Below are positions 1-64,000 of a stretch of 64,000 nt of DNA, one piece after another. Made by a program: the position numbers and the translations under genes. How positions within the stretch are numbered: position 1 is the stretch's first letter; the number at the start of each line of letters is the position of its first letter. The stretch is taken from assembly GCA_052327205.1 (NCBI GenBank), contig CM126228.1:28086001-28150000 (forward strand), given 5' to 3'. The notes under the pieces were generated by a model. It did no database searches and was not told the DNA's origin. It worked only from the letters and a program-made list of their open reading frames with translations. Origin of the DNA: Somniosus microcephalus (lineage: Eukaryota).

Positions 1-3000
1 GAAGCATTTATTTTTGATTGTGTAACTCGCTGCTCATGAAATTTAGAGACTATACTCAGGCTCATCCTCTCAATGTATAGTCATCAACCTAGTTCTTATG
101 GTGGGTCATGGCTCCTACTGTCAAGGAGAGCAATCTAATTCATGCTTTTATTTGAGAGCTTGCTGATGAGGTTTAATGACGCTCATTGATTAGCTCTCTG
201 CTCAATAAACCCCAGTGATGTCATGCACACTCTTGGAAAACACAAAGAGCTTTAGGAATCTGTCTTCATTTTACTCTTGAAAGATGTGACCGCATTATTG
301 CACATGGTAATCCCATTAATCCACCCACAGTAGTTTTCAACTAGATTTGTTGTGCCATAGAATTATTTATTTAGCATGATGATCAAGTTAAAATAATTTC
401 AATTTAATGTATCATTTGATAAATAGAGCTAGGAACACAGCTGTCTTGGTCTAGTGCCATTTTAAAATCTTGCTGCCTTTGTGCGACTGGGAGAATCATT
501 TAGATGCAGTACTAAATCATGAGGTCATGGAAGTATATTATGCGGTGAATATACACCCCTGTTTTGCCTGCATTTCAACCTAGCTGTTAAGAGGTTACCC
601 TTGTTTCTTGACTCATTGACTTAAAACCCTCAATTACAACATAACTTGACAATATAACCACATATGTTGATCCTGTAATTAAAATAATTCTGCTGTTGGA
701 AAAGCTGGTTTCACTTGCTATTTATTGAATTGCGTAGTCTTATTTCCATCTACCGTGAGTGCTATGGCTAAAAGCGTTGGGTTTCTTTGTTAGTCAGAAT
801 ATTTCGATCTCCCGACAAAGCTGATCAAAAGTTCTGAAGTGTGAGTTTAGGGATCATTAAAGTGAGCAGAGAAGAAGTTGCCGTGTACTTTGAGTGAAGA
901 GTTCGCCTGAAAGGCCTCACCATGTGAGCTTTTACAAGCTGCGACTTTGCTGATGCAGGTGAAATAGAAGAAGACAGCAATGGTTTCTCAGCTGTTCAAC
1001 CACTAGTGAGCCATCAATATCTCTTCCTTCAGCTGCCACCACTTTTCAAACAGGAGTGAGGTGTCCACTGGGCTAGCGGCGTTTGGTGACTTAGTCAGCC
1101 TTCGTGATAGACTACAAACAGTTGGTTTCAGTGAGTCCATCACCGAGCAGTTGTTTTCCATCTCCGCGTGACTGGGAGGATCTGTGGTTTCAGATCTGTT
1201 TCAGATTTGCCTCTGATTACGCTCGTGTAGGTAAAATATAATTTCTTTCAGGCTCGTGTATGTTGAATAAAATGCTATATAAAAAAAAATCTGTGAACCC
1301 GGTGAATGGTTTGTATTATGATTTAAAAATAATGCTGATGTGGGGAAATGTCCAACTGTATCGGAGACATCATTTAACCACTAGTTTGGGTTATATGTTA
1401 GTAATAGAAAAGTGTTTTTCTTGAGGTTTTATGGCTTTGCTTTTATTTCCCAGGCTGTAGATGAATTTGTATCAGTGGTAATAGTGCAGCTTTGCTAGAT
1501 AAGTATTAGACCTGAGGTACTGTAACTGCTACTCAGGCTTTAGATTGGAATACGGTGAAAAGATCTGTCGTCTGTGAATTTCTAAGTTCTGAAAGCAGGA
1601 GAAATTGTTATTAATGCATGGTCTGATTCTATCCATTTAGGTGTTGGTTTTGTTGCAAGTTATCAAAATGTGTCACGATTTTAAAAATGATGTAATTATA
1701 AATGTAACCGGATAACTGAAACAAGATGGAAACCTTTTGTTCTTGGTGTGTTCTGACAATATGTAATGAAATCATGGTATGAACTATCACTACCAGCTTT
1801 TCACGGTGGCATTGAACCCTTGTTTACTGCCTTGTATGTTGCCTGAAGGACAGTTGTCGGAAATAGAGTAGCAAGATGGTGTTTATTAAACCTGCATAAA
1901 ATCTACCTGAAGTGCAGAATACTGAGGGGAAAGGAGGTCGTAATAAATTTGTTTGTTGATTCTCACTTGGGTTGCTTAAGAAAATGAGTCACTCGTTGCT
2001 TTGTTCAGACTAGATAAGCATTGACTGACGAGAGCTTCTCAGCATTCACTAAAATCCTTCCTTCTTTCTTAAATGCAAGTTTAAAGCTGATAGCTGGACG
2101 TTCCAAATCAATCTTACCATTGCACATTTCAGAAACTGCTTTTTTAAATAAAAAAAGATTTAATTAAATGCAGTTTAAAATTTTTTTTTTGATTTTACAG
2201 ATTTTTGAAGTCCATTGAAATAATTTTTTTTAACCTTTTCAAGCTTGCATTGTTTTGTAAAATCCCAACATTATTACTGTAGGTGACTCAAAGCACTTTA
2301 TAAGCACAACAAGCATTTCAGTCAATTTTAGTAAAATGTTCCAACTAATATATATTTCAGTAGCCTCAAAGGAAGAATCAATTTAAACATTAATACAACA
2401 ACTTCATCCCATTATTATAATTTAGATGGCAGTTTAACTGACATCCTAAAACCAATGTTATCCTAACAACTTTATGAAGTGACAAAATTGAGACGGGTCT
2501 TATTCTTCAGAAAGCCATAATTAATTCGAGAGCGTGTTCTTGCCATCCACCTAATATTCCACCCTCAAGGTTTTTAAACTGTAGATGGATTTTTGGTGAT
2601 GGGGTCAATTCAATTTCTTGCCTTTTTTTAGAAATCTAATCCATTTTGTTTTTCTTTACAAGTTGACATATAAGGTTTCTTGACATTCACAGAAGATGAT
2701 TACGTTGGAGTGAGTACTGAGGTATTGGAAATAGGGGTGTAAGTTGACGTCCAATTGTTGTAAATAAAATTCTGCCTGCTCAAGCAATCAAAATTCTGCA
2801 CAGTGAAGATAAAACTTGGATCAAGCTCAAACCAGCCTGCAGAGCAGTGATGAATGAGTGACCAGTGTCCTTGTGAGGGAGGTGCGAAGTCCCAGGTATT
2901 CCTTCAAGATCTGTATTGAGATCCTCTCCAAAAGACTTTAAAGGATTTGTGACTCATTTTGTGCTTAAAAATCAAAGACGAGCAGTACTGCAGGTAACAT

Positions 3001-4455
3001 ATTTGCAACCCTCCTCTTTCATACGTATACAAAATATTTGCATCTGGGGTCAGGCTGTTTCCATGGTTATAAACAGGTTTTGCCACGCAAGTAATAAAGG
3101 TGTGGCTATTAAAATGTAATTGATTACATTTGATGTAAGGCATCATCAACAATACCATGTTGATTCTTAAATCCTCCTTTACCAAAGGTTTTTTAATCAG
3201 CTCTGCTCTGGGCTCCCTGCGATGGGGTGGGGATGAAAGTTTCAGTGCAATCTTCATTAGCTAACAAAACACGAGTATCGTATCAATAAATGATATTTTC
3301 CAGAATAGTTCACTCATTTTTTCTGTTCAGCAGTCATTGCTTACCATTTTTAAAAATGGGTGTGTAAATGGACATAAAACTTCCCGGATTTCTTGCCAAA
3401 CCGATGACGGATAGTTTTCCTCCCCTTGTTTTCTATGTTCCTTTAGAAGACCAACATGTAAAGAACAGCTGCCTTGTGAATACCTTGCTCCTTGAGCGTC
3501 TATTTGCCAACACAACAATTACTGCCTCGTTGATTTGTGCCCTCAATAACCCCGTTCGGCATTAAGCACATTTAAAGTATCTTTTCATTCAGCGGTGCAG
3601 TCATTGAAAAAAAGGGGTACAGAGCAAGATTTCCGTCTTTGGATGGCTGCGTTTTTTGTAAAGCATCACATGAAATATTCTCATTAAAATTTGTGGCTCT
3701 TCAAAAATGCCCAAATGCTGATTTCTGGCAGAAGCTACACGTTTGAAGGGCGCACCATTGCTGAAATACTGTAAAAGGTCCTTGTGTCAAAGTGCTATAG
3801 CCCATTTGTGCAGTGGTCGTTTTTTTCGGTGCTTTTTTTTGATATCTGGGTGTGTTTTTCCCCTCAAGATATGTGTTTTTTTCTTTCCTGACCTTTTTGC
3901 CTACATTTTAAATGCTCTCCACAGCCTTCTGTATTGGCTTGTTCTTCAGCAGTATATTTACCTGCAGAATTGATCATTCTAGTAGAGTTTATTTATATTG
4001 ATTTATACCAAAATGGTATTGATTTGGTCAGCAGAGGGTAGAATGTGCAGAAATCCACCACCCATGTTTGTCTGTCCAAATCAAGTTTCCGAGAAATCTA
4101 CACGGGTAGAGTTTCTGTTTGCCAGTTCCAGGATGCAGTCTCTTCCACAGGGACACAGCCTATTTATTTAAGCCCAAAAAGAAACTCCCTGGTTGCTCGG
4201 TGAGTGGTGAGGCAAAACCTGGTGGCGTTCGGCTACACCAAGTCTGTTGCCAAGATTGTCTTCTCCTGCTTCTGGATCATTTCCCAATTACAGATCTACA
4301 TCACCACCTCCTCTACTGACTTCCTCATCCATCGCTTCCTTACCTCAAGGATTACCTTCTCTAATGCGCTGCTCACTTCACTTCTCTACTTTCATCTTGC
4401 CCATTTTGTTCAGGAATCTGCTCCAGCTGGTCACAGTCTGCACCTTAAACTCCCA

Positions 4456-4985
4456 GGGGGAAAAATTCAGTATCGCCCCATTTGGGGCGCCATTATCGGC
4501 TGTGCGCAAAGTTTAGCGCCTGGCGCTAATTATCGCCTCCGACAGCAAACTTGGCTTTTATCGCCCCCGGAGGTGATTGGAGCGCTAAATCAGGCGCTTC
4601 ACACCTGTCTTAAGGCGCAAAGGCCGAGGAGCGAGGCACTACCTCAGAACGCTGGCGAAGCAAGGAAGGGCAAATCAAAATAAACCTGCAAAGTGCTGCT
4701 CAGTACTCAAAACTCCTTCACACAGCGTTGAATCTCTCCAGAAGTCTCTCTCTCAGAATGCGTGGTGCAAAAATGTCACCGACAAAAAAAGGCAGGAAGT
4801 GGTCGCCTTTAAATTACGCTCCCCCAGTCCCTTTCTGACAGCAAAACGCTCCCCTCAACCTGTCGTTGCTAGCGGCAGGCGGTAAGGCAGGGGGGCGCCA
4901 CTCAATATCCGGTCCGGGATGCTAATGGGGCGTTGCGCACTCGACTGACGTCACGATCTGCCGGCGCAGGAGATCATGGCGGTAG
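4456..4985 (+). mobile_element. Truncated PIF/Harbinger-like MITE, same family as 34463-35434 in opposite orientation
   Basis: Starts GGGGGAAAAATTCAGTATCGCCC. It is colinear with the reverse complement of 35434-35232 and 34905-34620, and both copies give the same pseudo-peptide YRP(I/V)WGA..G.AQSLAPGANYR in the ORF track. No right TIR is seen. Confidence 0.7.
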
Positions 4986-6363
4986 TATATAAATGCAAGT
5001 TGTTGCTAAGGGGGATGAGTTAATCTAACAATACAATTATTGTTTACGAATAGTGTCATTTTTGAAGAAGGTAGGCTTTTTGTCAGGAATAGTTGATTTT
5101 TTTTAATGTGTAGAATTTTCAAAGCTGATCAAAAATGTGAAATAGCACAGATACAATGAGGCTTAGTCCTTTATTGTAATTGTTTGGTTTTAATGTTTCG
5201 CATTGATTCATGTTGATTGGTTAGGGAAAAGTACGAGCTTGGATTTATACAGTAGATTTACTTAATCTGATTTGAGGAAGCCCAGCACTGTGATCAGAAG
5301 GATTTTCTAATGGGCTCATGCTGAAAGTCAACTAGGGCACATAATAATTGAGCGTTCAGAAAATATCTCTCGTTTTAAGTTACATTGTCAGTGTCTTCTT
5401 TATGGGAACATAACAATAAATGTCATTATCTGTTACTGAGCTTTCCACCATCATTATTTAAGAACCTATTTCGGGCAGTAAAAACTTTGGTCTCCAACTG
5501 GATCATTTTCTCTGGGGGGTGATTAGTTACGCACAGCACTGGTAAGTCTGGGGTCTTTTCCTTTTGCTCTTGTGTATTTAACAAAGTTGTCAAAATATAT
5601 ACACTATGACACATGCTTGGACCTTTGCCAGAGCTGCTGTTGCCCTGGACCAAGAAACATTTGTTTTAGTAGGGCAAACAGGCTGGCAGTTGGAAAGCAC
5701 TTGGGAGAGAACTGAGTAACTGGCCAGATGAGCCAGAGAGTATTTAGGGTTGCATAAGCTAACATGTGGGGCAGCAAGTACTTGGGGTAGGAGAGCAAGT
5801 AAGTCTTTCTGGGTGGGTGCCGTGCCAAGAAGCACTTCGGGGGCAATAACCTTCACGGCCTAGTTCAACCCACCCAGACCGGACATGAGCCTTTCAACCA
5901 CCCACCGTTCCCAATCATCTGGTTTCTCAGCTGACTTGGGACTATGTGGCTGAATAATTACATTGTCCAGTAAATCGGTACAGGGTATAGGAGGTGAGCA
6001 TAATGTGGCAATGTGTTCAGTTGCTAATTGAGTAAGGATTTGAGGGCTTGCACATTCAGAGTAAAGACTAAACCAGACTAGTATTCATGAATGATGGTGG
6101 AGAGTGACCGACTGACTGGCAGGGATGTGGGGAGTGGAAGGAGTCGGTCAGTAAATGCACACACAACTGCTGTACTGAGCATAAATAAACAACCCCCTTT
6201 TGTATCGTGATTATACAACACTTACCTCAAAGTCTAAAAAACTGTGGTTTATAATGATTTGATTGTTTTCTTTTAAAATTAAGTTACTTTGCAAGCTTCT
6301 GGACGTTTTCATCAGTGGACAAGAGAGGGAGGTGATGTGGCTTCATAAAGTCCTGGTATGCTT

Positions 6364-6662
6364 GGTGGCATAGTGGTTAGCACTGTTGCCTCACAGCGCC
6401 AGGGACCCGGGTTCGAATCCGGCCTCGGGTGACTGTCTGTGTGGAGTTTGCACATTCTCCCCGTGTTTGCGTGGGTTTCCTCCGGGTGCTCCGGTTTCCT
6501 CCCACAGTCCAAAGATGTGCGGGTTAGGTTGATTGGCTATGATAAATTGATCCTTAGTGTTAGGGGGATTAAATACGTGGGGTTATGGGGATCGGGTGGG
6601 ATATGTGTCGGTGCAGGCTCGATGGGCCGAAATGGCCTCTATCTGCACTGTGGGGTTTCTGT
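6364..6662 (+). mobile_element. HE1 / V-SINE-type tRNA-derived SINE
   Basis: A box TGGCATAGTGG, B box GGTTCGAATCC, V-domain core TGTGTGGAGTTTGCACATTCTCCCCGTG...GGGTTTCCTCCGGGTGCTCCGGTTTCCTCCCACAGTCCAAAGA, and CR1-like tail GATGGGCCGAAATGGCCT. Confidence 0.9.
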
Positions 6663-7099
6663 GTGTGAATGGCTAATTTTGCTGACAATCAGAAAAGGAA
6701 AATCCCAGTGAGGTATGCAACCCCCTACCGCCTCTTTCCAGCTTGAAGGTGCAGGGGGTTAATTAATCGGAGAAGGAAAGGGCCCTTAATCTGTTTTCAG
6801 GAGCCAAATGAAGAGAGGTGGGGCTTAATACGATTGACATGGGCTGTAGCCAGTCAAGAGAAACCAAGACCGTTGCAGAACAAAATGACCAGCAAAGCCC
6901 AACCCAACAACTCAAGCTGCATTCAAACGCTCCACATTACATCTCAGGCTCCTGACGCGGGGGTTGGCATCACTGAGGAAACATTTTTAAAAGTTGTATA
7001 ACGCCATACAAGCAAATTTATGTGCGAGATTAAGCATTTTGAAATGCACTCCGCTGGACGGGTTGTGGGGATGGGGGGATGCAAGCTGAAGGTTCAGAC

Positions 7100-7610
7100 C
7101 AACTTCACTAAATGTTTGGAGACATCTGATTAACCTCAACATCCTATTCGGCCCATACTGACTTCGTAGCCTCCCCGTCACAAGGCTGCTTACTTTCACT
7201 TCGGTAACCTCTACATTTTCCACCCCACCTCAACCCATCTGCCGCTAAAACCCTCATTCGTACATTTGTTACCACTAGTTGATAAATCCTGTGCTCTCCA
7301 CCCGTCCTTCACACTCTGTAAAATTCAGCTCATCCATATCCTATCGCAAGTCCTTCTTGACAATTGCCCCTAAGCTTTGTTGACCTACATTGACCCCTAA
7401 TGCCACAAATTTTAAAATTCTCATCCTTGTGTTTAGATTGCTCCATGACTTTGCCCCCTCCCTATCCATAGCCACAACACCCTTTGAACTCTGTTTCTCT
7501 AACTCTGGCCTCTTGTACACCCCTCCCTCCCCCATCTCCCCTTACCTGACCATTGGTGGGTGTGCCTTTCAGCTGCCTAGGCCCCATGCTCAATACCCCA
7601 CTGCCTCTCC
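7100..7610 (+). mobile_element. Degraded L2-type LINE 3' fragment
   Basis: Shares TTTAAAATTCTCATCC, CTCTGGCCTCTTG and CCATTGGTGG...GCCTT motifs with the better-preserved copy at 14030-14360. Boundaries are approximate. Confidence 0.45.
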
Positions 7611-7904
7611 ACCTGAGCTGGAGAGTGTACAGTTTTGTCACAATAAGTACTTGTTTTGGGAAAGCGTTGCAAACATGATACAGGAACTGTGCGCTGTATG
7701 CAGGACATTAATGTATTCTAAAGAGAGATACTGTAAAGGAATAAAGAGATTATAGTAGAACGAAAATAAACAGTTGTAGCTGCAATTCAAGGTTCAGGTC
7801 AAATTTGGGATTTCCACTGGCAGCTAAGAATAAGGGGAACAAAAAATAGCAGCAGGACAGCTTGAATTGGGAATAATGTTGTGCTTTTTAAAAATTACAT
7901 ACAT

Positions 7905-8170
7905 ACATAGGATTACATAGGATATACGGCACAGAAACAGGCCATTCGGCCCAACCAGTCCATGCCGGTGTTTGTGCTCCACTCGAGCCTCCCCCTGTCT
8001 TTCCTCTATCAGTATAACCTTCTATTCCTTTGTCCAGCCTCCCCTTAAATGCATCGATACTATTCGCTTCAACCACTCCCTGTGGTAGCGAGTTCCACAT
8101 TCTCACCACTCTTTGGGTAAAGAAGTTTCTTCTGAACTCCCTATTAGATTTCTTGGTGACTACCTTATAT
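7905..8170 (-). mobile_element. CR1 LINE 3' fragment
   Basis: Minus-strand peptide VRMWNSLPQGVVEANSIDAFKGRLD (CR1 ORF2 C-terminus), followed by TGGGCCGAATGGCCTGTTTCTGTG and a short CCTATGTA-type repeated tail. Confidence 0.85.
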
Positions 8171-10786
8171 TAGTTTTTTTAATAATGAATGCTAACTAGG
8201 ACCAGGTTGATGAATATTAAAATTCTTTGGTACAGTATTTTATGAATGAAGTAGAGATATGTGGCCCATGAATGTCCTGTCAGAGCAATTGCTCTTATCT
8301 ATGGCAGCAGGTTTACCTTTTATGTAATATCAGCTATCCACGATAAATAAATCACGGTGTCACAGAGGGAGACATATGAGAAAATGCTCAACTTAAAAGC
8401 TCTCTAAATAGTAATCGGCATTGCATTAAGCACTCTGCACAATAACTGTAACAGTATCTTCAGGGCATCCGTTGAAATGAAATCCCTCAGTCATTCCCAC
8501 AGAGGAACACAAGATCACATTTTTAGTCTAAATTGAATGGAAAGGAATGGGAAGTACTTATATATCTATATATACACTATAAAGTGAAAAGTGGGATTAA
8601 GCAGACCAAGATTTAAAAAATGAAAGAAGGGAGTATGTAATAGGATTAAAAAGTTTAAAAGAGCCATGGAGATGTTCAACTAATTGATTGATGAGCAGAA
8701 GCACTGGTTTACAATGATTGAATAATTCAAATTCTCTTTTTACTACTGTATATGGATTACAGGATTTTTACCTGTGTTTTGGGGATCAAGTACCATGGTT
8801 TCTGTCTCTTTCCTTGAAACCAATAGCCTTGGTGATGGGTGTAAGGTAGAAAAAAATCCCATTGAAAGTGAGGTTTTAGTAACTTCTACATGGTATAATG
8901 AGCTACCGAAAAGATAGGAAAACGCACATTAACATAAAGTTCAGGAGAGAAAAATAGTGGAAGAATGCGAGGGATAGAAGAAATATATTTTTTGTTGTCC
9001 ATCTATATAACAACACCTCTCATTAACATTTCCTAAGGAAAATAAAGTGTGCTTACAGTGAGGCCATCTTATGGACTTTGGGCACGGTGTTGGGAGGGGG
9101 TGCAAGAAAGGGCAGGGAAGAGATGCGCGCGCGCGCAGATGCCGAGCAAATGGTACAGGAAGTGGGAGGTGAGGAGGAGAGTAACTGAAGGACGTCATTG
9201 ATCATTGCAGAGACTGTACAGTGGAGGTGGCAGATTTGTAGCGTCTGTTCATTTTCTGGAGTTGGATGTTTGAAGTAGAGGCCAATTATTGTTGTCAGTC
9301 TAACAAAAATCTGAACACGATTTGAATAAAATTAGAATTGAGGTTATATTAATAGCTCTGTGGCTTGGGAAAAAAGCATGGTCTTGCTTATTGACACAGT
9401 AGGTTTTGTGGCCAAGGAGACTATTTTATAAAAACAATTCAAGCGGTCAAGTCAGCCCAGTTGATCAGTTCAAAAAAAAAAAATTAAAATTCAAGAAGCT
9501 TGGAGGGATTATTTACTTCTCCCTGATCCCTGTTGGAGTGGTGTCCTGGTATGATATTGAGGAGAAAGAAATCCGGGTCTGTTAAACCGTTTTGGAACTT
9601 TGTACTTTGTCATAGTTGCACTTGGTTTAAAATAGAGCCAGGATTTTCCTGCTGCATCTTCATGTCAAGCAGGAATTCCACCCCTCATGATGGTGTGCTT
9701 AGCTGATTTTCCAGTATTTGAGGCGGGGCTCGGCAGCTGCTGGTGAATGGCTATGGGGCCGGCACAATTTGAATTTTCATTTGAAAAGTACAATCGAGTA
9801 TGCAGCAAATGACCCTGCATTCCTTGCACCCTTGTGCTGGTGCAAATGGCAGAAATGTGTCAGATGACTTATTTCTGTCATGCGCGCGGTATTACTAAGC
9901 GCTCGCTATGTATTGGTGGATGCCTTGCACACCCCCTGTCGCTACTGTTGGAAAGTCCCAAAAACGATGGCGAGCAGCGAGCCAGTGAAGTGGTCCCTGC
10001 TCCAGTAACTGGAACAGAAAACCTAGGCCAAGTTTTTTATTTGGGTAGTCAACAATTTAGAGAGTAAATAACTTTTTGCTGTTAAAATATTTTTCAGCTT
10101 CTTCCAAAGGGGGTGGGGAAGACGTAGCATTTGCTAAATTATAATTTTATATATATAATTATCATTTCAGGCTTGCTAACGAGAATAATTTTCTAAATTT
10201 TACTTCTACCATCACAAAAAAGCGTTTTTGGTAGGTTACGATCTTCCTTGGCACTATAAGTTAACCTCTGGCCATCTTGTCGTCAGTTGTTCTTCCAGCA
10301 TTGGCATCTTGCACTGTGTTCTCTTCAGTAAGAAGAGTTGTAACTGTCAGTGTGCATCTGTTTCAGCCTGTGGGCATGCGTTCTGGTGCTTTAAATTCTA
10401 CTTCACTAGGCTTGTCAAAAATTGTATCTTGTGACTTCAGATTTGTATTTGTGACTTCAGGTTTTGCAGAAAGGCGTTTCCTGTGGCTGCTTATAACTGG
10501 TATCTCTGTGTTGCTTTTAATGGATAATGGCTTTGCAGCCTTCATAGCCAACAATGGTTGCCAGGGAAGGTCTGAAAATGAGCATCCAGAAAAACTTGTT
10601 GAAGAAGCAGTGGGAGCAGTATCGACTTGCATCAGTTTAAGGTGCATCTAAAACAACATGTTAATTATTGTCTCGGTATGTGTTTCTGTCTCTGCTATGC
10701 GGAAAATAGCTGTGCCCTGGTTAAAGAGCATTAGCAATGCGATTCATTGGACCTGTGATGAGCACAATAATGGGATAAGCATGTTA

Positions 10787-11121
10787 CAGGAAACTCTTTG
10801 GTATCCGGCACCGACGGGACCGGTGTGGTGCCGGTTTATCAAAAAGTCCGGATTACAGAGAGATATAGTTAAAAGGTACAAGAGCTCCGTACACAGCAAC
10901 AAATCCAGACTTCCCTGTTGCTTAGCAACATGTGCAGGAACTCCGGCCACAGACCAAGCGTCCCTGTTGCTTAGCAACAAGTGCAGGAGCCCCAGTTACA
11001 CAGCCACAGACCCAGGAACTGCCACTAATATGAAGTAAAACTTACCTGAACCTACTCCTGAATTTCGCCGGTTAACAGAGATTTCCGGTTATTTAGGTGC
11101 CGGTAAATCGAGAGTTTCCTG
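10787..11121. mobile_element. Tc1/mariner-pogo (Tigger-like) MITE, 335 bp
   Basis: TA at 10785-86 and 11122-23 flank ~26-bp imperfect TIRs: CAGGAAACTCTTTGGTATCCGGCACC and the reverse complement CAGGAAACTCTCGATTTACCGGCACC. Confidence 0.85.
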
Positions 11122-14029
11122 TAGTTTATTGAGCAGAGTAGGCCGTGTGGAGGCTGGACATGTGGTCTTCATCAGCTAGCATACTGGTGCTTTAGAGTCC
11201 GGCCTGTACTAATGATCTGCATCAACACCACCGATCTGCATTACTTGTTTTGGAGTTGATCAAGTTGCTGGTTTTAATTTGGTATTATCAAGAGAGCATC
11301 ATTGATGTTGACTGATGTAAACTTTTCAGATCTAGTTGAGTCTTGTCTGGTGACAGGAAAGTCTATCACAAAACTGCCAACGTTACCATTCTGAGTAGTT
11401 CAAGTGCTACACGAAAGAGGATTTCACTTCCTCATCATTGCACCACAGAAAGGTGCACTGTGACTTTAAATAACCAGATTTGCATCATGGCACAAGGAAT
11501 TTGCATTGTGCAATATGATGCAAATACATTTTTGCAATGATAGAAACTGAATAAAATCTTGCCCAGAATCTTCCATGATTACGTTTTTCACTTCCTTCCG
11601 ACCTCTCAAAATAAAACCTCAGCATTGGAAACTCTGATCTAGCAATTCCTTTGGAGGGTAGATCAATCAATCCTAAAGTCCGATAATGTTCTCAGTGGAA
11701 TGTTGGAAGCTGTTGAGCCATCTGGTTTGGAAAGTGAATATCAGGAAGTTGTATGTAGGCCGTCCTCAACCTTTTCATCTATTAATGGATGCAAAATTAT
11801 GGGCAATGCACCTGTGATTTCCTGATTATCTATCGGCAGCAGGTGAGGCTCCTGTCAGTATCGTGAACTTGGAAAATTGGCCCATGTTCTCTATATGCGT
11901 ACTATTTGAAACTGACCCAATCTGAAGATTCTTGAACATTTGCCAAAACAACTTTTGACCTAAGTCGTCTCCTTAATAGCAAGTGCATCATTTTTGCAAA
12001 AGAAGTAATGCCTTCCTTACAGACACGCCAGTGCAGCACTGAAAGAGTCCTGCACTGTCGGTGCCATTTTTCACATGAAACGCTAAATCAAGTCCCCATC
12101 TGCCCTTTCAGCTGGACATCCCATGGTATTTTTCGTAATTAATTTTGCAAAGCAAATGCATTTGCTTGGCAAGGATGTCCTGTCTATTCAATTAAATATG
12201 AAAGCTATGGATCTTGTCTGCAGCAGTTTGTGTATTTAGAGCTGAGCGTTGCTCTGGCATTAACCAAGATTTAAAGTGACAGCTAGTTTAAGATGAGAAT
12301 TGTAGCTGAAACTCCGTGTTCAGTACACTTCTATCGTCCGAATAATTTAAAAATGAGTTTTTAGGAAATGTGTAGTTGTGACTCCTGACTGGATCGTGAC
12401 TTTCTTGGGTATACCTCCTTGTACCTGGTCCTGATGCTACAACTTTCTGGATTGATCATAGTGTTGATTTTTAAAAAATATTGTGACCCCAAAGTGAAGG
12501 GCCCAGGCCTGTAATGCAAGACACCACCAAAGTTTACAAACAGAACACCAGCTAAATCAGAGAGTAGCGATCAGGTGAAGCCAAGGAACGGTAATTGGGG
12601 TTAGTTGGGTGTTACAGACATTGTATGGTTTTTGCAAATTTCTTGTTTTCTGCTCACTTTGTACATGTTCATTATTGACGTAAGAGATTAGCATGCAGGA
12701 CAGTGTGCCACGTCCTTCCACTTGCTTGTCTTGAGGTTGGTTTTTCATGGTGCCTCTGTACTGTTGCTTCTTCTGGGCACTACCAGAGTGCGCTTTTTGT
12801 TTTTTCAGCTCAGTTGCTTTGAAAACCTACAGTTTAGCATCTGAATAACACGGCATAAACCCAGTGAACCTGTGGTTTGTTGAACATTGTTTAGCTGCTA
12901 GTTTTACTGTCTCGTTTGGAAGTGAGCATTTTCCTGATTTGAAAACACGCTGTTGTTGTTGATGTGTTTGTTTGTCTCCCTGGACTGGGCACCAGTTGAG
13001 CACATAGGGTTCTGGTGGTACTGCTCTGAACTGGGTGTCAGAAAGTGTGTGACAAACCTGCTCTCCAAACTGAACCACTGCTGACAAAGGCCTTCAACGA
13101 TTAAGGTATCCCAGAGTCCTTCAAACATCTGCCACAAATCACCCCTAAAACAAGGAAAGGGCCCGGGCCCCAGTGCCTGTTGGCCCTACAGATCTTATTG
13201 CCTCTTTAACAGTGATTTACAAAATAGTGGTTAGAGTTGTGGGCAGACCAAATCCTCTGGCTCCCAGGCTTTTCTATCATTGTGATGCATCCACCTTGAC
13301 AGTACAACCAGATACAGTGATATTCTTCCTGAATGATGAATAAGGCTTTCAACTGGGTAGAATGAAGCTTCCAACACAAGCAAATGGCCTTTATTGATGT
13401 ATGCAGATGACAAATCGGATTCTTTACTGCTAATCTTCATCCTTGGTGAGTGCTAATAGCTTACTCTCCTCCCACCTTCCCCATATTCCTGCCCTAGTGA
13501 GGAACTAGTTAAGGATGTCCCTCATCCCCAATTCACTCTTCTGTTCACCCTTAGACTTTTGGAGCCTTTGCTGTGACCATAAGAATGAACCATGTATCCA
13601 TGACATGCAGTTAAAAGGAGTAACGCACAGAGTATAATTCCTTGCAGATGACCTGCTCCTCTGTCACTAACCACTTCCCTCCTCGGCTGCTGTTCTTGCC
13701 CTTTTTGTGTATTGGGGTGATTGTTGTGGCTGGCTGGCTGGAAGGACTTGAGGAGAGTGCCTCCCTTCAGTATGTGGTGGAAGAGTTTTGTCCATAGATG
13801 ATTTCAGTTGGAACGTAGGGCTTTATAAGATTGTCTTGCCTTTTTTTTGGTGCCCCATTCAGAGTGGTAGTGGCAGAGGCCACCCCCTCAACTGCAAATG
13901 GTGCATGACCCAGGGAGACCACAAAGACATCACAACAAACCATTAGCAAATTTAGCCTGATCTCACTAGCTCAATCTCACCAAAGGGGGAAGCTATAGCC
14001 TTTACCCCTTGCTAACTAAATGTACTGAA

Positions 14030-14360
14030 GCCCTGCAAGCCTCCGAGATCTCTGTGCTCCTCCAATTCTGGCCTCTTGCGCATTCCCAATTTTCATCACT
14101 CCACCATTGGCGGCCATGCCTTAAGCTACCTAGACCCTAAGCTCTGGAATTCCTTCCTTAAACCTCCCCATCTCTCTACCTCTCTTTCCTCCTTTAAGAC
14201 GCTCCTTAAAACCTACCTCTTTAACCAAGCTTTTGGTCACCTGCCCTAATATCTCCTTATGTGGCTCGGTGCCAAATTTTGTTTGATAATCGCTCCTGTG
14301 AAGCGCCTTGGGATGTTTTACTATGTTAAAGGCGCTATAGAAAGGTAAGTTGTTGTTCTT
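14030..14360 (+). mobile_element. L2-type LINE 3' end
   Basis: CCACCATTGGCGGCCATGCCTT...CCTAAGCTCTGGAATTCC...CTCCTTAAAACCTACCTCTTT...AAGCGCCTTGGGATG...GGCGCTATAGAAAGGTAAGTTGTTG, typical of L2 ORF2 end plus 3' tail. Confidence 0.75.
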
Positions 14361-14649
14361 GTAGGTAAAATGAATGGGTAAGCTTAATTGTGACAAAAAA
14401 GCTAGAAAGATGTGTGTTATGGAAATAATGAAGGAGGAAGTAATAATTTGTTACTTGACACACGACTTTAACGAGTTTGCAGCCACAATATTGTATAGAC
14501 TGGTACAAAATGCTGTTTCTTGAAGCTGATCCAGTGGAATGTGATTACAGATTCAGTGATAACAGTAGCGAGGGCCAATCCACTTGCACCACATACACAG
14601 AGGAATAACCAGCCCGTGCAGGGGGTGGGATTCTGTTTTTATGTAGGAA

Positions 14650-15005
14650 GGTTTTGATTCAGAAGGTTGTGGCTTCAAGCCCCATTCCAGTATTGAGCAC
14701 AAACCCTAGGCTAGCAATTTAGCACAGCACAGAGGGATTACTGCCTTGTTGGCAGTGGGGTCTTTCAAATGAGATGTTAAACCTCAAGCAAAAGCACGAA
14801 AAACAGATTAACTGGTTATCTTATTTGCTCTTTGTAGGATCTTATTTGCTCTTTGTGGGATATTGCTGTGTCAAAATTGGCTGCTTCCTTTGCCTACATA
14901 ACAACAGTGATTACATTAAAAAAAAACAATCCATTTTGCAGCACTTTGGAATGCCCTAAGGACGTGAACGACGCTTATATAAATACAAGTTAATTTCTGT
15001 TTCTT
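14650..15005 (+). mobile_element. Degraded Deu-domain (SacSINE1-like) SINE
   Basis: TCAGAAGGTTGTGG.TTCAAGCCCCA head, GAGATGTTAAACC core remnant and TATATAAATACAAG tail; similar to 26065-26450. Confidence 0.55.
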
Positions 15006-17427
15006 TTCTTCCTATTCCTAAACGGTTTTGAAATACTATATTTTGGGAGGGCATAACAGGAGTACGAAGTGGTTCTTTTAATCTTTTAGACAATATAAAC
15101 ATTATGTGACTAAATACCCTGAAGTTAAAGGTTTGGTTAAGGAAGCTGTTTTATTGGTACCTGGGATTACCTAGAAATCCATTGTTCAATTTTTAAGAAG
15201 CCCTTTCCTATGCAACCAAAGGAGCTTTTTACTACTGTAATGGCCTGTAGCTGTGCATGAATATGACTGCTACTTCCATCATGGAACAGATCATTTGATC
15301 TATCTCTGGTGTTGTGTGTGGTAATGCTGTTGGCAAATATAAAAGTCATACTTAAATGTATTCAAAAATAGCCTACCAGCGATCCTGGTGCATGAAGTTT
15401 TTTAAATGAAATTAAATGGGAGGATACAGTGAGAACAATAACAATAGTGTTTAACATCACTAATGAAAGCTGGGGTTGTAAATAAGAGCAGCAGCCCTAT
15501 TTAACTGTGACAACCGTTTATAATCGAGGCCACACTTACTGTGTGTGCAGTGTCTGCAGCTGTTTCACTGCGCAAATTTTCCTTTTTGGTTTTCTCAGTA
15601 ATCGGAGAGTCTTTTGAAGCCAAAAGTTCCTCTTGAGGCAATCCGTGCAGTAGAACTGCCCCAAAACTGGTCCGATTGTGGGATTTGATATGGGGGCCGG
15701 GTCTGAGGGCAGACTCTCGACCTATATTTTCATCCCTTAGGCTTCATAATCGCTACTGTATAACTGGAAGCACTGCACAGCAAACTTCAATCTCCCTTTA
15801 CTGCACTGTTTACTATCTATTATCTTCCTTGAAACAAGAAATCCTTAATGGCCATAGAAGCCTTGTAAGATGGAAATAAAATTTGCAGCTTTGTTCTTCA
15901 CTAAATGTGTTGTACAAAATTCGGTAATTCTTCACTGCGTTAGGTAAAATGCTCAACCTATAGAAAGAAGTCCAACGAATATATAATGCCTTGGCCAGGC
16001 AAACTGCTCGGGGATATATCAATTCTGAATGGAATGCTGTTTTTATAAGTTAATTCTGAATGAATTTAATAATGTTGACATTGCACAAAAAAGGATTTTT
16101 TTTTTTTAAAAAGAGACTTAATTTTGTTTCATTCACCAATTTTCTTCTGCATTTGTTAAGATCTGAAACAATATGTACACAAACTTTTTGTTTCCCCAGA
16201 ATGTAGCGACGGAGGTGAGAGTAGCTGCCACTGGTAAATCTGTGTTGGCTACTTAATTAACATTAACCTTTTCATGACAAGTATAGTGTGAATGAAGAAT
16301 AGAGGAACTTTTGCTTGTGTTGAAAGATGACATTTAGTTTGCCTTTTCCCTGGTCGGCTACACCACATATTGTTTAATCGGCAAGAAAGTGAGCAAGTGA
16401 CTTGGTATCAAGTCTTCACCAATCTTTTTTTGTCTCCCCACCCCCCCGAGCCCCTAGATTCCATTAGCAGCCAATGCTGTCTGCCTCTGATGTGGCTTGT
16501 TTGCATCTTGATATGCCTTCATAGCAGCACACCTGAGGCTGGAAGCTCAACAGCATGGATGAATCTATGGTGCTCCAACATGCTGTGCCAATATGTTGGT
16601 CTCCATGTGCCTTGCAGTTGGTGTTGAGAAGTGCACGAATGTAGAGGTATTGTATGAGAACAATCCGGTGTGACTTGCACACTGGCTTCTCTTACTCCCC
16701 TCCCCTCTCTTCCCTTTCCCTTTCCTCTCCTCCCTTCCTGCAAGGAAATTGACTAGCCTCTGAGAAAGATTTGTTGAATTTAAATAGAGCCCATAAGATT
16801 TTGCTGCACGTTCTGCAGCTGTCGTACTCTCATAATGTTACACAGGGATCAGTAGTTCCCAGGGGTAAAAAGGAATTGATTTGTATCTGAATGTTGAATT
16901 AAGTCAAAAGAATGAATGATGTGAGCAACTTGTACGGATTGGAGCCTAAAACGTTAAGTCCTGTTAACGTAACTAAAAAGTTGCATAAAGTTGCAAATGA
17001 CTTGCGGTATTGTTGTATAAAAGTGAGATCTCGGCTCTAAATATTCTTGTATTGAGATTTGCTTCTTGATGTGCCGAGTTCTTTACACTTAGAAATCTAA
17101 AGAACACAGCATCATAGCAAAGCACCTTCCTGCATTGGCTTGCTACTGACTGATTTCATTAGTGCTCTGCTATTGATGACAGAAGGTGTGGAGAGAGTTG
17201 ACGGGAGTACGAGTAAAGAGAGAAACATTTGAGCAAAGCTGCACCTGCTAATACAGCTTGTGACATGATGAATGAGCTAGAAAGAATCAGCAGATGGCTC
17301 AGACTGCACTGATGGTGACGTGAAACAAAGGAATATGGAGTGTGTGCAAAAGTCCGAGTGTGTTTAACTGCAAAACATAAATCATTGCATATTTATCCCA
17401 TTAATAATTAAAAATACTGTAGCTTCC

Positions 17428-17646
17428 TCACGTTCCCCAACTTAGAAATATATCGCCATTCTTTCATCGTCGCTGGGTCAAAATCCTGGAGCTCCCTGCC
17501 TAACGGCACTCTGGGAGTACCTTCACTACACGGACTGCAGCGGTTCAAGAAGGTCTACCACCACCTTCTCAAGATAATCTAGGGATGGGCAATAAATGCT
17601 CGTCTTGCTGGCGACGCCCACATCCCCAGAATGAATATACAAAAAA
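17428..17646 (+). mobile_element. 3' tail fragment of the CR1-group LINE at 47045-53734
   Basis: TTCATCGTCGCTGGGTCAAAATCCTGG...GGATGGGCAATAAATGCT...GCGACGCCCACATCCC matches 53550-53720. Confidence 0.85.
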
Positions 17647-18062
17647 CCCCCCCCCCATTTGCAAGCATGCTGTTTTGAATGACAGGTTCAAGCTTGCTTC
17701 CTGTTTAGAGTAACAGAATTTACCCTTTGGTGCATTAACCATGTTGTACAGCTGCCAATAATATCACAAACTCAAAGCTGCAGCTCCCCATGATGTATTT
17801 AGGCTTTTTTTAAAAAAGAAAACTGAAATAATTGATGTGCCAAAAAACTTATAATGTAAAGTATTAATTTTTCTAGATGAATGCTGGTGACAATGGAGAA
17901 CACTGATAACTTGCTGCTTACAGATTGAGCCACTGTGGGTTCTGAAATGCTAGTTCCTGCCAATGAGGGAGTCAGCAAAGTCTCTCGGCATTTATGTCTG
18001 TGCAATTTAGGCACCTTTTGCACATCAGAGTTCTTTACCTTATCTCGAAAAATTAGCCTATT

Positions 18063-18347
18063 TCTAAAGATAAGGGGTAAGCCATTTAGGACTGAGATGA
18101 GGAGGAATTTCTTCACCCAGAGAGTGGTGAACCTGTGGAATTCTCTACCACAAAAGGCAGTTGAGGCCAATTCATTAAATATATTCAAGAAGGAGTTAGA
18201 TATATTTCTTAAGGCTAAAGGGATCAAGGGATATGGGGAGAAAGCAGTGACCGGGAATTTGGATGATCAGCCATGATCTCATTAAATGGCGGAACAGGCT
18301 TGAGGGGCCGAATGGCCTACTCCTGCTCCTATCTTCTATGTTTCTAT
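18063..18347 (+). mobile_element. Young CR1 LINE 3' fragment
   Basis: Peptide LKIRGKPFRTEMRRNFFTQRVVNLWNSLPQKAVEANSLNIFKKELD, then GGCCGAATGGCCTACTCCTGCTCCTAT and a TTCTATG tail; near-identical to 21641-21957. Confidence 0.9.
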
Positions 18348-21300
18348 AGATCCTATTGTAATTGTTATTGAAAAAAGTTAATTACTTGTAATTGGTTATT
18401 TTGAAACTATTAATGTGGGGCATTTGTGTATATATTCAGTGAAATACTATACTCTGAAGCTGACTTTATTGCTAAAGGTTATAGAAATCTGAAATGAATC
18501 ATTATGTAAATGTCACAATGACTATTTTGGATTCCCTGGCTATAGTATTAACGTTTGTTCAAATATTCCCAAAATATACATATGTTATCGTATTATTCTT
18601 GTTTGGTCCCGGAACTATTACATCTGTATAATTAAGTCCCATCACATCTGAAAGTGTGTCCTGAAAACCTTGCACCTCCTGAAGTAACACATGTTTGAAG
18701 AGCAAAATCTCCGATATTGGCAACAACAGATTAATGGCTGCTTGAGCCAGTGAAATATCTGATGACCATTTTGAATAAATTAACATGACAAATGAGGACT
18801 AAGTAACCAGGAGGAAACTGAGCAAAGAACTTGCATTTATATAGCAAGCAAATCCGTTTTTTTCCACAGCCACCATTTGCAAACCAGCAAATACCGCAAG
18901 AATGATTGATTAAATATCTTATTTGCGTTTTTGAGCACCGTTTTCTTTCTCTACTAAAGTCAGAAAGAGGTACATCATAGGAGTTATCGTTTTCACCCTG
19001 CTCATGTGGTACAATAAAGAGCCCACTGTGACAACCAAGCAGAAAATTTATAATTAACTGTGAGGCCTGAGTGACCGCAAAAAGCCGACCAACAATGAAG
19101 CAATCGCTTTTCTTTTTCAGTTTGAACCATTAAATAAAAATTCTGACCACAGAGGCCAACAGTGTCTCCCATGGTACCTGCTGCAAATTGTTTTAAAAAA
19201 ACTGAATAAACACGATTGCCCGACCTGCATGGCATGCATGGAGGCTTTGTCGAAATGGGGGTGACTTACTTGGAGATTTTAGTGACTGCTTTAAGTTGAG
19301 CAACACTTTTATTATATATTATATTATTTATTTATATATATATATCCAGGCATTTATTCCGCACTCTGTTTGTATCACATTCTTCTCTGCTTATTTAACA
19401 AGGCACTTACTCGTGTAAAATAAAGGGGCTAATGCCTCCAGGGAGGAGCAATTTGATCCCACCATGCTAATTGCTGATAGTAATAATTTTCAGGTGCTGT
19501 GATGTTTTAGGTGAGGGTTATATGTTTCTCCAGTAATTGCATTTTTATGAAATTTTAATTGGTGAGGGTGATGGAATGCAGAGAAATGGAGTCTCTGAAT
19601 TGTCAGCTAAAGCAGCCATCGTAAATTCTGCAATGCCTTTTTGTCTTTTAATAGCTATTTTAGGCATTCGATTCCTCCCAGTGCTTGTGTTCCTTTCTCT
19701 CCAGAAATCCAATAGCCTTTTCTGCACCACCGATAGAGGCATCTTTAAAGAATAGTCAGAACTTGTTGAACATTTTGACTTCCTGGCGGTAGTGTGAATG
19801 CATGCACTTGACTCGTTTTAAGGTTGAATAATTTGCTCTCTTGGTTGCCTGTTTAGGAAGGGCGATATTTTAATGTGCTGCCGAATTTTGGAGGAGTTTG
19901 AAGTCCTTGAATGTTTGACAGACCAATCCAGCAACCAATCCTGATTCCTCTATTGGTTCCACTGTCGGTCTCCAGAACACATTGCCATCTTGGGAACTAG
20001 TGCAGTGGGAAGGGACATTTTATCATTTGTGTTCTATTAAAGGTTATGAAGTAGCCTGCAAGAAGAAGTTGAAATGTTCAGTCTTTCAACTTTCTCAACA
20101 GAAGTTGTATTAAAGAATTCCATCTATTAAAGAATGCATTTTCTTCCCACCCCACCCCCTGTCCCAATGTTTTGCTTATCTGGTTCCAGCCACCAACCAT
20201 TTTTCTCATTGCAGTCTACAGATCCAGATTTTAATATCCTGATATTCAGACTACATTTTGGCAACCCAGTCTTCAAACGAGCTTGCAACAAAAAAAACTG
20301 CCACTACACGTGCTTATTGCAGCTCACTGCGCGTGTATACTTAATCACCTGCTCGCACTGTTTTGCTTCTGTTTCTTAGCATGTGGACAACAGCTTGAGG
20401 TAAAGCTCTGACATTATGTTCAGAAAACTGTCTTGATTTTTTTTCTTTCTTTTTTTCTCCCCTCCCCTTCTGCCTGCTTGGGAGTTTGCCTGTTTTTTTT
20501 TTTTGCATCTCCACTGTTGTACGTCGGTTATCGTTCAGCACTAAACTCCTGTTTCACTTCAACTTTCTCTGTTGCTAATTTAAAAAAGGAGGGATGTGTG
20601 TATGATGGGCGCTGAGTATTAGAGCACCAACATGTAGTACCATAGGGTCGGAAAATACAGCCGAGAGTCCCAATCAGTGGAATTCCCAAACTCGGCTTTG
20701 CTGGCAGGGAGGCAACTAATACAGCCCAGCCACCTCCCTCCAGAAAGGATGGAAAATTTGTGAAGGTGTCAGTCTTGGGTCCTTCTACACTCTTGTGGTG
20801 ACGACGTGTGAAGTGATGTGGACACAAAGCAGGCCATTTGCCTTTCCCCACAACCATTGGAGTCTATATAACTAGAGGGACTCGTCGTGAGGGAGTAAAA
20901 GAAGGTACGTCCCTTTGTTGAAGGGTAAAGCACTGTTTCAACAGGAGCAGGTATTTCTTTAAAAGCAAAAGTTTCTGCGTCACAGTAAACATAATAGCCA
21001 GTTGTGGATAATCTACTGAGGATTTGGTGTATACCTTACATGTGTGCTCATGCGGGACCAAATGCTATTTTTGTAGAACACCTGTAGTAATGCATTATGC
21101 TGTAGATGATTAAATGTTACTTGTAAAAAAAAAAGTAAATATGCTCATCCTCTAATTATTTGGACTTAGTTTAGCAGAAGCAGATAAGTGGGTTATTAAC
21201 AAATGAAGACGAAGCCAAATGAAATAAAATAAATGAGGAAATGCAAGAACGATGAGGAAATATAACAAGGAACAAAAGGCACCGTTATTCTGCCACTTGT

Positions 21301-21640
21301 ACACTACTTCACAACAGTGTAAAAGTGACCAGACAATCTGACCCGAGAATCTGATTCCAGTCTTGCTGTAGATTGTTGTAGTTTGAGGGCTCCTAGCAGA
21401 GGCTGTCTCGCACATCTTGCACTTCGCACCACATGGAGCACAAACTCTGGTGCCGAATTGAGCAGGGCACTTTATAAACTTGTCTTTTTTTACATAGTGT
21501 TTTGAGAATGACGGTGCTTTCTGTCGTGCTCCCCAGGAGTCCAGCTTGTGTGCAGGGAGCTGGCTCCTGCCCGTCAGTGTGTCAAGCAGCCCGCAGCATA
21601 ACTTTGAGTGCCGCTGGCTGTTAATTGGGTTCGGCTACCG

Positions 21641-21957
21641 AGAGGAGTCCAGAACCAGGGGTCACAGTCTAAAGATAAGGGGTAAGCCATTTAGGACAGA
21701 GATGAGGAGGAATTTCTTCACCCAGAGAGTGGTGAACCTGTGGAATTCTCTACCACAGAGGGCGGTGGAGGCCAATTCATTAAATATATTCAAGAAGGAG
21801 TTAGATATATTTCTTAAGGCTAAAGGGATCAAGGGATATGGGGAGAAAGCGGGGACAGGGTACTGAATTTGGATGATCAGCCATGATCTCGTTGAATGGC
21901 AGAGCAGGCTCGAGGGGCTGAATGGCCTACTCCTGCTCCTATCTTCTATGTATCTAT
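21641..21957 (+). mobile_element. Young CR1 LINE 3' fragment with TSD
   Basis: Peptide SRTRGHSLKIRGKPFRTEMRRNFFTQRVVNLWNSLPQ. Flanked by GGCTACCG (21633-40) and GGCTACGG (21958-65). Confidence 0.9.
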
Positions 21958-22215
21958 GGCTACGGTCGTTCTGTGGGTATGGCACTGGACCAGCAATCCA
22001 GAGGGTGAGAGTTCAGATCCCACCATGTCAAGCTGGGAAGCTGAATTGAATAAATTTGGTCATTTGCAGACTGATCCTGCACAAAATGGTTCACTAATAT
22101 TCTCCAGGGAGGGACCGGCTGCCCTGTCTGCTCTGGCTTACATGTGACTCCATTGCCATAATACATGATTGACTCATGGGCAATAAATAGTGCTTTGCCA
22201 GTGGCACCCACATCA
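21958..22215 (+). mobile_element. Degraded tRNA-headed SINE sharing head, body and tail with the 47045-53734 LINE
   Basis: CACTGGACCAGCAATCCAGAG...GAGTTCAGATCCCACCA head, TGGTTCACTAAT...ATGTGACTCCA body and ATGGGCAATAAAT...TTGCCAGTGGCACCCACATC tail. Confidence 0.65.
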
Positions 22216-23011
22216 ATAACAAAACAAGTCCAGCTACCAGTCTCTGGTCATTAGTGCACTATAACTGCTGAAGTAGAAACAGAGATGTAGAATAAATTAA
22301 GAAATAGAGGTAGTTTAGAAATTGACCACTTACTCAAATCGTACCATACCTTTTTATGATGAACTATGATGGTTTAATATTTTACACTGTAGTTGTACGA
22401 CAGAAGTTAAGTGTTGTCTGCCTCATCACCTCTTTTAATAATGGTCTGAGTGGGGAAACAATTTGGATTACAAACTTCAATTAATTTTTTTAAGGCAAGA
22501 GAGGGTAATCAACAAACCTTAACCTCATGTAAGGATATTTGTTTGTCTTTTTTCTTTTAATTTAAAAGTGTGCATAAATTGCATTGGACCAAGCAAACAG
22601 GAATATTTTTAAAAGCACATCGCAGTAACAGCTTAGCCACATCCATAATGGCCTCCATTGGTCTTCATTAGTGACAAATTGTGACCCTGCCCTTTGCTCA
22701 GAGGTTTGCTGAATTGACGCGCAAGTCACAAAACCAGAACCCCAGATTCATGGTACATGAACTTTCCAGGTACTTGAACTCTGCTTTCAGTTGAGTGGAA
22801 CTTCACCGTGCAAATGCTGCATGCTAAAGATGAGCTGATTTCCCAGTGTGTCCGAAACTACTTTTGGCATATATTGATCGAAGATTCAAAGAACGTGATT
22901 GTGATCAAGTTCACACGATCAGTATGGGAAAGTATCCAGATGGTAGTCAGTAACAACACATGTTCATTTTAAACAGATCCTTTTCTGTAGCCGTCCCTTA
23001 CCTTGAGTAAG

Positions 23012-23025
23012 GTTTCCATAGCAAC
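23012..23025. promoter_or_regulatory. RFX X-box-like motif
   Basis: GTTTCCATAGCAAC fits the X-box consensus GTNRCC(N0-3)RGYAAC / GTTNCCATRGNAAC in non-repeat sequence. Motif match only. Confidence 0.3.
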
Positions 23026-23648
23026 TGCAGGATGTGATGAGAAGCAGCAGTAGATTTCCAGAGCCAGAACCATGTGCTTCTGGTGGCTAGAAAGGTAGAA
23101 AAGAATAATCATTTCTACTGGTTTCCTCTTTAAACTCTTTAAAATTAGCTGCTTGAAAAAGAGCAATGTCAAAGCAATTGGGGGAGTGGGACTAGACTAG
23201 ATGACTCACATGGAGAAAACACGGTACTTGATGGGCTGAATGGCTTGTTTCCGTGTTGGAGCATTCTACAATATGATGAATTGCCCTTTTACTGATCAAC
23301 ACATTAATACCCCGGACATGTGAAGGATAACTTATGAGCTGATTCTGGCTTGAATTCCTGAATTACATTATGCTGCACCACTTCAATCACTTTTTCCTCC
23401 CACAATAATTTCTGTATTCACGTTTTTCTATATTTAATGCTGACATTAAGGAATCTGTGGGTTACGTTATGTTGTGTAATTCTGTTATGATCCGTGCCAA
23501 TAACCAGCAAAAAACACCCAGTAAACGTAATTTTATTTTACCAACACCGAAAGGTCAGATTATTAAAACATTGCTAGGATGATTCATTTCACCCTCTGCT
23601 GTAAGTTATTCGCAAGGCGAGCAGACTATATGTGGATGACAACACTGT

Positions 23649-24359
23649 GGGGGAGAAATTGGGTGGAGCCGCAAACGGGGCGCCAAGCTCGCCTGGGCGC
23701 TGGATTTAGCGCAGCGTTTGGAGCAGTAGCGACCGCCGGAAATTCAGCTTGAGCGCCCCAAGAGGGACACGGGGCGAGGCTCGAGGCGCTCCGTGTCCCT
23801 CTTAGGGCGCTGAAACTGAATATCGCAGCGCAACGTGCCGCAGTGCCACACGCTGCGGCACGGCGCGCTGCGGTACTGCAGGCCTTCCTCCCATTCTTAA
23901 GGGGGAGGGGCCTGCACCAGCGCGATCAGAGATCGCGAGTGCTAGCAAAAGAGCCCGGCACCGAGGAGAAGTGCCGGGCTCTCGGAAAACAGCCGGCAAT
24001 GCTGCGGGGGGTGATCAGGAGGCCGGGGACGGAGGTGCTGGCAGGCAGCCGCCGAAAAAAAACGGCCGACCCGCATCTCCACCTTAATTTGCGCCACTGC
24101 CGCCACAGGAAGGCCCCGTGAACCGGGCGCCATTTGCAAACGGCGCTACAGAGGCAGTCGCTGCCAAATATCGAGATCGGGGCGGTAGTGGGGCGCTGCG
24201 CACACCGATGATGTCATCGGAGGCGGCGCAACGCAACAGGTTAACGCCGCCATTAGCGCCCCAGCTAAATATCGCGGGAGGCGAGGCCAGTGGCGCTAAA
24301 GCCACTGAGTGCCCTCTTTAGGCGTTAACTGGTGGCGCAGCCCACCGAATTTCTAGGCC
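23649..24359. mobile_element. PIF/Harbinger-like MITE, 711 bp, CpG-rich
   Basis: TIRs GGGGGAGAAATTGGGTGG / rc GGCCTAGAAATTCGGTGG; 3-bp TSD TGT (23646-48, 24360-62). Internally similar to 55486-56131. Confidence 0.8.
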
Positions 24360-26064
24360 TGTGTCTTTTGACTCTTTATGACAAGAACTCTTATGATTAA
24401 CTACTGAACTGGAAAGGGAAGGGAAGGAACAATCGTGTGTTTGACCAGAGACCAAGCTTCTGTTGATTGTTGGCTGTTAATTATTACCTGAAAGATGATC
24501 TTCAAGCTGTGTATGTGAAGAGTTGGCCAAGAACATTCTCTTCACTTCAGAGATGTTGTTGTGGAAACATGATCTAGTCTTGGGAAACTTTGATTCCTAA
24601 CCTTTTAATCTTATCACAAGGGGAAATTGTGTATTTATTGGTACAGATAGGTTAGAATTACTCATGTAAAATGTGCAACTGTTTGTTTGTTTGTTTGTTC
24701 ATTTTCATCAATTGGTAATTCCCTGATCAGTGACATTACCCACAAATTTGATTGTGTGTATTAGAAAAGGTAAGTCTGGATATGCATTGTTGAGAGTAAG
24801 TGCCTGCAGATCACTGTTGTTAGATTTTTATGTTGTTATGTTAAATAGTTCCTTGGGTTCAGCCTCGCTAACTACTCCCATGTGGACCTCGAACTCCCTA
24901 CGAATCTGAATGAGTCTTTACCTGCCCAATACTAAAATGTAGCAAGATTCACATTGTGTACTCCCATGTGATATCCGAGTCGTCAGCACGCAGAGAATGT
25001 ACATTCTACCAGATCTTGGCTTGGGCCATAAACCATTAGACAAATCTATTCATCAGTTAGAGCTAAATATCAGCACTCTATGAAAACAGTACATTTACTG
25101 TAATTACTAATCTCCTTACAATCAGAAACAACTGACCCTTGGAGTATGGTTCCTTTTACTTCTCACTTGACTGGGCTGCCACAGAGTCGCTGATGCACCG
25201 CTTATCTCTGCTGTCTTTGTGCAATACTGCCGAAGCTATAGCTGCAGATTCCTTTGAAGAAATCGTAGAGCAAAGGGCTGTTCGAAGCTGTTTCTCTTGA
25301 CAACTAAATTAGGTGGTCAGCCATTACAGGATTCACAATGGTGCTTGCTCACAAAAATACAACCCCCAAATAAATGTACTGTAAACAACCCCGCAGGAAA
25401 ATACCCCGCAGGGCCTGGGAGAAAAAACAAGTTTCTAAACTGCCCTCTAAAGATACCAAGCACACGGTCACTAGTAATACTGAGGGGGCAAGGAGATACT
25501 TTTGATTGATGCTGCCCGAGCATAGTTCTGCATTTTCTGGAGCTCCAAATGGATAAATTTAGGGCCCCATGGAGGAGCTGTTGGAGATATTCTTTAAAAG
25601 AAACCCACATAGGTGAGAGAATTTCCCATTCTACGACTAACATCAATTTGGTGATTAATTTAAGCAGCAGCCAAAGTTTAACTTTAAAAAACAAAAACAA
25701 ATAATCAAATATTCACTTTGCAAAGTTCTCTTTTGGTCAATGGTGCTAATGGGAGATCCCTGGACTACCGAATGTTTGACAACAGTCAAAATGTTGATAT
25801 GTTGTTCCATGGTGTTGCAGAATTAGGATTATTTTATCTAAAAGTGAATAATCTGCCTTGTTTGTAGTTAATTATTGTCTGAATTTTGTCACCTCGCTGA
25901 AGGAATTTTCTATTTTCATAGTGATGCATTAGTGATTTGGTAGAGCTCCTTAGCTAGACGAGTCAAAAGGCAGTCAGACAAATTTCAATAGCTTTATTGA
26001 TCCAGACTCCTATTTTGTACTTTTAATATTTTTTTGCCCAATTCATATATTTATTTCTACTGCT

Positions 26065-26450
26065 GTGTCAGCCATGGCGCAGTGGGTAGCATCCTCGCCT
26101 TTGAGTCAGAAGGTTGTGTGTTCAAGTCCCACTCCAGAGACTTGAGCACAAAAATCTGGGTTGGCACTTAATGCAGTACTGAGGGAGTGCTGCACTGTCG
26201 GAGGTGCCGTCTTTCGGATGGGATGTTAAACCGAGACCCTGTCTGCTCTCTCAGGTGGGCGTCAAAGATCCCATGGCACTATTTCGAAGAAGAGCAGGGG
26301 AGTGTCCTGGTATCCTGGCCAATACTTATCCCTCAATTAACATTACTGAAAAAAGATTATTTGGTCATTATCATATTGTGGGAGTTTGCTGTGCTTTGGG
26401 ATGTCAGGAGGTTGTGAAAGGCACTATATAAATGCAAGTCTATTTATCTT
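26065..26450 (+). mobile_element. Deu-domain SINE (SacSINE1-like)
   Basis: A box TGGCGCAGTGG, B box GTTCAAGTCCC, Deu-like core GATGTTAAACCGAG...AAAGATCCCATGGCACTATTTCGAAGAAGAGCAGGGG...TCCTGGCCAA and L2-type tail TATATAAATGCAAG. Confidence 0.85.
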
Positions 26451-29156
26451 TTTATATATGCTCCTCTCCTACCAAGAGAGCAAATAGTGAATTGGTCTAG
26501 GGGTCCTGGGAATGCTGTTTGGTAACTGTTCAATAGAAGGACTGAGCCTGTAATGTTAGTTGACTCTTAGTGAAAGCATGTCATCTTCAATCAGTGTGGG
26601 TTCCCAGAAAACAGTAATTGAAATTGGGAGCTCATTTTTATATAGAGTATAAATAATATCTGACATGACACCGAGTTGTACAAGTCAATTGCATAGTATG
26701 ACATTGGATTGGCCATTTAAGGAATTTTAATATTTTAAGTTTCCTCATTTTAAAAAAAATATAGTTTTATATAGTGATATTACTGATAAGCAGATACATT
26801 GGTTCATATGCACATTATATAAAAGTTAGCAGAATCTGGCATTCTTAATATTTACTGAATATATGTATTGAAATAATGCCACTGTAATAGAAGATTTACA
26901 CTTCAAACTTATTGTAACTTTCAGAATAATTTTATTATTGATATTTGGGTAAATAAATCAAGCAGGGCAGAGTGTAAATTTGAAACCAGTCCTGTTAGAC
27001 TTTGTATTTAAAAATTCTGTTAACATAAATGTGGAGAGTAATGCAAACACGGAGATATTTTGGATGTGTTATTACAGAACTCGGTATTTGGTCATTATAT
27101 AGAGTAGATACATGAACAATTATATTTATGTGCAATGGAAAAGTACTGATGCATCTAGCAGTAACACTCTTGGCACTGAGAGTGTTATTGGCTGTTGCAA
27201 TTACTCTGACATTTAGTTGATCCCGCTGGAAAGAGTGCCCTGTCTTCTCTTGACTATTGTCTCCGTGGTTACTAATACACAGTGATCTTTGGGATGGGGC
27301 AAAGATTACTAATGCAAGCTTGTGCTCAGCCAAGTACAAGGAGTGAAATCAAGTGAATTTACAAGTTGAAGTTTTCTTTTCCTAGCACAAGCTTCAAGCA
27401 AAACCACTGCGAATTTAGTAGTAAATGCATCAGCCGTCTCGCTTCTGTGTATATTATTTATAGTGAACTGAATATGCACCCATGTTAAAATTGTGCATGT
27501 CATTTGGGCAATGAGGGATATTGTAATTGAACTAAAAAATATTTACCAACTTGATTTCAACGTTCAGTATATTGTCAGCATTTAGCTGCAACATCCCTTG
27601 GACCCATTGTCAAAACAATTTTTCATGCCAAAAAAATCAAGTATAAAGCTGCTGGTGGAGGCTGAGATTGGTGAAGTGTTGTGACCTCCAGTGGGTGGTC
27701 TCCCATTATCTTGGCTTTGCACAGATGCACCGGCACTATGACAATAAGTAAGGCTGTCCCTCACTGCCATTTTATTTGGACGCTTTTTTTATGGTATCTC
27801 ATTCGTATTTGGAGGCAGGTAACCAGTGCTTAACGTGTGTGTTTGAGCAGCTCTCTGCTAGTCTCGACCAATAATGATAGCAATGGGCATTGTAACTGTG
27901 GTTTCCTGTTGGCATAACGTCACAAATACTGTCAGTACTGTATTAGTGCATGCAGTACATGTGTTTTTTTTTTATAGTCCATTGTGCATTTGTAGTAAAA
28001 AAAAAGTTAAGCCCTGTACAGAACCTACAAAAATGCACATATTGCCAGCATATTGATTTCCATGTTAAAACTTTTGATCAACCAAATCATAAATTGCAGT
28101 TTGGAAGCAGGTCATTGGGCTCATCATGCCTGACCCAGTGCTAGCTTTCCCATCAGATCTATCCACTCTCAACCCATTTCCATGCTGTTTCCTCATATAC
28201 TCTTCAAAATGTTTCTTCAATGATTTATCTAATTACCTCTTGCATGTTGTGATTGATTTGACTTCAACAGCTACTTGTAGTAAAGCATTCCATAACCTTT
28301 TAGGTGGACAAAGAATTCTGACCTCCCCCTTTTCTGTTTCTGGTACTGATCATCAAGTTATGCCCTTGTAACTGATTCATAAACTGGTAGAAATGTTGAG
28401 TGTAGATTTCTGAAAATATTTCTATTACAACTCTTAACACATCGTCCAACAACAAATAGTTCTTGTAGTTCATAGATGAAGGGTCAAAAATCAAATGTTT
28501 TTGAAAACATTCATAAATGTTCTTCTTGGCCCTGTAAATTTCTCCAGCTATAGTTTTATCATTTGAAAATGTAAGTGTATGAAATCATTTGCTGATGAGC
28601 TACTAGACATGCTATGCTGTAGTGTGGCAGGATGCCGATTCATACCAATCAGCATCGATAGTTTCCAGGCTCATCACTGTTACTATGGAAAGGCTGGTCA
28701 CTTTTCCACATTAACGAATGGAAAATTGGAGTGAGTCGCCTCTGAGCTGCTCTCGTGGTCTTCCTAACAGCATGATTTAAGGTGATATCAGTGACTGGGG
28801 GAAGCAGAAGGGTAGAAGGGTAGAAAAGAGGGGGGGAAAATGGTAGTCAATGGCTTAAAAGTAGGATGAGCGCTAACGGCAATCTGTGGAGACACACTTT
28901 TGGAGAGCTAAATTTATTTTCTACTTTAAAGACTTAAAATTCTGTACTGCTTAATTTCCTTCAAAAATGTCTAGTCTAACTCCTACTTTTAGCTTTTAGT
29001 AATTACTAACTGGTGAACTGTGGAGTCAAGTTTTGACTAAAATGTTTTAATCCAAAGGCTATAAGTATTTTCAGGCATGCTTACTTATTCATCAAATACT
29101 ATAAAATATACATTCACAGCAAATGGTAATATTGCTAAATTATAGTGTTCTTTTAA

Positions 29157-29315
29157 TAGGAACATAGGAACAGGAGTTGGCCATTTAGCCCCTCGCGCCT
29201 GTTCCTCCATTCAATGAGATCATGGCTGATCTGTGACCTAATATATTCGCCTTTAACCCATATCCCTTAATACCTTTTTGTTAACGGAACTCTATCAATC
29301 TCAGATTTAAAATTA
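29157..29315 (-). mobile_element. CR1 3' tail fragment
   Basis: AGGAACATAGGAACAGGAGTTGGCCATT...GATCATGGCTGATC...CCCATATCCCTT is the reverse complement of a CR1 3' UTR. Confidence 0.75.
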
Positions 29316-29434
29316 ATATATATATATATGACAATTAAAAATGAATCCAAATCCTTGGATAATTTGTAGTTAAAAATTACTTTTTTGTTCTTGGGATAAG
29401 CAACTGGTAAATTAAATTGAACCTATGTTGTTAT

Positions 29435-30100
29435 GGCCTGGAGTTTCATCCGCATTACACCTGCAAATCAACTACATAGCTTAAAAGATTGCAGATTTTT
29501 GGGCGTGAGTTACCCACGTAACTACAATATGCCCAATTCTCCTCAATCTACTATGTCCGTTCATCAACGAATCTCTGGCCACGCCCCCGACTATCAAATG
29601 GGACTTTCCTCCAATTGCAGGGATCTCTCAACAATACGACCAGATTTTCAGGTGCAACAGGAAACAAAAGTTATTTTTCTCGTCTTTTTAATTGCAAACT
29701 TTTTGAATGTTTTAAAGAACAAATTATCCTCATTATGACCCGCTCTGTATTTTCTGTATCTTTTAATGAATTCTTATGACGTATGTATAGATCACATTAA
29801 CAATTGAAAAGCTTCCCCAAATGCAGGTTCTTAAACATGCTGTGCTTGATTTGCACAAATGATGGTTAAATGAGTTGAAACATAAATTTTAAGATTTGAG
29901 GAAGAAATATAGTGGTGTGGGTTTGGCATTTTCTTGAGTCCCAATTGTTTACATTGAATTATGCCCATTTTAAGTTCACACATATTCTAATGAGATTGGG
30001 AGGATACTTGGGTGTAACTTGACATTGGCAAAATGAAGACAACATTGGGCGCATTTTCGGCTCTACCTTCGGATTTCTCCAAAGGAGGAAACTCCAGGCC
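29435..30100. mobile_element. PIF/Harbinger-like MITE, 666 bp
   Basis: 17-bp TIRs with one mismatch: GGCCTGGAGTTTCATCC / rc GGCCTGGAGTTTCCTCC. TSD not conserved (TAT vs AAG). Confidence 0.7.
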
Positions 30101-30760
30101 AAGCATTGGGTCTGCTTCTCCCGAGTTACTGTTCAAAATGGGAGACTTGCTTCAGTTCTTGAAAAATGATTCTCAAGCCCCTAATTGACATCAAAATTAT
30201 TTCAAAACGGGGCGCGTCATTGGACAGTTTTCTTGAGTGTAATAATTTGAGTAATGGAGACTTAGGCCGGGGTCTTTTTTTTTCAATTTCAATTTTTATT
30301 TGTCACATAACCAAATACAACAAGTGAAATCCAGTCAGTGAAATGCTTTTTTCTTAACGAGCCGAGCGCACCAATCAGCAAAGGACACTTAGCTGCCTGG
30401 TATGCATGGAACCCGCAAGGACGGCAGCCATCTTCATCGGCGCCATCACAATAGGGTCCGCTCTCGCCTTGCTCCGCCTTTCCCGCACTCCTGCCCGACA
30501 ATCTTCAGCCGCCGTGGTACCGACGTTCCGGGGCCTGCTCCTCCCTGGCTCTCCTTCCACCCGGTCTGACCTCCGAGCCTCCCATGGTGTCCGACCTTCC
30601 AGGGCCTGCTTTTCCCGACCTTGGTACGCTGGTCGCATTCCCTCCTACCGGTTCGACCTCCGAGCCTCCTGACGAGGAGCTGCCAGCCGCCGTGCTACAG
30701 CGGGTCGTCGTGGCCTCCATCGCTGCTTCTGCTGACTCACCGCCGACTCTTTCTAGAGGG

Positions 30761-31002
30761 ACTCTTTTTGCCTGAATACCATTCAATAAAGAACCAATGC
30801 AAAACCAAAGGCAGCATTGCCATGAAACCAAGATACAGCCAGTCATATAGCTCTGGTGATTCCTCACATTTACCACAAATCTTCAGAGCATCTGTTCTTT
30901 CCCCTCTTGGGCACAGTCTCCATATTGCAGCTGACTACCATTTCGGCTTTCTGTTATTTGCTTTCCACAGTATAATCCAGGGCACATTAAATCAACATCC
31001 AT
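30761..31002 (-). pseudogene. JKAMP: Intronless, frameshifted 5' fragment of JNK1/MAPK8-associated membrane protein
   Basis: 31002-30913 translates MDVDLMCPGLYCGKQITESRNGSQLQYGDC. After a frameshift, 30910-30761 translates PRGERTDALKICGKCEESPELYDWLYLGFMAMLPLVLHWFFIEWYSGKKS. The stretch ESPELYDWLYLGFMAMLPLVLHWFFIEWYSGKKS is the conserved vertebrate JKAMP N-terminal signature as I recall it. This frame is absent from the supplied ORF track. Confidence 0.9.
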
Positions 31003-31153
31003 AGTGAGAACCAGAGGCGGCCGCTCCACAGACTCCGACACGGCGAACCCGGGGTATTCCACACCGGAACACTACCAGCGTCTCTCACCGCCTGCTTCCG
31101 GTTATGGTGGCGGTGACCTTTGCTCTTACCCCGCGAACCTTAGTCGGGCGCTC

Positions 31154-31408
31154 GCGAGCCGAGTCCGTTAACCCCCGGGCCCCCGAGCCGAGTCAGTTAA
31201 CCCTCCGGGCCCACGAGCCGAGTCTGTTAACCCCCCGGGCCCACGAGCCGAGTCTGTTAACCCCCCGGGCCTGCGAGCCGAGTCTGTTAACCCCGGGCCT
31301 GCGAGCAGAGTCAGTTAACCCCCCGGGCCCGCGAGCCGAGTCTGTTAACCCCGGGTCTGCGAGCCAAGTAAGTTAACCCCGGGCCCCCGAGCCGAGTCAG
31401 TTAACCCC
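31154..31408. repeat. GC-rich tandem array, ~9 units of 28-30 bp
   Basis: Unit about CGAGCCGAGTCWGTTAACCCC(CC)GGGCCYN, with palindromic GTTAAC and CCGG/CCCGGG. It forms the 5' end of the composite element. Confidence 0.95.
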
Positions 31409-32777
31409 GGTCTTGCCTGAAGAGGCGCGTTGGGGTTGGAACTGCTGCCTTTCAGGTTCTAGCCCCGCCCCCAGCGACGTCTGATGCACAGACGCTATTT
31501 TGCGTCAATTGGCCTTGTTAAGCCGGTCCTGCGGGCTTGCTGGCCAATTAAGAGAAAGCCAGTGTCAGATGACGTCAGTTGATGCCGGTTTTCTTAAAGA
31601 GGCCACCACCATTTCTTTTTCACATGATTTTTTTCAGTGTTTGACAGCATTGAGGTGCTGCAAACACTGATAATCACTGTACAAAGGTGAGCCCTTGCAT
31701 CCAGGCTCTCCAGTGACTCTCCCCTTCGGCTAAAACAGATGGCAGCTGCAGGTGAGGTTACAGAAGCGATCTGTCACTGGTGAGAGAGGTTCTCCCAATG
31801 AGGTGGGACTACACAAACACTTCAAAGCTTGTCACATACAGAAAATTCTAAACATATTAAAAATGACACTCCCAAGATTGTCTTACCTCTGCAACTCACC
31901 AGTGTCCCATTGGATCCTTCACATCACTTCTGCAGCTGTCATCTATACACAAACATTAGAGTAGACCCACAGCACGCCACACTTACCCTGGTGAGGTTTC
32001 CCGACGTCGGGAAGCCCACAGTAGAAGTGTCAAAATTGGAAAAAACCTCTTAACTGCCTGTTAACTACCTGTTAACAAGCAGTTAAGTGGCTATAATCCT
32101 CTTCCCGCCACTAGGAGTCGGGTCCCTGCGCAAATCGGGGACCCGACTCCCGGGAAGATTGATTGGAGGTGGGTTGGAAGCAGATTCGGGACCCGCTGCC
32201 AATCTTTTTGATTTTGCCAGCAGTCCTGCCTCCAAACCTGACCCCTGAGCGCCGGCAAAATCGCCCCCATAACCTTCGACTACTTGTAAGTCCTGGGAAA
32301 TTCCTGGGTTACTAGGTTGGCCTTTTTTGCAACTCATACTGCCAAATTTATATTAATAAAGCTCTTCACATATCCACAATTCTAATGAAGGATCAAAACT
32401 AAAGCGTTAGCTGTCTTCCTCTGTCAGATATTTAGTATGTGGTTCCAGTAAGTGCTATTTTCACTTTAGCCTGTCAGCATTCACAATTTTCTTCTTCATC
32501 TCGATCTGCTGTATTCTAAACTATTAAACATTTAATTTACCTGTGCTTTTCTGCTTTGAGTCCCATCATCTGTTTTGCAAGTTGGAGCTAGCTTTGCAAA
32601 TAATTGACCTTTGTCTGAAAACGGGCTCTATTTGAAGAGGGCATTAGGAAAAGGCAGGAAATGTAAGTAAATGGGCAGCTCTTCCAGAGACCTGATGCAT
32701 TCATGTTGGACCATATGGCTTACTTCTAAGTTATAAAACCTGTAACCCCAATAGGGCTGTTTAGTTTTAGCTTATAG

Positions 32778-33228
32778 AAAAAAGAAAGACTTGCGTTTAT
32801 ATAACGCCTTTCACAGCCTCAGGTCGTCCCAAAGCGCTTTACAGCCAATTAGGTACTTTTTGAAGTATAGCCGCTGTTGAGATGCAGGAAACATGACGAG
32901 TCAATTTGCACACAGCAAGGCACCACAAACAGCAATAAAATAAATGAAGCAGATTCAATAGATTATCTGTTTTAGGTTTTGGTTGAGGGAGAACTTTCTT
33001 GCTCTTCTTTGAATAGTGCCACGGGATCTTTTACACCCACCTGAGAGGGCAGACAGGTCTTGGTTTAATGTCTCATCCAAAAGACAGCACCTCCGACAGT
33101 GCAGCACTCCCTCAGCACTGCACTGTAGTGTCAGCCTAGATTTTGTGCTCCAGTTGCTGGAGTGGGACTTGAACCTACATCCTACTGACTCACAGGCGAG
33201 AATGCTACCAGTGAGCTATGGCTGAGAC
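32778..33228 (-). mobile_element. Deu-domain SINE (SacSINE1-like)
   Basis: Reverse complement of the 26065 family: GACTTGCGTTTATATAACGCC tail, GAATAGTGCCACGGGATCTTT core and GTGGGACTTGAACC B box. Confidence 0.85.
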
Positions 33229-34206
33229 CTTATCTGGTCCAATCAAATGAGGAAAGGTTACTGTGAGGTGAGTTGTCTCGTCTGCAGCCTTATTCTGTTC
33301 AGATTTGATCATTCATTTGCATTGGGGTAATTGTTATCATTAAGTCACAGCGCAATCTTTGTGTACCTATAATTTTTAAAACCTGCAATTGAAGGATATT
33401 GAAGATCTTCTATATGTCTTTAAATCAATAGTCAGCACTTGGAGCATTTAATCGTTTTAAAAGCTTTAATCACATAATTTCACGATGTAGTCTTGTTCAG
33501 AGTTTAAGAGCTAATCATGTGCCTGTATCAGTTAACAGATAGCTTGATATACAAGGCAATGACACGTTGAGGGGTTCAAATAACATTGATAAACCACAAG
33601 AGGAAACCTCAAATGGCTTATCAATGTTATCTAAACTTGGAGATGTGTTACTGCCTGGAAACACATTCCTGTGGGTTTTATTTTATATGATATATATTCA
33701 GATGTACTGAAATTTTCTAAAAATCTACAGCAAAATTGAGCCATAATCTTCCCAATGATGAGTTAATTGGTTGTGAAGGTATGGGTTTGTCGTTGCCCAG
33801 TTCCTGGTGTTCTTGTAATGGGAAAGGTTTTCTAGTTGCCTGGGTTATTAGCAACATAGGAACAGGAGTAAGTCATTAAGCCTGTTCCGCCATTTAGTCA
33901 GGTCATGCTTGATCTGTACCTCACTATATTTACCTGCCTTTGTTCCATATCCCTTGGTACCCTTACCTAACAAAAATCCATTGATCTCTGTATTGAAGAT
34001 TTCAATTGACCCAACATTCACTTTTTGGGGCGGGGGGGGTTAGGCGGAAAAGTACTATAACCCAGATTTTGCTCTCGGCGGCAAAGGAACGGCGCTTGCC
34101 AGTCACCTCGCTGACCGCTGCCCATAGACTTTGCGCGGGCTTGTCAGTAGAGATTTGCTCTAACCCGGCGTCTTTTCCAATACGACTCCCTCTACAGGGG
34201 ATCTGT

Positions 34207-34207
<1 letters not shown>

Positions 34208-34262
<55 letters not shown>
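34208..34262. repeat. Compound (GT)n(GA)n microsatellite
   Basis: Directly visible. Confidence 0.97.
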
Positions 34263-34263
<1 letters not shown>

Positions 34264-34462
34264 AGGGAAAACAACAGCTAAGCTCTTCAGCCAATCAGAT
34301 CCTCACTGAGACACGCAGAGTCCAAACCAGGAAGTATAAAGCAGGAAGTATAAATTAGATTTAAATGATGTACAAAAAGCAAGATAAAGATTGGGAAATA
34401 CAGATGGGATTAAGGGAGAGTGATTAAAGAGACAGACAGAAAAAGTTAATCTCCAACACTAA

Positions 34463-35434
34463 GGGGGAAAAATTCGGTTGGTTGCGCCACCCATTAGCGC
34501 CTAAAGAGGTCGAGAAGTGGGCCGCTAACCAACTAGCGCCCGGGCACAGCGAACCCTGCGCCTCTTCCCAAATTGAGCGGACATTTAGCGCCGGCGCTAA
34601 ACCGAGCGCCCGCTCACCGGCGCACGCAGATCATGACGTCATTCCAGAGTGCAACGCACTTGGGGCACCCCGGTCTGGAAATTCAGTGGTGCCCCCTGCC
34701 TTACTGCCTGGCACTAGCGATGACTGGTTGAGGGGACCGTTATGCTGTCTGAAAGGGACTCGGGGAACACTATTTAAAGGGGAACACCTGCCTTTTTTTG
34801 AAGGTGACATTTTTGCACCACACATTGTGTGAGAGAGAGAGACAGACTTCTGGAGAGATTCCACACTGTGTGAAGGAGTTTTGCAGGTTGGTTTTGATTT
34901 GCCCTTGTATCGAATTAGAAGAGACTGTGGGGGCTGCACTCTGAGCTCTTTCCCTGGTTCTCTCCATTGTTCTTTCCAGCAGATTAGATGTACAGGTCTC
35001 TCCAGGCCGAGATTCAGGCCGAGATTCAAGGCTGCGATGAGCAGGATGTGGATGGCGAGCAAGGCAAGAAAAAAAAACAAAATGCAGGAGAAACTCAGCA
35101 GGTCAAGCAGCATCTGTGAAGAGAGAAACAGATTTAACGTTTCAGGTCGATGACCATTCGTCAGACCTCCCCTTTAAGAATTGGATGGTGCCAGTGTGTC
35201 TGTGTTCCATTGCTGACTGAAATCACATGAGCTTCGCCAGCGCTGTGAGGTAGCGCCTCGCTCCGTTGGGTTAGCACCTTAAGACTGTCGTGCAGCGCCT
35301 GATTTAGCACCGCAATCACCCTCGGGCACAGGTACCCAATTTCGCAGGAGGTGGCGATAATTTGCGCCTGGCGCTAAACTTTGCGCACCGCCAATACTAG
35401 CGCCCCAAACTGGGCGATACCGAATTTCGCCCCC
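34463..35434. mobile_element. Inner PIF/Harbinger-like MITE, 972 bp
   Basis: TIRs GGGGGAAAAATTCGG / rc GGGGGCGAAATTCGG; TSD TAA (34460-62, 35435-37), the classic PIF/Harbinger target. Confidence 0.85.
35063..35166 (-). mobile_element. Short Penelope-like pLTR fragment with hammerhead core
   Basis: Matches 59340-59430 (AAACTCAGCAGG..AG.A.CATC.GT...GAGAGAAA.AGA...AACGTTTCAGGTCGA). The minus strand reads CTGACGA-ATGGTCATCGACCT-GAAACGTT. Confidence 0.75.
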
Positions 35435-37439
35435 TAATTTTCTTCTGAGAGAATGAAACTCCACATTTGTAAGAGGTAGCTCAGCAATAATGATCATTTA
35501 TCATGCTGTTTAAAAACTCACTTACTCTTGAATGCACTAGCCCTAACTTTTTCAGCCGTTTTTAGTGCGGAGCTAGTGGGCAAGTACCCCAAGTTCACGC
35601 TGTTGCAGTCATTTCAGTGCCGAGTCTGTCGGCGAGGACTGCCACAGTTGACCCTGTGGAGGAGCGGGGTATCTCACAGAAACTTCTGGATTTCTGCATT
35701 TAACTGCGCATGTGCGTACTCCAGAAGTTGCTGTCGGATTTCCTCCATTCTAACGGTGAGCGCTGGTAGCCTCACCATTATTCTCATCGCAAATTCCGGG
35801 CCTATATTTCCACTGCCCGTTGCGTGAAAAGGTGCTTCCTGATTTCACTCCTAAATGGCCCAGCTTTAATTTTGAGATTATGCCCCTCGTTCTGGATTCC
35901 CCACCAGAGAAAATAGTTTCTCTGCATCTACACTGTTGAATCCCTTTATCATGTTAAAAACCTGAATTAGATCGCCCCCTCAATCTTCTAAACTCAAGGG
36001 AAAATGAGGCAAGTTCATGCAACCTGTCCTCCATAATTCATCCCTTTTAAGCCCCGGTTTCATTCTGGTGAATCTGCACTGTATCCTTTCCAAGGCCAAT
36101 ATATCCTTCTTGAGGTGCGGTGCTCAAAAATAAATGGAACACATTATAGCTCGGTACAACTGAAGCATCACTTGCTCCCCTTTTTTATATCCCAGTCTCC
36201 TTGAGATAAAGGCCAACATTTCATTCGCCTTTCTAATTAATTTTTTACTTGTGCACTAGCTTTTTGTGATTTGTGTACTCGGTCACCCAAATCCCATTGC
36301 TCCTCAACACTTCCTGGTCTCTCGCCATTTATAAAATATTCTGATTTGTCATTCTTAGGTCCGAAGTGGATGACCTTACACTTCTCCACATTGCATTCCA
36401 TCTTCCATTTGCCACAGTCTTGCCTGCTCACTTAATCTTTCTATGTCCCATTGTAACATCTACAAAACTGACTGTGCCTCCTAACTTGGTGTCGCCTGCA
36501 AACTTAGATATGCAACTCGCTATTCCTTCATCCAAGTCATTGATATATATGGTTAAAAGCTACAGCCCCAGTACAGGTCCCTCAGGAACAACACTTGTCA
36601 CATTCCGTCAGCCAGAGTACATTCTCTTTATCTCCGCTCTCTGTCTCCTATCTCCCAACCAATTACTGACTCATGTCACAATGTTACCTCCTATTCCATG
36701 TGCTCTCATTTCTGTTGCTAATTTCTTGTGCGGAACTTTATCAAATGCCTTTGGGAAGTCCAAATAGACAACATCCGTAGACCCTCCCCTATCCACCATG
36801 TTAGTGACCTCCTCAGAAAATTCAGCTAGATTAGTCAGACATGACCTACTCTTCTGAAATCAATGGTGACTTTCCCTGATCACCTGATATTTGTCCAAGT
36901 GCTCAGTCACTCTGTCCCTGATGATCGATTCTAGTAACTGGCTGATGTAAAACTGACTGGTCTTGACATTTGGGATTGGTCTATGGTTTCTCAAATACAC
37001 AAATGTTTAGTCCTCTATCTGTAAACATGCATTCCCAATTATAACCTCCAGAAATATATTGAAACATTGAAAGCCAAGTTTCTTTACAAGTTCAAAGTTG
37101 ATATTTTCAATTTCTTAACGCCCACTTTTATACAGTATATAATTATATTCTGAAGAAAACTAACCCCTTTTGTACAAGCTCTTCTGAAATTGGCAAAAGT
37201 TTTTTAGGGGGTATTTTCTGCTTCAGGTGAGAGATGTCAGAAGCCGGAGTGGGTTCAACACTGATTTTTTTTTTCCCGTTTCCTGTATGCTTTGCACCTA
37301 GACCGTGTGTTTTCAACAAAGTGAACTATCCCAAGGCACTCTACAAATGTTTCACCAGACGCAACAGGAAATCTGGAGGAGGGTAGGTGAGGTGGCAAAA
37401 AAACTAGCCAAGGAGGCTTTTGAAAGTGGGGAGATTTTT

Positions 37440-37925
37440 TTCCCCTTGAGATATGGATGATGCCACATTTTATTGTCCACCTGGAGTGTGGACTAGAGTC
37501 ATGCGTAGACCAGACCAGGCAGAGATAGCAGTTTCCCCTCCCCGCAGATCATTGGTGAGCCTGTTGCGTTTTTAATGCTTATGTGCAGCTTTCACTGTAC
37601 TAGCCAAAACATTATCGGATTTATTGAATTCAATTGACGTAAGAAAACTACTAGGCACTTGGTCTAAGCGTTAAACAAAGCTTTAATCAACTGTTTTACA
37701 ACATGGAGGTCTAGTTGTGTCCTTCACTAGTTCCTGTTAAGAATGTCCTGCGCAAGCTGGGCCCGTGCCCGAGTATTTATACTCTCCCTGGACAGCGCCA
37801 TCCGCAGGCCGCTCAGTATTTCATAAGTCTTTCTTTCATCAATTTTACAAATTGCCATTGTGGATATTTAACAGTCAAGCTCTTGTTTGCTAGTCCAGTA
37901 CCGTGACCACTGCACCACTACACCA
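37440..37925 (-). mobile_element. Degraded tRNA-headed SINE (21958 family) interrupted by a solo LTR
   Basis: TTTATTGTCCA tail rc, GAGTCATGCGTAGACCAGACCAGG body rc and TTTGCTAGTCCAGTACC...ACCACTACACC head rc. Confidence 0.55.
37635..37838 (-). mobile_element. Solo LTR, 204 bp
   Basis: TG...CA termini and perfect 5-bp TSD TCAAT (37630-34, 37839-43). On the - strand TATAAATA precedes an ATTAAA signal. Confidence 0.8.
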
Positions 37926-37959
37926 GAAGCAATGGAAATAAGGTAGCAATGGAGGCTGG

Positions 37960-38790
37960 TAATGTGGAGGCAGAAGTAAGAGGCTTTGATGATCCTAGGA
38001 TGTGGGGTTGAAGCTCGGCTCTAGATTGGATCAGGACCCCCAAGGTTTTGCACAGTCTGGTTCAGCCTAAGCAGGTGACCACGGATAAGAATGGACACAG
38101 TGGCATGGGAGCACAGATGTTGGTGCAAGCTGAAAACAAACAAAACCATCTCGACATTCGGTTGGCGGTAATATTGACTTGGCTACGACTTGGTTAGACC
38201 GGCAATCTTAGCAGTGGAGAGGTGATTATGGGGTCCAGGAAAGTGATACAGTTGCAATTTGTAAGCATACATATGGAAGCCGACCTCATACCTAGGAATA
38301 ACATTGCTGATGAGCAGCTTATAATTGAGGAAGAGAGGGGGCAAGGATGTATAATTGGGTGACTCTATTCAGGTGGGAAAAGAAGCAATTTCTGGAGATA
38401 CTCTGGCTGCACTGGGGCATGTAGGGGTGAATCCATGTTGGGGTCGTCCTATGCAGTTGGACAATTGAGGAGAGATGAAGTAGTGGAATGGTATATGAAA
38501 CATCATTGGGAGGTTGAACAGGAATAAGAAATTATTGTGACTTCGGACTTGGTGTTGAGCAGGGTAGGACTGTACCAAATGGATTCAAACAGAGTTTTGG
38601 GAGAAATTGGTACAGAGCTGGAAGGTGACGACACATTTGAAGACCTTAGAGAGGAGGCGGTGGTTAAAGATGGGGTGGTCATTGGGGAGGATGGATTGGT
38701 CGAGGCTGGATTTTTTGAGGAGGAATTGATGGTGGTTTTGAAGGAAAGAAGGATGGTGAATGGGCAAATTATTTGATAAAAAGGCACTGT
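37960..38790 (-). mobile_element. Highly degraded L2-type LINE ORF2 fragment
   Basis: Purine-rich + strand with rc remnants such as CCCCAAGG.TTTGCACAG.CTGGTTCAG and GAGGAAGAGAGGGGCAAGGAT (SVLGPLLF-like). Recognition is partial. Confidence 0.45.
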
Positions 38791-39372
38791 TGAAGTTAGG
38801 TTATAACATGTTTTATTTTATAAAATGCAGAAGCTGCAGTTTAAATTAATGTTTTGTGCCCTATAAGCGGAGAAATTGATTGCTTTATATTTTGATTTCT
38901 TCAGTTTGAGGCTCTTACTGGCTGAAAGGATAGGTGGGAAATCTGCTCCCAGTGCCACTCGAGACATTTACTAGGAGATGCCAAGAATCATCTGGTGTTT
39001 ACAGCCCTATAGATATTTCGTCCCCAGCTGAGGAGCATCTGGCTTTTAGTTGGCACCTCCCCATAGTGGCATGGTTGAGGTCAGGAGCTTCATTTTTTAA
39101 GGAACACCCTTTCACTTCATGGCAACTGTACTATCCCTGCTTCACAACCTACTTGTTCGTGACTCTCTCGCTGCTGGAGTTTTGAAAGAGCGGACTTGAT
39201 AAATGTATTGCTCTGTAGCAAACAAAGCCATAGTGACTGCAGACATGCTTTTGGATTTCCTTCTGTTGCATTAAGCAGCATGTATACATTAACACGTCCT
39301 TGACCCCTTTTTAATAAATTTTAATAAATGGTCTTCGAACTATCTTTTTATTTTTGCTCAAAGTTTTATTTG

Positions 39373-39773
39373 AAACATAGAAACATAGAAGATAGGAGCA
39401 GGAGTAGGCCATTCGGCCCCTCGAGCTTGCTCCGCCATTCAACGAGATCATGGCTGATCATCCAAACCCTAGCACCCGGTCCCTACACCGACAGCCATCC
39501 CACCCAAGCCCTATCCCCGTAACCCTGTGACCCCACGTATTTAATCCCCCCCCCCCTCAACACTAAGGGCCAATTTTTTTTATTTTTTTTATCATGGCCA
39601 ATCAACCTAACCCGCACATCTTTGGACTGTGGGAGGAAACCGGAGCACCCGGAGAAAACTCACGCAAACACGGGGAGAATGTGCAAACTCCACACAGACA
39701 GTCACCCGAGGCCGGATTTGAACCCGGGTCCCTGGCGCTGTGAGGCAACAGTGCTAACCACTATGCCACCGTG
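39373..39773 (-). mobile_element. HE1/V-SINE with an extended CR1-derived tail
   Basis: 39484-39773 is the reverse complement of the 6364 head and core. 39373-39483 is the reverse complement of the young CR1 tail at ~21850-21957. Confidence 0.85.
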
Positions 39774-40739
39774 TAATAATTCTTGCAGCTAAAAAGTACC
39801 TAATTTTTCACGGAGGGTTTTTGTCCCCCACAGATGGTATTTTTGTTAAATATAAGTTCGTAAAATTCTTGGCAGTGGCTTGTCTGCGGGTTTTTTTTTT
39901 GTTAAACCATCTGAAGTCTTTTTAGATTGCTGCATTGCAAGGATGTGCAATACTATAACAAAGTGATTTGTTTTTCTGATAAATGAGCTGCCAATTTGTT
40001 ACAAGATTTTATTCCCCTCCATTTTTAATACTGTCGTAATGGTCATTATTTATAGTTAGTAGCAATCTCTGGGTTTATGGTTGTCAGTAAATATTTTATT
40101 GCTCTAGAATTTGCTCGCATTAACTTTGTGGAATTCAAGCACCAACCTGACCGTGTATTCCATTTCAACGTGTTTTACAGTAAATATCATTATATTTTGA
40201 ATGGTAGTTCTCAGAGGGGAAACTAATACTTCCTATTGTATTTTGGGTTTCCACTGCTGCCTTAAACTGGCTTTCAACACAGTAGTTGAAATCCTATTGG
40301 CAAACCGTAAATTTTCAATTTACACATTTAATTATCTCCTTATGAAATTGTATGTTAAAAGGCAGGAATGGCCAATCTATCAAGATTTAACAAAAAAAAA
40401 GTTTTCTAAAAAAAATAACATGCTGATGGTGGGTTCCGTAACTCTTGTGTTTTAAGATCTAGAGTATTAAGCTGTTGATCGAAAACTGCGTGCAAGTTCT
40501 GTGGAGTCCTTTTTGTATTGCAACGATGAAAGGCAGCACATCCTTTCGGTGCCCTGCATTTTGGGTAGGAAATGCCAGATTCTTTGAGCAAGCGGTAGGG
40601 TTTTTGCTCTGGAGAAGCCTTTGTTGCAGTATGTGATTGGCTTAGCAAGTTGTGGATTCCATCCAGTAGTTCAGATTTGCTCAACCATTTGAGAGAGGAT
40701 TTGAAATTGCATTACTGATATTCTCTCTCTCCCCCTATG

Positions 40740-41360
40740 TCCAGGATACTGTTACACACTCGAAGCAAGTGAACAAACATTAAAAAGGGAGGCAAATATG
40801 ATCCAGGCAAATACAGGCCCATTAGCTGAACGTCAATATTATCTAAAGTAATGGAAACCATTCTATGGAGGAGACTGGAGGAATTTCCTGTAAAGCAACA
40901 GCTTAATAAGAAACAACCAGTATGAATTTAAGAGGAGAGGTCCTGCTGCCAAACACCCTTGATGTCTTTAAGTATGTTGCAAGTAAGCTGGATACTAGAA
41001 TACAGTTTATTTGGACATTCATAAAACCGTTAGGAAGTTTCCACATGAAAGACTTCTAATAAAGCTAAAAACCATGAGAATCCATGGATAAGAAATTGAA
41101 TAAAAATTAGGAAATCGAACATTTGAGAGGTGAAGTGTCGGGGAGGTGTTGAGTGGAATATTGCATGGACCATTCCTCCTCCTTTTCATAAATGACATGA
41201 GTCCAGAATCCAATTGTTAAATTTGTAGATTATCCAGAAATAGGGAGAGCAATAAGGATAACTAATGCAGTAATGATCATTTATGCAATTAAGTGGACAA
41301 TTGACAATAGAAATTTGAAACTGTCAAATTCAAAGTAGTGCAATTCGACAGGAAAGTGAA
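40740..41360 (+). mobile_element. Degraded CR1 RT fragment
   Basis: AAAAAGGGAGGCAAATATGATCCAGGCAAATACAGGCCCATTAGC (KKGGKYDPGKYRPIS), plus decayed QHGF- and FINDL-like motifs downstream. Confidence 0.6.
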
Positions 41361-43769
41361 ACACTTAGAAAAAGAGTGAACTACGTAAAATAGCAAAGCT
41401 GTTTCTGGACAGCAGCCAGAAGACCCTGAAGCATTTGGCCTGTCTAACAGTTGACTTTCTTCCTCTACTTCTAAGTGTAGGCCCCGTCATGTATCTGGTC
41501 TGCCCAAAGGAAACATCAGGCCAATACAAATGACCTGAACTGAGAAATACAGGCACGCTCCGGGCTCGGGTTGGACAAAGCAAACCACTGTTCGGATACT
41601 CTCCGCCTGATTTTTCCCAGGCAGTGAGCTGGGAGTGAGGGGGAGGGAGGAAGATGGGGTGGCGGGAGTGGCCAGAGAGAGGAAAATCTGTACCAAAAGT
41701 CTAAGGAAATTAAAGATTTTGGAAAAAATATCTTTATTCCAAAGTTGATCATCTTTCAAGTCGTGTATCAGGTAGAGGTAATAGAGTCATAGACATTGGG
41801 AGGCATTCAAAGAGTGATTCTGTACCGGGCATTTCGAGAGGGATGGGCAGAAAAGTCTGCTCATCATTGACTTTTTCTTATAGTGCCCACCTCTCTGATT
41901 CCGCATCTATGCCTTTTCCTTTCCGTTCGGTTCTCTACTACCTCTTAATATTTCCTGCCTTATGGGATAAACACTCTGTAAATGTGTGTTAAACTATACT
42001 TCTTCCTTCTGGTCCTGTCGGTGTCACATCTGGTGATTTAAAAAAAAAAAAAAAAAATTGCTTAATATTGTCATTCAAGAATTATTTTTGAAATTTGCGT
42101 TGAATTAGTGTATAATAAGTTACCAGTCTGTCTGAATAAAGAGGGGCGGAATAGTTCCTTTAATGCCATTTTGACGTTTTTGTGTCATTGTTGTATACTA
42201 TCATGTGATCACGTTCAATTTCCTGCCTTTATCCTGCACAAGGGACATGGGGATAATGTGACGATAGGCTTGTCACTGCCAATGCCAAGCCAGCCAAAAA
42301 CTCCAATGCCCAAGGTGACATCCCAGTCACCAGAGGACATTTGGAAGGGTAGGTAAGTGAGGAACTGTATTTTGTTCAGTACATTTATTGGCCACTATTT
42401 TATCTTCTTTGTCTAACAATTTCAGTTGTCCAGCTTAGAGAATAAATTATATTAACGCTGTACAGCTGCTGTGTTTAATTCGTGAGGAAAATGGTTGCTT
42501 GGATTAACAAACCGCATGAATCCAGCCTCTCGTACTTTTTCAAAGATGATCTATTTTAATGGCACTTGACAATAGAAGTACAAAAGTGACAATAAATACT
42601 AAAGTACAGTAATGTGTTTTTGGTTTGGCTAAAAAGAATATTCTTTGAGGATATTAATCACATATGGTTAGTCTGTTTAAATGGTTGAGTTCATTAAGCG
42701 TGTCATTTTAATAATGATGTTAAATTAGTTTTAGATTACAATTTCATTTGTTGGGGGATGGGAACAGATCTAACACATTTGAGGTGCAGTTAGAATTCTT
42801 TGTTGACTGCAAGATTTAATTGCAGGATACTTAATGCAAAATGTAGTTCCATAAAAAAGCATTGAGAGTTGAATTTTTGTATTACTTTCCTTGAAGAGAA
42901 AAGGCTTTTGAGATCCTAATGAATTTTATGTATCTGTCAAAATATATATGAAGACAGTAAATTGCTGATTAAAAAATTGGAAGCAACACTCAAATATTAG
43001 GGCAACAAAACTTGCATAGTAGCAATGTAAATGTGTAATAGTCACCCTAGTCAAGAAAGAAGTTTTTGTTTGTGTTCCTTTTTAGTGGGAGTCAGAATTG
43101 ATGTTTAGCCCTCATTGAGTGGAAGATTGCAGATTATTTAAGAAAAAAAAATTAACAATTTTTTAGTCATTTTAATGTTGACCTAATATACAGTATTTAA
43201 CATTTTGATTAACGTATCATGAATGATCTTAAAGGCACCCCCTCATCATTTGAACAGAACCGTAATCATTATAAGCAAAATGGAAGACCGCCCTCTGCTC
43301 GAGTGTAATAGAAAGCATTGATCAGTGCTCCGACTAGAAAAGATTGCTACCATGGATACTGACTAGATCCTGCCTTTGCCTACAAGCCATGGTGGTCCTG
43401 GGAGGAGGAAACTTGGTACCTTATTTGTTCATCAGTCTTGCTTTTAACCATGTTGACTTCTCCTATTTAAAAAAAAAAAGTATTTAAAAAACAAATCACT
43501 GCTTTCTCGTATAACCTTACTCAATCCCAGTCCAAATGATGTAATCATTTCTAACCTGGGATATTTTAACAGTGAATGTCCGGCTAAAATCTACAGTTTT
43601 GAAAAGCTCTGATACAGAAACACTTTTAATGATACTGAACAATTATATTGAGGACGAGTGACTAATTCAGTAAATAATTTCACAAGTGAGCTTGTAGCAA
43701 TTGCCTTGGAGCAATTAAGTTGTAAATGGATTATAGTTGGCAAATAGATGCATTTCTATTGTTACCTAT

Positions 43770-44460
43770 TCAGCCATATTATTCTGTTTATACAATGTTC
43801 ATTTTTGCTTATAATAATCAAATGTACTAAGGAATAGCAAATGGGGGTTTTTAACTTTAGATCTAGACATAAGGTACTGCTTATTAGAGCAGGGAATCGA
43901 AAATGTTCATATGATGGAGTGTCCGCTAATAAAAATGATAAGAGTGTAATTGTTGATTGTTCATTGAAAGTATCCAGGCAATATGAATCCGCAACAACAG
44001 GAATGCATCGCCAGCATATTTGATTACACTTCAAAACATTAATCTTGTGGAGATCACTGAGGCCATATTGGAACTTTGGGGTATTGCTGCACTGGAGAGG
44101 TTTCAGAGAAGACCAATGTGAATAATTCTGGGATGCAGGAATGCAGAGAGATTAACAGAGCTGCACTGTTTTCCACCAAAGAACAGAAGATTGAGAGGGG
44201 CATGAGAGGCATAGATGATGCAACTGTAAACCGCTTATTTGATTCGACAGTGAGCACAGGATGGAAAAAATACAAATGCAGAATTAAATGTCTCAAGTGT
44301 GACTAGAAATTAAATGAACTTGAAAGCAGTTAGTGATGTGTCAATTTAACTCTTGGGGTTGGGGCGGGGGGAGGGTGGGGTGGTCAAGAACTCAATAAGT
44401 ATCTTGTTCGGAACATGATTAATGGCTCCAAGCATAGATTGGGATATGATTGGGGGCATG
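43770..44460 (+). mobile_element. Degraded CR1 3' fragment
   Basis: Decayed remnants of the CR1 C-terminal motifs RPHLEY and ERVQRR (GAGGCCATATTGGAAC, GGAGAGGTTTCAGAGAAG) and a tail-like segment. Boundaries are approximate. Confidence 0.4.
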
Positions 44461-47400
44461 ATGGTTTCTATGCTGTAGGGATAGGGTTGTTGCCTTTTGA
44501 GGGCCGTTTGAATAATGGAAATGGGGTGGTGGGCTGCTGGATATGTATATTGCAGTTTGCTTTATTACCTTTGGGAATGAGAGTACTGAGTAAAAAGTTC
44601 CATCGGGAGATTAAAATAGGTGGGATAGACTCCTTGACTTTACGTCAGTGTGAAGCATTTTGATTGCGCATCAGGGCAAAAGTTGTGACCTAACTTGGGA
44701 GTCGGGTTGCAATCTGGCTCGTGAACGCAGTAATACTCGGCTGTGTGCCACCTCCAGAAGGTGGCATGTAATTCCAGTCTGACATGAATTTAAAATGTGC
44801 TTAGGTGGTTGATCTGAGCTCCTGTGCACTTTATAAGCTTAGGATTGAGTCTTTTTAACGAAATGAGAATGCAGATGCTGAAACCTATTCTAACAAATAG
44901 CAGCGGGGAACATAGTTTTGTACTTGGGCAGAATTTGAGTAGTTATACACCAAAAATTGAGTCATGCTGGCTGCACTTCACATTGCTACCGCTCTCCGAC
45001 TGGTAACGTATTATAACTGCAGCCCATATGGGGTAGAGTTACATGGCCTGTAACGGGAAAGAATTTGATACTTTAAGGAGATTGTTTTGTGTTTTCTGAT
45101 GTTGATGCACTGCAGAAGGGACTGGCCACCATCTTAAAAATCCCATAAGTGGGAGTTGACTATAAATTCACAGAAATTTCTTGTGCCAAGTTCTGAATTT
45201 ATTGAGAATTGATTTGTGTTGGGTTTAGTTATAGGTCTCAATTGAACTGAAACATAACACGTTCATTTTTCTGCAACACTCATGTAAACTTGAAGTTCTC
45301 CTTGTACATCAGCTGATGTTCTTGTCAAAGAGCGGCGGTGATGGTTTCTTGGAATTTATGTTGAAATTGAGCAACTTAAAAAAATTTTTTTTTAAAGTAG
45401 AACCTCCAATTCTCGCTACTGAAACCAGATACGAGAAGAATGTAGATAATCCAATACAGGTTTTTACTTGGAAAGCTATTGAAGGTAGACTGAAGTGTAA
45501 AAGGAAGAGTTTTTCGGGATTGCGGTAAAGTGGGGTGATTTATCGCTAACGTTTTTGGACTTCATGAAACCAGATGGTGCGCTAATGGCGAATTTCAAAC
45601 AGGATCATTTCAAATTGAGGAGGAGATGGTGAAAGCACAAAATGGTGGTATACATACATTACCATAGAGAGCAGTGCCGTTTCCAACCGACTACTATTCC
45701 ATCTCCTTGAATAGCAATATTTATTTGTAGCTTGAGCTAGCAGAGACAATTAAGACAGTAGTACATTGATTTTTCAACGGGTGCTGCATCTCCGCAAAAT
45801 TTTTCGTTGTGGATAGGAAATTTAAATACAAAGCTGTGCCTACCTATGAATAAATCATCACAGCAAAGGTTGAAATGTTTTGTTGAATTATGTATAACCA
45901 CCAAAATCCCCCAAGTCCAACTGGAATCCAAGACTTAGTTTCAAGCAAGAGCATAAGAGGAACTGCGATTGTCATGAAGTAAAATAATGAATGTAATTGG
46001 GTTGCTAAAGGACAGAATTGCCGAGGATGAATATTGTAGCTGAAGTATATTGAGCTGGAGGGAATAAGTGTAGGAAAGTGATTGTTTTTAAGCAGTGTGG
46101 TGGGATATAGTGAATTACGATACAAGAGATTACTGGCATTAAACAGCCATTCCTCTACTTAATAAGAAAATGAAATAGAATTTGAATGTCTAGCTATCCA
46201 AATCAAGGAAAAATGAACAATAAACCTTTTACAAGTGATGATTTGAAATAACTTATTTAAGCTCAGACTAGTTAATGAACATATAATGAACCACTGGCCA
46301 CTTTCTGCTGTGGCAGGGAACAGAAAATGGGCTTGAGATTAAAAAAAACCTTGTACAATAATATCATTGCATAAGTGGCATAATGAAGAAATAAGGAGCC
46401 TGCTGGTAATTGAGTGTATAATCTCCAACTGCTTGCAGTAAAGAAGGAATACACTTATCGTCTTGGAGGACAACAGTGACAACTTGTCACAGTGGGTATT
46501 AAATATCTCCATTAAAGGCTTCTCTCGCAGGCCTACACACGCACTGCTTTGAAGGTGCAAATGAAGAGTCCGAAGCACAGCACAGGAGATGATGATCTCC
46601 ATTCTTGTGCATTAATGGAAGTGATACCAGAGTGTTGCTGAGCTCCGGCAACCATTCGTTTCTGGAAGAGGTGGGGCAGGAAATGTGTGACAATTTGTAA
46701 TGTTGCTTGCAGTATCTATTAGAAAGAAATAAACTCTTACATTGTTACAGCGTTATATAATATAAATTGGAACATTTTCACGGAGGGTCCTGATCCAGTG
46801 TACCAATAGTACCTTTATGCGGGCCATCGAATGCTTTCATTTCTTTCCCAAGATGATGAGACTTTTTCTCTCGCAAGTATGTGTTAATAGAAATGTAAGC
46901 AATCCTATTTAAATGGCTGTGTTGGAGTGAACATTGAGTTGCTCTGCTGTTAAACCACTTCCTGTGGAAGGCTTCAGTATGTCATTCAAAATTATTGTGA
47001 CCAAATTGTGGGAATGACCTTTTAATTCCTTCATTGGTGATTATGGGAATGGTAGTGTGGTGGTTATGAGAATGGTAGCGTAGTGGTAATGTCACTGGGC
47101 TAGTAATCCAGAGACGTGAGTTCAAATCCCACCACGGCAGCTGGGGAATTTAAATTCAGTTAATTAAATAAATCTGGAATAAAAAGCTAGTATCAGTAAT
47201 GGTAACTATCGGATTGTTGTAAAAACCCATCTGGTTGACTAATGTCCTTTTATGGGAAGGAAATCTGCCGTCCTTACCTGGTCTGGCCTATATGTGACTC
47301 CAGACCCACAGCAATGTGGTTGACTCTTAACTGCCCTCTGAAATGGCCCAGCGAGACACTCAGTTTTAACTAACCGCTACAAAACAAAATAATAAGAATG

Positions 47401-49563
47401 AAACCAGACCACCTGGCATCGACCTCTGCACCGGCTACGGACACGGCAACGGCACACCCAGCCCAGTCAACCCTGCAAAGTCCTCCTCAACAACATCTGG
47501 GGACTTGTGTCAAAATTGGGAGAGCTGTCCTACAGACTAGTCAAGCAACAGCCTGACATAGTCATACTCACAGAATCATACCTTTCAGCCAATGTCCCAG
47601 ACTCCTCCATCACCAGCCCTGGGTATGTCCTGTCCCACCGGTAGGACAGACCCACCAGGGGTGGTGGCACAGTGGTATACAGTAAGGAAGGAGTGGCCCT
47701 GGGAATCCTCAACATTGACTCCGGACCCCATGAAGTCTCATGGCTTCAGGTCAAGCATGGGCAAGGAAACCGCCTGCTGATTACCACCTACCGCCCTCCC
47801 TCAGCTGATGAATCAGTACTCCTCCATGTTGAACACCACTTGGAAGAAGCACTGAGAGTAGCAAGGGCACAGAATGTACTCTGGGTGGGGGGCTTCAATG
47901 GCCATCACCAGAGTGGCTCGGTAGCACCACCGCTGACCGAGCTGGCTGAGTCCTGAAGGACATAACTGCCAGTCTGGGCCTGCGACAGGTGGTGAATGAA
48001 CCAACACGAGGGAAAAACCTACTTGACCTCATCCTCGCCAATCTACCTGTCACAGATGCATCTGTCCATGACAGCATTGGCAGCAGTGACCACCGCACAG
48101 TCATTGTGGAGACAAAGTCCCGTCTTCACATTGAGAACACCCTTCATCATGTTGTGTGGCACTACCACTGTGCTAAATGGGATAGATTCAGAACAGATCT
48201 AGCAGCTCAAAACTGGGCATCCATGAGGCACTGTGGGCCATCAACAGCAGCAGAATTGTATTCCACCACAATCTGTAACCTCATGGCCCGGCATATCCCT
48301 CACTCTACCATTACCACTAAGCCAGGGACCAACCCTGATTCAACGAGTGTAGAATAGCATGCCAGGAGCAGCACCAGGCATACCTAAAAATGAGGTGCTA
48401 ACCTGGGGAAGCTGCAACACAGGACTACATGCATGCTAAAAAGCGGAAGCAGCATGCTATAGACAGGGCTAAGCGATCCCACAATCAACGGATCGGATGA
48501 AAGCTCTGCAGTCCTGCCACATCCAGTCGTGAATGGTGGTGGACCATTAAATAACTAACGGGAGGAGGAGGCTCCAAGAATATCCCCATCCTCAATGATG
48601 GTGCAGCCCAGCACGTGAGTGCAAAAGACAAGGCTGAAGCATTTGCAATCAACTTCAGCCAGAAGTGCCGAGTGGATGATTCATATCGGCCTACTCCTGA
48701 GGTTCCCACCATCACAGAAGCCAGCCTTCAGCCAATTCGATTCACTCCACGTGATATCAAGAAACGGCTGAGCGCACTGGATACAGCAAAGGCTATGGGC
48801 CCTGACAACATCCCGGCTATCGTGCCGAAGACTTGTGCTCCAGAACTAGCCACGCCTCTAGCCAAGCTGTTCCAGTACAGCTACAACACTGGCATCTATC
48901 CGACAATGTGGAAAACTGCCCAGGTATGTCCTGTCCACAAAAATCAGGACAAATCCAACCCGGCCAATTACCGCCCCATCAGTCTACTCTCAATCATCAG
49001 CAAAGTGATTGCAGGTGTCATCGACAGTGCTATCTAGCAGCACTTACTCACGAATAACCTGCTCACTGAAGACCACTCTGCTCCCGACCTTATTACAGCC
49101 TTGGTCCAAATATGGACAAAGGAGCTGAATTCTAGAGGTGAGGTGAGAGTGACTGCCCTTGACATCAAGGCAGCATTTGACCAATTCTGGCATCAAGGAG
49201 CCCTAGTAAAACTGAAGTCAAAGGAAATCGGGGGGAAAACGCTCCACTGGCTGGAGTCATACCTAGCACAAAGGAAGATGGTTGTGGTGGTTGAAGGTCA
49301 ATCATCACAGCCCCAGGACATCGCTGCAGGAGTTCCTCAGGGCGGTGTTCTAGGCCCAACCATCTTCAGCTGCTTCATCAATGACCTTCCCTCCAACATA
49401 AGGTCAGAAATGGGGATGTTCGCTGATGCCTGCACAGTGTTCAGTGCCATTCACAACTCCACAGATAATGAAGCAGTCCACGCCCGCATGCAACAATACC
49501 TGGACGATGTTCAGGCTTGGGCTGATAAGTGGCAGGTAACATTCACGCCACAGAAGTGCCAGG

Positions 49564-49763
49564 TGTAGTGTATGAGCTTTAAGTCAGAACTACTTTTTAC
49601 AGCTCCTGTATACTGTAGTACCGGCAGTAACCACACCGGTATATAAGCTGTGCGCGTGCCTCTGTACCCCAGTCTAGAGATTACCCTCCTCCAGTAAAGA
49701 CCTGTTATTTGTTTATGTACAGCATCCGTGTAATTATTTATCCACTGAACCATGGATCTAACA
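49564..49763 (+). repeat. 5' LTR
   Basis: TGTAGTGTATG...GGATCTAACA with TATATAAG box; 5 mismatches to the 3' LTR by eye. Confidence 0.95.
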
Positions 49764-50242
49764 GTGGCGACGAGTGTCGATGCGAATCTACCTGCAACAT
49801 AAAACAAAACAAAAAAATAGTCGAGTCCAGGAACACGGGCGTCAACCGCGAGCAACCGCCCAGCAGTCAGGCAGAGATCCAACTTCGCTGGGGAGGCTGT
49901 GGAGAGCCGGGTTTGGTTCCCCAGCCACAACGAGCAGTAAGAGACCGACGACAGGTCGAGAGCAGACCCTTCCCGAGCAGCGGTGGCTGGAGCCGACCGA
50001 TGGCAGAGAGAGAGAGCCGAGCAGCGTTGACGATGTAAGAAGAGGGTGAAGAGAGCAGGGCGCAGCCGGGGGTTGATCACCGAGCGGCGTCGAGGAAAAA
50101 TACTGCAAACCGGAGAGAGAGAGGGTAAGAAACAGCCGGGTTCTAGACTGAGCGGCGTCGACAAATATCAAGGGAAGAACGCGCAGAGCACAGCCAGGGA
50201 TCACGGGCTGATCAGGGTCCGCGGGGCGAAGCAAGGGGAAAT

Positions 50243-50465
50243 GCCATTGAGCCGCGGAGAAGCAGGGAGAGCGCGGGAGACACCATTGAGCCGCGGAGAA
50301 GCCGGGAGAGCGCGGGAGGCGCCATTGAGCCGCGGAGAAGAAGGAAGAGCGCAGGAGATGCCATTTTGCGAAGCCGCAGCGGAGAAGATGGGCGAGCGCG
50401 GGAAGGAAGGAATGCACGGGAGACGCCATTTTGTGCCAGCGGAGAAGGGGAAGCGCGGGAGGCGC
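50243..50465 (+). repeat. ~39-bp tandem repeats in the Gypsy leader
   Basis: RCCATTGAGCCGCGGAGAAG...GAGAGCGCRGGAG x3, plus two diverged GCCATTTT units. Confidence 0.85.
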
Positions 50466-50494
50466 AATTGGTGATAGTTAACGCACAACCAAGG

Positions 50495-51350
50495 ATGCCG
50501 AAGAGTGGCAGTATCTCTACGTTCGACAATGAAGTCGAAGATTGGGCGACATATGTGGAACGTATTGAGGTGTACTGCAGGGCGAATGAAGTGCCAGATG
50601 CTAATAAAGCACTGGTTCTGTTAAATTCCATGGGTGCAAAAACTTATGGGTTACTGCGAAATCTAATAACCCCAGAGAAGCTGGTAAACAAGAATTTTGA
50701 AAGCATAGTAGAAATCCTACAGGACCACTTAAACCCCACACCGCTGCTGATAGCAGAACGATTTAAGTTCCATAAAAGGAACCAACACAAAGACGAAAGC
50801 AATGCTGAGTACCTAACGGAACTGCGCAAGCTATCGAAATACTGCCAGTTTGGAGCGGGACTAGCAGACACGTTAAGGGACAAGTTTGTGTGTGGGCTAC
50901 AAAGTGAAGGAACCCAGAAACGGCTTCTATCAGAAAAGGACCTTACGCTGGACAAAGCTTTCAGTATGGCAGTATCACACGAAGCAGCCGCAAGGGGCGC
51001 TGCAGAGATACAACGGAGACCGCAAGAATATGGCACCAACGAAATGACCTATGGAACAGGGAAGTGCTATCGCTGCGGCAGAACAACACATGACCAGAAA
51101 GATTGTTGGTTCAAGGACCAAGTGTGCAGACAGTGTGGGAAAGCAGGACACATAGCAAGAGTCTGCAGGTCTGGGAAGAAAACCAACAGTAAGAAATCTC
51201 CACAGGAGAAGTACAAAAAGGTACACCAGGTGATGGACAGTGGTTCAGACGAACAGAAAAGTGACACAGACTCCGGAAGCAAGGAGCTGGGTTGTCTGAA
51301 ACTACATAATGTAACCGAAATGGAGGATCACCAGACTATCTGGGTTACAC
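50495..51350 (+). pseudogene. Gypsy gag with tandem zinc knuckles (open up to the frameshift)
   Basis: MPKSGSISTFDNEVEDWATYVERIEVY...ERFKFHKRNQ...LRDKFVCGL...RLLSEKDLTLDKA; knuckles CYRCGRTTHDQKDC and CRQCGKAGHIARVC. Confidence 0.9.
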
Positions 51351-51547
51351 AAGATAGACGGAGTCCAAGTGGAAATGGAATTGGACACAGGGTCAGCTCT
51401 AACAGTCATAAATCAAAGAGACTACAAGCGGCTATTTTCACACATACCCTTGAAAGCTACCGAGATTGTCTTGAAGACGTATACGGGGCAAAAAGTCTAC
51501 CCCAAAGGAAAAATAAGGGTGAAAGTGACATATAAAGGTCAGTATGC
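51351..51547 (+). pseudogene. Gypsy aspartic protease, truncated
   Basis: IDGVQVEMELDTGSALTVI...LKTYTG...G...V.V.Y; out of frame with gag by a small indel near 51350. Confidence 0.85.
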
Positions 51548-52684
51548 CAGGGGACAGTGATGTGTGGATCCAGAGTGGTGATTCCACCCAAGTTAAGGGA
51601 GAGAGTGCTAAATGAGCTACATGAAGGTCATCTGGGGGGAGTGAAAATGAAAAGCCTAGCTAGGGCTTATGTGTGGTGGCCGGGAATCGATCAACAAATC
51701 GAAGACCTAACTAAGAGCTGCTTAGGATGCCAGAAGGTCCAAAATGCACCACCACATGCCCCTCTAAACCCATGGGAGTGGCCCTCCTCTCCGTGGTAAC
51801 GGGTGCACATTGAGTCCATGAATGGACCAGCGAAATCAATGTTCTTAATAGCAGTGGATGCTCATTCAAAGTGGCCTGAGGTGATAAAGATGTCTTCAAC
51901 CACTACAGAGAAAACGATTGCAGTCCTACGGACCATATTTGCCAGAAACGGTTTGCCAGAGCAGATCTGCTCTGATAATGGACCACAGTTTGTGTCCGAC
52001 GAGTTCCAAAAATTCATGATAAGGAATGGGGTAAGGCATTACACATCCGCCCCGTATCATCCAGCCACCAATGGATTGGCTGAGAGGTTCGTACAAACCT
52101 TTAAGAAGGCGATAAAGGCCACGTGCGACGAGGAAATTCCACTACAGCATAAGATGGACAATTTCTTATTAGCCTACCGAAATGCGACACATGCAGTTAC
52201 CAACCAGACACCGGCCATGATGTTCTTTAACTGAAGGTTGAGATCTCGCCTGGACTTGCTCAGACCAAATGTGCGAAGAAATGTTGAGGACAAACAATTC
52301 CAGCACATCAACGAGAAGCCGACAAGGAGCTTCAATGTAGGGCAACCAGTCTTGGCCCGGGACTATCGAACAGAGAAGTGGCAACCCGGAACGATATGTA
52401 CAAGGCAGGGGCCATTAATGTACACAGTAGATGTCGGGGAGAACATTGTGAGACGCCACGTCGATCAGATCTTAGCATCACAGGAATGCGTCAACCCCAT
52501 GTCTCGAGTACCTGGGGATGAACCCAACATACCGATAGCATCTACTTCAGACCCAGTAGCAGTGGAACCCGATGAACTACCCGATGAAAAGGGGTCAGAA
52601 TCGCCTCTGCACCAAGAACAAGAACCTCCGGAAAGGCGCTATCCCGAAAGGGTCAGGAAGCCGCCCCAAAGACTGAATCTATAA
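51548..52684 (+). pseudogene. Gypsy integrase with in-frame stops
   Basis: GSRVVIP, LHEGHLG...CLGC (HHCC), VDAHSKWPEV, SDNGPQF, SAPYHPATNGLAERFVQ and C-terminal RRHVDQI...RRYPERVRKPPQRL; stops at 51797-99 and 52232-34. Confidence 0.9.
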
Positions 52685-52771
52685 ATGGACTTTTGTTATT
52701 GAATGTACATGTAAAAATGTAATTGTTATTTGAATATTAAGGGGGTATTATTAATCTAAAAAGGGAGGAAT

Positions 52772-52971
52772 TGTAGTGTATGTGCTTTAAGTCAGAAGTA
52801 CTTTTTACAGCTCCTGTATACTGTAGTACCGGCAGTAACCACACCGGTATATAAGCTGTGCGCATGCCTCTGTACCCCAGTCTAGAGATTACCCTCCTCC
52901 AGTAAAGACCTGTTATTTGTTTATGTACAGCATCCGTGTAATTATTTATCCATTGAACCACGGATCTAACA
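52772..52971 (+). repeat. 3' LTR
   Basis: Direct repeat of 49564-49763. Confidence 0.95.
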
Positions 52972-54654
52972 CCAGGCAGTGACTATCTCCAACAAGCGAG
53001 AGTCTAACCACCTCCCCTTGACATTCAGTGGCATTACCATCACCAAATCCCCCACTATCAACATCCTGGGGGGGGTCACCCTTAACCAGAAGCTTAACTG
53101 GACCAGCCACATAAATACTGTGGCAACAAGAGCAGGTCAGAGGCTGGGTATTCTGCAGCAAGTGTCTCACCTCCTGACTCCCCAAAGCCTACCACTATCT
53201 ACAAGGCACAAGTCAGGAGTGTGATGGAATACTCTCCACTTGCCTGGATGAGTGCAGGCCCAACAACACTCAAGAAGCTCGACACCATCCAGGACAAAGC
53301 AGCCCGCTTGATTGGCACCCCATCCACCACCTTAAACATTCACTCCCTCCACCACCGGCGTACCATGGCTGCAGTGTGTACCATCTACAAGATGCACTGT
53401 AGCAACTCGCCAAGGCTTCTTCGGCAGCACCTCCCAAACCCGCAACCTCTTCCACCTAGAAGGACAAGGGCAGCAGGTGCATGGGAACACCACCGCCTCC
53501 AAGTTCCGCTCCAAGTCAGACACCGTCCTGACTTAGAAGTATATTGCCGATCCTTCATCGTCGCTGGGTCAAAATCCTGGAACTCCCTAGCTAACAGCAC
53601 TGTGGGAGTACCATCACCACACGGACTGCAGCAGTTCAAGAAGGCGGCTCACCACCTTCTCAAGGGCAATTAGGGATGGGCAATAAATGCTGGCCTTGCC
53701 AGCGACACCCACATCCCAAATGAATTTTTAAAAATGGACACCTTTCGGTTGCTGTTGTCTGAGGAAAAAGTGACTTTGGCGCCGAGACTGGTTGTGATCC
53801 ATGCGGGTTAGAAGCAGTTTAGTTCTACCTTTTTTAAAGCAGATGATCTAATATACTGCAATCTAATAGATCGCACCATGTGTGAGTTTATTTCCAAATG
53901 ATCCTCAGATTTTCACGTGGATGCATAAGCTGTTGCTTTGCTTCTGTTGTGATCGCCCTGGATTGAAGGTGGCTTACTGGCCTAGTTAACACAACCAGTT
54001 GGGAAGGTCATGAGTGCATTTGTACAGTTGTTAAGGTTGTTTTAAGCCTTTCAGCAGACAGTAATCTTCATATTGGATGTTAGCCAAAAATAAAATCTGT
54101 TTGATTTGAATTGCTTCTATCCATTTAAAAAAAAATCCTCAGAAAAGTTCTTAATAATTGAGGAAATATTCCTGTTGCCTACTATCTAAAACAAAGTCTT
54201 TCACCTACATCAGTGTCCCAATCCTATCGTAACACAGCCACATTTGTATTGGAAGCTTATATTGATAAAACCTGTAAGTAGGCAAAACGATCCGTGTAAT
54301 TCCAGTGATCCATGGGTGCTTTTTGCTTAATCCCTTTTTAGTTTGTTCCAAACCTTGAACGTTGTTATGCCATGTATCATTCTCTTGCTGAATAAAGACC
54401 GGTGAAGCTTCAGCCAATAAGTGTTTGAGAGAGGATTAACTAATTCCCCTTTTTACCCTCTTTTTATGACATTAGAATGTACTTGAGCAGCCATGCGTGT
54501 AACTCTGCAGTCCCCAGTGACGTGAGTGGGCAGTGCAACTCTGTATATTTCTGATCAGTTCATGATGGGGAGGATTTTTTTAAATTCGCTTATGGGATGT
54601 GAGCGTCGCTGGCAAGGCCAGCATTTATTGCCCATCCCGTTCTTGATTTTGAGG

Positions 54655-55050
54655 GAGTACAGAGAGGAGCAATCAAGATTATTCCAAGTATCTAGAAACC
54701 CAAATTATGAGGAAAGGTTAAGAAAATGTGATGTATTCTCCTTGGAAAAGAGGCGACTTTGAGGCAATCAAATGAAAGTTTTCAAAGATTGAAGAGGATT
54801 ATTGATCCAAGCGAAGGGTTTGGATCGCAAGTTTTAAAAATGAGAAATGTAGGAGTAGTGAAAGCTCAGCAGAACTTTTTTATGCAGGTGATGGTAAATT
54901 TATGGAATACCTCACCTTGGGAGGCCACTGAAATAAATAGTATAGATAGGCTGAGGAGGCTGCAAGATGTGCATCTGGTGGGAGGAGTTTTGACGGATCT
55001 GGAAGGAAGGTTGGGATCATTCAAAGAGGCACTGGCTCTCTGAGCCTAAT
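54655..55050 (+). mobile_element. Degraded CR1 3' fragment
   Basis: YEERLRKCDVFSLEKRRL and NFFMQVMVNLWN in the ORF track. A rc tail of the 47045 LINE family lies just upstream (54580-54640). Confidence 0.7.
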
Positions 55051-55485
55051 GGCATTTATTTTGTTGCTGCCAGTGATGACTTGTAGCAATAACTGACCTA
55101 AATAAGGAACTTCAAGTGCTGGAACTAGTGTTATTTAATCATGCAGCTGAAAGTTTGTTCCGAATAATCGTAAAGCTGCTAATAATATTGAAACTAAAAT
55201 GCACGGAGAAGTCTGTCATTTCCCCAAGTCAGATTGGCGCGTGTGGTGGCTGTTTTTTTCTTGTATGCAGGATTGTGAAGTGTGCAGCGATTAATCAGCT
55301 TATGTTGTCACTGCAGATTAAACGGGAATAGGATGAAGAAAGCGATGTCGTGCACATGGCCTGAAGGTCAGCACATTTCCCAGAGCTGAATGGAAACGTG
55401 TAGATCAGCTTCAGAGGCTTGAGCGGAGGGGGACACTTCAAAGAATCCAAAACGAACGCCCAGAATTCTGCTTTTAAAACACCAT

Positions 55486-56131
55486 GGGCTAAAATTTGAG
55501 TAGCGCCCCGCATCCCTCTTGGGGCACTGTGTCAATATTGCGGCGTTACGTGCCGCAGCGTCACATGCTACGGCACGTCGCGCCACGGTATTGCAGGCCT
55601 TCCTCCCCTTCTTAAAGGGGAGGGGCCTTGTGCAGCGCAACCTGGGGCACAGCTGGGCCCCCGGGGTTCGGGAATGCAGGCAAAAGAGCCCGGCACTCAA
55701 GAGAAGTGCCGGGCTCTTGGAGCGCAGCCAGCACTCCACGGGGCGGGGGGGGGGGGGGGCGTTTCAGGAGGTCTGGGACGGGAGTGCTGGCAGGCGGCCA
55801 GCAACAAAAATGGCCGCCCCGCACCTCGCCTTTAAATTGTGCCTCCCCGGCCGCAGGTCGGCCCCCCTGACCCTGTCGGACATAGCGTCCAGCGGTAAGT
55901 CAGGGGGCGCTCCTGAAGATCGTGAGCGGGGCGCTGCGCACGCCAATGGTGTCATCGCCAGCGGTGCAGCGCCGCAAGGCACTACCGGTTAGCGCCACCA
56001 CTAACCTCCCGCTGAATTTTGCGGGAGGCGTGGGCAGTGCCGCGCCGCGCCCGGGCGCTAGTTGGTTTGCGTCCCGTTAGTGCCCTCTTTAGGCGCTAAT
56101 GGGAGGCGCAACCAACTGAATTTTTACCCCC
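55486..56131. mobile_element. PIF/Harbinger-like MITE, CpG-rich
   Basis: Ends GGGCTAAAATTTGAGT / rc GGGGGTAAAAATTCAGT; TSD CAT (55483-85, 56132-34). Shares TGCAGGCCTTCCTCCC.TTCTTAA.GGGGAGGGGCCT and the right end with 23649-24359. Confidence 0.8.
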
Positions 56132-56898
56132 CATGTTCTCTGAAGTTGCGCCTGTTGATTTTCTGTAGATTTTACACCAGATCTTTTGAATGTTTTTTTA
56201 AACAAAATTTTGAGGAGCAATGCAAACATTTCCTCCTCCCCTAATTTGCTACTTAAATGAATTTCTGCTTTTAAAGGGAATTTTCTTTTTGTTTAAAGAA
56301 GGATAATCAACTTGTGTCATAGCAAAGATGATTCCTGCAAGAGATACCGTGATTATTTGCCAGAATTTTATGAAAATTGTGCTCTTTTAAGAAGGTTAGG
56401 AGAGGGTGGGGTGTCAAATGTCTAACATATTACACCATTGGCAGGAATAGTTCCTGAGTCTAGCATTTTAAAAGTTGTCTTTCCCTCCATTCATATACTA
56501 ATTACATTTTATATATTGATACCTGCTTATGTGGTCTCGGTCACTGTTGTGCTTTGCCTCAGGACTTCTCAAAGTGCCTGTCAGTGCTGATAACCCACCT
56601 ATAACTCCAGGGATTGTATATATTTGGATAAATGACTAGTAGGATGTCTTCCACAGATGCAGACAAGAAGGCAGCTGAGCACACAGCTCTCAAGTTCAAA
56701 CATCTAGGAACCGTAGTCAATCTGGAGAATTGTCACAATGATCCCTTTTGTCCAAACCTGAACCTTTCAGGAGCCAGGTTTCAGGCTGTCTCTGATGAAG
56801 ATTTCCTTTTTCAAGGAGAACTCTTCTTTTTCTTTGTGCTGTGAAGAATTTTGAAGTTCTGCTCTAACATAGTCACATGCCACAAGTTACTAGACTAT

Positions 56899-57732
56899 GG
56901 CCTGGAATGTCCTGCACCATCCCACCCAGAAGTTAGACCCGAAAATGTGCCCATTCTGCTAATGTCAAAATACGCCCAAATTTCCTGTGAACCTGACTAG
57001 AATGCGGCACTGTTCCCTTTAAGCTGCGCCGCTCTCTGCAGCTCCCGCGCAGCTGGCTCTCGCCATCTTTTAAATAGGAAAAAACGCGCATGCGCGGTAT
57101 TTTGAATGGGCCGCACAGCCCGTTAAAGGGACCGTGCACCCCCAAAAAAATTGCAAGGGACATTAAAATACGCCTGAATATAAAATAGGCGTAAATCAAC
57201 ATTAACATTCGGGGCTCGAGGAAAGCGCTGAACTCGCACCATATATTTCTTCAAATATGAAAATTTAAGCTTGAACTCATTTAATCATCATTCATGCACA
57301 GCCTGTCTAAGAACCTGCAATTGGGGAAGCTTTTCAGTTTTTAAGGTGACTTGTATGAAAATACAGAGCACGTCTCAGTAAGGATAAATAAAAAAAATAG
57401 AATGCTCAAAAAATTATAGTAAAGCACCAGAAAAATTACTTTGTTTTCCACTGTGCTTGAAAATGGTAATTTGAACAGAGCTTCTAAGCAAGCACATTTG
57501 CAGGAAACTCGCTTATAAGGCTCTGCAACTGGGGAGCAGGGCCATTATTATGGGCGGAGATGCTTTCGGGCAGAGTGATCGATAGACGATTGTAAAAGAG
57601 CGAGGAGATTTGGGCGTATTGTATTTGGACACGTAACTAATTCACGCCCCAAATTCCGTGTTCTTTTAGGCCGCGTATTTGATTGGCGATTACGTGTTTC
57701 TCTGGGAGCAAATACACAGGAAATTCTAGGCC
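56899..57732. mobile_element. PIF/Harbinger-like MITE, 834 bp
   Basis: 16-bp TIRs GGCCTGGAATGTCCTG / rc GGCCTAGAATTTCCTG; TSD not conserved. Confidence 0.65.
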
Positions 57733-59299
57733 ATTATATCGATGTAATAAACCATGTGGCATAGGAAAAGTAAGTAACTATCAGAGAGTAGTCCAATAAA
57801 GTGTATTTCCCAGGTAGGTGATGTTTAGTTAACAGAAGTAAGAGGACAGCATAATTTAAAATGTCAAAGTACTATTCTTATCAGTAGGAACATCATTGCT
57901 TAAACGAGTTACATAATTCAGATGTGGTTCTGAACTTTGTATCCATGAAATCATCAACAGCACTGTTTTTGCCAATTTCTTTCAGCAAAGTTCTTTCAAT
58001 TCACATTATAGAGACAAAGCATTCAACCTGTCTTGTGCCACACTTGCTGAGTTTCAAGCAGGAAAAGCATTTGTGTCCTGTGCGGTTTGCCACCATTAGG
58101 CTAATAACGAAAGCAATTGAATTATTCTCGTACTTTTAACATGTCCTCAGGACCTCTCAAAGTGAATTACTTCTCCGAGTGAAGTCATTGTTATGCAGGC
58201 AAACCCAGCAGCCCATTTGTGTACAGCAAGGTCCTAGAAACAGCAACTGAGCGAAATAATCAGCTATTCTGTTTGATGGTGGAGTTGATTGAGGGGCGAA
58301 TGCTGGCCAGAACAGCATTTGAATAGTGCAGTGAAATCTTTTATGTCCATTTGAAGAGGTGTGCCATTCTTGTGAGAATTCCTGCCTATGGTATGCAGTG
58401 GCTGGAATTGCTTCCATTAGCAGTTGGACTCATACGAGTGGCACTGAGAGGAGAGGGGCCCCCCGATCCCCTCTTCATTTTGTCAGCAAATACTGACACG
58501 CAGACTGACTACCCAAAATACTGACTGCTAGCGTGAAATATCGACAGTGGGCATGCATCTTTGTAAAAAGGAATTTCTTTGTGATGGTGAAACAAAACGA
58601 TCAGAAGCACGAACAAAACGGTATGTGGATCACCTTAGCCTGTACTGGTTAAAATAAAAATGTACCGTAACACTTAACTAGATAAACTGAGATCAGCTTG
58701 CTGTTGTTCAGCTGGCAGTGATGCTATTATTTATTGTTTATACACTCTTTTTTGCTTGAACCAAAGTCTAAAACTTATTAATATATTCATGGAAATATCA
58801 ATCTAAAATAAATCATGAATACTGTGCTGCAAAGTATAATCCTGGTGTCCCAAAATTTTAAATGCACATAAAATGCAGTTGTGCTTACAGTGAAGAAATT
58901 GGTTTTGTCAGACAATGTTACTCTTATGCTAAATAAAAGGATTGTAAAGCAACATTTTATGGTGAATAATATTTCACTTTATCAGGGAGTGCAGACTCTG
59001 GTCATGGCAGTTAGCTAACATCATTATTTAGCTGAAGTAAAAATAAAAAAAACACACATTAGTCAGTGTCTGAAAGAAAAAGATGGGTTAACGTTACAAG
59101 TGAGATGCTTCCTCTGAAGTAAGATCTCGTATATAAGGTTCTACCCAAAACATTAATTTTTATCTCTCAGATCGTGCCTAATTTGTGCATCTCCACTACT
59201 TTGTTGTTTCTAGTTCCGATTTAATAGCCTTCCCAGTTTTTTTCTTCTTTTTAGTTATTATTGTGAGGTGTTGCTAAACTCAGGGAAGTCCTGTTTGTA

Positions 59300-59761
59300 C
59301 GATAGCAAAATATTGCAGATGCTGGAAATCCGAAATAACAACAGAAAATGCTGGAAAAACTCAGCAGGCCAGGCAACATCCGTAGAGAGAGAAATAGAGT
59401 CAACGTTTCAGGTCGAAACCCTTTGTCAAGACTGAAAAAGCACAGGAAATGAAACAGATTAAAAGGCCAGGCTGGGAGAGAACAAAAGAGAAGTGAAGAG
59501 ACATTAAGAGGTATTCAAAACCAGACGAGATGGTGATAGGACTAGTGGAGACAAAAGACGGCTCTAGATTAGGTGTGAAATGCGCTGGCAGAATAAGAGA
59601 CAGCTGCCATGTGGGAGAGAGAAAAAGGGGGAAGGGCACAAAACAAAGGGGTGGATAAAAAATATATGTAAAAATGTAATGGGGGCTGAGGTTATGGTCT
59701 GAAATTGTTGAACTCGATATTGAGTCCGGAAGGCTGTAAAGTGCCTAATCGGAAGATGAAA
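59300..59761 (-). mobile_element. Penelope-like element 3' end (GIY-YIG C-terminus + pLTR)
   Basis: 59760-59692 translates FIFRLGTLQPSGLNIEFNNFRP*, the typical vertebrate PLE ORF end. Perfect 11-bp TSD TCCTGTTTGTA (59289-99, 59762-72). Confidence 0.9.
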
Positions 59762-60776
59762 TCCTGTTTGTAGCTGTTTTTTTTAAAGTAAGTATTTTAC
59801 CCGTTGAGCAACACAGTACTTGTCCTTCAATGCCTTTTAAGGCTTATGTTTTACTAGGTAATTTATAACTAAGTACTGCTTGATGCAGGTTAGTGGCAAT
59901 GGCCAGTTTGTAATCAGTACCGCACTGGGTGATACATTTACGCACTGAACTTGCAGGTGCTCCTTGGGTCAGTTTTTAATCAAGATGAAAGGCTATAAAG
60001 TTACTGGATGCCGGCTTCCAAATGACATATGTGGAGTTGCTGTTGTGTGCAGAAAATCAGTTGTATGCAAACCAGGCTGAACAGAAATCTGAATCCAGGC
60101 TACACTGGCCGGGGATAATGGTTTTAAATGTGCTGAAAGCCAGATACCACTAGTAAGAATAGAATCTGTTCTATTGGATTCAGTGAACAGTTGCTGCCAT
60201 AAATTGTTCGCTGTAACCCTTCGGGCAGTGTCATCTTCACATATAACATTTTCTAATTCTCTGAACTGCTAAAGCCAAATTTTGGATTTGTATGCCACAC
60301 TGCCGTCCAAATCTGGCTGTAGTTGGGAGGGAAAGTGATCGATAGCATGCCGGGTTGTTTTTGATTAAATCTCAAATGACGTCGTTGATCAACAGCCCTG
60401 AGATGTTTTACAGTCATAGTTGTTTACCTGAGCACCACTTATCTAAATTGACTGGCTGACTGACTGACCCGCCCCGCATTGTGTGTGCGTGTGTGATTAT
60501 CTTGCACTGTATTTGTTTTTGTGCAGAATTGATATTGTAATTCAGTACAGCACTGGAATTAATATATAATTGGTTATTGTTAATTACTTACTTATGCATG
60601 GGGGCAGCATTTCCCAAACTATATAAGTAAATTGTTTCTGACTGTCGTGTGGATATTTGATTGCCGACCGCATCATAATCAATTTCCAGTTTAAAACAGC
60701 AATCCCTTTTTTGTATTTTAAGTTTTTGTCCTTTTAGCAGCATTTCTTGTCACTCGCACTCTATCCCTAGAAATAT

Positions 60777-60922
60777 TAGAACATAAGAAATAGGAGCAGG
60801 AGTAGGCCATACGGCCCCTCGAGCCTGCTCCGCCATTCAATAAGATCACGGCTGATCATCGAACTCAACTCCACTTTCCCGCCCGATCTCCATAGCCCTT
60901 GATTCCCCTAGAGTCCAAAAAT
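60777..60922 (-). mobile_element. CR1 3' tail fragment
   Basis: AACATAAGAAATAGGAGCAGGAGTAGGCCATACGGCCCCTCGAGCCTGCTCCGCCATTCAA. Confidence 0.85.
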
Positions 60923-61758
60923 ATTCTTGTACATTGACTCATTTGAGAAAAGAAGTATGAATTTATTGAACAAGCAGTTGATGTTCTGTCTTTATTCTAA
61001 AACCTATTATTGTATGGTTTAAAATGCAATTTATTTGAAATGAAAATCGAACAAAATCATCAAGTAGGGAATAATGGATAGACAGGAGTAATTACAAGGC
61101 AGTGATCTCATTGGACTGTTCCAGTGATAGTTTGTAGCGAAGTTCTCAACTATGTGGGCCAACTGCAGACTTTGAGCTTATATTCTGGCCTTTGAGCAGA
61201 TTCGAGTCACTTTTTTTGTATTTCTGCTCCCACCAAGACTTTCAATTTTGACCGCTTTTTAAATTGTGGGCCAAGTCCTGGGAGAGCAGTCTAAGACTGC
61301 CAACCTTCTAAATTTACTTTTAACTCATGCTGCCAGCCTTCCTGTCAGCAAGTGGTAAAGGGAAAGTGCATGCCCGGGTTACATTTTGGCCAGTACACAT
61401 GCGTAGAACGACAGTGTAAATACGAAGTTTGTAAATAGACTTGTTCATGATCCCGTCATGCTGCAATGTATTGACGTCCCCACAGATCTGCGCTGCTGCG
61501 AATACCCTATTAAGACCAGCAGCAGTCAGGAAGACCCAGTGAAAATCAGCTCTTTGCTGCTGGTGTGCTACTAAAAAAAACTGTCCAGTTTACCTTGCTT
61601 TGGCTGAAGAAGCTGGTAAATGTAGAACAATACGAGTGCTTACTCGATGTCTGTTCGTATGTCGCCTTGTTGTTGGAAGTCTAGCTGGTTCATCCTTTTG
61701 TATCTACTGCAGTCGGACATGAAGTTCCATGCATACCTGCATTGCCAATTGATGTGAA

Positions 61759-61938
61759 GGGTGAAATTCCTCGTCAGGTTGTCCAAAATACTGGGCGTAA
61801 CTTTCAACTTAGGCAGGGGTGTAAAACAGGTGGCAGCACGTCGACTTCAATGGAGAGGAAGATTGAGCGGGGTGTATAATGGACGGTCAATCCACTACCA
61901 CCCAGTACTATGCCCCCGCTGCAGTGAAAGTTCCACCC
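61759..61938. mobile_element. Short Harbinger-like MITE remnant
   Basis: Ends GGGTGAAATT / rc GGGTGGAACTT. Confidence 0.4.
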
Positions 61939-62500
61939 ACTGTGTGTGAATAATCGATTGCACTGTGTGTGAGTAATCGATTGCACTGTGTGCGAATAAT
62001 CGATTGCACTGTGTGTGAGCAATATATTGCACTGTGTGTGAGTAATCGATTGCACTGTGTGTGAATAATCGATTACATTGTGTGTGAGTAATCGATTGCA
62101 CTGTGTGTGAATAATCGATTACACTGTGTGTGAGTAATCGATTGCACTTATGTTTTTTTTATATTCGTTCACGGGATCTGGGTGTCGCTGGCATGGCCAG
62201 CATTTATTGTCCATCCCTAACTGACCTTGAGAAGGCGGTGGTGAGCCGCCTTCTTGAACCGCTGCAGTCCGTGTGGCGAAGGCACTCCCACAGTGCTGTT
62301 AGGGAGGGAGTTCCAGGATTTTGACCCAGCGACGATGAAGGAACGGCAATATACTTCCAAGTCAGGATGGTGTGTGACTGGGAGGGGAACTTGGAGGTGG
62401 TGGTGTTCCCATGCGCCTGCTGCCCTTGTCCTTCTCGGTGTTAGAGGTCACGGGTTTGGGAGGTGCTGCCGAAGACACTTGTGTATGAGTAATCGATTGC
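61938..62500. repeat. 23-bp minisatellite (9 units plus one more after a LINE insertion)
   Basis: Unit CACTGTGTGTGARTAATCGATTR at 61938-62144; a further unit at 62476-62500. Confidence 0.95.
62154..62475 (-). mobile_element. 3' fragment of the 47045 LINE family
   Basis: Reverse complement of ~53420-53730; flanked by CACTTATGT (62145-53) and CACTTGTGT (62476-84). Confidence 0.9.
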
Positions 62501-63094
62501 AGTATTGCAGTGCACAAAATTATTGATCATTTTTTAAAAATGAACGGAAGTTTGGAAGCCTGGTAACTACAATTCATTGTATGGAGATGAAGGCTAAATT
62601 GAACTCTGAACCATAAGTAACACAAATTTGGTTAATTACTGGGTTCCTATTAAGAGAGGGTGCGAACCTTTCACTTGTTATTTTCCCAATAACCATATTG
62701 CGAAGTAAACAGGCAGTCGCATCTTCATGTCTTAATCATGTACATAAAACCGAAATTAAATAATTTCTACCAATTAGGAAAAACATCTTAGCGGGGGAAG
62801 CATGTGACTGTGTTTGGCTCTTTCATGTCCTCAGGATGTATTAAAAGCACTTCACAGCAATTAATTACTTTGGTAGGTTGGGTAGCCATTCTTGTTATGT
62901 AAGCAAACATGGATAGCAAGGGGAAATTGTGTGGTTACATTAGGGGAAGGAAATGGGGAAATACCTGACCAAGTGTGGGGAAAGAAGAAGGGCGTGTTGT
63001 TAAAAATAAGTCTTCTAATGGGTTTGTGAGGGCAGCCCTTGAACAGGTGATGCTTGGAATTATTCATTTTGGTTAAAAGTTAGTTAAAGCTCCT

Positions 63095-63363
63095 GGGGGC
63101 GATTTTTAACTCTACTCACTCAGCTGAAACCTGGACGGTGGGCAGTTAAAATCACCCCGGTTCTTGCCTGTCCGAAAGCCGCCATGATCGCAACATCTGC
63201 AATTTTAAGCTGCTCTCCTGAGCAGGCAGCAAGGACGCCCGCCCAGAGCCAACAGGGGCCTTCTTCACATATACATGTTGCACCCTGATGACATCATTGA
63301 GACCCAACTGTAATTTTAACTCAGGCTTGAACGGGGAATCCACTTGGAGTTAAAATCGGGGCC
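63095..63363. mobile_element. Short Harbinger-like MITE
   Basis: Ends GGGGGCGATTTTTAACTC / rc GGCCCCGATTTTAACTC; TSD not evident. Confidence 0.6.
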
Positions 63364-63626
63364 GACGTGTTAGCTGAACTACGATAAGGTTACAGCTTTG
63401 AAATTACTACCGCATATCCATTTTATGTTATTGTATACTCTAGAATTCATGGAGGATTAATCTGTTCTGTGTAAAGTCTTCTCATTCAGCAATGAATAAT
63501 ACGGCAGATGTTGATCAGCTGTGCAAGCTGTGCCTTCTGTTTGATGTCGAGATTAAAAGATCAACAAATTTTATGTTTTTTTATATCTAGGAATCAAAGT
63601 CATGCCATGATGACTATGCACCGGTA

Positions 63627-64000
63627 TTCATAGAATCATAGAATGATACAGCACAGAAGGAGACTGTTCGGCCCATCGTGTTGTGCCGGCTCTTTGGTAG
63701 AGCTATCTGATTAGTCCCACTGCCCTGTTCTTTCCCCGTAGCCCTGTAATTGTTTTCCCTTCAAGTATTTCTCCAATTTCCTTTTGAATGTTATTATTGA
63801 CTCTGCTTCCACCACTGTTTCAGACGGTGCATTCCAGATCACAGCAGCTCACTGTGTGTAAAAAAAAAAAAAACACCTAGTTTCCATCACCTTAAATCTG
63901 TGTCCTCTGGTCACCGACCCTTCTACCGCTGGAAACAGTTTCCCCTTATTTACTTTATCAAAAGCATTCATAGTTTTGAACACCTCTATCAAATCTCCTC
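63627..64000 (-). mobile_element. CR1 3' fragment running off the window edge
   Basis: TCATAGAATCATAGAA tail, ACAGCACAGAAGGAGACTGTTCGGCCCATCG, then CCTTAAATCTGTGTCCTCTGGT (rc TRGHRFK). Confidence 0.85.

Follow-up and report, generated by a model that had tools for sequence, protein, structure and literature searches.

In the present study, we identified an insert at positions 30277-31408 of the window (the whole stretch of 64,000 nucleotides that was analysed) in which the 5' end of the gene JKAMP is joined to a non-coding, LINE-like carrier element, with GGTCTT on both sides. The insert belongs to a multi-copy family, and we have very little doubt that this exon-capture retroposon is real. 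The family comprises at least 57 independent insertions (56 that were inspected and one that is duplicated on C37 as one pair) in a genome of 6.45 Gb; they have a common module order and are about 2% diverged. As to its birth, the reading that we prefer, at a probability of about 0.65, is that a 5'-truncated carrier inserted into JKAMP intron 3 and that the chimera was copied, likely by a Rex1-type LINE; the intronic insertion taken by itself is as probable as this or slightly more so. An earlier note, made from the sequence alone, had suggested a non-autonomous family in sharks; a multi-copy family of this kind was supported for one shark, the closest JKAMP proteins being those of elasmobranchs (94-96%).

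Structure of the insert and its parent locus

The GGTCTT flanks were found where they had been reported, at 30271-30276 on the 3' side of the element and at 31409-31414 (read on the + strand) on its 5' side. The 5' flank is a repeat, and 19/19 of its paralogues examined continue across the site without an insert, so the target-site duplication (TSD) of the window copy is real, with a length of 4-6 bp; two of its six bases could derive from the tail. Read on the minus strand, the element begins with a GC-rich tandem array (31153-31408) of about nine units of 28-30 bp, or 8.8 copies of a 29-30-bp unit, which agrees with the nine monomers of ~29 bp described earlier and matches the parent locus at G000:C12:88120722-88120868. 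This is followed by JKAMP exon 1 (30999-31152), which holds the 5' leader and the ATG (31002-31000) and stops at the GT donor of the parent, by exon 2 (30912-30998, 97.7% to C12:88126634-88126721) and by exon 3 (30762-30911, 97.4% to C12:88128261-88128412), introns 1 and 2 both having been excised at GT-AG boundaries. A linker (30750-30761), of 12 nt here and of 16 nt in most copies, matches JKAMP intron 3 (17/18 at C12:88131277-88131294). The remainder consists of the carrier from about its nt 99 on (30301-30749), which is non-coding and GC-rich and has the imperfect internal duplication noticed at first, and of AATAAA with an (ATTGAA)n microsatellite tail that closes in a short A-run (30277-30300).

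The identification of the leader, the ATG at 31002 and the JKAMP sequence was upheld, as 3/3 sister copies matched positions 1-71 of Pfam JAMP (E 1e-27 to 8e-25), and with exons 1-3 and the leader identified in the insert the capture of the 5' end of JKAMP stands. The ~80 intronless codons that had been read do not hold for the window copy, in which 7 nt are deleted where exons 2 and 3 meet, so that the frame is shifted and translation stops after 39 aa; no frame of at least 150 aa runs across this copy. A functional retrogene family that makes a 122-aa JKAMP-carrier fusion protein would explain why the 122-aa frame is kept in 21/42 copies with a complete JKAMP part, but N/S is neutral (82/30 vs 2.89 expected, p=0.83), and six distinct stop variants and frameshifts, including that of the window copy, were seen, which makes this explanation highly improbable. 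The copies evolve neutrally.

At the parent locus, the array has about five units; on one side it runs into the JKAMP leader, and on the other it abuts the start codon of a head-to-head gene on the opposite strand. This neighbour belongs to the proline-racemase family (E 3.5e-49), and we take it to be L3HYPDH. Since the array is native to the JKAMP locus, the array, leader and exons represent one captured stretch, and the earlier description of unrelated modules fails for the array and leader. None of the copies reaches into the neighbouring gene, whose first exon matches the parent only. JKAMP exons 4 onward were found only on C12 among 54 Pfam matches (68/68 candidates scored); the dispersed copies thus lack the 3' end of the mRNA. 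The earlier note had also held that a single-copy insert with a native JKAMP array and a body from a JKAMP intron would be a retrocopy of a prematurely polyadenylated isoform. The array is indeed native to the JKAMP 5' region; the insert is multi-copy and its body is not JKAMP intron, as no copy of the carrier was seen in the 60 kb around parent JKAMP, and therefore it is not such a retrocopy.

Comparison of the live gene (exons 2-3 at C12:88126634-88128412, L074) with the copies revealed no silent change in 82 codons. At 3/4 of the codons that differ, the copies have the residues of other sharks, and it is the live gene that shows the derived state, with the changes P8L (in the conserved motif CPGLYCG), K47Q and E50A. 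The copies therefore preserve ancestral JKAMP residues that have changed in the live gene; about 50 false JKAMP paralogues may also enter annotations from this family.

The dispersed family, its carrier and a second composite

The search with the JKAMP module gave 54 candidates, and all 40 that were scored were matches, with 93-97% identity apart from the self match. The count of copies with the same module order that the earlier note proposed gave the order array, leader, exons, body and tail in 30/30 top loci, the array being present in 28 and the tail in 27. An exact 21-mer across the junction had 42 matches and its reversed control had 0. The 5' ends vary among the insertions, 32 of which end within the array, and the tails consist of AATAAA and (ATTGAA)n. 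TSDs of at least 5 nt were observed in 18/48 insertions vs 12.8% in shuffled pairings (0/300 as high); for this test 48/56 insertions were usable, seven that are split or 3'-broken and one that has no tail motif being left out. The 3' flanks match one another in three pairs only (74-92%), and because the flanks differ, an origin of the copies by segmental duplication was rejected. The earlier claim of retrotransposition was supported. Measured against the column majority, 42 copies diverge by 1.9% over their JKAMP sequence, and 50 copies diverge by 2.6% over the carrier.

Seven insertions (L082, L083, L167, L173, L175, L194, L315/L316) have a 5' truncation that falls in the last ~15 nt of exon 3; this is a possible truncation hot spot, and ascertainment differs among the searches. 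The copies on C22 (L077) and C3 (L314) are interrupted by later insertions of ~5 kb, and the C6 copy (L007/L232) is broken off in the body, with its tail ~5 kb away.

L1 insertions are marked by a poly(A) tail and a longer TSD. The poly(A) tail that had been read and a mobilisation of L1 type were not supported, as the A-run of the window copy has only 7-9 nt and closes an (ATTGAA)n tail, the sister copies have (ATTGAA)n tails, and the TSDs are for the most part 3-6 nt long, with at least 8 nt in only 2/48 insertions. This tail and these TSDs make L1 unlikely as the mobiliser. An SVA-like, L1-mobilised and polyadenylated composite with a foreign VNTR would account for the GC-rich ~30-bp VNTR, the exon capture, and the AATAAA and short A-run of the window copy; against it stand the tail and TSDs just described and an array that is JKAMP-native, not foreign as first proposed, and terminal rather than central. 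We consider this explanation to be scarcely credible.

The arrays of sister copies have 1 to ~475 units, and the five units of the parent are exceeded in 22/32 array-bearing copies. As assembled, the longest are an array of 16.1 kb (L188 with L227-L228, on C5), in which a block of about 75 units is duplicated, and an interrupted array of 15.3 kb (L189 with L229-L230, on C4), followed by those of L187, L186 and L184 (4.8, 3.4 and 3.2 kb). Private variants of the unit and duplicated blocks in the long arrays show that these grew in place. The family ties a gene promoter repeat to dozens of new minisatellites. An array search with 30 candidates, for which 150 of 341 matches were listed, led to known copies with two exceptions, one being a split-off part of a copy and the other an orphan array (L313:3700-3850, G000:C2:~35957700). 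The orphan array has 5-6 units, and neither leader nor carrier lies within 8 kb of it; it is on the same strand as the copy L020, ~32 kb upstream of that copy. In mouse, L1 has 5' monomer arrays; the shark array is similar as a 5' tandem array of variable length, and differs in its derivation from a cellular head-to-head gene pair and in that its 5' ends do not favour any phase of the unit (n=32, R=0.21, p=0.26; 76/200 null runs as high). The phases thus lend no support to a monomer-type start site, and a fixed start inside the monomer was dropped as a candidate.

The carrier, a non-coding element of ~570 bp, has a LINE-like 5' end at a fixed position and is closed by an (ATTGAA)n tail. Searches returned 1859 candidates with the body and tail, 1064 with the tail and 954 with the 5' region (including another repeat). 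The carrier family has roughly 1-2 thousand candidate copies. The same start motif occurs in 22 carrier loci among 30 loci from the 5'-region search, and the carrier part of the chimera is 5'-truncated, starting at nt 99. No small-RNA head was matched in Rfam at E 0.1 (carrier in L086, family B, described below, in L254), and by this measure the carrier is not a SINE-like element with a tRNA-, 5S- or 7SL-derived head. Its first 100 nt align to the 5' end of the LINE L178 with a score of 52.5 (shuffles 30.2+/-4.9, 0/300 as high), and the two 5' ends are homologous; L178 is a relative and not the direct parent. L178 (1462-4407, minus strand) has a single uninterrupted frame of 982 aa with EN, RT and PF09004, which runs from the first bases, without ORF1. 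A search for PF09004, a domain that we presume to be linked with Rex1, gave 13,751 candidates, and no clade name stood among the 120 listed homologues of L178. From its architecture, we infer that L178 is of Rex1 type. Rex1 elements are described as having a single ORF with AP endonuclease and RT (PMC6274825, PMC13343379), as being without ORF1 (PMC13343379), and as ending in a conserved 3' UTR with oligonucleotide repeats (PMC6274825).

The partner LINE was also sought through the tail. The carrier tail and that of the one LINE family sampled are alike in style, and 141/1000 shuffles align as well; as the tails are not significantly alignable, the partner LINE is still unfound. The abundant PF09004 family was rejected as the partner because its tail differs. 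A low-power search with the tail pattern and AT-rich upstream bases gave one match, and with a 64-nt perfect tail 30/30 loci were carrier copies. A hairpin in the tail was no better than in shuffles (z -0.79). An older relative of the carrier is present at L077:9428-9815 (73% over 179 nt, with a similar ATTGA tail).

At 3/30 of the perfect-tail loci, the same tail as in the chimera is found behind another 5' module, and we refer to this composite as family B. A search with this module gave 358 candidates; 24/30 loci examined have an array of 29-33-bp units, which are unrelated to the unit of the JKAMP chimera; the array lies upstream of a leader of ~150 nt and an internally deleted carrier. 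Several arrays have at least 45 units and run off the examined locus. Divergence is 2.2% (27 rows, three duplicated loci dropped). The loci are L253-L282 (e.g. L264, L269, L274), L201, L213 and L214, and four family B loci on C24 have common flanks and no array. The 5' module had no match in the examined DNA. Of the gene-capturing family that had been suggested, only one gene capture was found, and a carrier that captures many genes was not. It is conceivable, with the odds somewhat against it, that sharks independently evolved VNTR composites, a Rex1-type carrier having regained its spread through 5' repeat promoters at least twice (JKAMP and family B). If true, spare monomers would keep 5'-truncated daughters transcribable, and arrays would seed minisatellites of up to 16 kb genome-wide.

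Among the data sets listed as containing the element, none was of RNA, and none of the reads of one RNA run, X23 (24% read), showed a full-length chimera. There, 339 reads matched, nearly all on the carrier, and eight reads extend about 13 nt beyond the junction before they diverge, which points to read-through into a truncated copy from a different flank. Coverage of the JKAMP part, in which parent and copy are indistinguishable and reads may have been filtered, was at most 2.7. Contigs of the runs X1 and X2, which may be of the source sample or species, span the 3' junction of the window copy. In the run X4, which has another organism label and comes from another study, a contig of 573 nt covers the exon-carrier junction and the adjacent flank has no depth, so the family may occur in a relative too. 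Contig depths were left out of copy numbers.

Origin and spread of the chimera

In the copies, exon 3 is joined to the linker, whose match in intron 3 lies directly behind a pyrimidine tract and AG, and this cryptic acceptor sits inside an antisense RT-coding repeat. JKAMP intron 3 was the sole non-chimeric match of the linker 18-mer in 956 kb of examined DNA; an identical linker site may occur in other copies of the intron-3 repeat. According to the preferred reading, a carrier of the abundant family described above, without its first 98 nt and hence without its putative promoter, would have landed in intron 3, 16 nt behind this acceptor. Exons 1-3 were spliced to the acceptor, as the junction indicates, and transcripts from the JKAMP promoter would have ended in the carrier tail and would then have been reverse-transcribed by a LINE that requires its own 3' tail. 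Many LINEs are reported to need a template that carries their own 3' end (PMC3747384). If this applies here, only carrier-ended JKAMP transcripts would be copied, which would lead to capture of the 5' end only; such LINEs would thus have a route for moving gene pieces, in which a transcript that ends in the tail yields 5'-only retrocopies.

The assembled parent has neither a carrier nor its footprint in intron 3, and no founder-type locus was seen among 40 exact linker-carrier matches; the insertion allele must hence have been lost or be missing from the assembly. Two new founder candidates proved to be one duplicated truncated copy. These absences, together with the single origin described below, would fit a template switch, in which the RT, having started on a carrier RNA, switched at its nt 99 to a cryptically spliced JKAMP RNA, and the single product was then amplified by the promoter that it had captured; a switch of template onto bipartite LINEs has been proposed (PMC5786205). 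However, a rare mis-spliced RNA would have been needed at the moment of the jump, the join has no microhomology, and the intron site looks like the targets of several insertions whose TSDs overlap tail-like letters. We therefore regard the template switch as unlikely, and the intronic insertion remains our preferred origin.

The carrier parts of 50 chimeras are parted from 27 plain carriers by one branch (99/87, the bootstrap being not fully settled), which argues for one fusion, and nine diagnostic changes mark this part in the chimeras. From this one origin, many insertions with short TSDs and variable 5' truncation arose, followed by neutral decay. At the diagnostic positions, mostly G>T in the chimeras, the plain-carrier state is found in L011, L017, L029, L046, L077, L080 and L194. 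In these seven loci, it occurs in non-nested patches, and one way to read them is as short tracts converted by the abundant carrier.

As a further step, some daughters may have become sources themselves, with the carried CpG-rich array and leader as a putative internal promoter. Going by the sequence, we lean slightly towards such self-propagation, and the family would offer a testable case of promoter capture; the sublineage described below favours an internal promoter indirectly, and the 5' phases and the RNA reads lend it no support. For the long arrays, the last step is the expansion in place, up to 16 kb. The alternative that differs only in the role of the daughters is that all copies are retrocopies from a lost JKAMP allele with the intronic carrier, no daughter having been a source and the long arrays being purely later expansions. 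The trees are mostly star-like, the ages are similar (1.9-2.6% divergence), the 5' phases are random, the flanks of the insertions include none that was transduced from a secondary source, and the copies keep ancestral JKAMP residues, all of which suits this alternative. On the other hand, three copies on three contigs with different ends (L003/L080/L173) share five non-CpG changes (95/94) and have branches as long as those of the others; R46G is present in 33/42 copies and the parental base is kept in eight; the nine carrier changes also speak against it, and an allele that loses much of its transcript at exon 3 would need to have persisted throughout. Variants present in 4-16 copies conflict with one another, and together with the shared changes of the sublineage they suggest multiple source states; a founder allele that long stayed polymorphic could give shared variants too. 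We consider propagation by the gene only to be rather unlikely, with a confidence that overlaps that in the preferred reading.

Comparison with known systems and other features of the window

In human, SVA_F1 carries exon 1 of MAST2 and, in chimpanzee, pt_SVA_D6 carries exon 1 of STK40, with 84 and 94 copies, as reported in PMC6139936. In the shark family, a splice donor bounds the captured stretch, which was joined to an acceptor, took the place of the carrier's 5' end and was amplified as one subfamily; likewise, in SVA_F1 and pt_SVA_D6 as described there, a spliced GC-rich 5' exon replaces the 5' end of the retroposon and founds a subfamily of similar size (at least 57 insertions here). Unlike these, the shark carrier is LINE-like with a microsatellite tail and not an SVA, three exons were taken, the acceptor lies in the gene's own intron and the upstream VNTR was carried too; the promoter activity of SVA_F1 is given as proven, whereas that of the shark array is only putative. 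The chimera thus works like SVA_F1, yet it is not an SVA.

The VNTR composites SVA, LAVA, PVA and FVA have been called hominoid-specific (PMC4432496). As far as that source describes them, the shark element is similar in being a non-autonomous, non-LTR composite with a GC-rich ~30-bp VNTR remodelled at the DNA level and, like PVA, in containing a gene exon. In contrast to them, it has no CT hexamer, Alu-like region or poly(A), and its VNTR is 5'-terminal, gene-derived and up to 16 kb long, not central. VNTR composites and exon-capture subfamilies have been described from hominoid primates and L1, and a shark case on a different carrier would make the recipe general. No published description of the chimera family was found in the article listings and abstracts searched; Dfam/Repbase may contain a carrier consensus.

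The carrier itself has a LINE-derived 5' end and no RT frame, as bipartite non-autonomous LINEs do. In the source consulted, RTE, Ingi, Vingi and R2 are the sole sources of such elements listed as of 2018 (PMC5786205); RIME, NARTc, Bov-A and WALLSI3 resemble the carrier in their LINE-like 5' end, LINE-style tail and absence of a small-RNA head, and it differs from them in that its 5' end resembles a Rex1-type LINE. Compared with a processed pseudogene, the removal of introns and the neutral decay are shared; the chimera differs in having the 5' end only, a mobile-element tail and a clade of dozens of copies.

Elsewhere in the window, a gag-like frame that has CCHC motifs (50147-51535) is enclosed by decayed RT frames (48555-49568 and 53098-53673, plus strand), and the whole (48555-53673) looks like one retroelement nested in another. 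In addition, a 39-bp repeat is present at 50236-50365, and a 23-bp tandem array with 9.2 copies lies at 61938-62148.
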